Shown here: piece after piece, positions 1-64,000 of the stretch
How positions within the stretch are numbered: position 1 is the first letter of the stretch
Layout of the letters: every line of letters begins with the position of its first letter
NCBI GenBank assembly: GCA_027078545.1
Contig: JALWXN010000004.1
Location: 128,001 to 192,000, forward strand
From: Nitrososphaeria archaeon
GTDB lineage: Archaea; Thermoproteota; Nitrososphaeria; Geothermarchaeales; JDFR-13
Length of the DNA: 64,000 nucleotides
Reading direction: 5' to 3'
The notes under the pieces: model-generated
What the model was told of the DNA's origin: nothing
Databases searched by the model: none
What the model saw: the letters and a program-made list of their open reading frames with translations, nothing else
Made by a program: the position numbers and the translations under genes

Positions 1-150
1 AAATATAGAGGCATCCTAAGCAAGGTAGACAACTATATGAACCTACTGATCGAAGACGCAGTAGAGGAGGCAGGTAACAAGTCCACCAGATTCGGAACAA
101 TATTGATAAGGGGTAACAACATCCTCTTCATCAAACTATCAACAGTATAG
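1..150 (+). CDS. Sm-like (Lsm/SmAP) protein, 3' part (truncated by window edge)
   Basis: Frame 1 reads KYRGILSKVDNYMNLLIEDAVE...FGTILIRGNNILFI* with Sm1 (DxxMNL) and Sm2 (IRGNN) motifs; lies directly upstream of MAT; absent from the ORF track. Confidence 0.9.
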   Translation, partial: KYRGILSKVDNYMNLLIEDAVEEAGNKSTRFGTILIRGNNILFIKLSTV

Positions 151-165
151 CAATGGTGATGCCCA

Positions 166-1377
166 ATGATAGGAATAGAAGCCCTGCAAAGAAAGCCTGT
201 CAACAATATGAAGATAGAGCTAGTCGAGAGGAAAGGTGTTGGACACCCTGACTACATCATAGACGCTTCATGTGAATACGTCTCCCGAGAACTCAGCAAA
301 TACTATCTCAATAAATACGGCATGATACTACACCACAACGTCGACAAAGGTCTTATAATCGGGGGTGAGGCAGAGCCAAAGTTTGGAGGCGGAGTAGTAA
401 CCAAGCCTATAGAGATACATGTGGCGGGGAGAGCGAGTTACGACGATGACTATGAAGAAGTTATAGAGGTCTCTAGAGAGGCCGTCAAGAAATTCCTTAA
501 GGAAAATATTAGACACCTGGACCCCGACGCCCATGTAAATATAAAACTCTCACTACGCAGAGGATCGACCGAACTAGCAAACCTAGTTAAGAGGAGTAAG
601 GAGATCCCCCTAGCCAATGACACCTCATTCGGGGTGGGGTACTACCCCCTATCCGACCTAGAGAGCATGGTATACTACCTAGAACGTCACCTCAACAGCC
701 CAGAGATAAAGAAGAGCTACAAGTTCATCGGCGAGGACATAAAGATATCGGGCCTCAGAATAGGGAGGAAAGTCACACTCACCGTGGCCACTGCAATAGT
801 GGACCGCTACATAAACAGTGTCAAAGAATATAGGGATTCGAAGGAAACAGTCCTTAAACTATCCCGAGAATTCCTGGACCAGAAGGGATACACAGATAAA
901 TACAAGATAAAAGTTAGGGTAAACACAGCGGACGACCTAAAATCACGAAAGATATACCTTACCGTTACAGGCACATCAGCCGAGATGGGAGACGATGGGA
1001 ATACTGGACGGGGAAACAGGGTGAACGGCCTCATAACACCTAACAGATTCATGAGCCTAGAGGCTGTAGCGGGTAAAAACCCGATAAACCATGTAGGGAA
1101 GATATACAACGTACTAGCGATGAAGATGAGCAGAGACATCTATATGGAGCTGGAGGATACAGTAGAGGAAGTATACGTAAGGATACTAAGCACGATAGGG
1201 AAAAAGATTACGGAGCCCCAGATCGTAAACGTGCTATATGTCCCAAAGAGAGGGGCTGGGATGAAGACCAGCGAGATAAAGAGCGTTATAAAGAGGGTTG
1301 TCGACGAAAACATGACTGGCGAAGCCTTCCGTAGACTAACTAACGACATAGTGGAGGGTAAGTACACCCTATTCTAA
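166..1377 (+). CDS. mat: Archaeal S-adenosylmethionine synthetase
   Basis: [58 protein letters not shown] motifs. Confidence 0.95.
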
Positions 1378-1387
1378 TCACTAAACC

Positions 1388-2314
1388 TCATAACTCAGTA
1401 GAGAATTCCGCGAATCCCTTCTCCGCCAGGACATTCTTCGCAAAAACCTTATCGAGACCATACCTTCTAATGAAATACTTAGTGACTGTAACCACATCGC
1501 GTTTCAAAAGAATATTGGCTGCGGGATCCGTCTTCTCAACAGCCTGTGGCCAGTCAATAATCTTGATGCCACCCTCATTCAAAACGAAGATATTGTACTC
1601 GCTCAAATCCCCATTCACATAACCAGCCTCATAAATCCTAGCAATGGAGTCTACGACCTCTACATACACCTCTTCAGCATCGCCAGGAGGGATAACCGCG
1701 TCCTTAAGCAACACCCCATCTAGATACTCCATCATAACCACATGCATAACGGAGTACACGGGCCTAGGAACCGGGAGATCCAGGATGGCCAGCTTCTTCA
1801 AAATGTTATACTCCTTCTTGGCTGCCGACACGTTCCTATATAGCCAGGGACGCCATATCCTAGTGATCCCATAAGACCTTAGCCTCCTAACCTGTCTAAA
1901 GCTTATACGGCCCAGCCGGAAGATCTTGAGGGAATAGAGCGTATTGTCAGGAGCGACGGCTTCATAGACATCCGACTCCTTACCTACACCTATCTGTCTA
2001 CCCAGTCCCTTTACCAGCCCCCTCATAGCAAGTTTATGGAGAGCCAAGACGTCAGCGCCAAGAGTCTGGAGCCTAACACTAGGGAATGGCTGACCGAAAT
2101 ACTCCACCAGCCCGAGTCCATGAAGCTCCCTAGCCACCTTGACTATTCTCTCCTCCTTAGTCTTCAAAACGTTAGATAGTAGCTTTACTGGAACCCTCTC
2201 AAAATTCAGTGAGTATCGGAAGACCGCATCTAGAAATTCATATATCCATGGATCGGCATCTACAAGCTCTGTCAACACCTCCCTTAGATGCGGCATTTCA
2301 AAAACAATATTCAA
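1388..2314 (-). CDS. rio2: RIO2-type serine/threonine kinase
   Basis: N-terminal wHTH-like region, GVGKESDVY, GDLSEYN, IIDWPQ. Confidence 0.9.
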   Translation of the reverse strand: MNIVFEMPHLREVLTELVDADPWIYEFLDAVFRYSLNFERVPVKLLSNVLKTKEERIVKVARELHGLGLVEYFGQPFPSVRLQTLGADVLALHKLAMRGLVKGLGRQIGVGKESDVYEAVAPDNTLYSLKIFRLGRISFRQVRRLRSYGITRIWRPWLYRNVSAAKKEYNILKKLAILDLPVPRPVYSVMHVVMMEYLDGVLLKDAVIPPGDAEEVYVEVVDSIARIYEAGYVNGDLSEYNIFVLNEGGIKIIDWPQAVEKTDPAANILLKRDVVTVTKYFIRRYGLDKVFAKNVLAEKGFAEFSTEL

Positions 2315-2371
2315 TCAGGGACTTAACACTTTAGGGAGAAGATCGAGAATATATTGGATTGACTGGTAGCA

Positions 2372-3010
2372 ATGGATGGTTCAAAAAGAGGGGGATACAT
2401 ACTAGACATAAAGACCTTGGTGAACAACTACCTACCCAATGTCATACCCATAAGCACCGGGATCCCACAGCTAGACGATGTCCTAGAAGGGGGCTTCAAA
2501 CCATATAGCAAATACATGCTTTATGGGGAGGCCGGCACATGGAAGACCAGGATCTCACTGAGACTGGTAGAGAATGCACCTAGAGACTCCTCCCCAGTAA
2601 TCATCTCATGTAAACATGGAGCCTTACCCACCATCAACGGAGAAAAGAGATTCCTCCACATGGACAGAGTCGAGGAGATAAACACATACCTGGAGAGGCT
2701 CCTAGCACTACCACCCAACAAGCCCAGGATCATCATTATAGACGATCTAGACCACGCGGGATACAGCAACATTAGCGAGATATACGACATGCTTACCCTG
2801 CTCAACAAGATCATCTATAGGGATCAGGGCCTCTTAATAGTCACATCTGGAGTCTCACAGCAGCCTGGAAACACAAAGACTCTGAAACCAAGACTACCCA
2901 GAATAGTGCAGGTGTCGATGGATGTACACATATTCCTCTCAAGGGAGGCTGATAACAGGATAAGGATATACAACATGTCTATAGGCAAGTCCGCGATAAT
3001 CAATATATAG
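2372..3010 (+). CDS. RecA-superfamily (RadB/KaiC-like) ATPase, divergent
   Basis: ISTGIPQLDDVLEGG, Walker A variant GEAGTWKT, Walker B IIIIDD. Confidence 0.7.
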   Translation: MDGSKRGGYILDIKTLVNNYLPNVIPISTGIPQLDDVLEGGFKPYSKYMLYGEAGTWKTRISLRLVENAPRDSSPVIISCKHGALPTINGEKRFLHMDRVEEINTYLERLLALPPNKPRIIIIDDLDHAGYSNISEIYDMLTLLNKIIYRDQGLLIVTSGVSQQPGNTKTLKPRLPRIVQVSMDVHIFLSREADNRIRIYNMSIGKSAIINI

Positions 3011-3021
3011 ATAAGCTTCGG

Positions 3022-3429
3022 GTGGAAAGCGTGGAGGAAGGCGAGCAACAAGACAGGAAGATGACGCTGATGGATGCAAAGAAGATTTTCTATAAGATCC
3101 TTGACAACCCCAACGAGAAGAAGCAACTTCTAAACACTCTAACCACCATCAAGACTAAGAACAAGGTCCTCAAGGGATACATCTTCGGAGTAATGAATAT
3201 TGTAAACGCTAAAAGGAGGAGATACTCGTACTACGGAGAGGACGACAAGACAAATAAAAAGCTTCTACGCCTAGTCTCCAAGATGGGGGATAATAGATTC
3301 CTCCCCGACTACGACAAGGGGATATTCCTAGCATGGAAGGATTACCTGATATATAGAATTAGAAAATCCTCCGGGTCAATAGATAACAAGAATGTTGTAA
3401 ACAACGGCCCAGACAAAGAGCCAGAGTAA
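3022..3429 (+). CDS. Hypothetical protein
   Basis: 135-aa ORF co-oriented with the upstream gene; no recognised motif. Confidence 0.55.
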   Translation: MESVEEGEQQDRKMTLMDAKKIFYKILDNPNEKKQLLNTLTTIKTKNKVLKGYIFGVMNIVNAKRRRYSYYGEDDKTNKKLLRLVSKMGDNRFLPDYDKGIFLAWKDYLIYRIRKSSGSIDNKNVVNNGPDKEPE

Positions 3430-3651
3430 TATAAAGGTGCCTATCCCCTCCAGGAAAATAGTCTTCAAACTTAGGATACCCCTAGAGACAGTATATCGAT
3501 AAACAACCATAATAGTGAATAGATAGACCATACCCATAACAATGATTGCCAAACCCAGAGTAGGAAGGCTCCATTTCATCAAACCTGATACAAGACCACC
3601 TAAAACGGCCAACAAGGCTCTGAGGAGATATATCTTTAACTGTGCATCCAT
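3376..3651 (-). CDS. Small membrane protein (EMC6-like, three TM segments)
   Basis: Hydrophobic 91-aa ORF from ATG at 3651, ending EGIGTFILLWLFVWAVVYN. Confidence 0.6.
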   Translation of the reverse strand: MDAQLKIYLLRALLAVLGGLVSGLMKWSLPTLGLAIIVMGMVYLFTIMVVYRYTVSRGILSLKTIFLEGIGTFILLWLFVWAVVYNILVIY

Positions 3652-3712
3652 AACTCTCACACTATCAAATATTTCCAAGACTCCCAACGTAAATAAGGGG
3701 TGGGGATGAGGA

Positions 3713-5524
3713 ATGGCCCAATACATACTCACTACCGGCGCCTTGAAAAAGATACTATACCTAACCACTGGAAGGCATGAGAAGATAAGATTTAAGAGGC
3801 TCTCCCCATACGGGAGTGGCTATATAATGAAGCTCCACACAGACGCGGGAACTAAAGAGATATATATAGATCTCAACGAGAAGCTGTACCTACCTTTCAA
3901 CTTCAAAACGGATGAATTAGGCGACGATCATCTCACCAGACTCATAAACTCTCGATATAGGAATGTATCAGTCGAGATTAGCCAGATAGGATGGGAAAGA
4001 GTAGTAGATGTAGCGTTCCCCGACGGATCCTCCATAATTATCGAACTGTTCTCTGGGGGAAACCTCATCTACATGGATAGCGACAAGACCATTCTAGCGG
4101 CATACAGAGAATTTGAGACGAAGAAAAGAGCTGTAAAACGAGGACTCAAATATGTTCTACACACTATCGATCTAGACCAGCTCCTAGCCGAGGATAGGGA
4201 GTATAGAAAGAAAGAACTCTTCAGAATACTCCCACTCGACCCTATGACGATAGAGGAATGGTTCCCCGAGGATAGTTGGAGACCCAGGGACATCATCGAA
4301 AAAATTAGAGAGATCCAGTCAGCCATAGAAGACTCTTTTGGAGACGAAACGATATACATCTACCGCTACAAGGAAAAACTATATATACAACCAACTCGTT
4401 ACACGGTGGGGGACCTGGAGGATCAAGGACCGCTACACCAGGTATCAGAGAGGATACTCAGTAACATCCTATTAGGCAGGGATAGGGAGAAGACACTCGA
4501 TAACGAGATCTCCAAGCTACGGAACAGGATACTCCAGCTACATAGACAGAGAGAAGTGATGAAGAAGGCTCTTGACGATATATACCTATACATACCCCAG
4601 CTCGAAACCGTCCTAACAGCCATAAGAAGTGGGGGAGAACATAGCAATGGAGAGATAGGTCCATTCAGAGTAGGTAGGATAGATAGGAAGGAGAAGACGT
4701 TGACACTCCGGCTCGACGATGTCGAGATACCACTGAGATACGACCTCAACATATATGCCAGTATATCCCAAGCATACGACACACTCAAGAGGATAGACGA
4801 AGGTATTAAGAATCTTGAGAAGAAGCTGGGAGAACTTGAGACTAAGGCTAAAAAGATAGAGAAGCCCACCCTTGAGAAGAAGATCAGGCTGAGAAGGAAG
4901 TGGTTCGAAAAGTTCATATGGAGCTATACGAGGAAGGGAAGACTCATTGTGGCGGGAAGGGACGCGACAACAAATGAAATACTTGTGAAGAAACATACGA
5001 CCAGTGGTGATCTCGTCTTCCACGCAGAGATACATGGTAGCCCCTTCACCATTCTAAAGGGTGGGGAGGGGGCGGATGAGGAGGAGCTGATTGATGCAGC
5101 CACCATTACAGCTTCATATAGCAACGCGTGGAAACATGGATTATCCTACGTCCCAGTCTACTATGTAAAGCCGGAGCAGGTGAGTAAGGAGGCGCCTAGC
5201 GGACAGTATCTCAAGAAGGGTAGTTTCATGATATATGGTGAGAAGAATTATGTTAAGGACCATAGTATCTCACTATACATCACCCTCATAGAGCTTGAAG
5301 GAGAGCCTAGGATATTCATCGGGACTAGAGAAGCCATTATAAACATGGGTAGAAAACCCGACTTCTATCTATATCCAGGTAGGCTGGGGAGGGGCGACGC
5401 CGCCAAGAAAATAGTTGAACACTACGTATCACAGGGATTAATACCAAGGGAGTATGGAGAGCCCCTGTATAATGACCTGGTTAATAGGCTACCGCCTGGG
5501 AAGACGGGTGTTAAGAGGCTTTAA
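3713..5524 (+). CDS. NFACT/Rqc2 (NEMF-like) ribosome quality-control protein
   Basis: ELFSGGNL, coiled coil, WFEKFIW...GRDATTNEILVKK, FHAEIHGSP, QVSKEAPSGQYLKKGSFMIYG. Confidence 0.9.
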   Translation: MAQYILTTGALKKILYLTTGRHEKIRFKRLSPYGSGYIMKLHTDAGTKEIYIDLNEKLYLPFNFKTDELGDDHLTRLINSRYRNVSVEISQIGWERVVDVAFPDGSSIIIELFSGGNLIYMDSDKTILAAYREFETKKRAVKRGLKYVLHTIDLDQLLAEDREYRKKELFRILPLDPMTIEEWFPEDSWRPRDIIEKIREIQSAIEDSFGDETIYIYRYKEKLYIQPTRYTVGDLEDQGPLHQVSERILSNILLGRDREKTLDNEISKLRNRILQLHRQREVMKKALDDIYLYIPQLETVLTAIRSGGEHSNGEIGPFRVGRIDRKEKTLTLRLDDVEIPLRYDLNIYASISQAYDTLKRIDEGIKNLEKKLGELETKAKKIEKPTLEKKIRLRRKWFEKFIWSYTRKGRLIVAGRDATTNEILVKKHTTSGDLVFHAEIHGSPFTILKGGEGADEEELIDAATITASYSNAWKHGLSYVPVYYVKPEQVSKEAPSGQYLKKGSFMIYGEKNYVKDHSISLYITLIELEGEPRIFIGTREAIINMGRKPDFYLYPGRLGRGDAAKKIVEHYVSQGLIPREYGEPLYNDLVNRLPPGKTGVKRL

Positions 5525-6534
5525 ACGAGGCCTAGTTCGCTCCTACGATCTATAGTGGCATGGGTATCCGGCCCTGTGGATATTATGGTTACTGGTATCT
5601 TACCAATACTCTCTATCTCCTCGATGAATCTCTTCGCCTCAGGGGATAGTTCTTCATAACTTGTCTTGTTGGCATCCTGTGGGAATAGTATATCCAGCTT
5701 AGTCAGCGCTATCTGGGTAGGACTGTTAAGCAATATGGCCCTCTTCAGATAGTTGAAGTTGAATGGTGCGGCCCTCCTAATTCTACCAGTCACTGTAGCC
5801 ACTTCTAGGAACCCCCTCTCTCTAGCCTCCTCCATACTCATCTCGCCTTCTAGGGGGCCTTCCCCAACCCTGGTGACGTAGGACTTAACCACTAGAACAA
5901 CGTCATCCACCTTCTTTGGACCCACACCTACATCTGAACATATTGCGGAGGCTGTCACGTCTTTAGACGTGACATAGGGATATGTACCATGATAGAGGGA
6001 GAGGAAGGTGCCCTGAGTACCCTCCAAAACGACGTTTTCACCCCTATCTAGAGCCTCGTTAACCTCACCAGCAACATCGGCCAAAAGAGGCTTTAATTCC
6101 TCTATATCCCTCGCCACCTTTAGTTTCCTGAGTACTCTATCACTCATGGCTGCTCCGCTTCCAGAGGCTGTGGAGCCTAGACCCCTTAGATGAGAAGACT
6201 CGCGCTCCATCTGGATATGCCTATCCTCAATGATGCCCGTCTGATGATCAAGGAAGACCCTTCCTTCAGACCTAGTAAGTTTAATCTCGTCGAAGAGGAG
6301 AGGCGGATACACCAGTACTCCAGCGCCAATCATTAATTTCGTCGATGGATTCACGAATCCACTAGGTATCTGCCTCAACTTATACTCCCTCCCCTGATAC
6401 ACCACGGTATGTCCAGCGTTAGGCCCTACACCACCCCTCGCAACTATGATGGGAGCGTCTTTTATGGCTAGGTACGACACTATCTTACCCTTCCCAGTAT
6501 CACCGAAGAACCCGTCGACCACGACCGTCAGCAT
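5521..6534 (-). CDS. purA: Adenylosuccinate synthetase (short archaeal form)
   Basis: FFGDTGKGKI, GPNAGHT, EGTQG, TYPYVTS, TVTGRIRR, TKLD. Confidence 0.95.
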   Translation of the reverse strand: MLTVVVDGFFGDTGKGKIVSYLAIKDAPIIVARGGVGPNAGHTVVYQGREYKLRQIPSGFVNPSTKLMIGAGVLVYPPLLFDEIKLTRSEGRVFLDHQTGIIEDRHIQMERESSHLRGLGSTASGSGAAMSDRVLRKLKVARDIEELKPLLADVAGEVNEALDRGENVVLEGTQGTFLSLYHGTYPYVTSKDVTASAICSDVGVGPKKVDDVVLVVKSYVTRVGEGPLEGEMSMEEARERGFLEVATVTGRIRRAAPFNFNYLKRAILLNSPTQIALTKLDILFPQDANKTSYEELSPEAKRFIEEIESIGKIPVTIISTGPDTHATIDRRSELGLV

Positions 6535-6615
6535 GGCCCTACACCACTGATATACCAGCCAACCTATTGATACTTAGGATAGCCATATGAATCTTGAATA
6601 ACCTCTCCCTAGGGA

Positions 6616-7599
6616 GTGGTATCGATAATGAAGTATGGAAAGATATCCAGCGATGAGATAGAGCGGTATATCAAGCCACACACTGGATATGATACTGGAG
6701 ACCTTGTACTGGGCCCCCATCCAGGAATCGACGCAGGGGTGGTGAAGCTGGGGACTAGATTCCTAGCAGCGTCTATCGACCCAATAACAGCCACCTCAAA
6801 CATGATTGGAGAGTGGTGCGTCTACGTAACAACCAATGACGTCTTTGTGACCGGTCTTGAACCCAGATGGTTCCTACTAACCCTTATACTACCTCATGAA
6901 ACATCGAATGAGGATCTTAACAGGATCATGGCGGGTGTAGATAAGGCGTTAAAACGTGTCGGATCCTCTCTTATAGGGGGTCATACAGAGTGGACACCAG
7001 GTATCCAAAGCCCACTGGCAATAGGCACATCTATAGGCATCGGAGATACCGTGTTGAACCCGCGAGACGCTAAGCCGGGGGACAAGCTCATTCTCTTTGG
7101 AGACCCGGGTCTAGAGGGGGCATATATAATATACCTGGAGAAACCCGAGGTGAAGAAGATTCTAGATAGAGATGAGGAGGAGTATATAGCTAGAACCCCT
7201 GAGAAGATATCGGTTGTAGATACTGTCAGACGCCTAAGGAGATACATAGGCTCGACAATCGTATACATGCATGACCCAACGGAGGGAGGTATTCTAAACG
7301 GCTCATATGAAATATCTTTGTCCACAGGCTACTCAGTCAACATACATAGCGAGAGCCTATCCACACACCCAGCGATAATCAAGATTGCCCAACAGTTTAG
7401 GCTAAACCCCTATAAACTCCTCTCGTCCGGATCACTAATCGCTGTGGCTAGGGATCTAGACGAGAAGAAGGCCGAGGATCTAGGTGGAAGAATAATCGGG
7501 GAGATCCTGGAGGCTAGGGGCCCAGCCCTACTTATCGATGGTAAGGAGGTAGATACACTCAATATTGAGAAGGACGATGTATGGAGAGTCGTGGGCTAG
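6616..7599 (+). CDS. AIR-synthase-related (HypE/PurM-fold) protein
   Basis: GIDAGV, DPIT, NDV, IGGHTE, MHDPTEGG, SSGSL. Confidence 0.85.
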   Translation: MVSIMKYGKISSDEIERYIKPHTGYDTGDLVLGPHPGIDAGVVKLGTRFLAASIDPITATSNMIGEWCVYVTTNDVFVTGLEPRWFLLTLILPHETSNEDLNRIMAGVDKALKRVGSSLIGGHTEWTPGIQSPLAIGTSIGIGDTVLNPRDAKPGDKLILFGDPGLEGAYIIYLEKPEVKKILDRDEEEYIARTPEKISVVDTVRRLRRYIGSTIVYMHDPTEGGILNGSYEISLSTGYSVNIHSESLSTHPAIIKIAQQFRLNPYKLLSSGSLIAVARDLDEKKAEDLGGRIIGEILEARGPALLIDGKEVDTLNIEKDDVWRVVG

Positions 7600-8399
7600 G
7601 CTCCGAATCGTCTAGACCTGGTCTGATAAGTACGTATAGCCCTTAGGAAGTCTATCTTACGGAACTCAGGCCACGATACGTCTATGAAAACCAGCTCACT
7701 ATACGCCATCTGCCAAAGCAAGAAGTTACTTATCCTCATCTCACCACCAGTACGTAGGACAAGGTCTAGATCCTGGGAATCCTTCAGATAACTCGTTGAT
7801 AAATAGTTTTGGAAAACCTCCTGAGTTATATCTTCAGGCCTGATCCTACCCTCACAGACCTCATATGCTAGCCTCCTAGCAGCATTTACAATATCCCATT
7901 TCCCCCCATATACCAGCGCCACGTTTAGCGAAAAGCCATCACTATTGGAGAACCTGTTTTCAACACTGTTTATCAAGCCGATCAGATCCTTGTCCAGCCT
8001 AGATATGTCACCTATAAACTTTATCCTAACCCCCTCTTCAGGAGGATCTCTAAGAAGCCTCTCCAAATACTCCCTTAAAAGATTCATTATTATGGAGAGC
8101 TCCTCATAACTCCTATTCTCATAGTTCTCCGTGGAGAGGACAAATATGGTTAGGTGTTTAATACCCAGTTCACGGCACCACCTAATTACATCCTCCACCT
8201 TCTTAGCACCTATTCTATACGCCTTCTCATAGGTGAGGCCATATTGCCTCGCCCACCTACGGTTTCCATCAAGTATTATACCTACATGCCTAGGTAGCAC
8301 ACCCCCCTGTCTAACGTGTTTCTCCAACATCTTCTCATAGATCTTGTATACACCAATCTTCTCCAGCAATGGACGTATAGCTCTATAGATGCTGGGCAA
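7596..8399 (-). CDS. uppS: cis-prenyltransferase (undecaprenyl diphosphate synthase family)
   Basis: HVGIILDGNRRWA, STEN, RTGGEMRISNFLLWQ, RRFG. Confidence 0.95.
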   Translation of the reverse strand: MPSIYRAIRPLLEKIGVYKIYEKMLEKHVRQGGVLPRHVGIILDGNRRWARQYGLTYEKAYRIGAKKVEDVIRWCRELGIKHLTIFVLSTENYENRSYEELSIIMNLLREYLERLLRDPPEEGVRIKFIGDISRLDKDLIGLINSVENRFSNSDGFSLNVALVYGGKWDIVNAARRLAYEVCEGRIRPEDITQEVFQNYLSTSYLKDSQDLDLVLRTGGEMRISNFLLWQMAYSELVFIDVSWPEFRKIDFLRAIRTYQTRSRRFGA

Positions 8400-8401
8400 T
8401 T

Positions 8402-9505
8402 CTACCGCCTCATCCTTGATAGAGCATACATCACAGCACTTGTAATGAATATTGCTAGGAATCCAAACATTACTGATAGGAAGAGGCCTGACAACCCCTT
8501 CTCCGGTGATATAAGGATCTGGCCCACCTCGTTGCCCAGGAAGTAGAACACTATGATTGACACGAAGGCCACTGGATATTTGTATAGGGGGGAATAGTTC
8601 TCAGTAAGTACGTTGTAGAGTGAGAAGCCCAGTATCAGGAAGAGCCCAACCGTAAGTATGGTGAAGGAGATGTAGGGCAGCATATGGCCTATCAATGATC
8701 CGCCTACCTCGAAGATCATGCTCGGGTTATTTAGAACAAGCTGGAACTCCTCCAACTTGCTGATATTGGTATATGCCAGGTATATCCCAGAGAGTAGTGC
8801 GGAGAATGAGCCTAGATAGGTGACCAGCTTTACATATTCGTAGAAGTGGGCATGCCTCAGAGAAGCTATATACTCGTCAATACCCATCCCCTTAACTATC
8901 AAGGCAATACCGACTATGATCAAGCTATATACCATTGCAACCTCCGTCAGTTTGAGCCATGATAGTATCCCGAATAGCAGCATCAGTATCCCAGGAATCC
9001 CTATGAAGTACTGCTTATATGGGGACTCGGTCCAGAGCATCTTTATATACCTACCGATCACCGCGTATGTCTCTTCTATCGACTTGCTATGCTTAACAAC
9101 CACTCTATGGAGAGATGCTATAGGCCTTCTTGACGAGACTATACTTACAATCTCCTCCTCCGAGAACCCATCGGTAACCAGTATCACATAATCCGCTGGG
9201 AACCTTTCTAGAACCGTGTCTAGCTCCTCATTTATCTTAAGATCGGCCTCCACGCCACCCTTCTCACTACCAGCTATTACGGCCACCTCTATCTCCGGAT
9301 ACTTCTCCCTAAGCTGGTTATAGACCTTCAAGGCACCAAACATCGCGTTTCCATCCGCCTCCTCAGGATCCACGAGGAGGAGTTTAGTGGCAGCGTCGAG
9401 AACAGCTTTATATCCTACTATAGGTGTCTTTACACCGGCCTTGACACCTATATCATTGTCTCTATCTACGTTTAGAACTAGGATCTTCTTATTCTCCTCA
9501 CCCAT
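8402..9505 (-). CDS. DUF373 family membrane protein
   Basis: LVLNVDRDNDIG, DPEEADGN, multiple C-terminal TM helices. Confidence 0.85.
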   Translation of the reverse strand: MGEENKKILVLNVDRDNDIGVKAGVKTPIVGYKAVLDAATKLLLVDPEEADGNAMFGALKVYNQLREKYPEIEVAVIAGSEKGGVEADLKINEELDTVLERFPADYVILVTDGFSEEEIVSIVSSRRPIASLHRVVVKHSKSIEETYAVIGRYIKMLWTESPYKQYFIGIPGILMLLFGILSWLKLTEVAMVYSLIIVGIALIVKGMGIDEYIASLRHAHFYEYVKLVTYLGSFSALLSGIYLAYTNISKLEEFQLVLNNPSMIFEVGGSLIGHMLPYISFTILTVGLFLILGFSLYNVLTENYSPLYKYPVAFVSIIVFYFLGNEVGQILISPEKGLSGLFLSVMFGFLAIFITSAVMYALSRMRR

Positions 9506-9558
9506 ATCCCTCAGAAATTTTTTCTATAGAGGTAGTATATGATGGGCTAGCTACTAGG

Positions 9559-10440
9559 CTATATCAGTCCATTCTCCACCAGGACGGAGAACTCCTCGAA
9601 GCTTAGACGTTCACCACGCTCCAGCTTCTTCATAGCGCGTTCAAGTAGCTCGGACCTGCTCAGCACGATCTTCTTAACCTGTTCATAGCTCAAGCCATGA
9701 TACTTCCTTATCCCGAATCTGGCCAGCAACTCTCTCTTCCTCTCCTGGAGATACTTCATCTCACTGGAGATCTTGTCCAGCTGCTTGGATAGCTCAGCGA
9801 TCTCCGCCTCGACCTCCTGCTTGGACTTCTGCAGTTTACTCGCCTGCTCCTTCAATATAGCCTCTTCCTCCTTGAGCTTGTCCAACTTCTGTCTCAGCTC
9901 GTCAAGCTGGGCCCTATACTTGTCTAGGTCATACTCATCAATCTTCCTCCTAACCTCGTCGATCTCTGTCTTCGCGTTTACATAGTCCTCGTATGCCTTG
10001 AGATAGGCTGACAACTCCTTTATCTGCTCAACCAGTCTACGCTCCCTACGGATGCTGAGATTACTAGTCTCATATAGCTCCTCCAGTCTCTCGAGCTCCT
10101 GCCGCAGCTTCTCAGGAGGCTTAGGCAGTCTAGGCCGGTTCCTAAGGATGTTTCTCAGCTCCCTCAGCCTGTTAATAAGCTTCCTCCTCTCCTCTCTAAC
10201 CAGTCTAAACTCCTCCCTCAGCATCCGATATTCCTGTCTCAACTCCTTCTGCTTGTTTACATTGCTTACTATTTCGTCGATCTTGGCGTTAAGCTCCTCT
10301 ATTATACGTCTCCTCTCTGATCGGAGCTGCTTCAGCCTGTCTCTAAGCCTCCTAAACTCGGATTCTATAGGCTCAAGCTTCTGATAGATCTCCCCAAGCT
10401 CTTTAAGCACTTCCTGGACGTTGACAGCCTCCTCCGACAT
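9559..10440 (-). CDS. Archaeal coiled-coil protein (COG1340-like)
   Basis: Long heptad-rich E/K/R sequence ending KLERGERLSFEEF; start placed at ATG 10440. Confidence 0.75.
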   Translation of the reverse strand: MSEEAVNVQEVLKELGEIYQKLEPIESEFRRLRDRLKQLRSERRRIIEELNAKIDEIVSNVNKQKELRQEYRMLREEFRLVREERRKLINRLRELRNILRNRPRLPKPPEKLRQELERLEELYETSNLSIRRERRLVEQIKELSAYLKAYEDYVNAKTEIDEVRRKIDEYDLDKYRAQLDELRQKLDKLKEEEAILKEQASKLQKSKQEVEAEIAELSKQLDKISSEMKYLQERKRELLARFGIRKYHGLSYEQVKKIVLSRSELLERAMKKLERGERLSFEEFSVLVENGLI

Positions 10441-10520
10441 CGTTTCACCGCTTCGGGATGCTTCACTGTTGATAAATGTCATCTAAAGTGTTGTCATAGT
10501 GTATATTTAAATCTGGGTAT

Positions 10521-11288
10521 TCAAACCGTATAGTACTCCTCACCACCATAGAGAACCCGGGTTATCGAGGCTATCAACTTGTCATAGTTGGTCATATAGA
10601 GGGATGAGATGGGTATGAAGTCTGTATAGACCCCATATCGCCTCATCAGGACTGTTAGCCTATATATAAAATCTGCCTCGAAACTGCCGAGGCTCTTATC
10701 AGCCTCCTCCTTTAGATACTGAGGCTTAGTAACCAGCTTCATCAGCCTCTCGACTTCGTCATCACTCAGGAGGTCGATCTTGTTGATAGCGGCTAGAAGA
10801 GGCTTGTCAAACCTAAGCCTAAGGGTCCCGCCTAGCAACATACTTGCCACTAGGTTCCTCGTCTCCCTCACGAAAACCCCGTCTACGACGTAGAGGAGGA
10901 GAATATCCTCCACATCAAGAGAGTCTAGGAGGATTTTTCCAGATGGTCTGTAGAGGAAGATCTCTAGCTGGCCAGGTGTGTCTATTATGGCTAGCCCAGT
11001 TCCGAGGGATCGTAGAACACTGTTGATCTTCTCAATATAGTTCACCATTAGATCCATAGATACTATGAGCCCTCCATTGGGTCCTAGGCCATACTCATCC
11101 ATAACTCTCCAAAGATCTACGTATTCCCTAATGTCAAAGGTGGGTTGGTAGGGCAGCTTATCTACACCAGGGTCTAGATTAAGGATATAAGCGTCTTGAT
11201 CCTCGTTTCTAAACCATTCGTAAAGCGTGTAAGCAGTCCATGTCTTCCCGGAACCTGCTACACCTACTATGATAACCGCTTTACTCAT
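10521..11288 (-). CDS. GPN-loop GTPase
   Basis: GVAGSGKT, NLDPG, GLGPNGG, DTPGQLE, NKID. Confidence 0.92.
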   Translation of the reverse strand: MSKAVIIVGVAGSGKTWTAYTLYEWFRNEDQDAYILNLDPGVDKLPYQPTFDIREYVDLWRVMDEYGLGPNGGLIVSMDLMVNYIEKINSVLRSLGTGLAIIDTPGQLEIFLYRPSGKILLDSLDVEDILLLYVVDGVFVRETRNLVASMLLGGTLRLRFDKPLLAAINKIDLLSDDEVERLMKLVTKPQYLKEEADKSLGSFEADFIYRLTVLMRRYGVYTDFIPISSLYMTNYDKLIASITRVLYGGEEYYTV

Positions 11289-11473
11289 CTCTTCTTTCTA
11301 GTGCTCCACCACTCGAGATACTCCTCAACCAGATCCTTCTCCTCTTCAAACCTCTTGTCACGTAGGAGGTCGAGATCCCTCCTAGTCATCATTAATCCAC
11401 AGTTTCTACATACATACATCCTTACCTTTCTATCGAATTTCATCTCTCCGCCACAGTTAGGGCATTCAGGCAT
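11285..11473 (-). CDS. Small Zn-ribbon protein
   Basis: CPNC...CRNC, C-terminal EYLEWW; overlaps the GPN start codon. Confidence 0.75.
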   Translation of the reverse strand: MPECPNCGGEMKFDRKVRMYVCRNCGLMMTRRDLDLLRDKRFEEEKDLVEEYLEWWSTRKKR

Positions 11474-11550
11474 CCTTACACCCCGTTTAAAATATCGTTA
11501 ATTTGAGGGGATAACTTAAAAACAGAGGCAAGTTCAATAATAATTTCTGA

Positions 11551-12957
<1,407 letters not shown>

Positions 12958-12961
12958 CCCT

Positions 12962-13354
12962 CTACTCCTCCTCTTGAAGCTCTACATACTTCTCAGGAGG
13001 TAGAAGGGTGTTCAGTTGAGAGGGGTCTTCCACCGACATCTTGAATATCCATCCCTCCCCGTAGGGATCCTCATTGACCAACTCCGGAGCATCAGACAAC
13101 TTCTCATTAACCTCTGTTATTACCCCAGTTACTGGTGCATATATCTCTGCAACAGTCTTCACAGACTCTATCTCGCAGACCTTCTCACCCTTGTTAAACT
13201 TCTTCCCAGTGGGTGGGAGCTCGACGTATACCACGTCTCCAAGCTTGCTCTGGGCATAATCCGTTATACCCACCCTAATCTCCCCGTTTATAGCCTCTAC
13301 CCATTCATGGGTCTCGGTGTACAGGAGGTTCTGGGGAACCTTGTAGCTGCTCAT
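12962..13354 (-). CDS. gcvH: Glycine cleavage system H protein
   Basis: HEWV, GITDYAQ, IESVKT lipoyl lysine, DPYGEGW. Confidence 0.95.
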   Translation of the reverse strand: MSSYKVPQNLLYTETHEWVEAINGEIRVGITDYAQSKLGDVVYVELPPTGKKFNKGEKVCEIESVKTVAEIYAPVTGVITEVNEKLSDAPELVNEDPYGEGWIFKMSVEDPSQLNTLLPPEKYVELQEEE

Positions 13355-13392
13355 AATAATAGTGTATATGATGCTAATAGTATTGAAGAAGT

Positions 13393-14517
13393 CTATAGAG
13401 ACTTCCTTGTAAAGCCATATCGCTCCGGATCATACAATGGAAAGCCCTTTATAACACCTTTTTTGACACGTCCCCGTACAGAGACATAGACCTCGGTCTC
13501 TTCAGACGAGTACTTGGTATCTACATAGACCATCCCTATTCCCTTTAGGAGAATTGGTGAGTATCCACCACTAGTCACGATACCAACTGCATCTCCATCA
13601 ACGTGAAGCGTATTTCCTCTACGAGGAATACTTCTATCCTCCATAACCAGGCCGGTCCTTATTCGCTTAGGCTCACCCACATTCTCTAATGCCTTCTTCC
13701 CTATGAAGTCGGTCTTATACATCTTAACAACCCATCCCAACGACGCTTCATATGGATTAGTATCCTCGTCTATATCGTTACCATATAGGCAATACCCGGC
13801 CTCCAGCCTCAAGGAGTCTCTGGCTCCAAGGCCACATGGGAGGCCTTCGTAAGAATTGATTATAGACAAAAGTGTCTTGAAGCTCCTCATCATCAACATC
13901 TTATCCTTGGTAAACATGATCATCTCAAAACCATCTTCACCTGTGTATCCCGATCTAGAGACAATGATCTGCGCCTGCCCCGTCTCTGGATCCGTCCCAT
14001 TCCAGAAGTGGAACCTCTTAAGGTTGAAGCTCGCCGAGAAATACTCTTCATAGACCATCTTAGAATAGGGACCCTGGATAGCAAACATCGACGAGTCGTC
14101 AGTAACGTCTATTATAGATATATCTCCCCATGGATCCTTCTTTAGAAGGAGCCAATCCAGGATCTTCTCACGGTTTGCGGCGTTAACGACTAGGATATAG
14201 TCATTGCTAGACAATCTGTATACGGTTATGTCGTCCTTTATCCCTCCAGACTCGTTAAGAATCAGGGAGTACTGCATCTTCCCGTCATACAACTTCTCCA
14301 CATCATTTGCCGTAACATAGTTAAGGAAGTCAGTAGCGGATTCACCACTGACACGGATCCTACCCATGTGGGAAACGTCGAATATACCTACCCTGTCTCT
14401 AACCGTTAGATGCTCCTTAACTATGGATGAGTAGTATAGTGGGAGGACATATCCCGAGAAGCTTGTAAAGGTTGCGGATAACTCCCTATGCAGAGGATCT
14501 AGGGGAGATCTCCTCAC
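13393..14517 (-). CDS. gcvT: Glycine cleavage system T protein
   Basis: FDVSHMG, SRSGYTGEDGFE, GLGARDSLRLEAG. Confidence 0.95.
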   Translation of the reverse strand: MRRSPLDPLHRELSATFTSFSGYVLPLYYSSIVKEHLTVRDRVGIFDVSHMGRIRVSGESATDFLNYVTANDVEKLYDGKMQYSLILNESGGIKDDITVYRLSSNDYILVVNAANREKILDWLLLKKDPWGDISIIDVTDDSSMFAIQGPYSKMVYEEYFSASFNLKRFHFWNGTDPETGQAQIIVSRSGYTGEDGFEMIMFTKDKMLMMRSFKTLLSIINSYEGLPCGLGARDSLRLEAGYCLYGNDIDEDTNPYEASLGWVVKMYKTDFIGKKALENVGEPKRIRTGLVMEDRSIPRRGNTLHVDGDAVGIVTSGGYSPILLKGIGMVYVDTKYSSEETEVYVSVRGRVKKGVIKGFPLYDPERYGFTRKSL

Positions 14518-14699
14518 GGTATATCCCCTTCCTCCCCCGTATCGACCGGGGATACCACGATGCTAAAATCCTGGGGATCGAAGATACGTCCACAAACCAT
14601 GCAACTCTCCAATGTCCTAACCAGCTTAGAGATGGGTTGTGGATCTGAGTCTAGGAAGTATACCTCTCCGCAGTTAGAACACTTCACGATGAAGGGCAT
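14514..14699 (-). CDS. Small Zn-ribbon protein
   Basis: CSNC...CMVC; overlaps the gcvT start. Confidence 0.65.
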   Translation of the reverse strand: MPFIVKCSNCGEVYFLDSDPQPISKLVRTLESCMVCGRIFDPQDFSIVVSPVDTGEEGDIP

Positions 14700-14759
14700 A
14701 GCGAATTATAAATAGGGTGTCCAAGGTTTATAACGTGTCTAGATCCTAATAGTCTTGGT

Positions 14760-15101
14760 ATGGGGATCTACGAGTCAGTAGAGAAGATCCTGAGATATAG
14801 GGTAGAGAGAACAGCTAAGAAGGGCATATTAAGTAGGGGCAGGATAGGAAACTTCGTAAAAATTGCTATCTCAGGAATATTTGCACTTCTCCTAACCGGT
14901 ATAATGAATATCAATCCTAGGAACTTCCCAAACACTACGCTATTCACCGTGGTTAATCTAGTCTACCTAGTGGCCATGTACATGATTTTAACGACAATCG
15001 AGAAGAACTCTAGGGATAGAACATTGTTCTATATTGGCGTAGTGCTTGTAATGATGTTGATGATGTTCTCTTCATGGTTCATAACCTTCGCCATCAGGTA
15101 G
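14760..15101 (+). CDS. Hypothetical membrane protein (about 3 TM)
   Basis: Three hydrophobic segments. Confidence 0.6.
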   Translation: MGIYESVEKILRYRVERTAKKGILSRGRIGNFVKIAISGIFALLLTGIMNINPRNFPNTTLFTVVNLVYLVAMYMILTTIEKNSRDRTLFYIGVVLVMMLMMFSSWFITFAIR

Positions 15102-15572
15102 ATCTTCCCTCAATTTCATCCCTGCTGGGGTGGATAGCTTCACATATATCTTGTCGAAGAAGTTGGACAATAGATCGATAAGGGAGGGATCCAGCCGTTC
15201 ATAGAGCCAGAAAACAACTCCCTGGCTACTCCACACGTTATTCAGGAGAAGGAGGAGAATAAAGGGGCAGCTCCTACTAGTTAGAGAAAAAAGCTCGGAG
15301 CAGGGAATATTATAAATCAGCTTCAACCCACTCTCCGACCAGTTAAACGAGTCGATTAGTACGCTATCAATTGAGAATGGTTTGAATATCCTTAGATTTG
15401 TTCTGGGATCTAGCATTGTGGATAGGTCTATAGCTGTCTCAGGATTGATGATATTCAGTACATCCACGATATAGACATCGGGAATCCCCATGCCTACCTC
15501 TCTTATCAACCTAGCCAATGCATCCAACTCTCTACGTGGGGGGAGTAGATCCCCATGGACTAGGATCCTCAA
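15072..15572 (-). CDS. Hypothetical protein, possibly degenerate RecA/KaiC-like fold
   Basis: Coupled to the helicase stop; SVLIDS and LSNFFDKIY resemble RecA-fold strands but there is no Walker A. Confidence 0.45.
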   Translation of the reverse strand: MRILVHGDLLPPRRELDALARLIREVGMGIPDVYIVDVLNIINPETAIDLSTMLDPRTNLRIFKPFSIDSVLIDSFNWSESGLKLIYNIPCSELFSLTSRSCPFILLLLLNNVWSSQGVVFWLYERLDPSLIDLLSNFFDKIYVKLSTPAGMKLREDLPDGEGYEP

Positions 15573-17344
15573 GCATCACCACCCTTGTCTCTAGGAAATA
15601 TTATTTTTTCTCTGAACCATTCAGGAATCAAATTCTCTTCTCTGAAATACTTAAGCGCCCTACGCTCAAGCAGATAGATGTTAATACTCCTACGTGGCCT
15701 TACAAACCTCCCTATCACCTGGATTATATAGTTGATAGCCGGTACTATGTAGCCGTATAGAAACAGTTTTCTCCTCGACCTTGAGGATAGAATCGTCGAC
15801 AACCTTACATCGTATAGATCATCAATGGGCAGTATAGAGAGGCCGTAGATTACTATGGATACCTCGCCCCCAACTGATCTAAACAGGTTAACACCTTCTG
15901 AATACCGGCCTCTATGAGTCATAAACACAACCTTCTTTCGGATCCTGATCATATTTTCTATCTCCTTCTCATCCATGATGTCGATTAGGAACGGTGGTGA
16001 AAAACTATCTGTCCCAAGCACATAGGAGAGATATTCATCATAGACTTGTCTAGACAGATCCTTTGAAGGTAGGAACACGTATATGTCACCCAAGGTTTTC
16101 CTCCTAAGCTCGATGAGAAAGTCAACTATTCTACTGATCTGCTCAGGTGAACGTTCAACATATCTGCTTGTGAAGGATCTGAGGAGCTTAACAGATATGT
16201 TACACTTATCGAGAGGATCGAATAGATAGGGTTTGGATAGCTTTATAACAGGTTTCTTCACCCCAAGCTTGCCGAGCATGTCAACATAGAGATCGGTTGG
16301 ACTTAGGGTTGCTGACATTAGCATCGTTGATAATGAGGAATTTATCAATTTGGATAGAAAACCGTGGCGACTTGGGAACTGTAGAATCAATTTGTCCCGT
16401 AGGATCTTAAGCTCGCCCTCAAACTTCTTAGGCAGGTGAATTATATCCTGTAGGACATCCATGTATCCATCAAACACTCGGTTGAGAAGCTCCTCGAAAA
16501 CTAGTATATTCTCTTCCAGCATTCCCTTGGCGAACCGTCTGTTCAACTGTTCGCTTAGGAATAGGAGGGTCTCATAAGTTCTCTCCTTATCCTTCGCTCC
16601 ATTCTGTCTCAGCATATCCATTAGAATGGCGACTGTCCTCGCCTCCTCCTTCCATCCGACACTCTCAAACTTCGTCTGCAGTAGGCGTAGACTTCTAATG
16701 TTGAAAACCTTGATTCTGGAATCGATTAGTAGATCCATCAAGTTGTGGGCTTCATCTATGAAAACTACATATCTCATGGGGGTAGTGGCTGTAAAGAGGG
16801 AACTATCTGTTAAATGGTTGTAGGTAGCGACGATGATTGGCGAGTTTTTAGCAATAAATTTAAGCGAGTAGTAGGGGCAGAACCCCTTCTCGATAAGTTT
16901 CTCGACGATCTCATTGAAGACCTTGCCCTTGCTGTACTCCTTCATATATGTGCTTAATGGATCGCCGGCTACAGTAGCCCTATAATCAGGGCAGTCAAAG
17001 CCGTTTCCCCTAGCCCTGCACACTGAATAAGCTATCGCCGGATTGTTTGGACTCCCATATAAACACATGAGATCCTTACCCATCACAGGGGCTACCAACA
17101 CGTCTCTATATTCGTAGGACGCGGCGAGATTACGAATACGGCTGAAATATTCCTCGACTAGTGTATGGGTTCTTACGAATATGAAGCTGTTTATCCTGCC
17201 AAAGTGCCAGAGCTTCATCGCAAGTACACTAGCTAGTGTGGACTTACCTGCACCAGTAGGCTGTTCAAGTAGGTATACAGCTGGCGATCTTGTCATCTTC
17301 CTGAGATAGTACTCAACTACATTGTCATCGATTCCAGCTTCCAT
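15569..17344 (-). CDS. XPD/Rad3/DinG-family Fe-S helicase
   Basis: QPTGAGKS, four spaced Cys (LMC..VC..DC..FCPYY), IDEAHN, MSAT, SEGVN, QVIGRFVR. Confidence 0.88.
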   Translation of the reverse strand: MEAGIDDNVVEYYLRKMTRSPAVYLLEQPTGAGKSTLASVLAMKLWHFGRINSFIFVRTHTLVEEYFSRIRNLAASYEYRDVLVAPVMGKDLMCLYGSPNNPAIAYSVCRARGNGFDCPDYRATVAGDPLSTYMKEYSKGKVFNEIVEKLIEKGFCPYYSLKFIAKNSPIIVATYNHLTDSSLFTATTPMRYVVFIDEAHNLMDLLIDSRIKVFNIRSLRLLQTKFESVGWKEEARTVAILMDMLRQNGAKDKERTYETLLFLSEQLNRRFAKGMLEENILVFEELLNRVFDGYMDVLQDIIHLPKKFEGELKILRDKLILQFPSRHGFLSKLINSSLSTMLMSATLSPTDLYVDMLGKLGVKKPVIKLSKPYLFDPLDKCNISVKLLRSFTSRYVERSPEQISRIVDFLIELRRKTLGDIYVFLPSKDLSRQVYDEYLSYVLGTDSFSPPFLIDIMDEKEIENMIRIRKKVVFMTHRGRYSEGVNLFRSVGGEVSIVIYGLSILPIDDLYDVRLSTILSSRSRRKLFLYGYIVPAINYIIQVIGRFVRPRRSINIYLLERRALKYFREENLIPEWFREKIIFPRDKGGDA

Positions 17345-17463
17345 CCCATATAGTTATAATTGTATATAGTTTACGAGGAGACGAAGAGTAAGGTGTAAAT
17401 ATTCGCTATCCATGGGAAAAGAGGATATCTAATACTGATGGGCAACCTATAGATTAACGGGAG

Positions 17464-19695
17464 ATGGCCTATTTCAACCATCCACTTCTAAAGAAGGACA
17501 CGTTAGAATATCGTGTTTATCAGGACGAACTGGCTAAGAAGGCGGCGAAGAAAAACACTCTACTCGTCCTCCCAACGGGAACAGGTAAGACTGTAATAGC
17601 CCTACTAACTATACTTAGATGGTTGGATGAAAACCCTGATGGTAGGGCCTTCTTTCTAGCCCCTACAAGACCCCTTGTACATCAACACTATAAATTCTTT
17701 AGATCAGTCCTAGAGGGAGGGGTAACTATAGGTGTCTTGACGGGTGAACAGAGGCCTGAAAATAGGAGGATCCTATGGAATCAGAAAATAGTGTTTGCTA
17801 CTCCCCAGATACTCTATAACGATCTAGTTAGGGGTACAGTCTCAATAAGTAACAATGATATTCTAGTGTTCGACGAGGCTCACAGAGCAGTTGGCAACTA
17901 TGCATACGTAAAGATAGTTACGTATCTCAGACTAAGATCAATAGAGCCTAGGATACTAGCCATGACAGCATCGCCGGGCGATAAGACGAAGACCATGGAG
18001 ATCATACGTAACCTAGGACTGGAGAACCTTGAGATCTATACCCATGACGATCCGCTGATCGAGCAGTACTTCCACGGATATAGCGTGAAACCAGTCTTCA
18101 TAGAGATGGATCCTGTCCTTAGACACATAATCAACCTGGTGAAGACTGTTATGGAGAGATATGTCGACAGGGCCAACCTCATGCTCGAACCCTACGAGCT
18201 GAGGATCGACAAATCCAGAGTCTCATATAGCCAGATAGAGGAGATAAGGACACAGCTAAACGAGAAGATAACACCATTTAACGCCGTAGAGGAGAAGAAG
18301 ATCAAGATGATAAGGAAGATCCTCTATGAGATCATCCTCCTAGACAAATTCCTAACATACCTGGAGAGCTATACATACCAAACCGCACACAAATACATCT
18401 CTGAACTACTCGGATACTCGGGAAGCTCCAAGAAAGGCCTCAGCCTTAAAAATGAACGGGAGATCAGGGAAGCGTACTACCTCTTAGACTCACTTATCCG
18501 AAACGGCAGGATGCATCCAAAGACACAGAAACTGATAAACGTGCTCTCAGAGGAGGAGTTTAGACGTGCACTTGTATTTACGACTCTAAAAGAGAACGCC
18601 TATGAGCTGAGCAGTATAATTGCAACTAAGCTCGGGATCCCCTCATCCGTACTGGTAGGCAGGGGAAACAATGGGAGCAAGGGTATGAAGCAGAGTCTAC
18701 AGATAAAGACCTTGGAAGACTTCAGCTCAGGAGCGATAAGAGTCCTCGTAGCGACAAACATTGGGGAGGAGGGCCTAGACATTTCAGAGGTAGATCTGGT
18801 CATCTTCTACGACAACCCAGTAAGCGTCATCAGAAGGATACAGCGTATGGGTAGAACGGGACGTAAACAACATGGGAAAGTCATATTCCTAATACTCAGG
18901 GGGACCAGGGACGAGAAGAAGTACTATGCAGGGATACATAGATATAGGAGACTAGTAAGAGAGTTGAAAGAGCTTAAGAAGGAGCTTGAACTGATGAGCA
19001 CCTCATCAACACTAGACAACTTCATCTCAAGCGAACAGAGAAGGGAGGAGTACGTCGTCATAGTAGATACTAGGGAGCAGGGAAGCATTGTAAACAAGCT
19101 AGAGGCCATGAGGATACCCGTGAGGATAGAGTCACTAGAAATAGGTGACTACATCATCGGCAGAACCATAATCGAGAGGAAGACTGTGAAGGACTTTATG
19201 AGATCCCTCTATGAGGGTAGGCTATTCACACAGCTTAAAGAACTATCCACGCTAAAGGACTATAACAAGATCCTGCTCCTAGAGGGAGATAAAAAGGAGC
19301 TCCTAATATCAATGGGAACAAATACAGCAATAGGCACCATACTAACCATAGTCAACGACTACAAGATCCCTATCTACTACAGCGAGAATGAGGAGGAGAC
19401 CGCCAACCTGCTAAAGGTGCTCTACAACAGAGCGGTTAGAAACAAGGAGAAGACGGAGCGCATAAGGATGGATAAGAAGCCTAAGCAGCTAGAGGAGATA
19501 CAGCTATATGTACTGGCTGGGATACCCGGGATAGACAACAAGATGGCCAGGAGACTACTGGAGAAGTTCGGATCTCTAAAAGCAATAGCTAATGCCTCTC
19601 CAAACGACCTTATGAAGGTCCACGGAATCGGACCCGAGCTGGCTATGAGGATATACCGGGTATTCAATCATCACTACCGTGAGAAGGCTTCCTAG
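17464..19695 (+). CDS. hef: Hef (FANCM-like SF2 helicase fused to ERCC4/XPF nuclease and HhH)
   Basis: LPTGTGKT, DEAHRA, TASP, GEEGLD, QRMGRTGR, VDTRE, GDY, ERK, HhH repeats. Confidence 0.92.
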   Translation: MAYFNHPLLKKDTLEYRVYQDELAKKAAKKNTLLVLPTGTGKTVIALLTILRWLDENPDGRAFFLAPTRPLVHQHYKFFRSVLEGGVTIGVLTGEQRPENRRILWNQKIVFATPQILYNDLVRGTVSISNNDILVFDEAHRAVGNYAYVKIVTYLRLRSIEPRILAMTASPGDKTKTMEIIRNLGLENLEIYTHDDPLIEQYFHGYSVKPVFIEMDPVLRHIINLVKTVMERYVDRANLMLEPYELRIDKSRVSYSQIEEIRTQLNEKITPFNAVEEKKIKMIRKILYEIILLDKFLTYLESYTYQTAHKYISELLGYSGSSKKGLSLKNEREIREAYYLLDSLIRNGRMHPKTQKLINVLSEEEFRRALVFTTLKENAYELSSIIATKLGIPSSVLVGRGNNGSKGMKQSLQIKTLEDFSSGAIRVLVATNIGEEGLDISEVDLVIFYDNPVSVIRRIQRMGRTGRKQHGKVIFLILRGTRDEKKYYAGIHRYRRLVRELKELKKELELMSTSSTLDNFISSEQRREEYVVIVDTREQGSIVNKLEAMRIPVRIESLEIGDYIIGRTIIERKTVKDFMRSLYEGRLFTQLKELSTLKDYNKILLLEGDKKELLISMGTNTAIGTILTIVNDYKIPIYYSENEEETANLLKVLYNRAVRNKEKTERIRMDKKPKQLEEIQLYVLAGIPGIDNKMARRLLEKFGSLKAIANASPNDLMKVHGIGPELAMRIYRVFNHHYREKAS

Positions 19696-19999
19696 CAAGG
19701 TTAAGAAGCCTGACGAGAGACTCTAGCATAGCCAGATCCTCCCTACTCAGCTCCTCCTTAGACAGGAGACCCCTAATCTCATTAACCAGCCTATACCTCA
19801 GAGTATTCCTGACCTCCCTCTCAAGCTCATCAACATACTCATCAAAAGTATCCACGACCTTAACATCCCTATCACAGACTGCACAGAAATACCTGTCGTC
19901 CTTCTTCAAGAGCGGGGACCCACATGATGGACACTCCAGATCCGTGAGGATCCATCCCTGCTTCATCAACCTACTTATACGTTTCTCCTCTCCTCCCAT
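19664..19999 (-). CDS. Zn-ribbon protein (Sjogren/scleroderma autoantigen p27-like)
   Basis: LMKQGWILTDLECPSCGSPL...FCAVC; start placed at ATG 19999. Confidence 0.8.
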   Translation of the reverse strand: MGGEEKRISRLMKQGWILTDLECPSCGSPLLKKDDRYFCAVCDRDVKVVDTFDEYVDELEREVRNTLRYRLVNEIRGLLSKEELSREDLAMLESLVRLLNLARKPSHGSDD

Positions 20000-20105
20000 C
20001 CCAGTTAGAATTAGCATCCACCCGAATTATAATGATGCCTAACCCCTAATTCATCGCCTTATAAATCTTCATATTCCCCAACCCTTTATAGTGGGAGGTG
20101 GTCCT

Positions 20106-20384
20106 ATGCCCAGAAGAATGAGCAAGACAGAGATCGAGGAACGATTCAAGAAGGCTAAGGAGATCCTCGGGAAGATAGTCAATAATAGACAGATACCTAG
20201 GAACATTAGGAGACTCGCCGAGGAGACCATGGCCATACTAGACGACGAGTCCATGACACCAGCCGCCAGAGCAGCATCAGCCATACAGAACATAGAGAAC
20301 ATGGCATATGACCCCAACATGCCCATATTCGCAAGGATGTGGGTATGGTCAGCAGTGGCGATTCTTGAGCCTATAAGAGACTAA
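20106..20384 (+). CDS. UPF0147 family protein
   Basis: IPRNIRR, DPNMPIFARMWVW; SD-like GGAGGTG upstream. Confidence 0.88.
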   Translation: MPRRMSKTEIEERFKKAKEILGKIVNNRQIPRNIRRLAEETMAILDDESMTPAARAASAIQNIENMAYDPNMPIFARMWVWSAVAILEPIRD

Positions 20385-20421
20385 CCAATATAATGACTAG
20401 CCATACAATCTAGATTTTGGT

Positions 20422-20543
20422 GGAGGGGTTCCCCTAGCCTGGCCAACCCCCCACGGGGGGCTATCGGGGGCGGGCTCAAGGTTGAAAGAGGAGAAACCCG
20501 CTGGCGTAGGCCTTCGTGGGTTCAAATCCCACCCCCTCCACCA
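20422..20543 (+). tRNA. tRNA-Leu(CAA) with two introns: D-loop (20447-20464) and 37/38 (20481-20495)
   Basis: After removing both introns it matches the intronless tRNA-Leu at 63843 outside the anticodon arm; D-loop BHB GGCC/GGCT with bulges AA|C and AT|C; long variable arm; CCA. Confidence 0.92.
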
Positions 20544-20551
20544 ATGCATAG

Positions 20552-20670
20552 GCCGGGATGCCCGAGTGGCCCAAGGGGTCGCCGCAGCGGCCTAGGCCTC
20601 GAGATCCCCCTGCTCGGGCTAGCCGATGGGGCTCCGCCCCGCGTGGGTTCAAATCCCACTCCCGGCGCCA
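20552..20670 (+). tRNA. tRNA-Ser(CGA) with two introns: 29/30 (20582-20595) and 37/38 (20604-20620)
   Basis: Acceptor GCCGGGA/TCCCGGC, G73, long variable arm; BHB helices GGGT/GCCT and CTCG/CGGG restore anticodon stem TCGGC/GCCGA. Confidence 0.92.
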
Positions 20671-20697
20671 ACATACTTGATCCAGGTGCACCTAAAG

Positions 20698-22146
20698 GTG
20701 AGGATTGAGGAGGTAGTACGATACATCAACAGCCAGGGATACATAGTACCTACAACCGTCATAAAGAGGTTTGAAGGTGTAGAGATAGATCTTGACGAAG
20801 ACAGGATAACCCAGTTCCTCCTCGAACAGGGAAGCATCATAATTGACGAGGAGAGTATAACGTCCTTCCTAGAAAGATACGTAACCAAGACGGGAGAAAC
20901 CGAGGAGGAACTAGAGATCGATATACTCTTGGAACATGATAACACGAGGATAAATGATCCAGCGGTTTTCCAGGAACTCCTCAGGAGCAGATATGAGGAC
21001 CTGAGAAAAAGGGTCGTCAGATCCATCGGGACATCCCAGATCTATACTGCGTCATCCCTCTTCACCGACATAGCCCTAAAGAAAGATATTAAAACGGTCT
21101 ACGTAGCCGGCCTGATATACTCGAAGAGAGTCATGGAGGACAGAGTAACAATAGAGCTGGAAGATCTATCAGGCATGATAACCGCAACAGTGTACAAGAA
21201 TACAAGGCCACAGGTATACAATACGGTGGTTAGACTCCCCCTAGACAGTTTAGTTGGACTCAAACTCAGAGTTGGTAATGAGGGCCGGTTAGCAATAGAG
21301 GACGTATATTTACCCAAGACCAAGAGCCTAGGCCAGACGAGGAATGTCGATGCATACATAGCCCTTATATCTGATATTCACGTTGGAAGTAAGAAGTTCA
21401 ACGAGGAGCTCTTCCTAGAATTCATAGACATACTGAGGGGGGAGACCGACAACACAGTACTCAGGGAGATCGTGAGGAAGACCGAGGCCCTCCTAATAGC
21501 TGGAGACCTTGTCGACGGTGTAGGAGTATACCCAAACCAAGAGAAGGAGTTGGATATAGATGATCTATGGCAACAATATGAGTATGCATATAGCCTGATA
21601 TCTAAGATTCCCCGCCGGATCAGGGTCATAATCATACCAGGTAACCACGACGCAAGCAGAAACGCCCTGCCACAGCCACCAATCTTCAAAAAATTTGCTG
21701 GAAAACTCTATGAAGACACACGTGTTTACATGCTCCCAAACCCTGTAAACATAGGTTTGCAGGGTGTAAACACGTACATCTACCACGGAGACTATATCCA
21801 AGACCTATTAACATCAACGCCTACCGTGGATCTAGACGACGTGGCCTCAGCCACAAAGATAATGATCAACACAGGCCACGTAGCCACCAACCTATCGCTA
21901 AACACCAAGGTGTTCCCCACACCAAACGACACCCTAGTACTACCTCCCAATATCGACCTGCTACACTTCGGCCATACGCATAAATTCAGGATCATGAAGA
22001 TCAACGGCGTACTAGCCATAAACAGTGGGACATTCCAGGAACAGACAACGTTCCAGAAGATGATGAAGATAGAGCCCGATGTAGGGAAAGTGGCGTTCAT
22101 ACATCTAGACGGCCTGAAACCCTTGACTCTAGACCTAACCGCCTAG
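20698..22146 (+). CDS. polB: DNA polymerase D small (exonuclease) subunit DP1
   Basis: OB fold plus phosphoesterase motifs SDIHVG, AGDLVDG, PGNHD, YHGD, GHTH; start reassigned to GTG 20698 (AGGTG SD upstream) because the ORF-track start lies inside tRNA-Ser. Confidence 0.9.
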   Translation: MRIEEVVRYINSQGYIVPTTVIKRFEGVEIDLDEDRITQFLLEQGSIIIDEESITSFLERYVTKTGETEEELEIDILLEHDNTRINDPAVFQELLRSRYEDLRKRVVRSIGTSQIYTASSLFTDIALKKDIKTVYVAGLIYSKRVMEDRVTIELEDLSGMITATVYKNTRPQVYNTVVRLPLDSLVGLKLRVGNEGRLAIEDVYLPKTKSLGQTRNVDAYIALISDIHVGSKKFNEELFLEFIDILRGETDNTVLREIVRKTEALLIAGDLVDGVGVYPNQEKELDIDDLWQQYEYAYSLISKIPRRIRVIIIPGNHDASRNALPQPPIFKKFAGKLYEDTRVYMLPNPVNIGLQGVNTYIYHGDYIQDLLTSTPTVDLDDVASATKIMINTGHVATNLSLNTKVFPTPNDTLVLPPNIDLLHFGHTHKFRIMKINGVLAINSGTFQEQTTFQKMMKIEPDVGKVAFIHLDGLKPLTLDLTA

Positions 22147-22149
22147 ACG

Positions 22150-23355
22150 TTAGAGAATATCCTCGATCAATGGATCTTCGGACAACGACTTCAACAATTC
22201 CTCCCTATCAACAAGAAGCCTGACAGTGCTAACCCTCCCACCTCTACGGCCATAGTTGTAGATCCTCCTACTTACAAGACCCATAACAGCCAACTCGGAG
22301 ACGAGGCTATAGAACCTCCTATAGGAGAGTGGATCCTCCCCCACCAGTTTACACAACCCGGTATATATGCTGTATAGCTTGGAAGACTGGATATTAGTTG
22401 ATCCAGCCTTGACTAGAGACACTAGGATGATCTTGCTGTGGAAGGGAAGCGTCTTGATCACCTCGGCGGTCCTCTCCACATCAATCCTCTCATAAGCCTC
22501 CCTAACATGCTCCTCAACAACTCTATGATCACCCCGTTCCTCAGCGATCTCACCAGCAACCCTGATGATGTCGAGGGCCTTCCTAGCATCCCCATGCTCG
22601 GATGCTGAGAGGGCTGCGGCCAGCTTGATACTACCGTCCTCAACAACGTTCGGCTTGAAGGCAAGCTTAACCCTCTCCCTGATAATCACCTCAAGCTCAG
22701 AAGCGGTATAGGGTTTAAACACGATCTCCTCCTCACTAAGACTGGAGAGTACCCTAGGATCCATAAGATCCTTAAACCTAAGGTCGTTGGATATCCCGAT
22801 GATCATGTAGGGAATATCGGCACCCTCATATCCAGCCCTTGTGAAGGAGTATAGAAGCTGATCACCATACCTAGTAACCAACACGTCTATCTCATCCAGC
22901 ACTATGACTATCGGAATCCTATCCTCCCTCAGCCTCAGAAGAACCCTAGAAATACCCTCCTCAACCGATAGGCCGGTGAAGGGTAGATCAACCCCAATAT
23001 CCGAAGCGATGCTAGCGACGACCCTATACTCGGTTCCGGCCATCCTACAGTTGACATATGAGATGTAGGCCGGGATACTATTCCTCTCGAGAAAGTCTCT
23101 CAGCCGGCCCAGTACATACTTAGTAACCGCGGTCTTACCCGTACCTGGCTTACCATAGATAAAGACGTTAGAGCTCTTCTCACCACGTATTATAGGGGAG
23201 ATCAGCCTACCAAGCCTAGCAATCTCCTCATCCCTAAACGGTAGGCTACTCGGAATATAGTCGTGGAACAGGACCTTCTTGTCACGGAATATCGGGCTCT
23301 CAGACACCGCCCGCTCAAAGATCTTGTCAAGAAAATCATCCGACACACCTCCCAC
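22150..23355 (-). CDS. cdc6: Orc1/Cdc6 replication initiator
   Basis: GKPGTGKT, YVNC, LDEID, RVLSSL, FKPY, HGDARKA, C-terminal wHTH. Confidence 0.95.
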   Translation of the reverse strand: MGGVSDDFLDKIFERAVSESPIFRDKKVLFHDYIPSSLPFRDEEIARLGRLISPIIRGEKSSNVFIYGKPGTGKTAVTKYVLGRLRDFLERNSIPAYISYVNCRMAGTEYRVVASIASDIGVDLPFTGLSVEEGISRVLLRLREDRIPIVIVLDEIDVLVTRYGDQLLYSFTRAGYEGADIPYMIIGISNDLRFKDLMDPRVLSSLSEEEIVFKPYTASELEVIIRERVKLAFKPNVVEDGSIKLAAALSASEHGDARKALDIIRVAGEIAEERGDHRVVEEHVREAYERIDVERTAEVIKTLPFHSKIILVSLVKAGSTNIQSSKLYSIYTGLCKLVGEDPLSYRRFYSLVSELAVMGLVSRRIYNYGRRGGRVSTVRLLVDREELLKSLSEDPLIEDIL

Positions 23356-23359
23356 CTAG

Positions 23360-23675
23360 TCAATTCAAGTGTTTCAAATGTTCTTTACTCTTCTGTGACT
23401 AGTGAGCACATAGGGTTAGATACATACTATGAACATCACTCTAGAACTTCATCCGCTTTTCCTACGTTCAGTATATGAAATATCATACTGAAACAGATGA
23501 AACCAAGGGGTGGGGAGTTTCACATGTTTCGCAGCTTTTCACAGGAAAGGCCTAAACCCCTCTGTTTCAAGTGAAACCTGTGAATAGCTATCAAGATTCC
23601 TCCAGGAATGTAACCCTTTAGGAGGCTTGCCTAACACAAGCTTTATCACTTCACAGATCTACACTATATACAGTC
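23360..23675. other. Putative replication origin (oriC) with inverted ORB elements
   Basis: Non-coding gap upstream of cdc6; ORB on minus strand GTTTCACTTGAAACAGAGGGG (23557-23577), ORB-like AACAGATGAAACCAAGGGG (23492-23510), mini-ORB TTTTCACAGGAAA near 23536-23548. Confidence 0.78.
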
Positions 23676-24083
23676 ATGAAGCGAAAAGTGAAGATCGAGG
23701 TCGAGGCCGACGATGGTACGAAGATCAGGATAGAGGTTCCCAACAATGATCCTGAGAAGATATACATGTATCTCAAGGCCCTCAACATGATAACCGGTGG
23801 TAAGGATCTCCAAGAGGCCGGATCTGAAAAGGCCGGATCCAGGGAAGCCACCCTCATTGTAGACAGGGTACGCGAGATAATCCTATCTGAATTCGGTATG
23901 AGCACCTTCACCTTACATGATCTCTACAAGATTTACGAGATGAAGTATGGTGAGTCTATCCCGAAGTCGACACTATCGACATATCTATCGCGCTTTGTAG
24001 ATGATGGGTTGATAGAGAGGATCGGTAGAAGAGGGAGCTACAGGTATAGGGTAGCATCACCCGCTTTGTTCCATACCCAATAA
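23676..24083 (+). CDS. Winged-helix DNA-binding protein adjacent to oriC
   Basis: FTLHDLYKIYEMKYGESIPKSTLSTYLSRFVDDGLIERIGRRGSYRY. Confidence 0.8.
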   Translation: MKRKVKIEVEADDGTKIRIEVPNNDPEKIYMYLKALNMITGGKDLQEAGSEKAGSREATLIVDRVREIILSEFGMSTFTLHDLYKIYEMKYGESIPKSTLSTYLSRFVDDGLIERIGRRGSYRYRVASPALFHTQ

Positions 24084-24656
24084 CTCTCTTATCTCGTCAA
24101 TCCTGTCAGGGTTGACACGATATCTATAGGGCTTGGATGTCTCAATCCTAACAACGTATCCCTTACTATACAGCATCTTGAGGACACGGGAAATATGCTC
24201 CCTAGACTTTCCTAGACTTGAACTCAGCTCCGATGATGTAGCCTCACCCCTATCCATTAGGAGTGATAAGACCTCTACCTCTGCCCTGGATAGTGCTGCC
24301 GATCTCCTAGGCCTCCTCTCCATAGCCTCAGTAGGTCGCATACTACTGGGAACTGGTACTGGTTCAGGTGTAGCCTCACGAGCAGTAGATACTATGGATT
24401 CCTTGCCTTCTGATCCTACTCTCCTCTCGTTGGAAAGTTTGGCCTCTAGTAGTGAGACTCTACTCTTAACAGTCTTCAGATCCTCCCTGAGTCTGGATAT
24501 GCTTTGTTGGAGAGAATAGATCTCGGAGTAGCTAAGGCCTTCGATATGCTTCCTTGTATCTGATATTATCCTCATCATCATGATGATGACTAGTGACGTA
24601 GAGATGACAAACACTGTAAGCGCTATATCCATGAGTGATATCATGACAATATACAT
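24057..24656 (-). CDS. Membrane-anchored coiled-coil / winged-helix (MarR/TrmB-like) protein
   Basis: N-terminal TM helix, short coiled coil, low-complexity linker, LSRAEVEVL...SREHISRVLKMLYSKGYVVR...KPYRY. Confidence 0.8.
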   Translation of the reverse strand: MYIVMISLMDIALTVFVISTSLVIIMMMRIISDTRKHIEGLSYSEIYSLQQSISRLREDLKTVKSRVSLLEAKLSNERRVGSEGKESIVSTAREATPEPVPVPSSMRPTEAMERRPRRSAALSRAEVEVLSLLMDRGEATSSELSSSLGKSREHISRVLKMLYSKGYVVRIETSKPYRYRVNPDRIDEIRELLGMEQSG

Positions 24657-24938
24657 TTTGTGACGTCATCATTATAAACAGTGATGCGGCTCCTCAATAC
24701 GGAAATAATAAGATGTGGACCTGGATCACTAGACCAGCAAAAAGATCCGCATGTCTATATTCTCTCGCGACTATTCAAAGCTCTTCCTGAGATGCTCTCT
24801 GATGATCCTAAATAGGTGCTCAGGATCGATATCCTCATCTAAGAGTGATGTGATGCGTTGTATGATCGCTATGATGTCATCAAGTGATATCACATCACAT
24901 GCCACGAGTAGGGATAGTGTCATCATGGATTTCGTCAC
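24574..24938. repeat. Cluster of RTGAY/RTCAY half-sites and RTGAYRTCAY palindromes
   Basis: 27 half-sites counted by hand in 365 bp; palindromes at 24635, 24660, 24871, 24884. Confidence 0.8.
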
Positions 24939-25115
24939 ATTGTCGATTCCCTGATTCCTAACCCTATGGAACGTCCCTCGCTTCACCTTTTTACCGAGGA
25001 TTTGATAGGTCTTGCTTTGTCTCTGCACCGTTAGTGTGTAGAGTTGTCTCGATGTTATGCTGCTTATCCTGTCTATTTTTTTACCTAGTCGTGTAAATTT
25101 GCAGGCCTCCGACAT
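24771..25115 (-). CDS. Small HTH-like (Tfx/sigma-r4-like) protein
   Basis: ITSRQLYTL and VKRGTFHRVRNQGIDNV pattern; G-rich SD upstream of ATG 25115. Confidence 0.55.
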   Translation of the reverse strand: MSEACKFTRLGKKIDRISSITSRQLYTLTVQRQSKTYQILGKKVKRGTFHRVRNQGIDNVTKSMMTLSLLVACDVISLDDIIAIIQRITSLLDEDIDPEHLFRIIREHLRKSFE

Positions 25116-25206
25116 ATGCTTTAGCCCCCCTTCTATTGTAATACAGAATTGTCTACGGGGGAAGATTATATACATTGAGTATGGAATAATTGATTAGGTG
25201 TAGTTG

Positions 25207-25458
25207 ATGGGTCGTAGAAGGAGGAAGAAGGTTGTTAAGATCTACAAACCTAAGATCCCTAAAATATTCACATGCCCAATATGCGGAGCTACCGCTCTGA
25301 ATATAACAATAGATAAGAAAAGTAGGAAAGCAGTAGCCAAATGTGCCGAGTGCGGTCTTCTATGGGAGACAGAAGTAAAGGAGTATGAGGAGAAGATAGA
25401 CATTTATCACAGGCTCTTCGACGAATACATTGATGCCGGGGGAGCTGAGGAGACGTGA
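25207..25458 (+). CDS. elf1: Transcription elongation factor Elf1
   Basis: MGRRRRKK, FTCPIC...CAEC, IDIYHRLFD. Confidence 0.88.
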   Translation: MGRRRRKKVVKIYKPKIPKIFTCPICGATALNITIDKKSRKAVAKCAECGLLWETEVKEYEEKIDIYHRLFDEYIDAGGAEET

Positions 25459-26246
25459 AGATTGGGCCTACTGAAAAGTATCTATGGAGTGAGATCGAGT
25501 CTAAAGGATCGATACATCTGAGCCTTCTCGACCCTGAGGAGTTTCAGGATCGTGAAAAGCTTATTGAAACGGTCTCTATAGCCGAAGAAGCAGGTACCTC
25601 TGGCTTCATGATAGGAGGCTCTACAGTCTTCGATCAGAGCCTCGTTGATCGTGTTGTCATGATGATAAAGGAGGTGACGTCACTACCCGTCATATTGTTT
25701 CCAAATGACATCACAGGATTGTCACGTCATGCAGATGCCTTGTGGTTCATGTCGTTGCTAAACAGCATCAATCCCTACTTCATAACAGGGGTTCAGATGA
25801 GGGCCGCCTTCCTTGTGAAGGCTATGGGTCTAGAGGCCATCCCAATGGCATACCTGATTGTGGGTGAGGGCAAGACGGCGGGATACATGGGATATGCCCA
25901 TAACATACCCTTAGATGAGCCTAAGATCGCGGCTGCCTATGCATTGGCCGCCAGATACATGGGGTTTAGATTCGTCTATCTCGAGGCCGGCTCGGGAGCG
26001 GGGAACAGAGTAGACACTAGGGTTATTAGGATAATCAAGAAGGCCGTCGACGAAATCGGACTCGTAGTAGGGGGAGGCATAAAAACCTATGAGGATGCCT
26101 TCGACGTAGCTAGTTCCGGTGCAGATATCGTTGTTACGGGGAATATCCTGGAGGTGGATCCCAAGAGGATCTTCGACATCGTTAGAGGGGTAAGAGAGGG
26201 TGGAAAAGAGAAGCTTAGAACCCTTCATCGAAAAGCTCAGGACTAA
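25455..26246 (+). CDS. Geranylgeranylglyceryl phosphate synthase
   Basis: LLDPE, IGGS, PVILFP, SLLNS, YLEAGSGA, VGGGIK. Confidence 0.93.
   Translation: MKIGPTEKYLWSEIESKGSIHLSLLDPEEFQDREKLIETVSIAEEAGTSGFMIGGSTVFDQSLVDRVVMMIKEVTSLPVILFPNDITGLSRHADALWFMSLLNSINPYFITGVQMRAAFLVKAMGLEAIPMAYLIVGEGKTAGYMGYAHNIPLDEPKIAAAYALAARYMGFRFVYLEAGSGAGNRVDTRVIRIIKKAVDEIGLVVGGGIKTYEDAFDVASSGADIVVTGNILEVDPKRIFDIVRGVREGGKEKLRTLHRKAQD
25656..25730. repeat. Second RTGAY cluster inside the GGGPS coding sequence
   Basis: 10 half-sites in 75 bp, including GTGACGTCAC (25674-25683) and ATGACATCAC (25705-25714). Confidence 0.7.
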
Positions 26247-29200
26247 GGATCTGGATCCAACACTTCAGAGCTATTTCCAATCCATTATAAATGAGGTTCT
26301 TAGACAATACGATCTCGCTAATAAGCTGCGATCACAGGGTTCTGACCACGTACCTCATGTGGAGACTGAGCTTATCTGGGATATGGCTGAACGTGTTGAG
26401 AAGCTTATAGGCATAGATGGGATAGCCGAGTTTATCAGGTCCAATAAGGACTTATCAAGGGAGAGACTGGCGATTAAGGCCATAGACAAGCTTATAGACG
26501 GTGAGTTCGGAGATTACGAGCTAGGTAGACTCGTGGATCTAGGTGTTAGACTTCCCCTAGCCATCCTAACCGAGGGTATGACTGTAGCCCCTCTAGACGG
26601 GATAAAGAAGGTGGTGATTAAGAGGGGGCCTTTCGGAAACTATCTCTCCATATATTACGCAGGCCCGATAAGATCAGCCGGTGGTACTGAGACCGGTCTA
26701 TCAATAGTTTTGGCGGACTATCTTAGGAGGAGGCTGGGCCTAGAGAAATATTATCCAACAAAGATGGAGATCCATCGTTTCATCGAGGAGCTAAGGCTAT
26801 ATGAGAGGAATGTAGCTAGGTTCCAGTACCACCTGACGGATGAGATGCTGTTCTACATCCTTAGCAATCTACCTGTAGAGGTTACGGGCGTACCTACTGA
26901 TAACATCGAGGTGCTTGTGTATAGGGACATCCCCTCGATAGAGACTAATAGGGTTCGTGGGGGAGCGCTCAGGGTAGTTAATGATGGGATCGGGGGTAAG
27001 GCTAAGAAGCTTCTAAAGATCATCGATGAACTGGGTCTTGAGGGCTGGGAGTGGCTGGAGGAGGTTGCTAAGGGTGTGGCTGGCCAGGGTAAGGGTGACG
27101 AGGAGGAGGACAAGGTGCTTAATGATCTCGTCATAGGTAGGCCGGTCATCTCCCTCAAGTCTAGCACACACGGCCTACGTCTAAGGCTGGGGAGACTGCC
27201 CAATACAGGGATCTCAGCCGTAGCTGTCCATCCGGCCGTCTTCTCCGTATTAAGATACTTTATAGTCCCAGGGTCTCAGCTTAAACTGAACATCCCTGGT
27301 AAGGGAGGAATAGTAGTCCCGTCAAGAATAGCAATGCCACCAATAGTTGAGCTAGATAACGGTGATGTAGTCGAGGTAGAGACGGAGGAGATTGGTGAGG
27401 AGCTCTCCCAGAGGATAAAGAGGATCCTTTTCCTAGGAGACATAATCGTCTCCTATGGAGATTTCCTGGAGAACAACCAGCCGATACCTCCGCTACACTA
27501 TACCCCTGAGTGGTGGATAGGCGAGCTGGAGGAGGCCACGGGGAGGAGATATGACACGCAACTCCCTTATCAATTATCATATGGAGAGAGTTTTGAACTC
27601 TCCGAGAGGTATGGGATTCCCCTCAACCCCTACTATGTACCCTCCTTTGAATACCTAAATGTGGATGAAACTGAGAGTCTCGTCTCCCAATTGAGCGATG
27701 GATATGTTAAGCATGGAGAGGGCGAGCTAATAGTCAGTGGCTCTAGGGAGCTATCCCACCTACTTAAAAAGGCTAGGATCCCCTTCCGACGGAAGGGTGA
27801 GCTTATCGAGATCCGGCATAGATACTCCTACATCCTACATGACTTGATAAGGGGCTATAGGAGCCAGAGGTTGTATAAGCCTAGATTCACCAATTCCTCC
27901 GACGTAGTCTCATTCTACCTAGGCGTTAGGGTTAGGTGCCTAAGAGGGACCTATGTATCGGCTAGGCTAGGTAGGCCGGAGAAAGCTAAGATGCGGAAGA
28001 TGAACCCACCGGTACACGCCCTCTTCCCCATAGGAAGCTATGGGGGTGACCAGAGGAACATCGTCAAGGCATACAAGCAGAACGAAATAGTTGTAGTCCA
28101 GCTATCCATCCTCTACTGTGAGACCTGTGGGAAGTACACATATAGGAACAGGTGTGAGACATGTGGATCCAGGACTGTCCAGGCCTACTACTGCTACAAC
28201 TGTAAAGTAGACACCCGATCCGAGAGTTGTCCCAAATGTGGGAGAGAGACGAGGCCATACAAGAACTGGTCCATCAACCTTAGAGATCTTGTCAGGGAGA
28301 TTAGGGAGAGACATGGCCTAAGGATCCCATCCAAAGTAAAGGGTGTAAAATCACTCCTAAGCGGATATCGGAGATATGAGGAGCTATCCAAGGGAGTACT
28401 GAGGGCTAAACATGGCTTATCAGTATTTAAGGACGGTACATGTAGAATAGATATCACTAACGCTCCTCTCACAAGTGTCTCTCTCAGGGACATAGGGATA
28501 GATGTGGATAAGGCAAGAGAATTGGGATACCAGGTCGACAGTATAGACGATGTTATAGACTTGATGCCTATGGACATACTGATCCCCGAGTCGATAGTCC
28601 CAGACCTCATCAACATGTGCAGTTTTATAGACGAGGAGATAGTGAAGCTGTATGGCGGTGAGCCTATCTACCGGGTGAGGGATAAGACAGACCTCATCGG
28701 CAAGTTGGTCGTCGGCCTCTCCCCACATACCTCCTCAGGAGTTATAGGCAGGATAATCGGCTTCACCAAGGCCAACGTCCTATATGCCCATCCACTCTGG
28801 CACGCTGCTAAGCGGCGTGACTGCGATGGGGATCAAGACGCAATTATGCTGCTTATGGACGTCCTACTAAACTTTAGTAGAGAGTACCTACCCTCCTCAT
28901 CTGGAGGCCGGATGGATGCCCCCCTCTTCGTCTCCGTAGTTGTACATCCGGAGGAAGTTGATACACAGGTCCATAACCTAGACGTCGTTGATAGATACCC
29001 ATTGGTCCTATACGAGAAGTCATTGGAGAACGTGTCGCCTAAGTTGCTTAGAGAATATATCGCTGTGGTTGAGGACTTCCTTGGAGAATCGAAGGCCTAT
29101 TATGGCTATGGAGCCCTGGATAGGGCGCCTATCCTATCTACAATAAAGAATGTCAACATGTATTCCAAGCTCAAGAGCATAGAGGCTAAGCTGGATAACC

Positions 29201-29610
29201 AGCTTAAAATAATGGAGAGGATCTTTGAGGGCGACGACAAGGCCCTCATCGTTGAAAACCTGCTTAAGAACCACGTGCTGAGGGATATAATGGGTAACCT
29301 GAGGAGCTTCTACCACCAGAGCTTTAAATGCTCCTCCTGCGGAGCCACATACCGTAGAACCCTGCTCAAGGGGACATGCATAAAGTGTGGCGGAAACCTT
29401 AGGCCGACAGTCCACACTAAAAGCGTGGTTAAATATCTGCCCCTCGCCAAGAAGCTGTCTAGCTATGTGAGGAGCCGCTACATCTTGTCCTATATCTCCC
29501 TTATTGACTCTATACTGGCTTCAACGTTTGAGCTGGATACACCGCTTGGTACCAGTATTTTCGACTATGTTGAGAGGGACGCTACTCAACAAGATAGAAC
29601 TGATCAGTGA
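26200..29610 (+). CDS. polC: DNA polymerase D large subunit DP2
   Basis: LAILTEG, YAGPIRSAGGT, RVRGG, RLGRPEK, Zn fingers, FKDGT, HAAKRRDCDGD, GGRMDAP; no intein seen. Confidence 0.95.
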   Translation: MEKRSLEPFIEKLRTKDLDPTLQSYFQSIINEVLRQYDLANKLRSQGSDHVPHVETELIWDMAERVEKLIGIDGIAEFIRSNKDLSRERLAIKAIDKLIDGEFGDYELGRLVDLGVRLPLAILTEGMTVAPLDGIKKVVIKRGPFGNYLSIYYAGPIRSAGGTETGLSIVLADYLRRRLGLEKYYPTKMEIHRFIEELRLYERNVARFQYHLTDEMLFYILSNLPVEVTGVPTDNIEVLVYRDIPSIETNRVRGGALRVVNDGIGGKAKKLLKIIDELGLEGWEWLEEVAKGVAGQGKGDEEEDKVLNDLVIGRPVISLKSSTHGLRLRLGRLPNTGISAVAVHPAVFSVLRYFIVPGSQLKLNIPGKGGIVVPSRIAMPPIVELDNGDVVEVETEEIGEELSQRIKRILFLGDIIVSYGDFLENNQPIPPLHYTPEWWIGELEEATGRRYDTQLPYQLSYGESFELSERYGIPLNPYYVPSFEYLNVDETESLVSQLSDGYVKHGEGELIVSGSRELSHLLKKARIPFRRKGELIEIRHRYSYILHDLIRGYRSQRLYKPRFTNSSDVVSFYLGVRVRCLRGTYVSARLGRPEKAKMRKMNPPVHALFPIGSYGGDQRNIVKAYKQNEIVVVQLSILYCETCGKYTYRNRCETCGSRTVQAYYCYNCKVDTRSESCPKCGRETRPYKNWSINLRDLVREIRERHGLRIPSKVKGVKSLLSGYRRYEELSKGVLRAKHGLSVFKDGTCRIDITNAPLTSVSLRDIGIDVDKARELGYQVDSIDDVIDLMPMDILIPESIVPDLINMCSFIDEEIVKLYGGEPIYRVRDKTDLIGKLVVGLSPHTSSGVIGRIIGFTKANVLYAHPLWHAAKRRDCDGDQDAIMLLMDVLLNFSREYLPSSSGGRMDAPLFVSVVVHPEEVDTQVHNLDVVDRYPLVLYEKSLENVSPKLLREYIAVVEDFLGESKAYYGYGALDRAPILSTIKNVNMYSKLKSIEAKLDNQLKIMERIFEGDDKALIVENLLKNHVLRDIMGNLRSFYHQSFKCSSCGATYRRTLLKGTCIKCGGNLRPTVHTKSVVKYLPLAKKLSSYVRSRYILSYISLIDSILASTFELDTPLGTSIFDYVERDATQQDRTDQ

Positions 29611-29947
29611 TGTCCACGAATTTGATGGCCCCGTCCTGGAAGACAAGTTTATAGACGTTGTTAACATTGAAGTTTATGCCGAGGGCCTTCTCCTCCTCGG
29701 GTAAGAGGAAGAGGACCATCTTTAGATTCCTAACCTGTTGGAAGGGCATCACCACCCCCATGTTTCTAAGCTGGTTGACCATCTCCCTAACCATCCTAAC
29801 CTCGGGCGACTGATACCCCTGCTCCTGCCTAGTCTCTATAATGGAGAACTCTATCCTCTTCCCCCTCCCACCGCCTCTATTGTCGACGTAGGACTCTATC
29901 CTGGTTACTACTACATAGGTCTCTTTATCCATTTGTCTCGCCACCAT
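29582..29947 (-). CDS. Arcadin-1-like protein
   Basis: GKRIEF, Q/P-rich linker, KMVLFLLPEEEKAL pattern resembling the arcadin-1 family (from memory). Confidence 0.6.
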   Translation of the reverse strand: MVARQMDKETYVVVTRIESYVDNRGGGRGKRIEFSIIETRQEQGYQSPEVRMVREMVNQLRNMGVVMPFQQVRNLKMVLFLLPEEEKALGINFNVNNVYKLVFQDGAIKFVDITDQFYLVE

Positions 29948-30323
29948 CCTCCTTCTTTAGAACCCTAATATCCCTAATACCCGCTTCATATAAGTTTACG
30001 ATGGTGTTTGGACTAGCCTCTCCAAACAGCTTCCCGAAATCCTTGTATAGCTGTCTCCACTTCAGACGTGTCCGGCCACTCCTCGATATATACTCGACAC
30101 CTAGGACATTGTTGACCTCCACCACCACTATATCCTCTATCTGCTCAAGATCCTTCTTGCTCTCCGCCTCAATGTATACCTTCCCAACGTCATTCCTCCT
30201 CTCAAAGAGTATGTTTGGATTGTCCATATACTTCCTAGGAAACTTGGTCTTCCCTGTGCTCTCCACCAGGAACTTCTTCAGCTCTTCTAGGGTGCAATAT
30301 ACTTCTATCTGCATCTCCCACAA
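29925..30323 (-). CDS. Hypothetical protein
   Basis: 132-aa ORF overlapping the arcadin-1-like start. Confidence 0.6.
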   Translation of the reverse strand: MWEMQIEVYCTLEELKKFLVESTGKTKFPRKYMDNPNILFERRNDVGKVYIEAESKKDLEQIEDIVVVEVNNVLGVEYISRSGRTRLKWRQLYKDFGKLFGEASPNTIVNLYEAGIRDIRVLKKEDGGETNG

Positions 30324-30400
30324 ATCAGTGATGGGAGCTTGGTAGGATTTAAACGGTTATTGAGTTGTTAAGCCCTAATAGCTGGTTCCTAATTATTACT

Positions 30401-30481
30401 AGGTGGGGGCGATGATCGCGTTGGCCGCAACGACGGCCCTATCAACGGATGACTGAGATCTTGAGTTGTGAGCCCCCACTT
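30401..30481 (+). ncRNA. Box C/D guide sRNA predicted to target tRNA-Leu(CAA) (Cm34)
   Basis: 10-bp terminal stem AGGTGGGGGC/GCCCCCACTT, box C GCGATGA, C' CGGATGA, D GTGA; two antisense elements complementary to the tRNA-Leu D-loop and anticodon loop. Confidence 0.78.
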
Positions 30482-30552
30482 CCATGAGATTTTAATATTA
30501 TTTGCGGCGATTGGTATAGGATTGAAAAGAGGATAGAATCGCTGGTGACAGG

Positions 30553-32670
30553 GTGATGAGTGCCCAGTCATTATTCTCTAGGCTGAATAGGATCCGCCTC
30601 ACATCCCTAGTTATCGATTCACAGACCGCGCTGCACTATATCTCCCTATCACTCCTCGCGGTCATAGCTTTTCTCATAAGGATCCTGCCAGCTAGGTACG
30701 GGATCTACATAAACGAGTTCGACCCATACTTCCAGTACTACGCCACCAAGGTAATAATCTCGGGTATCGAGGAGAAGGGGTTACTAGGCCTCTTCGAGTT
30801 CTTCAACCATAAGATCGAGCTAACCTGGTACCCATATGGAGTCGATATGGGTGAGAAATACTATTTTGGGGTGCCATACTTCGGAGCGTTTACCTATCTC
30901 TTCCTAAAGGCCCTAGGCCTCCCTGTAAGCCTATACGACGTAGCAGTCTTCATGCCCCCCGTCGTCGGAGTAATAACCACGTTGATAGTCTACAAGATCG
31001 CTGAGAGGTATGTCCAGTCGAGATATGTGGCCATGATCGGCGCCCTCTTCTTCACCACGGCCTTCAGCGTACTGGCTAGGAGCGACCTAGGATGGTACGA
31101 CACCGACGGGTTGGGCATGGCTTTCCTCGTGGGATCCATATATTTCTTTATAAGGGGTATAGAGTCGTCAAAGCCTAGCTTCAAAGCTCTATATGGAGTG
31201 TTGGCAGGACTATTCACCGGCCTATTAGGCGCTACATGGGGCGCACATCAATATCCCTATCTAGCAGTAGCGATCTTCGTAATACTGGCGGTTATACTGG
31301 ATCTAGATGTGAAGAATATCGAGGTCCTCTACTTCCCCTTCTTCGCAGTCTCGACGATAATGCTTCTATCAGTCCCTACAAATGGTCTTAGCTATCTGGT
31401 AGGGGCGGTAGCCGTTATCCAGTACCTAGCCGCACTGATCCTACTCATAAGGAATGTAGTTGATATTAAGGTGTTTACAGGCCACCTTAGTAGGATCATT
31501 GGCCTAGGCATATTTGGGATGATAGGCCTCATCTTCGCCGTGGGTCTACTACCCGATGTAGGCCTAAAATCCAGGCAGATAATAACGGTTCTACCCTTCC
31601 TAAAGGAGGCCTTCGTGGTAGCCACAACTGTTCAGGAGCAGGCCGGATCCACATTCCTAGTCTTCTATAGGGATCTCCACGTAATCATCCCCTTTGCGAT
31701 CGGTGGCTTCGTTATAGTGGCAAAGAGGTGGAGGGATCCGAAGTACCTATACCTACTGATCCTATCGGCTTCCGCAGCCTATGTGGCAAACTCCTTCGTA
31801 AGGCTATCCATCATCTTCGATGTATTCGCAGCGGTCCTAGCTGCAATAGCGTTGAAGGAGCTGATGAGCTACCTGGTCACCAACCTGAAGAAGGGAGACA
31901 CAAACTATAGGATAGTGGCGTTCACCTTCGTAACTCTGTTCATACTACTGTCCTCCTCCATGATATACCTATACTCAATAGTCCCCATGTCTAGGACGAC
32001 GGTCTCACTAATCTCCCATGGATCCCCAATAGCACAGGAGAGGGTGTCGTACGACTGGATAGAGGCCCTTGAATGGATCCGGAACAACGTTGCCCCTGAC
32101 GAGGTAATAGCGAGTTGGTGGGACTACGGATACTGGATAAGCTTTATAGGTGAGAGGAAGAGCTTGGCTGACAACGGTACACTCAACGCCACCAGGATCA
32201 AGGAGCTGGCCGAGATGTTCATGACTACCGATGAGGATAAGGCTATAGAGATGTTGAAGGAGATGGGTGCAGACTATGTACTAGTATATATAGGTGTGGC
32301 CCCCGTAGCCCCAGACAACAATGACCTAGTCATGCTCGCAGGCTTCGGCGAAGATGGTAAGTTTGTTGCTATAGCTAAGATAGCGGGTGTGAACTCCTCA
32401 GAGTTTATAAACGAGGATGGCCAGGGCCCAAGGCTGACCGATGCCTTCTGGGAGACGTTCCTAGGAAGGCTGATCCCCTATGAATACCAGTCTACCCAGC
32501 CGGTGGGGGCCTTCTCGGTAGACGTATATGTATATTCACCGAAGTATCCAGAGGCATGGAACCTAGAGAGCCTAGAGGGTGAGAAGCTGGTCATGGTGTT
32601 CAGATCCAGCGACCCAGCACCGGGGGAGGTAGTCATATACAAGATAGTGGATAGTGAGGAGTCAGAGTGA
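30553..32670 (+). CDS. aglB: Oligosaccharyltransferase STT3/AglB
   Basis: EFDPY, many TM helices, TVQE, WWDYG, DNGT, DGKF. Confidence 0.93.
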   Translation: MMSAQSLFSRLNRIRLTSLVIDSQTALHYISLSLLAVIAFLIRILPARYGIYINEFDPYFQYYATKVIISGIEEKGLLGLFEFFNHKIELTWYPYGVDMGEKYYFGVPYFGAFTYLFLKALGLPVSLYDVAVFMPPVVGVITTLIVYKIAERYVQSRYVAMIGALFFTTAFSVLARSDLGWYDTDGLGMAFLVGSIYFFIRGIESSKPSFKALYGVLAGLFTGLLGATWGAHQYPYLAVAIFVILAVILDLDVKNIEVLYFPFFAVSTIMLLSVPTNGLSYLVGAVAVIQYLAALILLIRNVVDIKVFTGHLSRIIGLGIFGMIGLIFAVGLLPDVGLKSRQIITVLPFLKEAFVVATTVQEQAGSTFLVFYRDLHVIIPFAIGGFVIVAKRWRDPKYLYLLILSASAAYVANSFVRLSIIFDVFAAVLAAIALKELMSYLVTNLKKGDTNYRIVAFTFVTLFILLSSSMIYLYSIVPMSRTTVSLISHGSPIAQERVSYDWIEALEWIRNNVAPDEVIASWWDYGYWISFIGERKSLADNGTLNATRIKELAEMFMTTDEDKAIEMLKEMGADYVLVYIGVAPVAPDNNDLVMLAGFGEDGKFVAIAKIAGVNSSEFINEDGQGPRLTDAFWETFLGRLIPYEYQSTQPVGAFSVDVYVYSPKYPEAWNLESLEGEKLVMVFRSSDPAPGEVVIYKIVDSEESE

Positions 32671-32673
32671 CTC

Positions 32674-32850
32674 TTAGGGATCTATACGCCTCAGCTCCTC
32701 CACCAAATTTTTTACCTTGAGGTCTAGGTAGGGGTCGTCCGGAGAGAACTTGGCTGGATGGGCTACATTAGTAGATCCTCCACAGATGGGGCACCTCTCC
32801 TTCAAAGTGTATCGGCCACATTCTCTACAGATCCTTATCCTACTCTTCAT
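32674..32850 (-). CDS. nop10: H/ACA RNP protein Nop10
   Basis: 58 aa MKSRIRICRECGRYTLKERCPICGGSTNVAHPAKFSPDDPY; absent from the ORF track; follows aIF2-alpha. Confidence 0.92.
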   Translation of the reverse strand: MKSRIRICRECGRYTLKERCPICGGSTNVAHPAKFSPDDPYLDLKVKNLVEELRRIDP

Positions 32851-33668
32851 GTCTTAGTCTTAAGATTCTCCTCAAGGATCTCTATATTAACGTCTCCCTT
32901 CTTACCCAGCTTCTTAACCACCTGGTTAACGGTTGGTATGACCTTCTTCTTAATCGTCTCCGGCTTATAGCTCCACGTTGTTAGACGATATCTCGGGCTG
33001 CCAATCAACACGATCTCTGTATTCTCCAGCTTGGTGGCTGATGCCAGCTCTTTATCCAGCTGCCCAAGGGCCTCCTTTATCCTATATACACCTCCCCTTC
33101 TAATGCTGCTGACTGAGATCACGGCCTCATAGAAATACTTCTTCAGATGGATCTTCTTGGAGAAGAACTCTATCAGATCATTCTTGATGTCTGATAATCC
33201 AACCTCGTCTAGAAGGCCTGGGTTCAGCATTATATTCTCCAGGGCATCGTAGACAGTCTGCTCCCTATCTATTATTGGTTCTAGCTTCTCCTCCAAGTTA
33301 ATGTTGATCCCCTTCTCCCTAAGGTGTTTCTCGGCCTCCTTTATTATCCTGATTCCCCTCTGATTCCTCTTCCAGAGCCTCAGGATCTTGTTCTTCTCAG
33401 ACTCCGAGACGTCTTTATAGGAGACGTCTACACTCTTTGTGAACTTGTCTATCCTGATTACCTTGACTACGATCTTCTGGCCCTCCTTTATAACATCCTC
33501 AATATCCCGGACAAACTTGGTTGAGACCTCTGTTATGGGGAGGTATCCCTCGATGTTATAATCCTCGATATGGAGATATGCGCCGTGACCAACTATCTCC
33601 TTTACAGTGGCGACTACTAGTTCTCCCCTCCTCGGGAATATGATTCTCTCCTCCTTATCCATACTCAT
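32847..33668 (-). CDS. Translation initiation factor aIF2 alpha
   Basis: S1 domain PRRGELVVATV...VIRID, GSPRY; L44e-S27e-aIF2a-Nop10 synteny. Confidence 0.92.
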   Translation of the reverse strand: MSMDKEERIIFPRRGELVVATVKEIVGHGAYLHIEDYNIEGYLPITEVSTKFVRDIEDVIKEGQKIVVKVIRIDKFTKSVDVSYKDVSESEKNKILRLWKRNQRGIRIIKEAEKHLREKGININLEEKLEPIIDREQTVYDALENIMLNPGLLDEVGLSDIKNDLIEFFSKKIHLKKYFYEAVISVSSIRRGGVYRIKEALGQLDKELASATKLENTEIVLIGSPRYRLTTWSYKPETIKKKVIPTVNQVVKKLGKKGDVNIEILEENLKTKT

Positions 33669-33864
33669 CTATTATCTCACCGAGTATCTCGGCCTTACCA
33701 CCCGTAGGCCTGGCTAGTGGCTCGCCGCAGACTATACAGTACACAACCCTGGAGGCGTGTGAGAATATGATCATCTCATTGCCGCACTCCTTACACTTAA
33801 CCCTTAGGAACTTGCTTCTAGGCTTAGGCAGGTATTTGTCCAGCTCACCACTCACCAGGATCAC
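33655..33864 (-). CDS. rps27e: 30S ribosomal protein S27e
   Basis: PRSKFLRVKCKECGN...CIVCGEPLARPTGGKA. Confidence 0.95.
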   Translation of the reverse strand: MILVSGELDKYLPKPRSKFLRVKCKECGNEMIIFSHASRVVYCIVCGEPLARPTGGKAEILGEIIDEYG

Positions 33865-34139
33865 CTGGCTATCTCGATCTTCTTAATCCTAATACCCTCC
33901 TTATGTAGGATGTATCCACACTCTGTACAGGTGAGTTTTAGTACCGCCTTCTTGGTGGTCTTAGCCTTCCTCCTAAGGAGTGGCCACTTCTGGCCTCCAT
34001 AACCCTTCTTCTCCCACTCGTGCTTCCTAACACCCCACCTGAATGGGCTGTCCTTCCCCTTCTTATATAGCGATACCTTATGAACAGTGTGCCTCCTACA
34101 TCTCGGGCAGTATGTCCTAATCTCCTTAGGTACGATCAT
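33861..34139 (-). CDS. rpl44e: 50S ribosomal protein L44e
   Basis: TYCPRCRRHT, GYGGQ, KTTKK, CTECG. Confidence 0.95.
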   Translation of the reverse strand: MIVPKEIRTYCPRCRRHTVHKVSLYKKGKDSPFRWGVRKHEWEKKGYGGQKWPLLRRKAKTTKKAVLKLTCTECGYILHKEGIRIKKIEIAR

Positions 34140-34485
34140 ATGTATCCACCCCTTCGACTACCCCGGTCTCTCTAAGTCTATTATACAGTTCTCTATTTAA
34201 CCCTACTAGATCCCCCGGCTTGAGGGGGCCTAGGACATCTCCATTGTCAAGGATAGTCTTGAAAGTAGTCTTAACTATTCCCAGGACAATCTTGTCCTTC
34301 TCTACATTCTGCTGGGCCGGTGTCTGCGTATCCACACCGTCACGTTTCTCCAGGGAGGATGTATGTGGAGGCCTATCCGATGCGTCTCCAGGCTTCTCCC
34401 CTGTTTTTATGAATGTTTCTAGCGGTAGCTCTCCCCTCAGGATCATGTTTATAATCTGCTCCTTGGTGAGGTTGGGTGAGGCCAT
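34126..34485 (-). CDS. Short GINS (Gins15/51-like) protein, mainly B-domain
   Basis: Sits directly before rpl44e; C-terminal GDVLGPLKPGDLVGL...L..G; AAGGTG SD upstream. Confidence 0.6.
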   Translation of the reverse strand: MASPNLTKEQIINMILRGELPLETFIKTGEKPGDASDRPPHTSSLEKRDGVDTQTPAQQNVEKDKIVLGIVKTTFKTILDNGDVLGPLKPGDLVGLNRELYNRLRETGVVEGVDTYDRT

Positions 34486-34578
34486 AGGTAGACACCTTTA
34501 TAGAGGGGCTAGGGCATCGGGATACTTAAAGCAGCTATATAATATCAACTATCGAGATGGGATTATAATGGTTCAGCG

Positions 34579-35670
34579 GTGAACATAGTGGCTGGTAACC
34601 AGTCTAGGGGGTCAAACACCCACGTGATGGATCTGCCGGGTCGCGTAGTGATTGGTAAGGGTGTGATCACAAGTATCTCCAAATATTTGGATCCCCTCCT
34701 CCCAGATGGTGGTGGGGTATACGTAGTCACTGGACCCAAGCTTAGAGAGACAATCCTCCATAGACTGACCGAGAACCTTGGGATGGACTACAAGGTTCTA
34801 GTGGTTAGACACTCTTCGAAGGAGGAGTATGAGTCCCTACTAACCTCGTTCCAGGAGATACATGCGTCTCTGGAATATCCTGTAGTTATAGGGTTTGGAG
34901 GGGGCAAGTCGATAGATATGGCTAAACTCCTGGCCTATAGATATGGACTCACATTTGTAAGCATACCTACAGCGCCCTCGCATGACGGTATAGCAAGTCA
35001 ATTCGCCTCCCTAAGAGGGGCTAACAAGGCTTTCTCAGTTAAGACCCTCCCTCCAAAGCTCGTCGTGGTGGATATAGACCTCATAATCGGAGCCCCGATG
35101 CGCCTCATAGCCAGCGGCGTCGGCGACGTATTGGCTAAGTTCACGGCGGTAGCCGACTGGCAGCTGGCTAGGGATGAGGTGGGGGAGTATTACGGGGAGT
35201 ACTCAGCCAACCTAGCACTAATGTCCGCCAAACTAGTCCTAGACAACTATGAGGGGATCGCATCCCGCGACGAGGATAGTATCAGAACCCTGGTGGAAGC
35301 GTTGATAAGCACTGGTGTAGCCGCAGGTATAGCGGGTAGTAGCAGGCCCTGTAGCGGGTCAGAACATCTCTTCAGCCATGCCATAGACCTCCTATACCCT
35401 GAGAACGCCGCCTATCACGGGGAGAAGGTGGGGCTTGGGACTATAATGATGGCGTATCTCCATGGGCTCGACTGGGAGGGTATCAGAGAGGCTATCATGG
35501 CTGTAGGCGGCCCCGTAGACTATAGATCGGCTAATCTAACTAGAGAGATGGTTATAACAGCCATAGTGGAGGCCAGGAAGGTTAGGCCGGAGAGATACAC
35601 CATATTGCATAAATTGATGCCAGATAGGATGGCCGCCGAGAAGATCGCTAGGGAGACGAAGGTATTATAG
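34579..35670 (+). CDS. egsA: sn-glycerol-1-phosphate dehydrogenase
   Basis: GGGKSIDMAK, PTAPSHDGIAS, SRPCSGSEHLFSHA, HGEKVG; true start may be near 34627. Confidence 0.93.
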   Translation: MNIVAGNQSRGSNTHVMDLPGRVVIGKGVITSISKYLDPLLPDGGGVYVVTGPKLRETILHRLTENLGMDYKVLVVRHSSKEEYESLLTSFQEIHASLEYPVVIGFGGGKSIDMAKLLAYRYGLTFVSIPTAPSHDGIASQFASLRGANKAFSVKTLPPKLVVVDIDLIIGAPMRLIASGVGDVLAKFTAVADWQLARDEVGEYYGEYSANLALMSAKLVLDNYEGIASRDEDSIRTLVEALISTGVAAGIAGSSRPCSGSEHLFSHAIDLLYPENAAYHGEKVGLGTIMMAYLHGLDWEGIREAIMAVGGPVDYRSANLTREMVITAIVEARKVRPERYTILHKLMPDRMAAEKIARETKVL

Positions 35671-35706
35671 GAGCGCCCAAATCCCTAATTATATAGGGTT
35701 AGGATA

Positions 35707-36168
35707 ATGGCCAAGGAGCTATACTTCCTAGTCGGCGAAAATTCAGAGGTCGGGGACAAGTTTCGGATACAATGGAACGAGGTCTGTAGATCCTGTCGCT
35801 ACAATAAGATATGTTTCAACGAGAAGAAGATCGGCCACTACTACAAGATCGTGGAGATAAGGAAGCCTAAGTCCCAAATCTATTGTAAGTTGATAGAAGC
35901 CCCAGCTATGCTGGCCGTTGTGGAGGAGACTGCGATACAGATCTCAATGGGCTCGTCCTCAGCTGTTGAAGGGGTCTCAGTACTCTACTCCCCAATAACA
36001 TGTAGTGAGAGACAGTGTCCCTACATCAAGTACTGCGTAGATAACGGACAGGCTCTAACGGGTAGGGTTAGGATAGAAAAGGTGATTGAGCGTCTAGACT
36101 GCCCTATAGGGCTGGATCTCACCCTTGTTGAGGTTCGGCCTGAGCCTCCTGAACACTCTCCTCCTTAG
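35707..36168 (+). CDS. UPF0179 family protein
   Basis: CRSCRYNKIC and a second Cys cluster. Confidence 0.75.
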   Translation: MAKELYFLVGENSEVGDKFRIQWNEVCRSCRYNKICFNEKKIGHYYKIVEIRKPKSQIYCKLIEAPAMLAVVEETAIQISMGSSSAVEGVSVLYSPITCSERQCPYIKYCVDNGQALTGRVRIEKVIERLDCPIGLDLTLVEVRPEPPEHSPP

Positions 36169-36925
36169 CGATCACATCCACAAACTTCACGGCCTTTGTG
36201 CCCTCGATATACTTTAGGATATCATCAGCCACGTGCTTCTTCTCCAGGTGTAGCTGAGGCTTCTTGATAGCGAGGTCTCGTAGGTTGAGTACGACCTCTC
36301 CATCCACGATCTCTATCGATATCTTCTCGACATCCTCGTTGATATGCCTCTCCACCAACGCCTTGATCTTACCATTTGTATCAGTGATCTTCTCCCGGAT
36401 CTTCACCCAGTATTTAAGCCTCTTCCCGGCTAGTGGTGGGTTGAAATCCAGCATTACCCTGCCCCCAGCTATAGCCCTAACAACTGCGGGGGCCCCATCG
36501 ACATTTATGACCATTCCAGGGGCGATGTCTCCCTGGAGCCCGGCTCTCTGTAGCTTCCTAATAGTCGTCGTGACTATCTTCTTACTATCCCTACGGCCAA
36601 ACCCCTTCTCGGGAGGTATCTCCACCTCGTATTCCTCACCCACCTTCCTACCTATCAGGCTCTCATCCAGCCCCTCAACTACCCACTTCTCCCCAACCAC
36701 CACTAGGATAGGCTTGTATCGAGAGTCGTCTCCACCTAGGCCCGCCTCGACAGCCTTCTCCTTAATAGTTGTGTCGAAAACCTCGCCAGTATCTAAAACC
36801 TGGCCTACATAGTCGATCTTTATGAAGTCGCCCTTGTTAACCACGTCCTCCTTCGGTTTAGATCCAGTCTTCTTAGTCTTTTTAGCCCTAGTCTTCTTAG
36901 CTGTTTTACCCGTCTTCTCAGCCAT
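36119..36925 (-). CDS. FKBP-type peptidyl-prolyl isomerase (long archaeal type)
   Basis: GEVFDTT, GLDESL, IPPEKGFG, DFNPPLAGK. Confidence 0.92.
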   Translation of the reverse strand: MAEKTGKTAKKTRAKKTKKTGSKPKEDVVNKGDFIKIDYVGQVLDTGEVFDTTIKEKAVEAGLGGDDSRYKPILVVVGEKWVVEGLDESLIGRKVGEEYEVEIPPEKGFGRRDSKKIVTTTIRKLQRAGLQGDIAPGMVINVDGAPAVVRAIAGGRVMLDFNPPLAGKRLKYWVKIREKITDTNGKIKALVERHINEDVEKISIEIVDGEVVLNLRDLAIKKPQLHLEKKHVADDILKYIEGTKAVKFVDVIAKEESVQEAQAEPQQG

Positions 36926-36978
36926 CGGCCAGACACCTCTTCAAGAGTATTCATAAATATTCGACTAGCCAAGATTAA

Positions 36979-37515
36979 TTAAGCCTCGGACTTATCGTCC
37001 CTCCAAAGCTCAACCAGCCTCTCGATCAGCCCCTCCCTAATAAGTATCTCCTTCACCGGGGTGGGGATCAGCTCGCTCCACTCCTCTCCAGCCACAACCC
37101 TCCTCCTAAACTCCTCACCCGAGAATACTTTCCTCTGGTATAGGGGGATACGCCTCACCTCGTATCCACTCCTCCTCATGAGGCTCCTCGTCAGGGGGTC
37201 GTTGCTATAGACCCTCTTGAAGGGGGGAACTATGGTCTCTACAATGCTGACCCATGTAGTGTGTATATCGGAGTCTGGGATGGGGAATATGTAGTACCTC
37301 GAGCTGTCGATCCCCTCCTCCCTAAGTGTAGATACGATCATCCTGAACCTCTCTGCAAAGGTGAAGGGGTTCCTCTTCGTATATGCCTCTAGGGCGCTAC
37401 CCACACCTATATATACGCCTCCCTCCCTCTCCAACACGTATTTAACCGCATGTAGATGACCGTAGTGGAAGGGCTGGAACCTACCAATTATCAACGCCTC
37501 GAACTCCATGTCCAA
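36979..37515 (-). CDS. nadM: Nicotinamide-nucleotide adenylyltransferase
   Basis: GRFQPFHYGH, NPFTFAER, SGEEFR. Confidence 0.92.
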   Translation of the reverse strand: MDMEFEALIIGRFQPFHYGHLHAVKYVLEREGGVYIGVGSALEAYTKRNPFTFAERFRMIVSTLREEGIDSSRYYIFPIPDSDIHTTWVSIVETIVPPFKRVYSNDPLTRSLMRRSGYEVRRIPLYQRKVFSGEEFRRRVVAGEEWSELIPTPVKEILIREGLIERLVELWRDDKSEA

Positions 37516-37579
37516 GAAAATTAGTGCTCCCCCTTTTAATCCCAGCTTTAAGCCGGCCCCCCATAATTCTATATGGACA

Positions 37580-38914
37580 ATGTCTGAGCAGATACAGGAA
37601 CGCTTCAGAAGACTGATGGATAGGATCAGAGGCGCCCCCTACATCGATGAGAAGGAGCTAGACAACCTTCTAAGGGAGCTCCAGAAGATCCTTCTACAGT
37701 CAGACGTCAACGTAAGGGTCGTCTTCGACCTGACAAAACGTATAAGGGAGCAGATAAAGGAGGAGAGGAAGCTCTCAACGAGGGTCCCCCTGAAGGACCT
37801 TGTGATAAAGGTTCTCTACGAGGAGCTGGTGAAGATCCTGGGTGGTGAGCAGAGCCGGCTAGAAATCTCTAGGGATAAGAAGCCCTTCAACATCCTATTC
37901 ATAGGTTTGGAGGGTTCTGGTAAGACCACTACCGTGGCTAAACTGGCGAAACTCCTCTCTAACAAAGGGTACAGAGTAGGTGTGGTAAGCCTCGACCTCT
38001 ATAGACCCGCGGCCATAGACCAGCTTAGACAGTTGATAGAGTCTATAGACTCGGAAAACGTGGTCTTCATAGATCCGGATGAATATGGAGACGTTGGCAA
38101 TAGACTTAGGAAGGCCCTAGACACTGCTAAGACCCTGGAGATAGATGTCTTACTCATCGACACGGCCGGGAGGCATAAGAATGAGGAGTCCCTACTAGAG
38201 GAGTTATCGGAGATTAATCGACTCCTCAATCCGGACTACACCATACTGGTTATAGACGCCTACATGGGTCAGAAGGCCTACGACCACTCCAAACACCTAT
38301 CCGATAGAGTCAGGATAGATGGGATAATAATAACCAAGATGGATGGGACTGGTAAGGGTGGAGGAGCAATCTCAGCAGCATACGCATCAGGTGGAAAGGT
38401 AATCTTCCTAGGGATGGGTGAGAAGCTTGACGACTTGGAGGAGTATAATCCAAAGAGCTTCGTAGCTAGACTACTAGGCCTAGGCGACCTAGAAGGATTG
38501 TTGAAGAGGGTGGAGAGACTAGCTAGACAGGAGGATGAGGCAGAGCTACTAAAGAGGCTCTCCAAGGGTAGGATAACCCTCATCGACGTGATAAACCAGC
38601 TAGAACAGATCGAGAGTATGGGCGGGCTCTACAAGGTTCTATCATACCTACCTGGGATAGGCGACAAGGTGAAACGTGAAGAGATAGAGGAGATGGAGAA
38701 GAAGCTGAAAAAGTGGAGAGTAGCGGTGGACTCGATGACCCTGGAGGAGAAGCTGGACCCGACACTCATAAAGGGGTCGAGACTCACAAGAATCAGCAGG
38801 GGCTCGGGAGTCGATGAGAGGACTATAAAGGAGCTTGTGAAGCAGTATAACCTTATGCGCAAAGCGTTTAGAGACAGGAGGCATAGAAGGCTCCTAAAGG
38901 ATGTCTTTAGATAA
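37580..38914 (+). CDS. srp54: Signal recognition particle protein SRP54
   Basis: GLEGSGKTTT, DTAGRH, TKMDGTGKGG, M-domain SRLTRISRGSG; start placed at ATG 37580. Confidence 0.93.
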   Translation: MSEQIQERFRRLMDRIRGAPYIDEKELDNLLRELQKILLQSDVNVRVVFDLTKRIREQIKEERKLSTRVPLKDLVIKVLYEELVKILGGEQSRLEISRDKKPFNILFIGLEGSGKTTTVAKLAKLLSNKGYRVGVVSLDLYRPAAIDQLRQLIESIDSENVVFIDPDEYGDVGNRLRKALDTAKTLEIDVLLIDTAGRHKNEESLLEELSEINRLLNPDYTILVIDAYMGQKAYDHSKHLSDRVRIDGIIITKMDGTGKGGGAISAAYASGGKVIFLGMGEKLDDLEEYNPKSFVARLLGLGDLEGLLKRVERLARQEDEAELLKRLSKGRITLIDVINQLEQIESMGGLYKVLSYLPGIGDKVKREEIEEMEKKLKKWRVAVDSMTLEEKLDPTLIKGSRLTRISRGSGVDERTIKELVKQYNLMRKAFRDRRHRRLLKDVFR

Positions 38915-38970
38915 TCTGAAGTGATATTAAATACTTTGGCCAGGCCTATACAAGATTGTGGTGGATATAC

Positions 38971-39255
38971 ATGCCCCAGTCCAAGGGATATAGGGTAAAG
39001 ACTAGGAGATTATTGACTAGGAAGGGTAATCCCGGCTTCAGCGATAAACTCTTGAGACTGAGAGAGTTGAAGCCAGGGGACAAGGTTCTGATCTATATAG
39101 ATCCTAGGTTTCACAAGGGGATGCCCCATAGGAGATACCACGGCAAGATAGGGATTGTACAGAAGCGGAGAGGCCGTGCATTCGAGATAGACGTGGGGAA
39201 GGGGGATAAGATAGTCCGGCTAATAGTGCCTCCTGAGCATCTAAGACCCCTCTAG
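38971..39255 (+). CDS. rpl21e: 50S ribosomal protein L21e
   Basis: SKGYRVKTR, KGMPHRRYHGK, PEHL. Confidence 0.95.
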   Translation: MPQSKGYRVKTRRLLTRKGNPGFSDKLLRLRELKPGDKVLIYIDPRFHKGMPHRRYHGKIGIVQKRRGRAFEIDVGKGDKIVRLIVPPEHLRPL

Positions 39256-39277
39256 AACCTGCCCAGGTGGTCCCGTC

Positions 39278-39637
39278 ATGGAGGAGGAAGTTGGTAGGAA
39301 GATACTGGAGCAGAAGCCAATCTCCATTCCCGAGCTCAAGGAGGAGCTGGAGAATATCGGGGAGGTGGACTACGAACTATTCGCAGTCCCAAAGAGGGTG
39401 AAGGAATATCTAAACAGGTTCTCCAAGGTAGACGCAGAGACGGCGAGAAGGCTGAGGGAGAGGCTGGTGGAGGCTCTGGAGCCCGAGTTTGGCCAGGAAG
39501 CAGATGACTATGCCGTACAGATAATAAACATCCTCCCTCGCTATCCAGAGGAGGTACGCCTAATACTGGGTAGGGCGATAGCCGGAGAGTTGGAGAAACG
39601 TGTAATAGAGATTCTGAAGGAGGAAGGAGTGATATAG
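39278..39637 (+). CDS. rpoF: RNA polymerase subunit Rpo4 (F)
   Basis: EYLNRFSK, AVQIINILP..EEVR; L21e-RpoF-DUF655 synteny. Confidence 0.88.
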   Translation: MEEEVGRKILEQKPISIPELKEELENIGEVDYELFAVPKRVKEYLNRFSKVDAETARRLRERLVEALEPEFGQEADDYAVQIINILPRYPEEVRLILGRAIAGELEKRVIEILKEEGVI

Positions 39638-39653
39638 AGAGGCTGGACCAGGG

Positions 39654-40238
39654 ATGTATAGGCCGGGAGCCAGAGAGACGCGAGAGACCTACGGAATCCT
39701 ACTCGGCCATTCAAGGAGGAGCATAACGGTTAGGAAGGGAGGAGAGGTAATAAGGGTTCGGGACGGGCTTATCGGGGACGTGGTGGGGGAGGAGCACTTC
39801 AAACTCCTAAGGGTACAGCTAGCCAACGACGTGGTGATAAACGGTCTAGACCGTGTATCGCTGGAGACTGGGATGCGTAGGAAAGTTGTAAGGATACTAA
39901 CAACGATAAAGTATGGCGAGCTTCTAGACGAGTCTATGGAGATGCTTGAGAACGCAGTTAAGAAGATTGTGTTGATGAGGGAGCCCGAATGGGTAGAGTT
40001 CCTCAATAAGGCCGGCTTACTTACCCATAAGGTCCATACCCTAGAACTCCTACCCGGGATAAGTAGGAAGAAGGTGGCACTTATCCTGGAGGAGAGGGAC
40101 TCACGACCATTCACCAGCTTCAAAGACTTCAAGGAGAGGGTTGGGGTAGACCCTCTGGATAGCATATCCAAGAAGATTGTGGAGGAAATGAGGGGTGAGG
40201 CCAAGAAATATATCTTCCTGGAGACACAGCATCCTTAG
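39654..40238 (+). CDS. DUF655 family putative RNA-binding protein
   Basis: GEEHFKLL, HTLELLPGI, PFTSFKD. Confidence 0.88.
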   Translation: MYRPGARETRETYGILLGHSRRSITVRKGGEVIRVRDGLIGDVVGEEHFKLLRVQLANDVVINGLDRVSLETGMRRKVVRILTTIKYGELLDESMEMLENAVKKIVLMREPEWVEFLNKAGLLTHKVHTLELLPGISRKKVALILEERDSRPFTSFKDFKERVGVDPLDSISKKIVEEMRGEAKKYIFLETQHP

Positions 40239-41296
40239 TGAGTCTTGAGATACACTACATCCCCATCCCTCAACTCATGTGTTGGGCTTACCCGTACCAC
40301 CTCGCCATCCCTTATAATTAGAGCGTATCTAAGGCTCTCAGCTACTCTAGAGTGTATATGCCTGGCCAGGTCGGCCACCGTTGCACCACTCCTAAGTATT
40401 ATAGGTTTAGACGTCTTTTCACGGATATTCCTAACAGGATAGACCCTTATCAGGCCCAGCTTCTCTACGACCATGTCCCCCATCTTAGATACGTGCCACT
40501 CCCTCCCAGTCTGTAGCTCCACTAGACTATCCCCGCTCCATAGATATGCACCGCCAAGGATGAAGGTCTTAACACCAAGGACAATGTCCTGGAAGAGCTC
40601 CGGATCCACGTTCCCATCCACCTTCACCACGGCATTGTATATCCCATAGTCCCGTAGGATACCCCTAATCTCCTCAATCCATTCCGAGTCGACGCCATAA
40701 ACCCTTATCCCTCCGGAGGGCGTCCTAGATATCTTCACATCAATAGGGTGTGGAGTGATATGTATACCCTCCTCTTCAAGCAGGCCAACCATCCTAGAGA
40801 CGTCGTCCCTATTCCCAGCTATCAAGAGGGTGTAGTTAACCTTCTTAGCCAGGTTGATCACCTTCCTATCAACACTCGGATTGATGCCTATGGGTGGGGC
40901 CACTATATACTGGATCTCAACATCGTTAACCACCTTGTTATACATTGTGGGCAGCATCCTCCAATGCATATACCTATCCGGCCTCCCGAAGGTGCTATCC
41001 ATGAAGCTGGTCAGGATGCTGTAGTCTGTAGATATTATCCCAAGTGTGACGTCCCCAGTCTTCTCGAACTCCCAGGGACTTAGATAACCACCCCTCCTCC
41101 TCTTTTTAGACTCCTCGATCTCCTCCCTAAGCCTAGCCATCTGGCTCCTGACGGACCTCACAAGGTTCTTAGTACCCTTGTGCTTGGGGATCAGGCTATA
41201 GAACTTCTGTAGCTCCCTAAGCTTCTCCTCAGGGGTCCTAGCCTCCATAACCCTTCTCCACTGTGCCTTTGCCTCCGCTGGTAGATTCGTTACCAT
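40235..41296 (-). CDS. DRG/OBG-family TGS-domain protein with degenerate G domain
   Basis: N-terminal NLPAEAK...IPKHKGT and C-terminal TGS (GATVADLARHIH...HELRDGDVV), but no P-loop. Confidence 0.8.
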   Translation of the reverse strand: MVTNLPAEAKAQWRRVMEARTPEEKLRELQKFYSLIPKHKGTKNLVRSVRSQMARLREEIEESKKRRRGGYLSPWEFEKTGDVTLGIISTDYSILTSFMDSTFGRPDRYMHWRMLPTMYNKVVNDVEIQYIVAPPIGINPSVDRKVINLAKKVNYTLLIAGNRDDVSRMVGLLEEEGIHITPHPIDVKISRTPSGGIRVYGVDSEWIEEIRGILRDYGIYNAVVKVDGNVDPELFQDIVLGVKTFILGGAYLWSGDSLVELQTGREWHVSKMGDMVVEKLGLIRVYPVRNIREKTSKPIILRSGATVADLARHIHSRVAESLRYALIIRDGEVVRVSPTHELRDGDVVYLKTH

Positions 41297-41365
41297 TCCG
41301 CACCCTCCAATTATTTACTATACCGGAGACGACCCCATTAGATTTCTAGGCCAAGGGCGGTCAAG

Positions 41366-42079
41366 ATGGATGAGAAGATAGACATAGTCATGGTGGAGCC
41401 GGAGGGCGGCGTAAACCTAGGCCTGATATGTAGGCTCGCAGACAACTTCGACGTGGACAACATCATCCTCGTCAACCCAAACTTCATGGATGAGGATTAT
41501 GACCTGGCCGAGGTATTCGCCTCAAGAGCGGCGCACAGGCTTGAGAAGATAGTCGTCGTAGACAGTCTGGAAAAAGCGGTTGAGAATTCAGACATGGTCA
41601 TCGCAACCACCGGGATAAGATCGCTGTCGTATCCATTCAGGGGTAGCATAGACGTGCGGGAGCTGGGAACAGTCCTGAGAAACGCTTCGCCCAGTAGGAT
41701 ATCAGTAGTCTTCGGGAGGGAGAGTATAGGGCTAACCAAGGATGAGCTTGGTCTCGCCGACGTCCTCGTCACCATACCCACGTCCAAGAGGTACCCCTCC
41801 ATGAATGTGGCTACAGCAGCGGCGATCGTGCTACACCACATATATACCTATAGAATAAAGGGTGAGAGGGGTGGGGAGGGTCTAAGAGAAGGGAATGAAT
41901 ATAGGTTGATAAGGAGATATGTCTACGACCTGGCCGAGAGGGCGCTGGACAGGCCCAATATAGCCTCTACAATCAGCCAGGTAGTGGTTAAATGTGTATA
42001 CCGGGGCGTGGATAGGAAGGAGGATCTCAAGCTGATACTGACACTATTCCGCAGACTACATACACTACTCGTTGGATAG
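41366..42079 (+). CDS. trmJ: SPOUT tRNA methyltransferase (TrmJ-like)
   Basis: EPEGGVNLG, VVFGRESIGL, YPSMNVA. Confidence 0.85.
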   Translation: MDEKIDIVMVEPEGGVNLGLICRLADNFDVDNIILVNPNFMDEDYDLAEVFASRAAHRLEKIVVVDSLEKAVENSDMVIATTGIRSLSYPFRGSIDVRELGTVLRNASPSRISVVFGRESIGLTKDELGLADVLVTIPTSKRYPSMNVATAAAIVLHHIYTYRIKGERGGEGLREGNEYRLIRRYVYDLAERALDRPNIASTISQVVVKCVYRGVDRKEDLKLILTLFRRLHTLLVG

Positions 42080-42123
42080 GGGTACCGGCTTTAATACTCC
42101 TAGTAATACTCAATCTATAGAGG

Positions 42124-42639
42124 GTGGCCGGAGTGAAGGCGAGGAACTTCAGGGAGATCAAGGGGATGCCATACACCAGGCTGGAATATATCCATGGAGC
42201 TCCACAGTCTAGGATCACCAGGTTCAACATGGGTACATGGAAGGAGGACTATGACGTGGTGCTGGAGCTGAAGGCCAAGGAGCAGGCATATGTCAGGGAC
42301 GTGGCCCTAGAGGCCCTCAGGGTAAACGTGAACCGTCTACTCCAGAAGAAGCTAGGCACACAGAACTACTACTTCACAATAGTGGTGTATCCCCACCACG
42401 TCCTCAGGGAGAATAAGATGATGACCGGCGCCGGTGCAGACCGTCTACAGGAGGGTATGAGGAGAGCCTTTGGGAAGCCTGTCGGTAGGGCGGCGGCGGT
42501 ATGGAAGGATCAGGTCATAGCTAGGGTATATACATATAGTGGCAACGTGGAGTATGCCAAGCAGGTCTTGAAGGTTGGGGCTTCAAAGATACCTAAAGGG
42601 GCCTATATAGATGTCAAACCACTCAATAAGCAGGCTTGA
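42124..42639 (+). CDS. rpl10e: 50S ribosomal protein L10e (uL16)
   Basis: YPHHVLRENK, GAGADRLQEGMRRAFGKP. Confidence 0.95.
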   Translation: MAGVKARNFREIKGMPYTRLEYIHGAPQSRITRFNMGTWKEDYDVVLELKAKEQAYVRDVALEALRVNVNRLLQKKLGTQNYYFTIVVYPHHVLRENKMMTGAGADRLQEGMRRAFGKPVGRAAAVWKDQVIARVYTYSGNVEYAKQVLKVGASKIPKGAYIDVKPLNKQA

Positions 42640-43657
42640 GACAAGCCTATCCACTGTAGTATCAGAAATAATCAAGAGGAACAGGGGTAAGAGGATAGTT
42701 ATCGAGGGGTCTGAAACCTACATATACAGGCTGATAAGGGAGGGCCTAGAGGCTCCGCCGGATACCCATGTCGAGATAAATCTAGAGCCTAGGTTTGGGG
42801 CCTGCGACATAGATATCCAGCACTACCTCGAGACGAGGCCCGATATAGTTATCCACCTTGGGCATAACCCATTTCCAAATACCTATGGAGAGCTACGTAG
42901 ACTACCATTCAAAATATTCTTCATACCCGTTGTAGAGGAGCCTGACCCTAACCTTATAGAGAGGGTTGTCAGGGACGCTTGGGAGAACTATCTGGCAAAC
43001 ATATCCAACGAAAGGATCGGCCTAGTCTACTCCATCCAATACTATAGGGTGGCCAGGATAGCCATGGATATGCTTCTCGAGATGGGGATGGACCTATTCG
43101 TCCCTAGACAGCCAGGTATGCTCAGCGGCCAGATACTGGGGTGTACCACAAAGCCTTTGAGACAGGAAGGGGTAGATAGATTCATAGTAGTGTCTTCTGG
43201 CCTCTTCCACGCCCTAGGGGTCAGCCTCTATACCGGTCTCCCAACACTCCTACTGGATATGCATAACGGCGTGGTTAAGGACATGTACGACGCTACGAGA
43301 AGGGTCAGGGCCCTAATCTCGTGGAACGTCTACCAGGCCAGGGGCTATAGAAGGGTCGCGGTGGTAAGGATAGTTGATAGTCACCAGCCATTGATAGGTG
43401 GGTTGACAATAATCGAGAGGATCCTACGCAGTAGGGGGTGGGCCTACCGTGTATACACCGCCTCGAGGCTGGGCGAGGATATACTCGCCAGGATCCCGGA
43501 GGATGAGCTGGTCATCGTCGCTGGGTGCCCCAGGATATCTACTGACGACCTGACACGTTTTGGGAGACCGGTTCTAAACCTCGAGCAGTTATTAATCGCG
43601 ATGGACGAGAAAGATTTTAATGACGTGTATCCTCCACCTAGACGGTGGTCTACATGA
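42611..43657 (+). CDS. dph2: Diphthamide synthesis protein Dph2
   Basis: Three Fe-S Cys motifs: FGACD, GQILGC, GCPR. Confidence 0.85.
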   Translation: MSNHSISRLETSLSTVVSEIIKRNRGKRIVIEGSETYIYRLIREGLEAPPDTHVEINLEPRFGACDIDIQHYLETRPDIVIHLGHNPFPNTYGELRRLPFKIFFIPVVEEPDPNLIERVVRDAWENYLANISNERIGLVYSIQYYRVARIAMDMLLEMGMDLFVPRQPGMLSGQILGCTTKPLRQEGVDRFIVVSSGLFHALGVSLYTGLPTLLLDMHNGVVKDMYDATRRVRALISWNVYQARGYRRVAVVRIVDSHQPLIGGLTIIERILRSRGWAYRVYTASRLGEDILARIPEDELVIVAGCPRISTDDLTRFGRPVLNLEQLLIAMDEKDFNDVYPPPRRWST

Positions 43658-44265
43658 AGAAGGATGGTGAAAAAGTCTCTCCCGGCGATCCATTAGCCCT
43701 TATAGAAGAGTTCATCGGAGGTAGGAACACCTATATAGACGACTCCGTTATCAGGAGCTCCGTAGCAGGGGTTGTGAAGGTAGACTGGAAGAACAGGGTA
43801 ATAGATGTTGAGCCTATAAAGCAGCCCCTAACCATAGATGTGGGGGACGAGATACTCGGCAAGATATTCCACATCTCAGGAGTCTTCGGATATGTAGAGA
43901 TAGAGCTCGTGAGGAAGGAGGGGAAGGGACCATGGATACTCCTAAGGGGTAAATACACAGGCGTCGTCTACCCACCCACAAGGGTCACCGACGTAGGATC
44001 AACCTACCACATAAGGGACGAGATCCTGGCGAGGGTTGAGAGCACGCTAAACAGGACCCTACACCTCTCAATAAGGGGTCCGAGATACGGCGTTGTAAGG
44101 GCTTTCTGTAAAACCTGTAGAACCGAGCTTGTAAGGGGCGATGAGCCTGGTAAGCTCGTGTGCCCAACCTGTAGATCTATAGAGACGAGAAAGGTTTCCA
44201 GGCTATATGGAAACACAACCATAATCAAGACCCTCCACAAAGAGAAAGTTTTAAATACGTGGTAA
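43645..44265 (+). CDS. csl4: Exosome subunit Csl4
   Basis: PGDPLALIEEF, S1 domain, GVVRAFCKTC...CPTC..ETRK. Confidence 0.9.
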   Translation: MVYMKKDGEKVSPGDPLALIEEFIGGRNTYIDDSVIRSSVAGVVKVDWKNRVIDVEPIKQPLTIDVGDEILGKIFHISGVFGYVEIELVRKEGKGPWILLRGKYTGVVYPPTRVTDVGSTYHIRDEILARVESTLNRTLHLSIRGPRYGVVRAFCKTCRTELVRGDEPGKLVCPTCRSIETRKVSRLYGNTTIIKTLHKEKVLNTW

Positions 44266-44282
44266 CTGATGTGTGGTTTAGT

Positions 44283-44588
44283 ATGGAGATTCAGGTACTT
44301 AAGGTAGAGGGAGGGAGGCTACGCCTCAAGATAATAGGGGAGACATTCACATTTGGAAACCTCCTGCAGAAGGCCCTCCTAGAAGATGAGAGGATTCTAG
44401 GGGCCGGGTTCCACAGGCCCCATCCATTGAAGAAAGAAATCGTTTTCGACATATACTTCAAGGATGATGTGAAGCCTGAGGAGTATCGATCAATAATCAT
44501 CGAGAATGTTGAGCGTATGTATAACTATATCTCCGAGTTGAAGTCGGAGGTACTCAACGCCCTTGAGAAGGCTGGTGAGAATAAATGA
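44283..44588 (+). CDS. rpoL: RNA polymerase subunit Rpo11 (L)
   Basis: GETFTFGNLL, HPL; Csl4-RpoL-TFS synteny. Confidence 0.88.
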   Translation: MEIQVLKVEGGRLRLKIIGETFTFGNLLQKALLEDERILGAGFHRPHPLKKEIVFDIYFKDDVKPEEYRSIIIENVERMYNYISELKSEVLNALEKAGENK

Positions 44589-44899
44589 AGTACTGCCCAA
44601 AGTGTAAGGAGATAATGTCTCTTAAACAGATAGATAACCAGCTCTTCTACGTATGCGACTCCTGTGGATATAAGGAGCCCTACGACACCTCGAACCTATA
44701 TGTAGACGTCGTGAGGGAGGAGAGGGTTCTGGTTCTCCAGAAAGACACGACCGCCGAGCCCACGGTGAAGGTGGAGTGTCCAAAGTGTGGGAATGACGAG
44801 GCCTATACATGGATAGTCCAGACAAGATCGGGAGACGAGGGTGGCACAGTCTTCTACAGGTGCACCAGGTGTAAGTATACCTGGAGAGTGTATACATAG
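44585..44899 (+). CDS. tfs: Transcription cleavage factor TFS
   Basis: Two Zn ribbons, QTRSGDE acidic hairpin. Confidence 0.93.
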   Translation: MKYCPKCKEIMSLKQIDNQLFYVCDSCGYKEPYDTSNLYVDVVREERVLVLQKDTTAEPTVKVECPKCGNDEAYTWIVQTRSGDEGGTVFYRCTRCKYTWRVYT

Positions 44900-44965
44900 G
44901 CCGGGTCGGAACCGTTATTATAAGCCGTCTATAACAATATATCACTATCACACAGGTGGTACCAA

Positions 44966-45730
44966 ATGTTTAGAGGCGTCCTAGACAAGGACAAGCTTAA
45001 GAGATGGATAAAGATCGTGACGACTATAGACGCCCTAGTCGAGGAGGCCTGCTTCAGGATATCCCCCGAGCAATTCATGTTCAGAGAGGTGGACAGCACC
45101 AGGGTCTCCATGATAAACTTCGTGGCCGAGAAGGACTACTTCGACCTCTATGAGTTCAACGCTGATAGCGACATAACCATATGTGTCCAGAGCGACAGGC
45201 TCCTCAAATTCTCCAAGCTACTCTCAAAGGCGGACGAGCTGATCATAGAGGTGGAGGATGGAAAGTTCATACTTGCTAGTACCAAGCCCTATGAGAAGAG
45301 GTTTATACTCCCAGCAGCCCTGGAAGAGAGGGAGGCCCTGAGAATACCCCAGGTAGACTTCAAAGCCAGGGCTAGGATAGTGGTCCCCACCTTGAAGGAC
45401 ATATTCAACGATGCGAGGGCATTGAGCGAGACGATAACGATACATGCTGAGGGCAGCGAGATAAGCTTCATAAGCAAGAGTGAGGAGGGGTTCCAGGCAG
45501 AGCATAAGCTTAAATATCCTGACAACGTGGAGATCCTCGACATAGTGGTGGATGAACCCTCCACATCCATATACTCCCTCGAGTATCTATACAGGGTGGT
45601 TAAGGAGCTGGCAAGCATCTCAGGCGTAGTCACCCTAAGCTTCTCCACGGACTACCCCCTCAGCCTAAACTTCGAGATGCTGGAGTATGAGACCTACCAG
45701 TTCATCCATGCACCTAGGAGCGAGGAGTGA
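44966..45730 (+). CDS. pcn: PCNA sliding clamp
   Basis: VDSTRVSMI, YSLEYL, STDYPL, APR. Confidence 0.9.
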   Translation: MFRGVLDKDKLKRWIKIVTTIDALVEEACFRISPEQFMFREVDSTRVSMINFVAEKDYFDLYEFNADSDITICVQSDRLLKFSKLLSKADELIIEVEDGKFILASTKPYEKRFILPAALEEREALRIPQVDFKARARIVVPTLKDIFNDARALSETITIHAEGSEISFISKSEEGFQAEHKLKYPDNVEILDIVVDEPSTSIYSLEYLYRVVKELASISGVVTLSFSTDYPLSLNFEMLEYETYQFIHAPRSEE

Positions 45731-45766
45731 TAATACCTCCCCACATCCACACATTTATATTTAGGA

Positions 45767-46777
45767 ATGGTGCGTGACCCGATAGAGGAAGAGTTTCTCT
45801 GGATGGCTAGATACCCCTTCCACCCCCTTACGAGGGAGCGGGTATTCGGCCAGCTCCAGGGGTCCATCGAAGACCTGGAGGAGTTCTACAGCGATGCAGT
45901 GTCTAGGCTAGGTAGGGCTCTGGCCGGTGAGAAACCAGTATTAGACGAGAACCCCCACCGCTCACTCGTAGTATTCTATACTACGGTACTGCTGGTGAAG
46001 TATCTAGATAACTGGCTGGTGGAGAGACGGTTCGTGGAATACGAGGCTGAACGGGCCTACAACTATCTGAGGATGGCTGATAAAGACGAGATCCTCAAGG
46101 TTTTCAGGGGTATGGGTATCGATCTCAAGATGATTGATAATAGGTATGGGGTATACTTCAGGGACTATATACAGGCGACTAGGGATCTCCCCCCAGGCTG
46201 GAAGATGATCTACTTCCCCATGGAGAGGGGATATGTATACCTCAACAAAAAGTCACTAGCCAGGATAGGTAAGGAGGTGTTTAAAGACGAGATTATCAAG
46301 ACGATAGAATTGGTCGAGTCTGTCCCATCCTCCATAGGGGAGGCGGCCAAGGCCTTGGCGGAGGCCTATTCAGACATACTGGAGAGGCTGAGGCCCGAGA
46401 CCACGTCTATCCAGACGAGGGATGTGGAGAGGTTCCCGCCATGTATGAAGTATCTATACGCCAATATTGGAAAGGGCCTCCCACACCCTGGCCGCTTCAC
46501 CATAGTGACCTTCCTACACAAGATGGGGTTCACGGTAGATGAGATAATATCGCTATTCGCTAGGACACCCGACTTCAATGAGAGGGTGACTAGGTACCAA
46601 GTCGAGCATATACTGGGGATGAGGGGTGGAAAGATAAAATACGATGTACCCAGCTGTAGAAAAATAAAGAGCTTCGGATTCTGCTTCCCAGACGAGATAT
46701 GTGTCAAGCATAGGATACGCCACCCACTAACCTATGTGAAGAAGGTGGCTAGGATTGGCGAGCCAGGTGGATCATAG
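45767..46777 (+). CDS. priL: DNA primase large subunit
   Basis: ARYPF, FPPCM, HPGRF, YQVEH, YDVPSC...C...C...HPL. Confidence 0.92.
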   Translation: MVRDPIEEEFLWMARYPFHPLTRERVFGQLQGSIEDLEEFYSDAVSRLGRALAGEKPVLDENPHRSLVVFYTTVLLVKYLDNWLVERRFVEYEAERAYNYLRMADKDEILKVFRGMGIDLKMIDNRYGVYFRDYIQATRDLPPGWKMIYFPMERGYVYLNKKSLARIGKEVFKDEIIKTIELVESVPSSIGEAAKALAEAYSDILERLRPETTSIQTRDVERFPPCMKYLYANIGKGLPHPGRFTIVTFLHKMGFTVDEIISLFARTPDFNERVTRYQVEHILGMRGGKIKYDVPSCRKIKSFGFCFPDEICVKHRIRHPLTYVKKVARIGEPGGS

Positions 46778-47909
46778 ATATATTGAGAGGCTCTTCAGAG
46801 CATACTACAGCGAGGAAGTCGCGGAGAAGATATTCCACAGCGCGCCGGAGCCTGAGAAGAGGGAGTGGGCATTCCTAAGACTCGATGGGCCGATGGTGAG
46901 GCATGTCAAGCTAACCAGTATAGATGATCTATATAGCCAGCTAGACCCCCCGCCAAAGGGGATATACTACTCACTATCCACATATGAATACCCCGACTAT
47001 CCAATGCCTGACAAGCAGAGGATAAAGACCGATGTGGCGTTCGACCTCGACGCGGATCACATTAGGGGGGCCGTCCTACAGGAGGTCTCTAGATGCAAAT
47101 CCTGTGGATGGATAGGAGAGGGAGACGTGTGTCGAAAATGTGGGGGAGAGGTTAAGAAGATCCAGTTGGTCGATGATAGGACTATCGAGAGCATCTCTGG
47201 AGAGGTCTCCAGGCTCCTAAACAGGCTGGCCGACTATCTAGACGTGGATATAGATAGGCTCCGAATATTCTTCAGTGGGCTTAGGGGTTATCACATACAT
47301 CTCGAGGAGGAGCCCTACAGGTCGCTAGACTCGGTCGAGCGTATAGAGCTCAAGGACTTCCTCACCCTCGACGGGGTCGAGATACACCTTGCCAAGGAAC
47401 CCGACTCAGCTATAATCAGGATCCTGGAGGAGTGTAGAGACATGCTAAGCGAGGTGGAGGACGTATCGGTTAGACAGGTCCTAGAGAGCCTAGTCAATAA
47501 TACGGGTGATCCTAGGCTCTACGCCAGTATAAGGAAGAGGCTGAAGGAGGACAGGGTTCTAAGGGAGCGGGTCTCCAGAACAGTTAGGGAGCTCTGCGGA
47601 GTAAACATAGACCCGGTAGTAGTGACCGATATGAGCAGGCTGATCAGGGCTCCATACTCACTACATGGAAAGTCATCCCTCATCAAGACCCCCCTAGATA
47701 TCGAGGCTTTAGAGGCTCAGGACCCCCCTGTAATAGCCTTGGCATCGCCATCTAACAACATGGTTAAGGTCCATGTACACTATGTGCCACGCCTAATCTG
47801 GGGAGGTAGGGAGATACCCAGTATCCATGACGAAGACGTGATACTCCCGGAGCCCCTAGCCATATACCTGGTGAATATGGGTCTAGCCCAGGGTCTTAGA
47901 CATGTCTAG
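46755..47909 (+). CDS. priS: DNA primase small subunit
   Basis: REWAF, FDLDAD, SGLRGYH, IDPVV.D.SRLIRAPYSLHGK. Confidence 0.93.
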   Translation: MASQVDHRYIERLFRAYYSEEVAEKIFHSAPEPEKREWAFLRLDGPMVRHVKLTSIDDLYSQLDPPPKGIYYSLSTYEYPDYPMPDKQRIKTDVAFDLDADHIRGAVLQEVSRCKSCGWIGEGDVCRKCGGEVKKIQLVDDRTIESISGEVSRLLNRLADYLDVDIDRLRIFFSGLRGYHIHLEEEPYRSLDSVERIELKDFLTLDGVEIHLAKEPDSAIIRILEECRDMLSEVEDVSVRQVLESLVNNTGDPRLYASIRKRLKEDRVLRERVSRTVRELCGVNIDPVVVTDMSRLIRAPYSLHGKSSLIKTPLDIEALEAQDPPVIALASPSNNMVKVHVHYVPRLIWGGREIPSIHDEDVILPEPLAIYLVNMGLAQGLRHV

Positions 47910-47996
47910 CCCCGGCCTGAGGATCAGTACATAAACTATTTATTAACCCCCTCAATTATTTGATGGTTGGTAATCCCTCATCCTACTGATCTATAG

Positions 47997-48644
47997 GTGT
48001 ACAAGGAGATGAAGATGAACTATACCACGGGTACGACCACCCTAGCCCTTAAATACAGGGACGGGGTGGTACTAGCAGCGGATACCAGGGTGACCGCGGG
48101 ATACCTGATAGCCCATAAGAAGGGTAGGAAGATCCATATGATCAAGCCCTACCTCGCCGTGACCATAGCCGGGGTAGTAGCGGATGCCCAGGTTCTAATC
48201 GAGCAGCTTAGGAACCACCTGAACCTCTATGAGAATATGTATGGAAGACCCCTATCACTAAGGGCCGCGGCCAACTATCTAAGTCTACTCATGTATTCAC
48301 ACCGCCTCCTCCCCTTCATAACGGAGATGATACTTGCGGGTAAGGATCGGGATGGCTACAAGATATTCAAGCTGGACCCCCTAGGGAGCGTGATAAGCGA
48401 TGACTACATGGTATCCGGATCAGGCTCCATGTTCGCCCTAGGTGTGTTGGAGAACGAGTATAGGCCCGATCTCACGGAGAAGGAGGCCGTGAAGGTTGCC
48501 CTGAAGGCCTTGGCAGCCGCCATGAAGCGTGACATAGCTAGTGGAGACGACTTCATGATAGCCATTATAGATAATAAGGGGTTTAGGGAGGTGTCCACCC
48601 CTGATAAGGCGAAGCTCCTGAGTGAGCTGGAGCTTAGGACATAG
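47997..48644 (+). CDS. psmB: Proteasome beta subunit
   Basis: Propeptide then G/TTT, AADTR, SGSG, RDIASG. Confidence 0.95.
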   Translation: MYKEMKMNYTTGTTTLALKYRDGVVLAADTRVTAGYLIAHKKGRKIHMIKPYLAVTIAGVVADAQVLIEQLRNHLNLYENMYGRPLSLRAAANYLSLLMYSHRLLPFITEMILAGKDRDGYKIFKLDPLGSVISDDYMVSGSGSMFALGVLENEYRPDLTEKEAVKVALKALAAAMKRDIASGDDFMIAIIDNKGFREVSTPDKAKLLSELELRT

Positions 48645-48684
48645 ATAGGTGATAGTGGCTCGGAATGGCCCATCCACCTAGGAG

Positions 48685-50661
48685 GTGGTTATATTGAGTG
48701 TGACTAAGGATAACAAGAAACTATCAGTCCAGGAGTTGACTCTCCAGATATACCTCCGCCTACAGCAGGAGGGGGTCACGCCGACGAAGATAGAGTATGA
48801 GGGACCCGCACTAGCGATATTCACGAAGAATCCAGAGGTGTTGATAGAGGATCCGGCCAAGATAAGTAGGATTGCGACTGACTATAAGCGGCGCTTAGTC
48901 TTTAGATCCTCCCCCAACTACCGTATGGATGCTAGCCAGGCCAGGGAGAAGATCCTCGAGATACTTGCCAACGAGGGTATAAACCGGGAGCAGGTAAAGA
49001 TCTTCTTCGACTCTCTCAGGGGAGAGGTACATATATTCTTATCAGGCGTGAACGGCCTAGACTTTAGGCGTCTCAGCTACGTAATAGCGAAGGAGACGAA
49101 GTGGATACCCAAGTTTAGAAGCTACTACTCCGACGTCCCAGACGTCCTTAGGGACATATACTCGTCATACAGGAAGAATGGGACCAAGGGTAGGAGGATA
49201 CTCTCGAGGATAGGTGAGAGGATCTTCAGGGAGCCCGTCAGGATGAGTAGGGATATCAGGATAATGGGTCTGGGTGGTGTGCAGGAGGTTGGGAGGTCCG
49301 CCATTGTACTCGAGACGTCGGAGAGCAAAGTGTTGATAGACTTCGGTGTAAAGGTGAATGCAGATGGACTACTGGACTACGTGCCTAGGATCGACGCTAT
49401 AGACTATCTCATAAACGACCTCGACGCCATCATCCTGACCCATGCCCACCTAGACCACTCGGGGATGATACCACTCCTCTATAAATATGGGTATCGGGGC
49501 CCGGTCTACATGACGGAGCCCACACTACCACTATCCGTACTCCTGATCAAGGACTTCATGGAGATCTCGAGGAAGAACGGGTTCCCCTCACTCTACAACA
49601 TGAATGATGTGAAGGAGATGATTAGACACTCGATCCTACTGAGGTATAAACAGGTCACCGATGTATCGCCAGACATCAAGCTCACCTTCTACAATGCGGG
49701 GCATATCCTAGGCTCGGCCATGCCCCATATACACATTAGGGAGGGGGTCTACAACATCCTCTTCACAGGGGACTTCAAGTTTGGTAGGACTAGGCTCCTG
49801 GAGACGGCCCATTCAGACTTCGCCCGTGTAGAGACCCTGGTGATGGAGAGTACATATGGAGCGGATACTGATAAGCTGCCTAGCAGGCCAGAGGTTGAGA
49901 GGCGCTTCGTAGAGTTCGTCAACAAGATATATGCCCAGAAGGGTAAGATCCTCATCCCCACACCAGGCGTTGGGAGATCCCAGGAGATGCTCGCCGTGAT
50001 CCACCACTACATGAAACGGGTAGATCCGGACAGTAAGCTTAGGATACCTAGTGACATGAAGATCTATATAGATGGGATGATCGACGAGGCCAACAAGCTC
50101 CACCACATCTACTCCGAGTATCTACGGAGCGATATCCACGCAGCCCTCCGCTCAGACGACAATCCATTCAACAATGAGAATATAATCCCCATAACCAACT
50201 CATCCAGGAGGGCCGAGGCAATAGAGGATGAGGATCCAGCCATAATACTATCCACCTCAGGCATGATGCAGGGCGGGCCCGTGATCGAGTACTTCATAAA
50301 CCTGGCCGGGTCGGAGAGGAACGCGATAGTCTTCGTGTCCTACCAGGCGCCGAATACCCTGGGACGTAAGATAGTGGATGGCGCCAAGAAGGTGGATATC
50401 CTCTATGAAGGCAGGATAAAGACGGTTGATATCTCTATGCAGGTCGTGAAGTTCGACGGCTTCACAGGGCATAGTGATAGGAACCAGCTGGTAGGCTTCG
50501 TCAGCAGGCTGAAGAGCAAACTGGGTAAGACGTTTAGAAACGTGTATCTAGTCCATGGAGAGCCGAGTAAGATAGACTCACTATCAAGATTCCTAACAAG
50601 GAGGGTTGGCATATACTCCGAGGGGATGAAGCTTCTATCGACGGTCCTGCTGAAGGAGTAG
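48685..50661 (+). CDS. aCPSF1 (FttA) beta-CASP ribonuclease with KH domains
   Basis: EYEGP, GGVQEVGRS, HAHLDH, AGHILG, MESTYG, GFTGH, VHGE; psmB synteny. Confidence 0.93.
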   Translation: MVILSVTKDNKKLSVQELTLQIYLRLQQEGVTPTKIEYEGPALAIFTKNPEVLIEDPAKISRIATDYKRRLVFRSSPNYRMDASQAREKILEILANEGINREQVKIFFDSLRGEVHIFLSGVNGLDFRRLSYVIAKETKWIPKFRSYYSDVPDVLRDIYSSYRKNGTKGRRILSRIGERIFREPVRMSRDIRIMGLGGVQEVGRSAIVLETSESKVLIDFGVKVNADGLLDYVPRIDAIDYLINDLDAIILTHAHLDHSGMIPLLYKYGYRGPVYMTEPTLPLSVLLIKDFMEISRKNGFPSLYNMNDVKEMIRHSILLRYKQVTDVSPDIKLTFYNAGHILGSAMPHIHIREGVYNILFTGDFKFGRTRLLETAHSDFARVETLVMESTYGADTDKLPSRPEVERRFVEFVNKIYAQKGKILIPTPGVGRSQEMLAVIHHYMKRVDPDSKLRIPSDMKIYIDGMIDEANKLHHIYSEYLRSDIHAALRSDDNPFNNENIIPITNSSRRAEAIEDEDPAIILSTSGMMQGGPVIEYFINLAGSERNAIVFVSYQAPNTLGRKIVDGAKKVDILYEGRIKTVDISMQVVKFDGFTGHSDRNQLVGFVSRLKSKLGKTFRNVYLVHGEPSKIDSLSRFLTRRVGIYSEGMKLLSTVLLKE

Positions 50662-50665
50662 CGGC

Positions 50666-51328
50666 ATGGCTATGGAGCGTCTAGTGGATCATCTAGTCGC
50701 CATAGGGGCTCTGAAGACGGAGAAGTATATCGAGGTCTTTAGACGGCTGGATAGGAAGCTATTCATGTGGCCCGGATATGAGGACGAGGCATATCTAGAC
50801 TCGCCCTCACTCCTCGGGGAGACTGGCCAGACCATATCGGCTCCACATATGCATGCATACTACCTCGAGTATAGCGGCGTGTCTGAGGACGACGTAGTCA
50901 TGGAGGTGGGTGTAGGGAGCGGCTACCTATCAGCCCTGATAGGCCTATTGATAAAGATGTATGGGGGACGGGGCCACGTATATGGCCTGGAGTATGACCC
51001 CCGTCTATACAGCTTCGCAAGGACAAACATATCTAGGGTGGGCCTCGAGGACCAGGTAACCGTTATACTGGCCAATGGCTACTGGGGCTGGCCACCTAGG
51101 GAGGAGAGGGAGCTCTACGACGTCATACTGGTATCAGCAGCAGTTGATACCCCGCCTCAATACCTACTGGCCCAGCTCAGGGAGGGTGGGCGGATGGTAA
51201 TACCGGTCGGCCCAGCCCTATACCAGGAGCTCAGGCTATACATGAAGAGGGGTGGAGCCATAGAGTATAAACCCCTCTTCCCCGTATCCTTCGTGAAGAT
51301 GAAGGGCTATGAAGGAGGTAGTCTTTAG
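50666..51328 (+). CDS. pcm: Protein-L-isoaspartate O-methyltransferase
   Basis: QTISAPHM, EVGVGSGY, QLREGGRMVIPVG. Confidence 0.92.
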   Translation: MAMERLVDHLVAIGALKTEKYIEVFRRLDRKLFMWPGYEDEAYLDSPSLLGETGQTISAPHMHAYYLEYSGVSEDDVVMEVGVGSGYLSALIGLLIKMYGGRGHVYGLEYDPRLYSFARTNISRVGLEDQVTVILANGYWGWPPREERELYDVILVSAAVDTPPQYLLAQLREGGRMVIPVGPALYQELRLYMKRGGAIEYKPLFPVSFVKMKGYEGGSL

Positions 51329-51728
51329 GGCAAGGGGGCATCCAAACATATCGGCAACACATAGATCCACATTCGAGATAACCAGGGAAGACTTCCTAAC
51401 CCCCAGGGGAGACTGTATAATAGGAGTCGAGGCAGAGCTGGCCTGCAGAGACCTACCAACCACGTTCAAAGAGGCTCTACGAAGTGGAGAAGCCTCACTA
51501 GTGATAGAGCTGGAGGTGGAGGGTGTAAAGGAGGTAGTCAATGCGAGGGGCTCACCCAGGCTGAGCCTAGCATCACCCACATCAATGGTCATCAGAAGGT
51601 CGGACTACATAGACGACAGGACACTAGCTATCAAGGCGGACAAGGCCGCCAGAGACCTCAGCAGAGAACTGGTAAACAGGCTAAAGAATCGAGACGCAAC
51701 CCTCACCATAAGGCTCAGGATCATTTAA
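51309..51728 (+). CDS. DUF371 family protein
   Basis: GHPNISATHRSTFEIT, TPRGDCIIG, ADKAARD. Confidence 0.9.
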   Translation: MKEVVFRARGHPNISATHRSTFEITREDFLTPRGDCIIGVEAELACRDLPTTFKEALRSGEASLVIELEVEGVKEVVNARGSPRLSLASPTSMVIRRSDYIDDRTLAIKADKAARDLSRELVNRLKNRDATLTIRLRII

Positions 51729-51792
51729 GACCACTCAATAGATAATCATCTTTAAGTGGGGAATACCCATCAAATATAATATCTATAGAAGT

Positions 51793-51890
51793 GGGCCCGT
51801 GGCCTAGCCTGGTCAGAGCCCCTGCCGGGCGGCTAGGGCGCCCGGCTGATAACCGGGAGGTCGCCGGTTCAAATCCGGCCGGGCCCACCA
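51793..51890 (+). tRNA. tRNA-Ile(GAT) with 20-nt intron at 22/23 (51817-51836)
   Basis: Acceptor GGGCCCG/CGGGCCC; BHB GGTC/GGCT with bulges AG|A and AG|G and inner stem GCCC/GGGC. Confidence 0.93.
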
Positions 51891-52090
51891 ATTAATTCCT
51901 TTTTGGTCGCGCTCCTTTTCTTCCCATTCCTTCCCGAGAAGTTAATCAATATTCGGAAAAATGTAAAGAAAAAGAGGACGTGATGGGTTACAAGTATTGC
52001 ATAAGTCATGCCTCCCGGGGGGCGCTGAGTTAAGTAAAAATAGACTGCAATCAGTTTATAACGATTGTGACTTAACTTACATTTTTAAGC

Positions 52091-52684
52091 TTGAAAGGGA
52101 GAATGAGATTTGTAAGTGAAATGAGTCTCGGAAGAGAGACGCAACTTATGACCTATAAAGATAAGGGTAAAACCATTAGGCCTATAAGCGTAACAATGAT
52201 TAATGACAGTTTTATAGTTGCAGTCTATAAGGGTAAGAAAAGCGCAGCAGATATAGTAGTAAGATATAGACAAAGATTAAAAAACGGTGGTTGGTCTAGG
52301 ATTCGAACTCCAAAACATATACACTGGACTGTGGACATTTTATTGAAGATGCTAAAATGTGACAAACTTACTAAAAAATTTCTAGACGAGCTAATAAAAA
52401 TCTGGGAGAAAGATGTTCATCCACTATCAGAAGAAGATGTAAAGAAATTAGACCTTAATCAATTGGTAATCAGTAAGAAAGATATATTGGAAAGGTTTAA
52501 AGAACTAAATAGATATGGAGAATATAGTGTTGATTTCCTCTTATTAATAGCAGAACTTCTCATGTTACAAGAAAAAACAAACTATCCAAGTGGAAAACTA
52601 TTCCTCATATTGCTAAAAAAACTAAAGGAAGGTGAAGATCTGTTCAGTATTGTTCAAACAGCTTCACTTCGAAGACTTCAGTGA
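52091..52684 (+). CDS. Hypothetical protein in defence region
   Basis: AT-rich ORF with motif-like RIRTPKHIHWTVDIL and LMLQEKTNY; start uncertain. Confidence 0.7.
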   Translation: MKGRMRFVSEMSLGRETQLMTYKDKGKTIRPISVTMINDSFIVAVYKGKKSAADIVVRYRQRLKNGGWSRIRTPKHIHWTVDILLKMLKCDKLTKKFLDELIKIWEKDVHPLSEEDVKKLDLNQLVISKKDILERFKELNRYGEYSVDFLLLIAELLMLQEKTNYPSGKLFLILLKKLKEGEDLFSIVQTASLRRLQ

Positions 52685-52834
52685 GGATAATTGTTGCTTC
52701 CTCTACTAGTTAAAAAGGCCAAGCCTGAATAGTTATGTTAAAGGCCCTCGTTACAAAAACTGAGTTTATGGTTTCGACTACATTTACTTAGTCTATGAAT
52801 GGCTCGATAAGGCAGCCTAGTTGTCTATGTTTAA

Positions 52835-54520
52835 TTATTTAATTATATTTGCTAGTATGCCCGCTAACAGACTCGTTCTTTTCTCTATTTCTTCTCCGCT
52901 CCATTTCTTATATTTATCAACTAAGTATTTGGTGTTTAATGCTAAACCCGATTTTTTATAAGTCTCTTCCTTTTCATTATAGTTTTTAGAACCTAACTTG
53001 ATGTTTTCATCCTCCTCTAAGAGAGTTAAATTTCCTATTTTATAAACTAATTCAGGATTATCTAGTTTATCACGACGACTAATTGGATAAATATGCTCTA
53101 GTGTCAGGTCTTTTGAGGGGCGTTTCGTGTTCTCAGAGCTCTCAATTTCAAACAGCAAAGCTTTAGCTAATCTTTCATGTTTTCTTTCCTTAAATAAGAA
53201 TTTAAGTAAACTTTGCTTAAACTCGTTATCCTCTGGAAATAGGTTACGCAGTTCTTGGTAATATTTTTCAGTGTTATTATTCTCAATAAGCTCTATCAAT
53301 CGTCGTATTTTCTTTTCAAATTCACTTGGTGATTTAGAACATATTGTTCGTCTTATAAGTGTATAATATAAAGGTTTTAGTTTCTTCTCTATCTCTTTGT
53401 CGTTTATATTTCCTTTAGGATCTGCATATTTTTCAAGAAGAGCAAACATAATGGGAATGTGTTGTCTTATACCGATGGAGAAAAGAGTAGTTAAATAATC
53501 CACTATTGTCTCTTTCTTCCAATATATTTTCGATGGTGCTGAGATGTTCCTGTAATATATATTAAGAAATCGTTCTAGTTCGTCGAAAAATTGTCTGACA
53601 TCATCAAGATTATTAATCCTCTTTTTTATTTCTTTAAAAATATCCTTTTCTCTTACAAAGTCATATTTGTATATAAGATAATATCTTATAACATATTTCA
53701 GTTCTCTACTTTCATATTCTGAGAGGAAGCTATTCCACTTTTCATCAAAACGTATAACCTGTGTTTGATCCTCAGAATTACTTAGAATACCTAGAAGATA
53801 GTTTTTTATAAGGTCTAGTGGAGCTAAGGTAAGCCCTCTAGCGTTTAAAGTTTCGAAAATTAGAAAAGCGTTATGTTCAGAGTCCACTTCTACTACTACA
53901 GTAATTATATTCTCTTTTATCCCGATGTCAACAATCTTACTTAACCATTCTTCAATTTTCTGATTATTTTTCTTTATTTCTCTATCTATAATTTTATAGG
54001 ACTCTACATAAGTTGTTAACATATTATTCCATGATGTATATTTTTTATCGTTTAGAAGTTTTCGCAGTTCCCTTTCCTTTTTCTGTAAAGAACCTTCTTT
54101 GATTGTTATAATTTTTTCGTAGAATTGTCTATCAATCTTATTAGGAATGACACTTAGTTTCTCATTGCCTACAACATCATGATGACGCATAAGAAACAGT
54201 GAATGGATCCTATTGCTAAATTTTGTATAATTCATATTAATAAGGTAGTCTCTTAGAGCAGCCAAGAAGAGACAGGTAGTTATTAGTCGTTGTTGACCAT
54301 CGATTACAACATATTTATTCCTACCCTTTGATGTTAGAACCATCGGACCAATAAAATATTCCTCTCTAGACCCTTGCTCTATGATATCTAAAATAAATTC
54401 CTTTGCTTCCTCTTTCCAAGAATAGCTTCTCTGATTAATAGGAACTTCAAAATCTCTTGTCTGCAACAACTGTCCTAATGTTTCACTCCTAACATCTGTT
54501 ACAACTTTTTTGTTACTCAT
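52835..54520 (-). CDS. GmrSD-like (DUF262 + DUF1524 HNH) modification-dependent restriction protein
   Basis: VPINQRSYSW, IDGQQRL, FETLNARG, LEHIYP, IGNLTLL...N. Confidence 0.9.
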   Translation of the reverse strand: MSNKKVVTDVRSETLGQLLQTRDFEVPINQRSYSWKEEAKEFILDIIEQGSREEYFIGPMVLTSKGRNKYVVIDGQQRLITTCLFLAALRDYLINMNYTKFSNRIHSLFLMRHHDVVGNEKLSVIPNKIDRQFYEKIITIKEGSLQKKERELRKLLNDKKYTSWNNMLTTYVESYKIIDREIKKNNQKIEEWLSKIVDIGIKENIITVVVEVDSEHNAFLIFETLNARGLTLAPLDLIKNYLLGILSNSEDQTQVIRFDEKWNSFLSEYESRELKYVIRYYLIYKYDFVREKDIFKEIKKRINNLDDVRQFFDELERFLNIYYRNISAPSKIYWKKETIVDYLTTLFSIGIRQHIPIMFALLEKYADPKGNINDKEIEKKLKPLYYTLIRRTICSKSPSEFEKKIRRLIELIENNNTEKYYQELRNLFPEDNEFKQSLLKFLFKERKHERLAKALLFEIESSENTKRPSKDLTLEHIYPISRRDKLDNPELVYKIGNLTLLEEDENIKLGSKNYNEKEETYKKSGLALNTKYLVDKYKKWSGEEIEKRTSLLAGILANIIK

Positions 54521-54991
54521 TAGAATAACCTCCTAACGACTCTGAATATGTTACCTACTAGCTTGTAATATCTGTTAAATATTTGCTTCAATTACATATA
54601 TAAGTCGATTCCTTACACAAACACTGGGAAGAAAGTTCAAAGACTATATTAATTCCTTTATGTAAATAATTATTTCGAACAAGTTCCTCATTTAAGAACA
54701 TGGGTGGGAAACCTATTATAAACCTGAGTTTGCAACACTTTGTCTTATAGGTGTTCAGCTACGAGAAATATAGTATATTATATGCATATGAACATCTCCA
54801 TTGACAATAGTGATAATAATGATGTAAAAGTTTGAATGAATCTTCAAGAACATCCAGGACTTTCAGATAAATTGTGAAGGGGGAAAGGGTAGTCTGATAT
54901 ATATTCTACTTTCAATTAGATACTTCCAACCAAGACTTATCTATAACAAGTTAAAAAAATCAATGAAGAGGCCATAGAAAACCGGACAAAC

Positions 54992-54999
54992 TTTATAAA
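54992..54999 (+). promoter_or_regulatory. TATA box for tRNA-Asp
   Basis: TTTATAAA preceded by A-rich BRE-like sequence, about 29 bp before the tRNA. Confidence 0.6.
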
Positions 55000-55027
55000 A
55001 CCGGAGTCTGAAAATATAGAGTTGACT

Positions 55028-55125
55028 GCCCCGGTGGTGTAGCCCGGCCAGCATACCGGCCTGTCGACAAGTATCCACGGGCGGTCAGCCGGTGGACCCG
55101 GGTTCAAATCCCGGCCGGGGCGCCA
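55028..55125 (+). tRNA. tRNA-Asp(GTC) with 20-nt intron at 37/38 (55067-55086)
   Basis: Acceptor GCCCCGG/CCGGGGC, G73, CCA; BHB helix CTGT/GCGG. Confidence 0.93.
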
Positions 55126-55195
55126 AAAGTCCTAATTATAACGGAAGGATTGAGAATACCTATGAGTCTAGCCCCTAGGATCTCTGATTCATTTT

Positions 55196-56596
55196 TCACT
55201 CTTCTACTCGGGTTATGGAGTTTCTTATTATCTTTATAAGCTCATTATCCGTCACCCGTTCGTCTCTCAGGTTCTTGAAGTCGTATCTGGTGATGATCAG
55301 TTTGTTTATGCCTCTTCCATCTATTATGAATTCGAACTCGAATTGGGGGTGGTCATCAAACACCTCGTTGAAGACCCCCTCTAGATAGGGATATATAAGA
55401 ATAGTATTGGGTATAGGGGCTTTCCCATCATCCTTGCCCTCCAAGACCCTATTTACCTTATGAGCCAGCCTCGAGTAGACATACATCTGCCTGACATCAT
55501 TAACATCTATCGGGATCTTGTCATACCCCTCCTTATCCTGGTCCTTAGATCCCTTCAGCTCTTTGTACTTTACATCCACTACCAGTAGGATCCTACGGTT
55601 CTTGGATACCGTGATGTCCGGATACTGTGCAAAGACTTCACTGTCCCTATTGATGCTCATGTCTCGTAACAGCTTACCGATGGGCCTTTGATGCACCACG
55701 TCATACCCAGTGAGCTCACGCTTCAGCAGTTGATAGATGAATCGTTCGAAGAGATCGTTCATCTTGATGAAGAATCCATAGACCTCCCTGCCCCTCCCCA
55801 CCTCTATCCTGTGGAGGAGTAGTCTCGCCAGATTGTATGGCCTCCTAAACCTCTCATTTAACCTGTTGAAGACCGGTTCCCGATTAGTTGCTAACACCTT
55901 TGTATCCCTGTACATTGTTACTTCGCTCAACATATGTGATATCAGCTTTGCATAGGTCACCGTATCCCTATGTCTAGACATCTGTTCACATAGAGCGGCT
56001 GCCAGACGGAGAACCCTATTTAGTTCGTTATCCATGGACAGTGTATACTGCTCCTGTGTAAAGGTTATGAGCTGGTGTGGAAGCTTCCTAATCTGTCTAG
56101 AGACCAGTAGCTTCCCCCTAAGGAATGGCTCATCATAAACCCTCCTAATGTATCTACGGTATACCCCGTTCTGAAGCTCCCTATAGAGCATGAACGTATA
56201 TAGATACATTAGAACCTCGTGCAACGCCCTCTCAGACACCCCTCTCTTCCTGAGCATAGCATGGGACTCCTTCAACTCCAGCTGTAGCGCTGTGTCGAGC
56301 ATCCTAATGAACGCGATAGCCTCATCCTGTGTATCGAACAACCCTCTATCCCTAGCCCTCTTAAAAACCTTGGGGAATATGGTGAGGTTTATCCCATCTA
56401 CATGTCCAAACCCGACATACTGGTTAGTATAGATGTTGACCTCTCCCCCCAGCCCAAGCTGGATCCTCAATATTCTCTCACGATTGATTACAACCCTCTC
56501 CTCTATCAGGGCTAACTCCCTCTCCGATACTCCTAGCTCCTCCTTCTTAAACGTAGCTCCTGGCTCGTAGATCGCTAAATCCTTAGCTCTCCTCAT
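55196..56596 (-). CDS. mcrC: McrC-family restriction nuclease subunit
   Basis: YVG, IFPK, DNELNR, MNDLFE, PDI...DVKYK, DVRQMYVY. Confidence 0.9.
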   Translation of the reverse strand: MRRAKDLAIYEPGATFKKEELGVSERELALIEERVVINRERILRIQLGLGGEVNIYTNQYVGFGHVDGINLTIFPKVFKRARDRGLFDTQDEAIAFIRMLDTALQLELKESHAMLRKRGVSERALHEVLMYLYTFMLYRELQNGVYRRYIRRVYDEPFLRGKLLVSRQIRKLPHQLITFTQEQYTLSMDNELNRVLRLAAALCEQMSRHRDTVTYAKLISHMLSEVTMYRDTKVLATNREPVFNRLNERFRRPYNLARLLLHRIEVGRGREVYGFFIKMNDLFERFIYQLLKRELTGYDVVHQRPIGKLLRDMSINRDSEVFAQYPDITVSKNRRILLVVDVKYKELKGSKDQDKEGYDKIPIDVNDVRQMYVYSRLAHKVNRVLEGKDDGKAPIPNTILIYPYLEGVFNEVFDDHPQFEFEFIIDGRGINKLIITRYDFKNLRDERVTDNELIKIIRNSITRVEE

Positions 56597-58581
56597 CAGC
56601 CCTCCTCTTCTTTTCTGGCCTGTGACGAGCCGCTACCCTTCAACCTCTCCCGGAATTTTTCAAGACCTTCTATATTGTTGAGCTCTTCCATCCACTCTCT
56701 TGGATCCTTCAGATGGTACTTACCACCCCTTTCACTGAGGAAAACACTTGATAGGCCTCCCAATACAACGGCGAGGTCATCCCACCTATTATAGAAATAC
56801 TCCTGTAAAAGAGGCATTATCCTATACACCCATACCTCTTTAAACGTCTCAAATGCATCATTTTCGTTTTTGGATCCAGCTAAGACCTCGAGGAAATAGC
56901 TATGCCCAATCCTATGATCCCTATCCAAGTAACTCTCAATTCTCTCGTTCAAAACCTCCAGGATCTCCTTCAGATGCTTTGCCAGCTCCTCCTTCTCCTC
57001 GCCAATCTTTCTAGCCACTTCTACCAGGGTATCGGGATCGGGGGGTATCTCGAGGAATGCAAACCGTCTCCTCAATGCATAGTCGACAAGGGCGATACTC
57101 TTATCCGCAGTATTCATGGTACCGATAATATAGAGGTTTGGAGGAACCGCGAATAGCTCCTTTGAATAGGGCAGGGTTACCAACACGTAATTCTCTCCAA
57201 ACAGCCTCTTATCCATCTCCAGGCAAGTAATCAACTCACCAAGTATCCTAGCCAAGTCACCCCTGTTTATCTCATCAATAACCAGATAGAACTTGCGAAC
57301 AGACTCACCTGATTCGTCATATTTTTTCTTATACTCATTAAGATCATCTGGGTTTTTAAGAATCTCACTAACGCCTTTCTTATAGCCTAGATCTTCAAGT
57401 AGGGCTTCTAAGGCCCTACGAGCCAGATCCTTAAACACACCATCCTCAACCTTATACATTATTCTACCCTTTTCATCGGTCACGGCTCTATAGCCCTCAA
57501 CAAACTCCTCATAACTATATGATGGATGGAAAGTGACAACCTCATAGAGATCTTTATTGCCACAAGTCACCCCATCCACGTATTTCAGAGCAAGAAAAGT
57601 CTTACCCGTACCAGGAGGACCATACAAAACAACCTGTCCATACATCTTTAGAAGATTATCAATATCTGAATATCTTTCCTCCTCTCTTAAGTTATCCTTC
57701 TCTTGATCATTATGGTTGCCATTGTGGTTACCCTCTTCCTTCGAGTGTTGGCCATTATTGTGTGTATAGAGATATATGAAACCAGAAAACCAAACAGTTT
57801 TGTATTTCACCCTACAAATCATATTTTTATTCAGTATTTCGTTGAAATTCAAATAATGAATTTCCATAAGATATTTTCTCACATAAATTTCGGGTTCATT
57901 TTCAATTTCTTTCACCTTTGGAAGATGGTTACATGTTTTTGAAAAGGCTATGGCATTACTATCATATGGACAAAATATCTTCGGATTAATCAAAAATAAT
58001 CCTTGAGTTAATTTTGGTACTCTTATCCCAGGTTCTGATCGTATTTCCTTAAATCTTTTAGAAAAGTAGCTTATGTCATTAACAAGATCCTCTATGGTAT
58101 CATAATTACTTATTCTTTCCCCAAATTCCCATAACTTGGGGACGATGTCCTCGATGTTATTGCTATCGGGATCAAAGAAGAATCTTCGCTTTGGGGAGGG
58201 TTGTAATGGCTGCCCGGTTCCAACTGGTAAATCATATTTTTTGCTAGTTCTTTTAATGCGTATCTCTTCTGGACGGATAGGTTTTTTACTTCTTCCTGCA
58301 GTATGGATAGAATAAATTATCGTAAATGGATCAATTAAATATTTTCCTTCTTTACTCTTAAACTTCTCCTTTTCCATTTTAATGCTTACTATTGATGTTA
58401 GTTCATCCACTAGTTCTTCATAAAACAATGCTTCTTCCTCGGGATCGGTCTTGACCTTCCTCCATTCGTCGAACAAATCTTTCCAGAACTCTAAGTATTT
58501 CTCGACCCAGTTATCATTATAACCTTTCATTAATGCCCTAATTTTTTGGTCGTGTTTCTTAATGCATTCCTCTAATGGCAT
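56596..58581 (-). CDS. mcrB: McrB-family AAA+ GTPase
   Basis: GPPGTGKT, FHPSYSYEEFVEG, IDEINRG, MNTADKS, ALRRRF, IGHSYF; TGATG coupling to mcrC. Confidence 0.93.
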   Translation of the reverse strand: MPLEECIKKHDQKIRALMKGYNDNWVEKYLEFWKDLFDEWRKVKTDPEEEALFYEELVDELTSIVSIKMEKEKFKSKEGKYLIDPFTIIYSIHTAGRSKKPIRPEEIRIKRTSKKYDLPVGTGQPLQPSPKRRFFFDPDSNNIEDIVPKLWEFGERISNYDTIEDLVNDISYFSKRFKEIRSEPGIRVPKLTQGLFLINPKIFCPYDSNAIAFSKTCNHLPKVKEIENEPEIYVRKYLMEIHYLNFNEILNKNMICRVKYKTVWFSGFIYLYTHNNGQHSKEEGNHNGNHNDQEKDNLREEERYSDIDNLLKMYGQVVLYGPPGTGKTFLALKYVDGVTCGNKDLYEVVTFHPSYSYEEFVEGYRAVTDEKGRIMYKVEDGVFKDLARRALEALLEDLGYKKGVSEILKNPDDLNEYKKKYDESGESVRKFYLVIDEINRGDLARILGELITCLEMDKRLFGENYVLVTLPYSKELFAVPPNLYIIGTMNTADKSIALVDYALRRRFAFLEIPPDPDTLVEVARKIGEEKEELAKHLKEILEVLNERIESYLDRDHRIGHSYFLEVLAGSKNENDAFETFKEVWVYRIMPLLQEYFYNRWDDLAVVLGGLSSVFLSERGGKYHLKDPREWMEELNNIEGLEKFRERLKGSGSSQARKEEEG

Positions 58582-59086
58582 CTTAAAATAAATTATAACA
58601 CCCTATTTCCTTAAATAGATGTTTTAGGGTCTCTAACAACTAGCTGATTATACAATAGTTTTCAGTTTTCACCGCTATTCTTAAGAAATGTTGCATGGGA
58701 GAAAAAATTCGCTATTAGTTCTTATGTTGAGTTGTTTAGTTGCTTTCTATAGACAGGATGTGGTTCAAGTGAGTATATGAGATCATCTTAATTTATATTT
58801 TATTGAATTAGTATGTTTAACTGATAACATTATATGTTTCATTTACTCAAATAGTTCTCGGAAGCTATTCATGGAGAATATCCATTATATCATCGTTTCT
58901 GTCATATATAGTCACTCGTTATATAGCGTGAGGTTGTCTTTATAACAACAGGTTAGAGATAACGGTCCTCCTGTTTTTGAATGTCTAGGAACTAGCTCTC
59001 AGCTTTGTAACACGTGTACCATACACAGATCTGGAGGGTGCATAGCATTAAGCAATGCATGTGGAGATTTCTAAGTCCGATGTAAG

Positions 59087-59094
59087 TTTTAAAA
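59087..59094 (+). promoter_or_regulatory. TATA box for tRNA-Tyr
   Basis: TTTTAAAA about 29 bp before the tRNA. Confidence 0.55.
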
Positions 59095-59122
59095 GTTTCT
59101 TGTGGGGTAGAATATTGGTGGG

Positions 59123-59279
59123 CCCCCCGTAGCTCAGTGGCTAGAGCGGCCGGCTGTAGCTGTCTCGGCCCACGGATGACTGGGCGTATGCCTTGGGTTG
59201 AGTCCGTGGCGGCCGGCGGAGACAGGGCGATGTCCCCTCCAGCGGCAGGTCGTGGGTTCAAATCCCACCGGGGGGACCA
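59123..59279 (+). tRNA. tRNA-Tyr(GTA) with introns at 37/38 (59160-59221) and 39/40 (59224-59242) separated by a 2-nt exon
   Basis: C1-G72 and A73 Tyr identity; removing both introns gives GCCGG-CTGTAGA-CCGGC; both junctions form BHB motifs. Confidence 0.88.
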
Positions 59280-59366
59280 GGCCTCCTACTCCTCCCATGG
59301 ATTAATAACCACGTTTGTGTAATCGATTATCCTATTATGTATTCCTAGTATATCCGGTGGTGGGTA

Positions 59367-61775
59367 GTGTCTAGCCAGGTGGATTTCAGGCCGAGGCTTA
59401 GGGATAAGCGTTGGGACAAGTCTAGGGAGGAGGAGCTCCTTAGGAAGTGGGTGGAGGAGGGTCGGTACGAGTTTAGGCTGGATCCTTCTAAGCCAGTATT
59501 CTCTATAGATACTCCCCCGCCATATGCCAGTGGGACGTGGCATGTGGCTGCTGCCGCCCACTATGTGCAGTTCGATGTGTTCGCTAGGTACTATATGATG
59601 AAGGGGTATAACGTCCTCTTCCCCATGGGGATCGATAGGAATGGCCTCCCGGTCGAGATGAAGGTTGAGCAGGAGTATAGGGTCCGGGCGAGGGATGTGG
59701 AGAGATCCGAGTTTATAAGGCTCTGCCGAGAGCTCCTGGACAGGTATGAGAAGTATATCTTGGAGGTTATCCGTAGAACCGGTATGCTGGCCAACTATCT
59801 CGAGCCCTATAGGACTGATGCCCCCGACTATAGGGCGCTTACCCAGGCCACCTTCATAGAGCTGTGGAGGAGGGGTCTGATCTATGAGGATGACCGGCCC
59901 ACTATATGGTGCCCCGTATGCTACACCCCCATAGCCGAGGCGGAGATCAACTATGTAAAGAGGATGGGTAAGCTGTACAAGGTGAGGTTCCCACTGAAGG
60001 ACGGCTCAGGATACCTAGTCATAGCGACCACCAGGCCGGAGCTGATAGGCGCCACGGGCGCCGTCCTATTCCACCCTGACGACGAGAGGTATAAGAAGTA
60101 TGAGGGTAGGGAGGTGGTTATCCCGCTCTATGGATATACAGTCCCGGTGCTGGCCAACCCCATCGTGGATCCTGAGTATGGGACCGGCGTCATGATGCTC
60201 TCAAGCTATGGAGACCTGGACGATGTAAGGCTCTTCAGGGAGCTGGGCCTGAAGCCCAGGGTACTCATCACCCCTGACGGCAGGATGAACAGTCTGAGCG
60301 GTAGGTATGAGGGGATGTCCGTCGAGGAGGCTAGGGAGGCCATTGTGAAGGATCTTGAGAGGGAGGGCTATCTAGAGGGTGTGGAGGAGGTTGAGCAGAA
60401 CGTACCCACATGCTGGAGGTCTAAGAATCCTGTCGAGTTCATAAATGTGAGGGCCTTCTACCTGAAGCAGCTGGAGTATAAGGATGCTATCCGGAGGATA
60501 GCCGATGAGATAGTCTTCTACCCCGAGTTCCATAAGCAGATCCTACTGAACTGGCTAGACTCGATCTCTATAGACTGGGCCATAAGTAGGGATAGGGTCT
60601 ATGGGACCGAGATCCCTATCTGGTACTGTAAACGCTGTGGCCACCCGAATCTCCCGGAGCCTGGGAGGTACTACGTCCCCTGGAGGGATCCGCCCCCCTT
60701 CGATAAGTGTGAGAAGTGTGGGCACAACGAGTTTAGGGGTGAGGAGAGGACCTTCGACACCTGGATGGACTCCAGCATCTCCTGCCTCTACATAAGTGGA
60801 TATATGAGGGATAGCCAGCTATTCGAGAAGGCCTTCCCAGTATCTGTCAGGCCCCAGGGAATCGACATAGTCAGGACGTGGCTCTACTACACCCTGCTCA
60901 GGGTCTACCAGCTCACCGGTAAGCCGGCCTTCAAATATGTGAGGCTCTCAGGGATGGGTCTCGACGAGAAGGGTAGGCCGATGAGTAAGAGCCTCGGCAA
61001 CGTCGTGGAGCCCATACCCATACTGGATAAGTGGGGGGCCGACGTCTTCAGGCTATGGGCCTGTGGAGACACTAAGCTGGGCTACAACTACCGCTTCTCT
61101 GAGAATAGGCTCGTCCCGGCCCAGCAGTTCATAACCAAGCTGTGGAACATAGCCAGGTTCATATCCAACTTCCCCGACACTAGTGGGGAGCTCGGGGTGG
61201 ACGGCCTGATAGAGGCTGACAAGCATATGATAGAGGCTCTGAACGAGGTTATCGACCTGGCTAATGAGGAGTACTCCAGGCTGGACAGCTTCGAGACGGT
61301 AACCAGGACTAGGCACTTCACCTGGGAGGTCTTCGCATCCAACTATCTAGAGCTGGTTAAGAAGCGGGCCTACAACAGGGATGGTGAGTTCACCCTGGAG
61401 GAGCAGAGGTCTGCATGGGCAGCTCTACACATTGTCCTGAAGAATATCCTCCTGATCCTACACCCCGTGATACCCTTCGTGACCGACTATATATGGAGGG
61501 AGCTCTACGGCGCCTCTGCCCTCGACCAGCCCTTCCCCGAGAGGATGGATACCGGGCTTGGGAGGAGCCTTATACCCATGGTTATGGAGCTGAACTCGGC
61601 GATATGGAGGTATAAGGAGATGAATGGGCTGAAGAGAAAGGACCCGATATCCCTGGTGGCTATCCCTAGGGAGCTGGAGCCCTTCGCCAAGGATATCAAG
61701 GCTCTCCACAACATTGGCGAAGTGGTTATAGACGACTCGATAAGGAGTGTAGAGGAGGTTAGGATAGAGAGGTAG
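59367..61775 (+). CDS. valS: Valyl-tRNA synthetase
   Basis: DTPPPYASG, IATTRPE, GTGVM, DWAISR, DTWMDSS, PQGIDIVRTW, MSKS. Confidence 0.93.
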   Translation: MSSQVDFRPRLRDKRWDKSREEELLRKWVEEGRYEFRLDPSKPVFSIDTPPPYASGTWHVAAAAHYVQFDVFARYYMMKGYNVLFPMGIDRNGLPVEMKVEQEYRVRARDVERSEFIRLCRELLDRYEKYILEVIRRTGMLANYLEPYRTDAPDYRALTQATFIELWRRGLIYEDDRPTIWCPVCYTPIAEAEINYVKRMGKLYKVRFPLKDGSGYLVIATTRPELIGATGAVLFHPDDERYKKYEGREVVIPLYGYTVPVLANPIVDPEYGTGVMMLSSYGDLDDVRLFRELGLKPRVLITPDGRMNSLSGRYEGMSVEEAREAIVKDLEREGYLEGVEEVEQNVPTCWRSKNPVEFINVRAFYLKQLEYKDAIRRIADEIVFYPEFHKQILLNWLDSISIDWAISRDRVYGTEIPIWYCKRCGHPNLPEPGRYYVPWRDPPPFDKCEKCGHNEFRGEERTFDTWMDSSISCLYISGYMRDSQLFEKAFPVSVRPQGIDIVRTWLYYTLLRVYQLTGKPAFKYVRLSGMGLDEKGRPMSKSLGNVVEPIPILDKWGADVFRLWACGDTKLGYNYRFSENRLVPAQQFITKLWNIARFISNFPDTSGELGVDGLIEADKHMIEALNEVIDLANEEYSRLDSFETVTRTRHFTWEVFASNYLELVKKRAYNRDGEFTLEEQRSAWAALHIVLKNILLILHPVIPFVTDYIWRELYGASALDQPFPERMDTGLGRSLIPMVMELNSAIWRYKEMNGLKRKDPISLVAIPRELEPFAKDIKALHNIGEVVIDDSIRSVEEVRIER

Positions 61776-61781
61776 TGGGGC

Positions 61782-63050
61782 TCAGTAGCTCAGGGGGTAT
61801 CTAAGCAGGGCTGCCACGCCTCCGAACTGGCTGAAGATCTTGCCATGCTCCGTCTCGGGGGTTATCAGGACTACCTTGAACCCCATCTCCTCACCCTTAT
61901 CGGCGAGGTAGTCTATCAACCCCTTCTCCTCAGCTATGGACATCTCGGCGCCGCACTTGTCGCACTTGGGTGGGCGGTACTCAAGCTTCAATGCATCTGA
62001 GGGGTCGAGGATCAACTCCTTCTCATATCCACATTTTGGGCATCTAAGCCTTACATACCTCTTGTCGATATCCTCCATCACCAGTACCGTGTCTATGGCC
62101 CCGCTGTATATGTTCCTAACCACCTCGTCGATGCCGTAGAGAACCATGTTGTGCCTCTTGCTCAGCCTTGTTAGGAACTCGTCGACCAGCCTCTTCTCCC
62201 TGACATACTTCATCCCCGATAGGATGTCCCTAGCCCTGTCGAGGATCTCCCTGAGCCCCTCCTCCCCCGAGTAGTTCGTGTCTATGACAGCCACGATCTT
62301 GTTCTTGATCCTATAGTCTAGATCCGCCTCCTCGATGAACTCGTTCTTAGTAAAGCCTGGCCCACCGACTATGACCCCCCTCAGCCGGGGATAGACATCA
62401 TCCCTGAGGAACTCTTCATTCACGTGTTTAGCCACCCTGTCGAAGTATTGGTGGACAGCCATCTCCCTCAGCCGCTCGAACCTCCTGGCCGACTGGCCAC
62501 CTGCCCTATGCTTACCGGGTATCCCAGAGGTGTATTTACCCAGCACCTTGATCCTACTCCCCTCCAGTAGGCCTATCGCCGCCTCGTTCACATCTATCGA
62601 TATGAGGCCGAAGACCTCCTTCTCCCTGAGGGTCTCCTCTAGATACTCGGTGTGGAAATGGTCGTCACACCTGTAGAGGTTGACGTTCACCGGCTCGGGG
62701 GGCTCCACCACGTATATCTCCATCTTCTCAGTCCCCGGGCCCGATACGGGTATGGCTCCACAGAAGACTACGAGCCCGTTCTCAGGGGCCTCGTCATAGT
62801 ACTTGAGCCTCTCAATAACCTTGGTTATAGCGTCCTTCACATGTTTACGGGTCGTGTCGGACTTTATGTTCTCGGCGGTGGCATACTCCTGCCTAAGATA
62901 GTTTATCACGTCGGACATCCTCTTCCTAGGAGGTATGTATAGGGAGATAAGCTCGGTCCCCCTACCCTTCTTCCTCTTAATCTCCTCAATCATCTTCTTT
63001 ATCCTATAACGCCTGAGATCCCGCTCCTCAACCTTCTCCTCTCTAGCCAT
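61782..63050 (-). CDS. prf1: Peptide chain release factor aRF1
   Basis: GTELISLYIP, NIKS, YRCD, GGQS, Zn-ribbon insert; start at ATG 63050 (MAREEK). Confidence 0.95.
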   Translation of the reverse strand: MAREEKVEERDLRRYRIKKMIEEIKRKKGRGTELISLYIPPRKRMSDVINYLRQEYATAENIKSDTTRKHVKDAITKVIERLKYYDEAPENGLVVFCGAIPVSGPGTEKMEIYVVEPPEPVNVNLYRCDDHFHTEYLEETLREKEVFGLISIDVNEAAIGLLEGSRIKVLGKYTSGIPGKHRAGGQSARRFERLREMAVHQYFDRVAKHVNEEFLRDDVYPRLRGVIVGGPGFTKNEFIEEADLDYRIKNKIVAVIDTNYSGEEGLREILDRARDILSGMKYVREKRLVDEFLTRLSKRHNMVLYGIDEVVRNIYSGAIDTVLVMEDIDKRYVRLRCPKCGYEKELILDPSDALKLEYRPPKCDKCGAEMSIAEEKGLIDYLADKGEEMGFKVVLITPETEHGKIFSQFGGVAALLRYPLSY

Positions 63051-63090
63051 ACCAATTATATTTCGAGGCGGCCTCCATAATAACCTCTGG

Positions 63091-63780
63091 ATGGTCGGGA
63101 TGGCCGGGTATGTAGTCAAGCTGACCGGCTCACTATTCGAGGAGGAGAACTGGGAGACACTGGTATCGATAGCCGAGACAGCCCGCCTCGCCAGGGGTAG
63201 GGCGAGGCTACTCTTCGTATGTGGAGGTGGGAGGCTACTTAGGAAGTGGCTATCCCTCCTGAGGAGGGAGGGCGGGGCGAGTGAATACGACCTGGACATG
63301 CTCGGCATAATGTTTACAAGGGTCAACGCAAGGATATTCAGCCTCCTCCTCAAGCCCGAGTCGGAGGAGAGGATACCCGAGACCGTGGAGGAGGCGGTGA
63401 TGCTGGCTCGGAACACTGATAGACACATCGTCATGGGAGGCGTATCCCCAGGCTTCTCCACAAACGCGGTGGCAGCCTTCCTAGCAAGGGAGCTGGGCTA
63501 CAGCTTCATAAACATGACTGGCGCCGGAGGCGTATATGACAAGGACCCCACGATACACAGCGACGCGAAGCTCTTGAGAAGGGTCGACACGGAGAAGCTG
63601 GCGGAGATACTGGGAGCAACATCCGAACATGCGGGGCACTACCCACTCCTCGACAAGACCTCCCTAGGGATAATAAGGAGGTACAGGGTCAAGACCTACA
63701 TAATCCCACCCGACCCTGAATCCCTAGGAGACATACTGAGCGGCAGAGAGCCGAGGAGGGGGAGCATAGTCACCCCATAA
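63091..63780 (+). CDS. pyrH: UMP kinase
   Basis: VVKLTGS, CGGG, DMLGI, PGFSTNAVA, GVYDKDP. Confidence 0.88.
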   Translation: MVGMAGYVVKLTGSLFEEENWETLVSIAETARLARGRARLLFVCGGGRLLRKWLSLLRREGGASEYDLDMLGIMFTRVNARIFSLLLKPESEERIPETVEEAVMLARNTDRHIVMGGVSPGFSTNAVAAFLARELGYSFINMTGAGGVYDKDPTIHSDAKLLRRVDTEKLAEILGATSEHAGHYPLLDKTSLGIIRRYRVKTYIIPPDPESLGDILSGREPRRGSIVTP

Positions 63781-63842
63781 GACGGGCCAAACGTTAATAA
63801 AAACCGGGGATCCAAATACCTATTGACAGCCCCACCACCCGT

Positions 63843-63931
63843 GGAGGGGTTCCCCTAGCCTGGCCAACGGGGCGCGGTTCAGGCCCGCGTGGCGTAGGCC
63901 TTCGTGGGTTCAAATCCCACCCCCTCCACCA
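63843..63931 (+). tRNA. tRNA-Leu(CAG), intronless
   Basis: Acceptor GGAGGGG/CCCCTCC, anticodon arm CGCGG-TTCAGGC-CCGCG, long variable arm, CCA. Confidence 0.93.
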
Positions 63932-64000
63932 CCCCTATCAACACTCCTAGACACCCAACCACCAACACAGTAAACCATTTACAGACACCAGACTTGCAAA

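Follow-up and report, generated by a model that had tools for sequence, protein, structure and literature searches.

A candidate docking locus beside a probable archaeal replication origin: a unique GTGAY half-site array and a predicted membrane-anchored winged-helix protein

What is the function of a dense array of palindromic half-sites that lies beside a probable replication origin and overlaps the gene of a predicted membrane-anchored DNA-binding protein? The question is raised by a locus of a Geothermarchaeota-like Nitrososphaeria archaeon, contained in a stretch of 64,000 nucleotides that was analyzed as a whole (the window). A sequence-only reading had described three genes for helix-turn-helix (HTH) proteins next to oriC, together with an array of RTGAY/RTCAY half-sites, and had proposed centromere-like sites through which the origin is anchored to the membrane, with an autoregulatory operator as the alternative. 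The analysis reported here assigns a probability of roughly 0.45 to the array being a dedicated multi-site docking locus of the neighboring membrane-anchored protein, a figure that applies to the whole model, with binding being predicted.

The genes of the locus follow the order PolD-small, Cdc6, ORB-like spacer, winged HTH (wHTH) protein, transmembrane (TM)-coiled-coil-wHTH protein, orf134, Elf1, GGGP synthase (GGGPS), and PolD-large (Table 1). Syntenic loci of relatives retain the block from PolD-small to PolD-large in both Nitrososphaeria and Bathyarchaeia, with cdc6 adjacent in nearly all of them. The original placement of the cassette beside oriC is reasonable: the ORB-like boxes with C/G strings are conserved in the corresponding spacer of relatives G002, G004, G008, and G009, and cumulative skews turn nearby, at 160–212 kb of the contig as compared with 151 kb for cdc6. 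Adjacency to the origin could merely reflect a stable island of replication genes, an observation that counts against the docking model. Genes for ParA-type, ParM, or TubZ NTPases were absent from 20.6–29.6 kb of the window and from the syntenic blocks of relatives; the cassette genes (20.6–26.2 kb) were scanned against Pfam, where the initial statement that the cassette has no ParA/SegA ATPase held, and the adjoining ORF up to 29.6 kb is a PolD-large match in relatives. The cassette has no motor or adaptor gene, which likewise weighs against the model.

Table 1. Features of the array, its cassette, and the neighboring genes (window coordinates).
Feature	Position	Strand	Evidence or remarks
Orc1/Cdc6 initiator gene (context)	22150..23355	-	Pfam Cdc6_lid 2.6e-23, Cdc6_C 4.4e-20, AAA domains
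Probable oriC spacer with ORB-like boxes	23356..23675		CCCC/GGGG string and GTTTC-N4-GAAAC dyads
wHTH135, N-terminal beta-rich part and C-terminal winged helix	23676..24083	+	Weak Pfam wHTH matches; family alignment
Predicted membrane-anchored coiled-coil wHTH protein, 195 aa from revised start	24057..24644	-	Pfam TrmB, MarR; AF2 model; homologues
Cluster B, promoter and first codons of TM-wHTH gene	24574..24685		Decamers 24635 (over start codon), 24660; palindrome 24572-24589
TATA-like TTTATAA, ~31 bp upstream of ATG at 24644	24672..24678	-	Sequence; conserved in G002
orf134, conserved helical protein, no known family, 114 aa	24771..25115	-	Family over 19 loci; AF2 pLDDT 83
Cluster A, within 3' coding part of orf134	24845..24938		Decamers 24871, 24884
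GGGP synthase gene (context; hosts cluster C)	25455..26246	+	Pfam PcrB 2.4e-56
Cluster C, ten half-sites within GGGP synthase coding sequence	25656..25730		Decamers 25674, 25705

The six RTGAYRTCAY decamers originally listed at 24635, 24660, 24871, 24884, 25674, and 25705 are all present, span 24635–25714, and have no counterpart elsewhere in the window; the perfect 18-nt palindrome of cluster B was likewise found, and the hand count of 27 half-sites in the 365-bp core (24574–24938) was reproduced. Dinucleotide shuffles gave 1.05 decamers per 64 kb, with none of 100 shuffles reaching six, and the Poisson probability of at least six decamers in 1.1 kb is 1.1e-14. The genome mean is 2.57 half-sites per 365 bp (SD 1.76), and the windows next to the core in rank hold 12, the GGGPS cluster being one of them; a stricter count of GTGAY is less extreme (11 vs. 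9 in the next-best window), a point against the docking model. Genome-wide, the decamer occurs 16 times in the 1.24-Mb assembly; the remaining 10 occurrences are isolated, and of the nine on the main contig, eight fall within ORFs, a proportion in line with chance, so that no regulon is indicated. The dense cluster is thus unique, with no second array in the genome, and a generic repeat finder returned nothing beyond the half-sites. Sites are spaced in 5-, 7-, and 10–11-bp steps; same-orientation spacings peak at 9–13 bp, with lesser maxima near 21, 30, and 42 bp, in loci that are related to one another. Half-sites 5 bp apart, as in the decamers, do not suit the customary geometry of a CRP-like dimer, which could not read them; this speaks against the docking model.

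Intergenic DNA holds seven half-sites (one outside the clusters), and the coding half-sites occupy all three codon phases (phase 0 being the commonest) and both orientations, in agreement with the first description of intergenic sites and three reading frames. In coding segments, half-sites are roughly twice as numerous as the amino-acid sequence alone would produce, and control segments of the same genes are at expectation. Under synonymous resampling, cluster A has 12 half-sites vs. 6.0 expected and cluster C has 10 vs. 4.65 (neither count was reached in 5,000 resamplings), the decamers of cluster C number two vs. 0.13 (P = 0.002), and the first 29 codons of the TM-wHTH gene carry nine half-sites vs. 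5.5 (P = 0.006); the 5' half of orf134, which served as a control, has 0 vs. 0.4, and this contrast between its 3' and 5' halves recurs in relatives. Both the decamer over the start codon and a decamer of cluster C are conserved in G002, G001, and G004, the latter at the same place. The intergenic sites, the resampling of synonymous codons, and the persistence of the array in genomes of 30–62% GC together show selection at the level of DNA, as the sequence-only reading had suspected.

The array is conserved beside orthologous cassettes across two archaeal classes, Bathyarchaeia and Nitrososphaeria (Nitrosopumilus included), and accompanies the TM-wHTH gene. The segment between −400 and +100 relative to the start of this gene is richer in sites than its flanks in 28 of 28 related loci (GC 30–62%), more than twofold in 25 of them; for a further 80 loci, the median count in the densest 500-bp window is 16 vs. 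a background of 4.65. A composite motif, RTGAYRTCAYNNRTCAY, adjoins the TM-wHTH gene in at least 14 genomes in a search of 151 genomes of the phylum, and had no match in searched families without that gene, such as f18 (0 of 13); T is enriched directly before GTGA in Nitrosopumilaceae and Bathyarchaeia. Relative G030 provides a natural split, the array being found with the TM-wHTH gene and orf134, 4.5 kb from cdc6 and apart from both cdc6 and wHTH135. Distal clusters lie 0.8–2 kb off in the coding sequence of GGGPS or hypF; the third cluster of Bathyarchaeia is at a similar distance (0.9–1.1 kb) but in non-coding DNA, and the hypF cluster of one Bathyarchaeia subgroup has 21 half-sites vs. 9.3 expected, a count reached in 0 of 5,000 resamplings. 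Three Nitrosopumilaceae genomes share a conserved 22-bp site, GTGATATCAC-TA-GTGATATCAC, which was set aside: it belongs to the promoter of a PadR-like gene and may be the operator of that very protein.

Most lineages have sites on both sides of the TATA box and transcription start of the TM-wHTH gene, a position from which this gene is likely to be autoregulated. Homologues revise its start to the ATG at 24644, inside a decamer (24656 in the ORF list); we infer a promoter role for TTTATAA from archaeal TATA-to-start spacing, and decamer 24660–24669 sits between this box and the predicted transcription start, the other covering the start codon. The Bathyarchaeia show stereotyped site groups on either side of a cTTAAAt box and throughout the leader, along with another cluster upstream of the orf134-like gene. 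For the core sites, the operator that had been offered as the alternative is therefore at least as well supported, and plain autoregulation explains the sites at the TATA box and transcription start in most lineages, an observation adverse to the docking model. It is nevertheless doubtful that the whole array is an operator and nothing else, by which a cassette protein would control orf134 and the TM-wHTH gene, perhaps with neighbors, while distal clusters loop and the anchor modulates regulator activity. wHTH proteins of the MarR, ArsR, and TrmB types are usually autoregulators, and MarR and ArsR proteins are among the fold neighbors here; yet a regulator without a sensor domain or a target beyond its own locus would have no evident output, codon choice maintains the clusters far off in GGGPS and hypF, the TM-wHTH promoter of the hypF subgroup is almost devoid of sites, and linkage to cdc6 and ORB is retained across two classes. 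Operator and centromere-like readings of the array are compatible: parC and other plasmid centromeres likewise overlap the promoter from which their own binding protein is expressed. Short repeats or palindromes at such a promoter, by which one stretch of DNA serves as both centromere and operator, liken the array to the parC/ParR centromeres and to AspA (Sulfolobus pNOB8), from which it differs in being chromosomal and in belonging to a cassette without ParA, ParM, or ParB genes, where a membrane anchor would replace the motor.

The candidate reader of the array is the membrane-anchored protein. The architecture first read for its gene, a TM helix, coiled coil, linker, and wHTH, was recovered as a predicted TM helix, long helix, disordered linker, and wHTH from the corrected start; in the AF2 model, these are a helix at residues 4–79, disorder at 80–119, and the wHTH at 120–189. 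A 19-residue window of hydropathy 2.2–3.2, preceded by 0–1 K/R and followed by 2–4, is present in all 19 homologues and predicts a TM helix. The wHTH domain matches Pfam TrmB (PF01978) with 42 bits (cut-off 25.6; E = 8.3e-11; residues 122–181), and MarR too. Its recognition helix, S-R-E-H-x-x-R-x-L-K, is invariant over the homologue alignment, R148, E149, H150, and R153 included, and as S-R-E-H-x-x-R-V-L-K aligns with the Vfr recognition helix S-R-E-M-V-G-R-V-L-K; in CRP–DNA structures, R180, E181, and R185 of the recognition helix read G-T-G-A. As an invariant helix matches that of CRP/Vfr, which reads TGTGA, the membrane protein is the best candidate reader and probably the one that binds the array, and the membrane-anchored DNA binder of the original description is plausible.

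The resemblance to CRP/Vfr thus lies in R-E-x-x-x-R at the start of the recognition helix, with contacts transferred from CRP structures, and in a GTGA(Y) core that, often preceded by T, is the CRP half-site core; the differences are the 5-, 7-, and 10–11-bp steps, vs. the 6-bp-spaced inverted repeat of CRP, and the lack of a cyclic-nucleotide-binding domain in Pfam searches (HTH_Crp_2 20.4 bits, under the cut-off of 27). TrmB and TrmBL1 recognize the TGM motif TATCAC-N5-GTGATA, whose half-site GTGATA resembles the array word, and the domain lies above the Pfam TrmB threshold; unlike that family, the protein ends ~10 residues past the wHTH, without a C-terminal effector (sugar)-binding domain in Pfam or the AF2 model, has in addition an N-terminal TM helix and coiled coil, and is associated with a single locus instead of a metabolic regulon. 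Pfam also gave HTH_ParB 16.6 bits, under the cut-off of 22.6, and no ParB N-terminal domain. A Foldseek search with the wHTH domain placed AspA chains on top (E = 7e-5; TM-score 0.62 on the target), a match no better than those to MarR/ArsR (2e-4) and thus indicative only of a generic wHTH.

It is unlikely that orf134 or wHTH135 reads the array, with the membrane protein as a partner or unrelated. Both families are maintained alongside the cassette, each with a helical or wHTH part that is conserved; that these two proteins also possess conserved putative DNA-reading parts is a point against the docking model. The soluble wHTH gene of the first description was confirmed as wHTH135, whose family alignment (20 loci) has an invariant T-Y-L-x-R and whose Atlas neighbors are Bathyarchaeota hypothetical proteins, some with Penicillinase_R. 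The third gene had been called small and HTH-like; a small helical gene stands at 24771–25175 (−), with its likely start by homologues at 25115, and its HTH character is weakly supported, residues 17–75 being faintly similar to sigma-70 region 4 or LuxR-type HTHs (VIA-align Z 4–5.3, many sigma region-4 rows). A word-indexed homologue search with orf134 gave three close relatives only, and families were therefore built from syntenic loci; the resulting profile had no significant match among Pfam and PDB sequences, and Foldseek with the model found nothing in the PDB with E below 7. In the aligned loci, orf134 is always directly upstream of the TM-wHTH gene, so that it always adjoins the array, and its own 3' end carries sites. 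Co-folding with the cytoplasmic part of the membrane protein left a complex unsupported, which counts neither for nor against one. Against both candidates, neither gene was found within 3 kb of the TM-wHTH gene and array in the hypF subgroup, wHTH135 remains with cdc6 when the array moves (G030), and a CRP-like R-E-x-x-x-R helix fitting the GTGA core occurs only in the membrane protein.

There is somewhat less to recommend an accessory origin element, in which array and reader would control initiation (by sequestering, licensing, or control of cdc6) and not chromosome position; this appears quite improbable. The array keeps a constant distance of ~1 kb from the ORB-like boxes, between two PolD genes, and ties with the oriC spacer as the top 320-bp windows of the genome for TGTGA, a weak signal (five each, the next having four). 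However, the ORB dyad with adjacent G-string, present in the spacer, is absent from 24560–24940 and 25650–25735, so that the array has neither G-string nor GTTTC dyads, and it lies well away from cdc6 in G030, as it does in the hypF subgroup, where no cdc6 is found within 3 kb.

It is very improbable, and already largely refuted, that the array simply follows from Met/Ile/Asp/His/Val codons or is a C/D-box sRNA gene, with no role at the DNA level. Amino-acid sequences alone predict 4.6–6 half-sites per segment; the 5–6 so predicted per coding segment in this genus also weigh against the docking model. Sub-threshold Rfam C/D matches occur at 24894–24969 (23 bits vs. a threshold of 37). On the other side, the coding counts are about twice the synonymous expectation, seven half-sites are intergenic, the array keeps its place in genomes of 30–62% GC with diverged proteins, and its palindromic and composite architecture is that of a DNA feature. 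The best Rfam match, sR33, scored 23.2 bits vs. 37; box C of C/D-box sRNAs is RUGAUGA, and the box C-like word is at the 3' end, not the 5' end.

In the docking model, a short N-terminus would lie outside the cell, and the single TM helix would run into a cytoplasmic stalk of ~55 residues, followed by a flexible linker that would carry the winged-helix domain. R148-E149-x-x-x-R153, then V-L-K, forms the base-contacting pattern of CRP/Vfr and should read (T)GTGA. Several copies of the protein would occupy the three site clusters over ~1.2 kb; the complex at the TATA box and gene start, judging from its position, would repress the protein's own gene. Since the protein is predicted to be fixed in the membrane and the array is unique and ~1 kb from the Cdc6/ORB origin, the complex would also hold origin-proximal DNA at the membrane, acting as a centromere-like anchor without its own motor ATPase. 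The distal clusters in GGGPS and hypF and the lack of a second array fit a structural role of this kind, either centromere-like or as a membrane tether.

RocS of Streptococcus pneumoniae and RacA of Bacillus subtilis are origin-to-membrane anchors of the RicO kind. In the RicO/ricS system of Staphylococcus aureus, a single protein carries both a sequence-specific DNA-binding domain and an element that targets it to the membrane; its motif is concentrated near the origin, and the system lacks a dedicated motor of its own (bioRxiv 10.64898/2026.03.06.710092). The present system resembles these in uniting a wHTH and a predicted TM helix in one protein (19 of 19 homologues) and in having a unique array about 1–2 kb from the ORB-like spacer, which the membrane protein would read. 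It differs in having an archaeal host, a predicted N-terminal TM helix with a coiled-coil stalk in place of a C-terminal amphipathic helix or DivIVA partner, and one tight array around its own gene where theirs are scattered over the origin region; a sequence relationship was neither found nor expected.

The literature searched held no description of an archaeal system of array and membrane protein, and the papers searched described no centromere or origin-positioning factor for Thaumarchaeota or Bathyarchaeota. Further work can start from a defined DNA word, from a defined candidate reader in which three contact residues are predicted, and from a conserved position on the oriC side, in a module that occurs both in cultivable Nitrosopumilus and in uncultured lineages. 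Sites of the protein-binding type kept by codon choice within enzyme genes (GGGPS, hypF) make a clean case of overlapping codes. Even as an operator only, the system would be an unusual membrane-anchored regulator that targets its own locus alone. As it stands, the module is a testable candidate for joining the origin to the cell membrane. It is conceivable, if at present rather unlikely, that Bathyarchaeia and Nitrososphaeria, ammonia oxidizers included, position or separate their chromosomes without a motor, through a centromere-like, oriC-side GTGAY array gripped by a TM coiled-coil wHTH protein, which would fix origin DNA physically to the membrane and also shut off its own gene. Such a device, if real, would represent an archaeal version of the membrane attachment of the classical replicon model.

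The half-site (RTGAY/RTCAY) array lies in a replication gene island, as gene order in the window indicates (see table). Its 365-bp core holds the 27 half-sites counted by hand in the sequence-only reading, against a genome mean of 2.57 (sd 1.76) and 12 in the next-best window; the cluster within the GGGP synthase (GGGPS) gene is itself one of the next-best 365-bp windows genome-wide. When GTGAY is counted alone the array still ranks first, less extremely (11 vs. 9), and for ATGAY alone the counts are 16 vs. 11. The six RTGAYRTCAY palindromes (decamers) reported at 24635, 24660, 24871, 24884, 25674, and 25705 were all recovered, where shuffles give 1.05 per 64 kb; the whole assembly contains 16, and the Poisson probability of six within 1.1 kb is 1.1e-14. 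The motif is not equally frequent elsewhere in the genome: each remaining decamer stands alone, and of the 9 located elsewhere on the main contig 8 fall inside ORFs, matching the chance prediction.

Features of the array and the surrounding gene island (window positions)
Feature	Coordinates	Strand	Remarks
PolD small subunit	20626-22146	+	gene island
Orc1/Cdc6	22150-23355	-	gene island
Spacer between Orc1/Cdc6 and wHTH135	23356-23675		320 bp; ORB-like boxes inside
wHTH135, winged-helix gene	23676-24083	+	135 aa
TM-wHTH gene	24057-24656	-	195-199 aa; convergent to wHTH135
Site cluster B	24574-24685		promoter and first codons of TM-wHTH gene
orf134	24771-25175	-	114-134 aa
Site cluster A	24845-24938		3' part of orf134
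Elf1	25204-25458	+	
GGGP synthase	25455-26246	+	
Site cluster C	25656-25730		within GGGPS
PolD large subunit	26200-29610	+	

The array is not a by-product of codon content, which is opposed both by the intergenic sites (7 half-sites, the coding ones occurring in all phases and both orientations, in agreement with the three reading frames reported earlier) and by an excess over synonymous expectation. In 5,000 synonymous-codon resamplings with the genome's own codon usage, the amino-acid sequences by themselves predict 4.6–6 half-sites per coding segment; the three segments contain 9 (P = 0.006), 12, and 10 (0/5,000 resamplings reached either of the latter counts), and the remainder of the array-bearing genes is at expectation. 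The contrast between the 3' part of orf134 (last 57 codons) and its first half was found again in relatives, with P ≤ 0.012 for the 3' part in 9 of 14 loci and for the 5' part in none of the 14.

Placement of the array beside oriC is reasonable, though short of proof, given conserved ORB-like boxes and a skew turn near cdc6. The boxes (a C or G string, then GTTTC-N4-GAAAC) are present again in the equivalent spacer of relatives; over the 1.14-Mb contig, the cumulative skews (GC, AT, and keto) change direction at 160–212 kb, with cdc6 at 151 kb and the opposite extreme at 745–830 kb. The oriC spacer (23332-23651) and the array (24632-24951) are the joint top 320-bp windows genome-wide for TGTGA (5 each, next 4), and GTGAA is likewise densest in the spacer; the candidate array reader (see below) might touch oriC as well, the TGTGA signal being weak. 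The 3' ends of wHTH135 and the TM-wHTH gene overlap by 27 bp (24057-24083), with equally tight convergence in relatives. For TM-wHTH (24644-24656) and orf134 (25115-25175), the automatically called ORF probably begins too far upstream, homologues favoring the ATG at 24644 and the methionine at 25115, respectively. Low-GC islands at 52001-55000 and 57001-59000 (GC 0.30–0.39 vs. ~0.50) could be insertions or mobile elements.

The wHTH135, orf134, and membrane (TM-wHTH) proteins are all conserved families, and the system is not described in the literature searched; public annotation of the Nitrosopumilus sp. K4 proteins reads "winged helix DNA-binding protein" and "hypothetical protein." orf134, described earlier as HTH-like, is indeed a small conserved gene, but its HTH likeness is weak (residues 17–75 vs. 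sigma region 4/LuxR HTH), and sequence-profile and fold searches assigned it no family. For the membrane protein the proposed TM helix, linker, and wHTH architecture holds at the level of prediction: all 19 homologues have a 19-residue window of hydropathy 2.2–3.2, with 0–1 basic residues before and 2–4 after it, thus 3–24 residues are predicted outside the cell, and the AF2 model has one helix (4–79), disorder (80–119), and a winged helix (120–189). The wHTH domain scores above the Pfam TrmB threshold; its fold neighbors are generic wHTH proteins, led by a small margin by AspA, the pNOB8 centromere-binder.

The recognition helix has invariant R148, E149, H150, R153, and K156 and aligns with Vfr "SREMVGRVLK." In CRP-DNA structures, R180, E181, and R185 read G-T-G-A of TGTGA; the helix residues would be their equivalents. 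The array shares this core as GTGA(Y), and in two clades T is overrepresented directly before it; it is mainly this match that makes the membrane protein the candidate reader, with binding predicted by analogy. A natural experiment agrees: in the related genome G030, 4.5 kb separates cdc6 and wHTH135 from a trio made up of orf134, GGGPS, and the TM-wHTH gene, and the half-site cluster is found with that trio.

The complete gene order recurs at 19 loci within the class and extends to further classes of its phylum (Geothermarchaeota, the nearest relative; Nitrosocaldus; Nitrososphaerales; Nitrosopumilales; Hecatellales; and above all Bathyarchaeia). The recognition-helix pattern occurs in 584 confirmed stretches. 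The membrane-protein family was detected in 89 of the 151 genomes sampled from the phylum, with no member detected in several of the genome families (e.g., f18, 0/13). The array is kept near orthologous cassettes: half-site counts between −400 and +100 relative to the gene start exceed those of the flanks in 28/28 loci, more than twofold in 25, over a GC range of 30–62%. In another 80 loci, the median count for the densest 500-bp window is 16 half-sites (background 4.65), and in 55 of them this window starts 100–1300 bp upstream of the gene match.

Array grammar differs by lineage: decamers and overlapping triplet steps in the window, direct and inverted GTGAT copies in Nitrosopumilaceae, and three stereotyped groups in Bathyarchaeia. 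Of the Bathyarchaeia groups, the first, GTGAYRTCAC-NN-RTCAC, lies where the orf134-like gene ends; the second, the mirror image of the first, immediately precedes a cTTAAAt box; and the third, located between this box and the start codon, consists of GTGAT-NN-GTGAT, a 12–20-bp gap, and ATCAC repeats 10–11 bp apart. The composite word RTGAYRTCAYNNRTCAY adjoins the TM-wHTH gene in at least 14 of the 151 genomes, often in two or three copies, and had no match in searched families lacking that gene, such as f18, f11, f16, and f20. Seven Nitrosopumilaceae loci (L018, L020, L022-L025, L028) have a smaller second peak (6–7 half-sites per 100 bp) in the wHTH-coding part of the TM-wHTH gene, whose body carries ~2x the synonymous expectation (P ≤ 0.012). 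In one Bathyarchaeia genome (G108; L069:5044-5562), 520 bp of non-coding DNA upstream of the orf134-like gene carry the third site cluster at one end, with an AT-rich tract midway along. Three Nitrosopumilaceae genomes (Nitrosopumilus sp. K4, L032:2590-2615, plus G022 and G025, which carry the identical word) share a conserved 22-bp site, GTGATATCAC-TA-GTGATATCAC, where a PadR-like regulator gene, oriented divergently from succinate dehydrogenase, begins. Either the PadR-like protein uses this site as its operator, or the candidate GTGAY reader has a second target here.

An autoregulatory operator of the TM-wHTH gene fits the array: a TTTATAA box precedes the revised ATG by ~31 bp, a decamer falls between this box and the predicted transcription start, a second decamer lies on the start codon, and Bathyarchaeia site groups flank a TATA-like box on both sides. 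A structural role of array and membrane protein fits as well, given an array of 12–27 half-sites that spans 1.2 kb in three clusters, the sole such locus in the genome, a membrane protein without a sensor domain, and distal clusters kept at 0.8–1.1 kb, in non-coding DNA (Bathyarchaeia) or GGGPS coding sequence (the window's genus). In one Bathyarchaeia subgroup the array is ~1.5–2 kb off, inside hypF, and the TM-wHTH gene's own promoter is almost bare. The hypF segment has 21 half-sites vs. 9.3 expected (0/5,000 resamplings reached 21) and three decamers vs. 0.25, the remainder of hypF being at expectation; an HHHAH motif gives part of the half-site signal, and the decamers and codon test show more. 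At such loci (~20; e.g., L083:600-1061) PolD-small is the downstream gene, and cdc6, wHTH135, and orf134 were all absent within 3 kb.

As the sequence-only reading had noted for a ParA/SegA ATPase, no NTPase motor gene is present in the cassette. RocS and RacA are bacterial origin-membrane anchors. The nearest working analogues would be these two and RicO, which a preprint presents as another such anchor (bioRxiv 10.64898/2026.03.06.710092). The two functions, operator and centromere, are not necessarily exclusive: some plasmid centromeres, parC for example, likewise overlie the promoter of the gene whose product binds them. Autoregulation and a structural role both fit this system, and both may be true.

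Follow-up and report, generated by a model that had tools for sequence, protein, structure and literature searches.

The window, a stretch of 64,000 nt, contains at positions 59123–59279 (+) a tRNA-Tyr(GUA) gene in which two introns lie next to each other, separated by an exon of two nucleotides. The computed architecture, its conservation in relatives and the computed folding energies point, with a probability of about 0.7, to a functional gene from which intron 2 would be cleaved first, the ends being ligated, and intron 1 afterwards. The carrier is an uncultured archaeon of the TACK group, probably thermophilic.

Identity and layout of the gene

The gene was checked letter by letter, from C1, which pairs with G72, to A73 and an encoded CCA. 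C1-G72 and A73 are tyrosine identity elements in archaea and eukaryotes. The acceptor stem consists of CCCCCCG and CGGGGGG, followed by A, the D and T arms are normal, and all stems of the cloverleaf are perfect. The Rfam model RF00005 matches the gene over model positions 1–71 with 48.9 bits (gathering threshold 29). The alignment accommodates the anticodon loop only with one 84-nt insert and marks 31:39 as a non-pair. In the unspliced sequence, the 3' strand preceding the variable loop is GCGGC, which would clash with G31 in a G·G opposition. Removal of both introns with retention of AC (Table 1) gives the anticodon arm GCCGG-CUGUAGA-CCGGC, with a 7-nt loop and a 5-bp stem, and the mature stretch is then predicted to read ...GCCGGCUGUAGACCGGC.... 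This arm is the one encoded by orthologues with an unbroken 3' side A CCGGC AGGT (L004, L010 and L006); L014 and L035 have the same unbroken layout with stem sequences of their own. All BHB-defined removals in one and two steps were enumerated and no single step led to a paired arm, which bears out the proposal, made in a preliminary description of this DNA, that two introns flanking the exon AC rebuild the anticodon stem.

Table 1. Features of the tRNA-Tyr(GUA) locus, in window coordinates
Feature	Position	Strand	Description	Basis
TATA-like box, putative promoter element	59087..59094	+	TTTTAAAA, ~30 nt upstream of the tRNA-Tyr gene	read from the sequence
Exon 1	59123..59159	+	acceptor 5' strand CCCCCCG, D arm, GCCGG, loop 32–37 CUGUAG	RF00005
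BHB1 central helix, 5' strand	59154..59157	+	C32 U33 G34 U35; partner GCGG 59216–59219	
Intron 1	59160..59221	+	62 nt, canonical position 37/38	removal enumeration and homologous introns in relatives
Competing stem, 5' arm CTGTCTC	59160..59166	+	partner GAGACAG 59219–59225	
Internal hairpin of intron 1	59170..59209	+	tandem G·A pairs (59178–79/59200–01) on a GC-rich stem	MFE fold
9-nt repeat copy	59209..59217	+	GCGGCCGGC, second copy of exon positions 24–32 (59146–54); pairs with 27–35 (helix X)	
BHB2 domain	59212..59246	+	outer pairs within 59215–17/59244–46; central helix 59218–21/59237–40; bulges 59222–24 and 59241–43; inner helix 59225–27/59234–36	
Exon 2	59222..59223	+	AC, giving A38 and C39 in the mature tRNA; restores the G31-C39 pair	
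Intron 2	59224..59242	+	19 nt, non-canonical position 39/40	strict BHB
Exon 3	59243..59279	+	CGGC (40–43), variable loop AGGTC, T arm, acceptor 3' strand, A73, CCA	

A single long intron is the default output of both programs used, with 81–84 nt in Infernal and 78 nt in ARAGORN -i, and would leave a mature tRNA tolerating a 31:39 G·G or an aberrant loop. This solution is nevertheless very improbable. There is no BHB at those boundaries, where the bases facing CUGU would be CCCU, and the enumeration offers it no one-step route to a paired arm. The relatives encode C39 and a perfect stem, and a single intron would offer no explanation for the conserved strict BHB at 39/40. The stretch ...CUGUAGACCGGC... 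in the mature tRNA would be incompatible with a single long intron.

As the preliminary description anticipated, gene finders mishandle the locus: ARAGORN in default mode misses it, ARAGORN -i reports a single 78-nt intron that yields a nonsensical loop, and Infernal shows a single insert. With ARAGORN failing on the gene in either mode and intron 2 hidden in a simple match to the covariance model, the sole tRNA-Tyr of such genomes can be mis-annotated. No other tRNA-Tyr was called in the genome, which has 1.24 Mb and an estimated completeness of 92%. Compared with the other tRNAs of this genome, the Rfam score is low, as it might be for a decaying pseudogene in which the motifs are remnants. 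This can hardly be believed of the sole tRNA-Tyr gene found in the genome, with every cloverleaf stem perfect and an architecture that is kept, with a compensatory change, across orthologues that are 75–97% identical.

A strict BHB motif at position 39/40

Generic BHB scans allowing G·U pairs or one mismatch returned about 2,000 matches in the 157-nt gene, and ARAGORN accepted about 15,000 artificial splice products. As relaxed motif matching alone is uninformative, strict criteria, shuffles and comparison with relatives were used. The comparison rests on six sequences, designated type A: the gene of this genome, those of the congeners G002 and G004, that of the MAG L032, and those of the metagenome contigs L045 and L077. 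The strict archaeal BHB (hBHBh') is described in the cited passages of PMC3239211 as a 3-4-3 arrangement, with a 4-bp central helix and two 3-nt bulges on opposite strands.

In the motif of intron 2 (BHB2), the 5' strand of the central helix, GGAG, is provided by the final four bases of intron 1 and pairs with CUCC. The bulges are AC|A and AG|C, and the inner helix GGG/CCC closes a 6-nt loop. The strict core, that is, the 4-bp central helix with two 3-nt bulges, surrounds intron 2 in all six sequences, with one G·U pair in L077. The inner helix h' has 3 bp in every sequence. The outer helix h has 3 bp in four of the six, where it is formed by the three bases preceding GGAG and the GGC of the stem strand; in this genome and in G002 it consists of C-G, G·G and G-C, the other register giving 4 bp with a 2x2 loop. 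Cleavage was placed after the second bulge base on each strand, a rule that was checked on three single-intron relatives, where it leads to CUGU/GCAG or CUGU/ACAG helices. From this geometry we infer that the splicing endonuclease would cut at the bulges of intron 2.

A strict BHB ending exactly before CGGC and supplying C39 arose in 0–2 of 500 dinucleotide shuffles of the insert, for each gene. Unconstrained folding at 37 °C gave the central helix of BHB2 a probability of 0.87–1.0 in the four precursors folded, the value for this genome being 0.87. Across the six sequences, 96.7% of the cells of the BHB2 pairing are paired, versus 50–69% with slid partners. The central helix is invariant except for one change from G-C to G·U. 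The third inner pair is G-C in four sequences, U-A in one and A-U in another, so that one pair has changed on both sides, while the loop varies in length and sequence and the 3' bulge is AG, AA or AU. The covariation is modest, with 16 of 500 shuffles reaching the score observed for these six sequences. The quality initially ascribed to this motif is thus upheld by its strict geometry, its retention in six sequences and its rarity in shuffles. The exon AC is likewise kept in all six.

The 9-nt repeat offers a different choice of exon, in which the upstream CCGGC (59213–17), preceded by G38, would form the 3' side of the anticodon stem after removal of a 52-nt intron at 37/38 and of a 29-nt intron following the stem. 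The enumeration does yield the 52-nt removal, with a 5-bp outer helix drawn from the repeat (59146–54/59209–17). Its central helix, however, has three G·U pairs and the second removal requires a mismatched helix. The product has G38 where all relatives have A38, and the conserved BHB2 is ignored. We give this choice next to no likelihood and retain AC as exon 2.

The canonical intron and its relaxed motif

At the canonical position, the central helix (BHB1) that joins bases 32–35 to the intron bases preceding the last two is present. It pairs CUGU with GCGG as C-G, U·G, G-C and U·G, hence with two G·U pairs, and is flanked by the bulges AG|C and AG|A. The motif is classed as relaxed (hBH / HBh'). 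Four of the six sequences have a U·U or U·C mismatch at the fourth pair, and the length of the inner helix varies between 2 and 5 bp. In the precursor, the inner helix has 2 bp and the outer helix, which is the anticodon stem, a single bp; the latter reaches 5 bp after removal of intron 2. The 3' strand of BHB1 shares G59218 and G59219 with the GGAG of BHB2, and its 3' bulge falls inside the BHB2 helix. For these reasons, the two motifs cannot be present simultaneously in one molecule. The coordinates therefore confirm, through an overlap of 2 nt, the mutual exclusivity that had been put forward, and the growth of the outer helix agrees with the suggested reliance of BHB1 on an anticodon stem that is complete only once intron 2 has been removed.

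Unconstrained folding never predicted the BHB1 central helix, in the precursor or in the intermediate. The canonical BHB helices of single-intron relatives were also predicted weakly by the same procedure (probability ≤0.2), so that unconstrained prediction is not discriminating for such helices. Other placements were considered and rejected. The repeated AG permits intron 1 to be shifted to 35/36 or 36/37; no helix is then found in this genome, and at 35/36 in relatives a 4-bp helix is found but the anticodon stem is destroyed. With CUGU/ACAG (59222–25) as the central helix, the 3' cut falls at a useless place.

In the hairpin of intron 1, all six aligned sequences share UGA on the 3' side. 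The hairpin also contains two strict BHB-like motifs, within window 59172–59210 (gene positions 55–88 and 56–87); they are probably due to chance, as motifs of comparable quality occur in ~37% of shuffles. No paralogue of either intron was found in the genome, so nothing points to a recent transposition of introns.

Among the proteins encoded by the genome is an unambiguous catalytic subunit of EndA (TIGR00324, 99 bits; PF01974, 102 bits). A second EndA-like protein of 184 aa gives weak matches, with 18–34 bits that lie below the curated cut-offs, and aligns to the structural half of two-repeat enzymes. The two genes are located at L144:1462–2094 (-) and L148:1222–1776 (+). To judge from these matches, the two proteins would fit an alpha-beta heterotetramer of broad specificity. 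Endonucleases of this type accept relaxed motifs, according to the cited passages of PMC3239211.

Order of intron removal

The cost of each motif was calculated as the free energy (kcal/mol) of adopting it while the acceptor, D and T stems are enforced; the values are nearest-neighbour estimates. In the precursor, BHB2 costs +1.4 to +3.5 kcal/mol and BHB1 +4.8 to +25.6 kcal/mol. In the gene of this genome at 80 °C, the cost of BHB1 decreases from +6.5 in the precursor to +3.9 once intron 2 is gone. At the same temperature, the canonical BHB of single-intron relatives costs +2.4 to +3.7 kcal/mol. For this gene and temperature, the model would thus bring BHB1 close to the range of canonical substrates after removal of intron 2. 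L032 and L077 differ in that BHB1 remains costly in the calculation even then. If intron 1 were removed first, BHB2 would cost +6.2 to +10 kcal/mol and GGAG would become GUAG, with a U·C mismatch inside the helix of intron 2. Among all the removals enumerated, intron 2 followed by intron 1 is the sole route without a mismatch in either central helix. In silico, one BHB was found unable to form until the other intron has been removed.

The energetics favour intron 2 first in five of the five sequences tested, and in these models intron 2 is probably removed before intron 1. The preliminary description held that the order is forced. The order itself agrees with the energies; that it is compulsory is an inference.

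In the proposed scheme, the precursor would form a self-contained BHB hairpin spanning the 3' end of intron 1, the two bases of exon 2, intron 2 itself and the downstream strand of the anticodon stem. The endonuclease would cut after C39 and before C40, and a ligase would join the ends. With intron 2 gone, the five-pair anticodon stem could form and would complete the relaxed BHB at 37/38, from which intron 1 would then be excised via CUGU/GCGG and its two bulges. The reverse order would be disfavoured because BHB1 in the precursor has no outer helix beyond its single pair and competes for G59218 and G59219, and because the U·C mismatch would enter the middle of the intron 2 helix.

The same two introns might also be removed in either order, or by four cuts in one encounter with the enzyme, the overlap of the motifs being a by-product of an intron landing beside another. 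Such freedom is unlikely, although it has points in its favour. Enzymes of the alpha-beta type accept motifs without one flanking helix or bulge, as stated in the cited passages of PMC3239211; the intron 2 motif on the reverse path retains three of its four central pairs, the inner helix and a 3-bp outer helix; and for three carriers at 80 °C, the computed costs of the two motifs in the precursor lie only ~3–5 kcal/mol apart. However, motifs that share two bases cannot coexist, BHB1 with its short flanking helices in the precursor costs 3–22 kcal/mol above BHB2, and the second step of the reverse path should fail when a U·C mismatch interrupts its 4-bp central helix. Removal of intron 2 before intron 1 is therefore preferred.

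After removal of intron 2, the model prefers other structures to BHB1, either a 9-bp duplex between positions 27–35 and 59209–17 (the GCGGCCGGC repeat) or a pseudo-arm GCCGG-(loop)-CCGGC. The pseudo-arm is preferred in relatives, with 5–7 bp, and has 7 bp in G004. Because of these structures, a refolding must be assumed for the intron 1 step.

The pseudo-arm, at window positions 59212–59246 in this genome, would be built from the end of intron 1 together with exons 2 and 3. In L032 (2056–2208), it reads GCCGG CUGGAGA CCGGC and is one base away from the true arm. A splicing route through the pseudo-arm, which would place the anticodon GGA on a tyrosine body, was tried and rejected. Its helix CCGG/CCGG is perfect in L003 and L032, contains one G·U in L045 and has one mismatch in L077. 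As it lacks an outer helix and its inner helix does not exceed 1 bp, this route is probably a by-product of the repeat and not used.

The 7-bp stem CTGTCTC/GAGACAG had been thought to mask both splice sites. The stem does exist, with a cost of +2.5 to +3.4 kcal/mol, but the 4-nt insertion that creates it is confined to this genome and G002, the other four carriers lacking it. It is consequently not a designed mask, and on this distribution the competitor is regarded as apparently incidental.

Distribution in relatives

The exact two-intron architecture was found in three of the 185,579 species genomes searched. In a sample of 401 genomes of the class, it occurs in three of the five genomes of the genus and in none of the 396 others. 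The genes of the two congeners that share it are 97% (G002) and 75% (G004) identical to that of this genome. The remaining congeners, G001 and G003, have a different second insertion, and other genera of the family a single canonical intron, which indicates a fast turnover of intron content at this locus.

Two congeneric tRNA-Tyr genes of type B, L004:1391–1536 (-) and L010:375–520 (-), have a canonical intron ending in GCAGAU|A followed by 25 extra nucleotides with a duplicated ACCGGC. A metagenomic tRNA-Tyr gene, L109:281–434 (+), keeps A CCGGC intact and contains an insert of 84 nt, the 3' end of which misfits a canonical BHB. This insert probably carries a nested inner intron around a hairpin CCGGG...CCCGG. 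No convincing BHB solution was found for L004, L010 or L109.

An intron segment facing the anticodon

A segment of intron 1 pairs with exon positions 22/24–34 in a duplex of 10–13 bp in 10–11 of 12 orthologues. This guide-like region corresponds to window 59146–59224 and is also seen in L003, L032, L045, L077, L004, L010, L006 and L014. U35 is left unpaired by the duplex in most orthologues; it forms a U·G wobble in this genome, in G002 and in three others. In 10 of 12 orthologues, ACA is found 14–16 nt from the start of the segment. With the partner of G34 as the starting point, the spacing is 12–13 nt in most type-A genes, 14 nt in L077 and 14 nt in types B and C. In the two-intron genes, this ACA is made up of A38, C39 and the base that opens intron 2, and is therefore the 5' bulge of BHB2. 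Five of the six type-A genes carry tandem G·A pairs in the hairpin that lies above the duplex. The genome contains Gar1 and a weak TruD/Pus7-like ORF.

In archaeal H/ACA RNAs, ACA lies 14–16 nt downstream of the target-facing position and a K-turn or K-loop 5–6 nt above the pocket (PMC7991803). In Sulfolobales and Aeropyrum, formation of pseudouridine-35 in pre-tRNA-Tyr is guided by an H/ACA sRNA (PMC2651775). The present case resembles it in that a tRNA-Tyr(GUA) precursor has U35 beside an exon–intron duplex followed by ACA. It differs in that the guide of Sulfolobales and Aeropyrum is a separate RNA acting in trans (PMC2651775), whereas any guide would here be the intron itself, and two of three H/ACA features are missing. 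In place of a K-turn or K-loop, the G·A pairs follow a 7–8-bp stem and have no 3-nt bulge on the expected strand. Of a two-sided pocket, only the 3' guide-like strand is found, and the lower stem would be exon positions 22–26. At E ≤ 1, none of the Rfam families for H/ACA or C/D RNAs gave a match. Moreover, ACAG is the complement of CUGU, which offers a trivial explanation for an ACA near the end of the intron.

That intron 1 is a built-in guide or chaperone element acting in cis on U35, the conserved pseudouridine site of tRNA-Tyr, is consequently a speculative proposal of low probability. If it were true, excision of intron 2 would destroy the ACA and free the 3' strand of the anticodon stem, and the gene would follow a fixed programme in which U35 is modified, intron 2 is removed and intron 1 is removed last.

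Relation to known intron arrangements

That archaeal tRNA introns lying close together or nested have to be removed one after the other has already been described, in cited passages of PMC3978253 and PMC3728597 that refer to Sugahara 2007 and Tocchini-Valentini 2009. The same situation of interdependent introns appears in cited passages of PMC8450103, where tRNAscan-SE 2.0 is said to search introns iteratively for that reason. The unusualness initially attributed to interdependent splicing was thus overstated, since sequential removal is published and an annotation program iterates to deal with such cases. The tRNA-Tyr gene clearly exemplifies an arrangement already known in archaea and is in that sense expected. 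The current understanding of tRNA splicing is unchanged, because sequential removal of interdependent introns had been described before.

Like the nested or close-intron tRNAs in those published passages, the gene has two BHB introns, one motif of which exists only after the other intron has been excised, the genome seemingly encodes an endonuclease of broad specificity, and finders need iterative intron removal. Unlike the nested introns described there, those of tRNA-Tyr lie side by side and not one inside the other, with 2 nt between them, and the whole 5' half of the intron 2 motif, both central and outer strand, is the 3' end of the canonical intron.

The pre-tRNA-Pro(GGG) of ARMAN-2 also carries two closely adjacent introns in its T loop (53/54 and 59/60), each with its own BHB. 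The intervening exon has 6 nt there and 2 nt in tRNA-Tyr, and the cited passages on that gene do not describe interdependence of the motifs (PMC3239211). In nuclear pre-tRNAs of Cyanidioschyzon merolae, the non-canonical intron with the more stable BHB leaves first and the one at 37/38 last, as was established by RT-PCR of the intermediates (PMC3728597). The order predicted for tRNA-Tyr is alike. The motifs of C. merolae, however, fold independently and the order follows their stability (PMC3728597), whereas those of tRNA-Tyr are mutually exclusive. A full-text literature search, which did not cover the primary intron papers, returned nothing relevant on a microexon in a BHB context.

What the gene adds to a known principle is the 2-nt exon, the side-by-side placement of the introns and a non-canonical motif that takes its 5' half from its neighbour. 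It constitutes a clean, conserved natural substrate for the handling of overlapping motifs by the endonuclease, combining this exon with a strict motif, part of which belongs to the adjacent intron, and a relaxed canonical one that would appear afterwards.

Other tRNA loci

A further tRNA gene of the window, at 55028–55122 (Rfam, 51 bits), is missed by ARAGORN in default mode and called tRNA-Asp with a 20-nt intron by ARAGORN -i. Between tRNA genes, positions 52001–56000 of the window have a GC content of 0.36, versus 0.44–0.55 elsewhere in the window. Outside the window, on contig 4, ARAGORN -i reports a tRNA-Gly at 317619–319005 and a tRNA-Lys at 923786–924584, with 'introns' of 1288 and 704 nt. 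These long 'introns' could be false joins, or the genes could be tRNA halves split by an inserted element.
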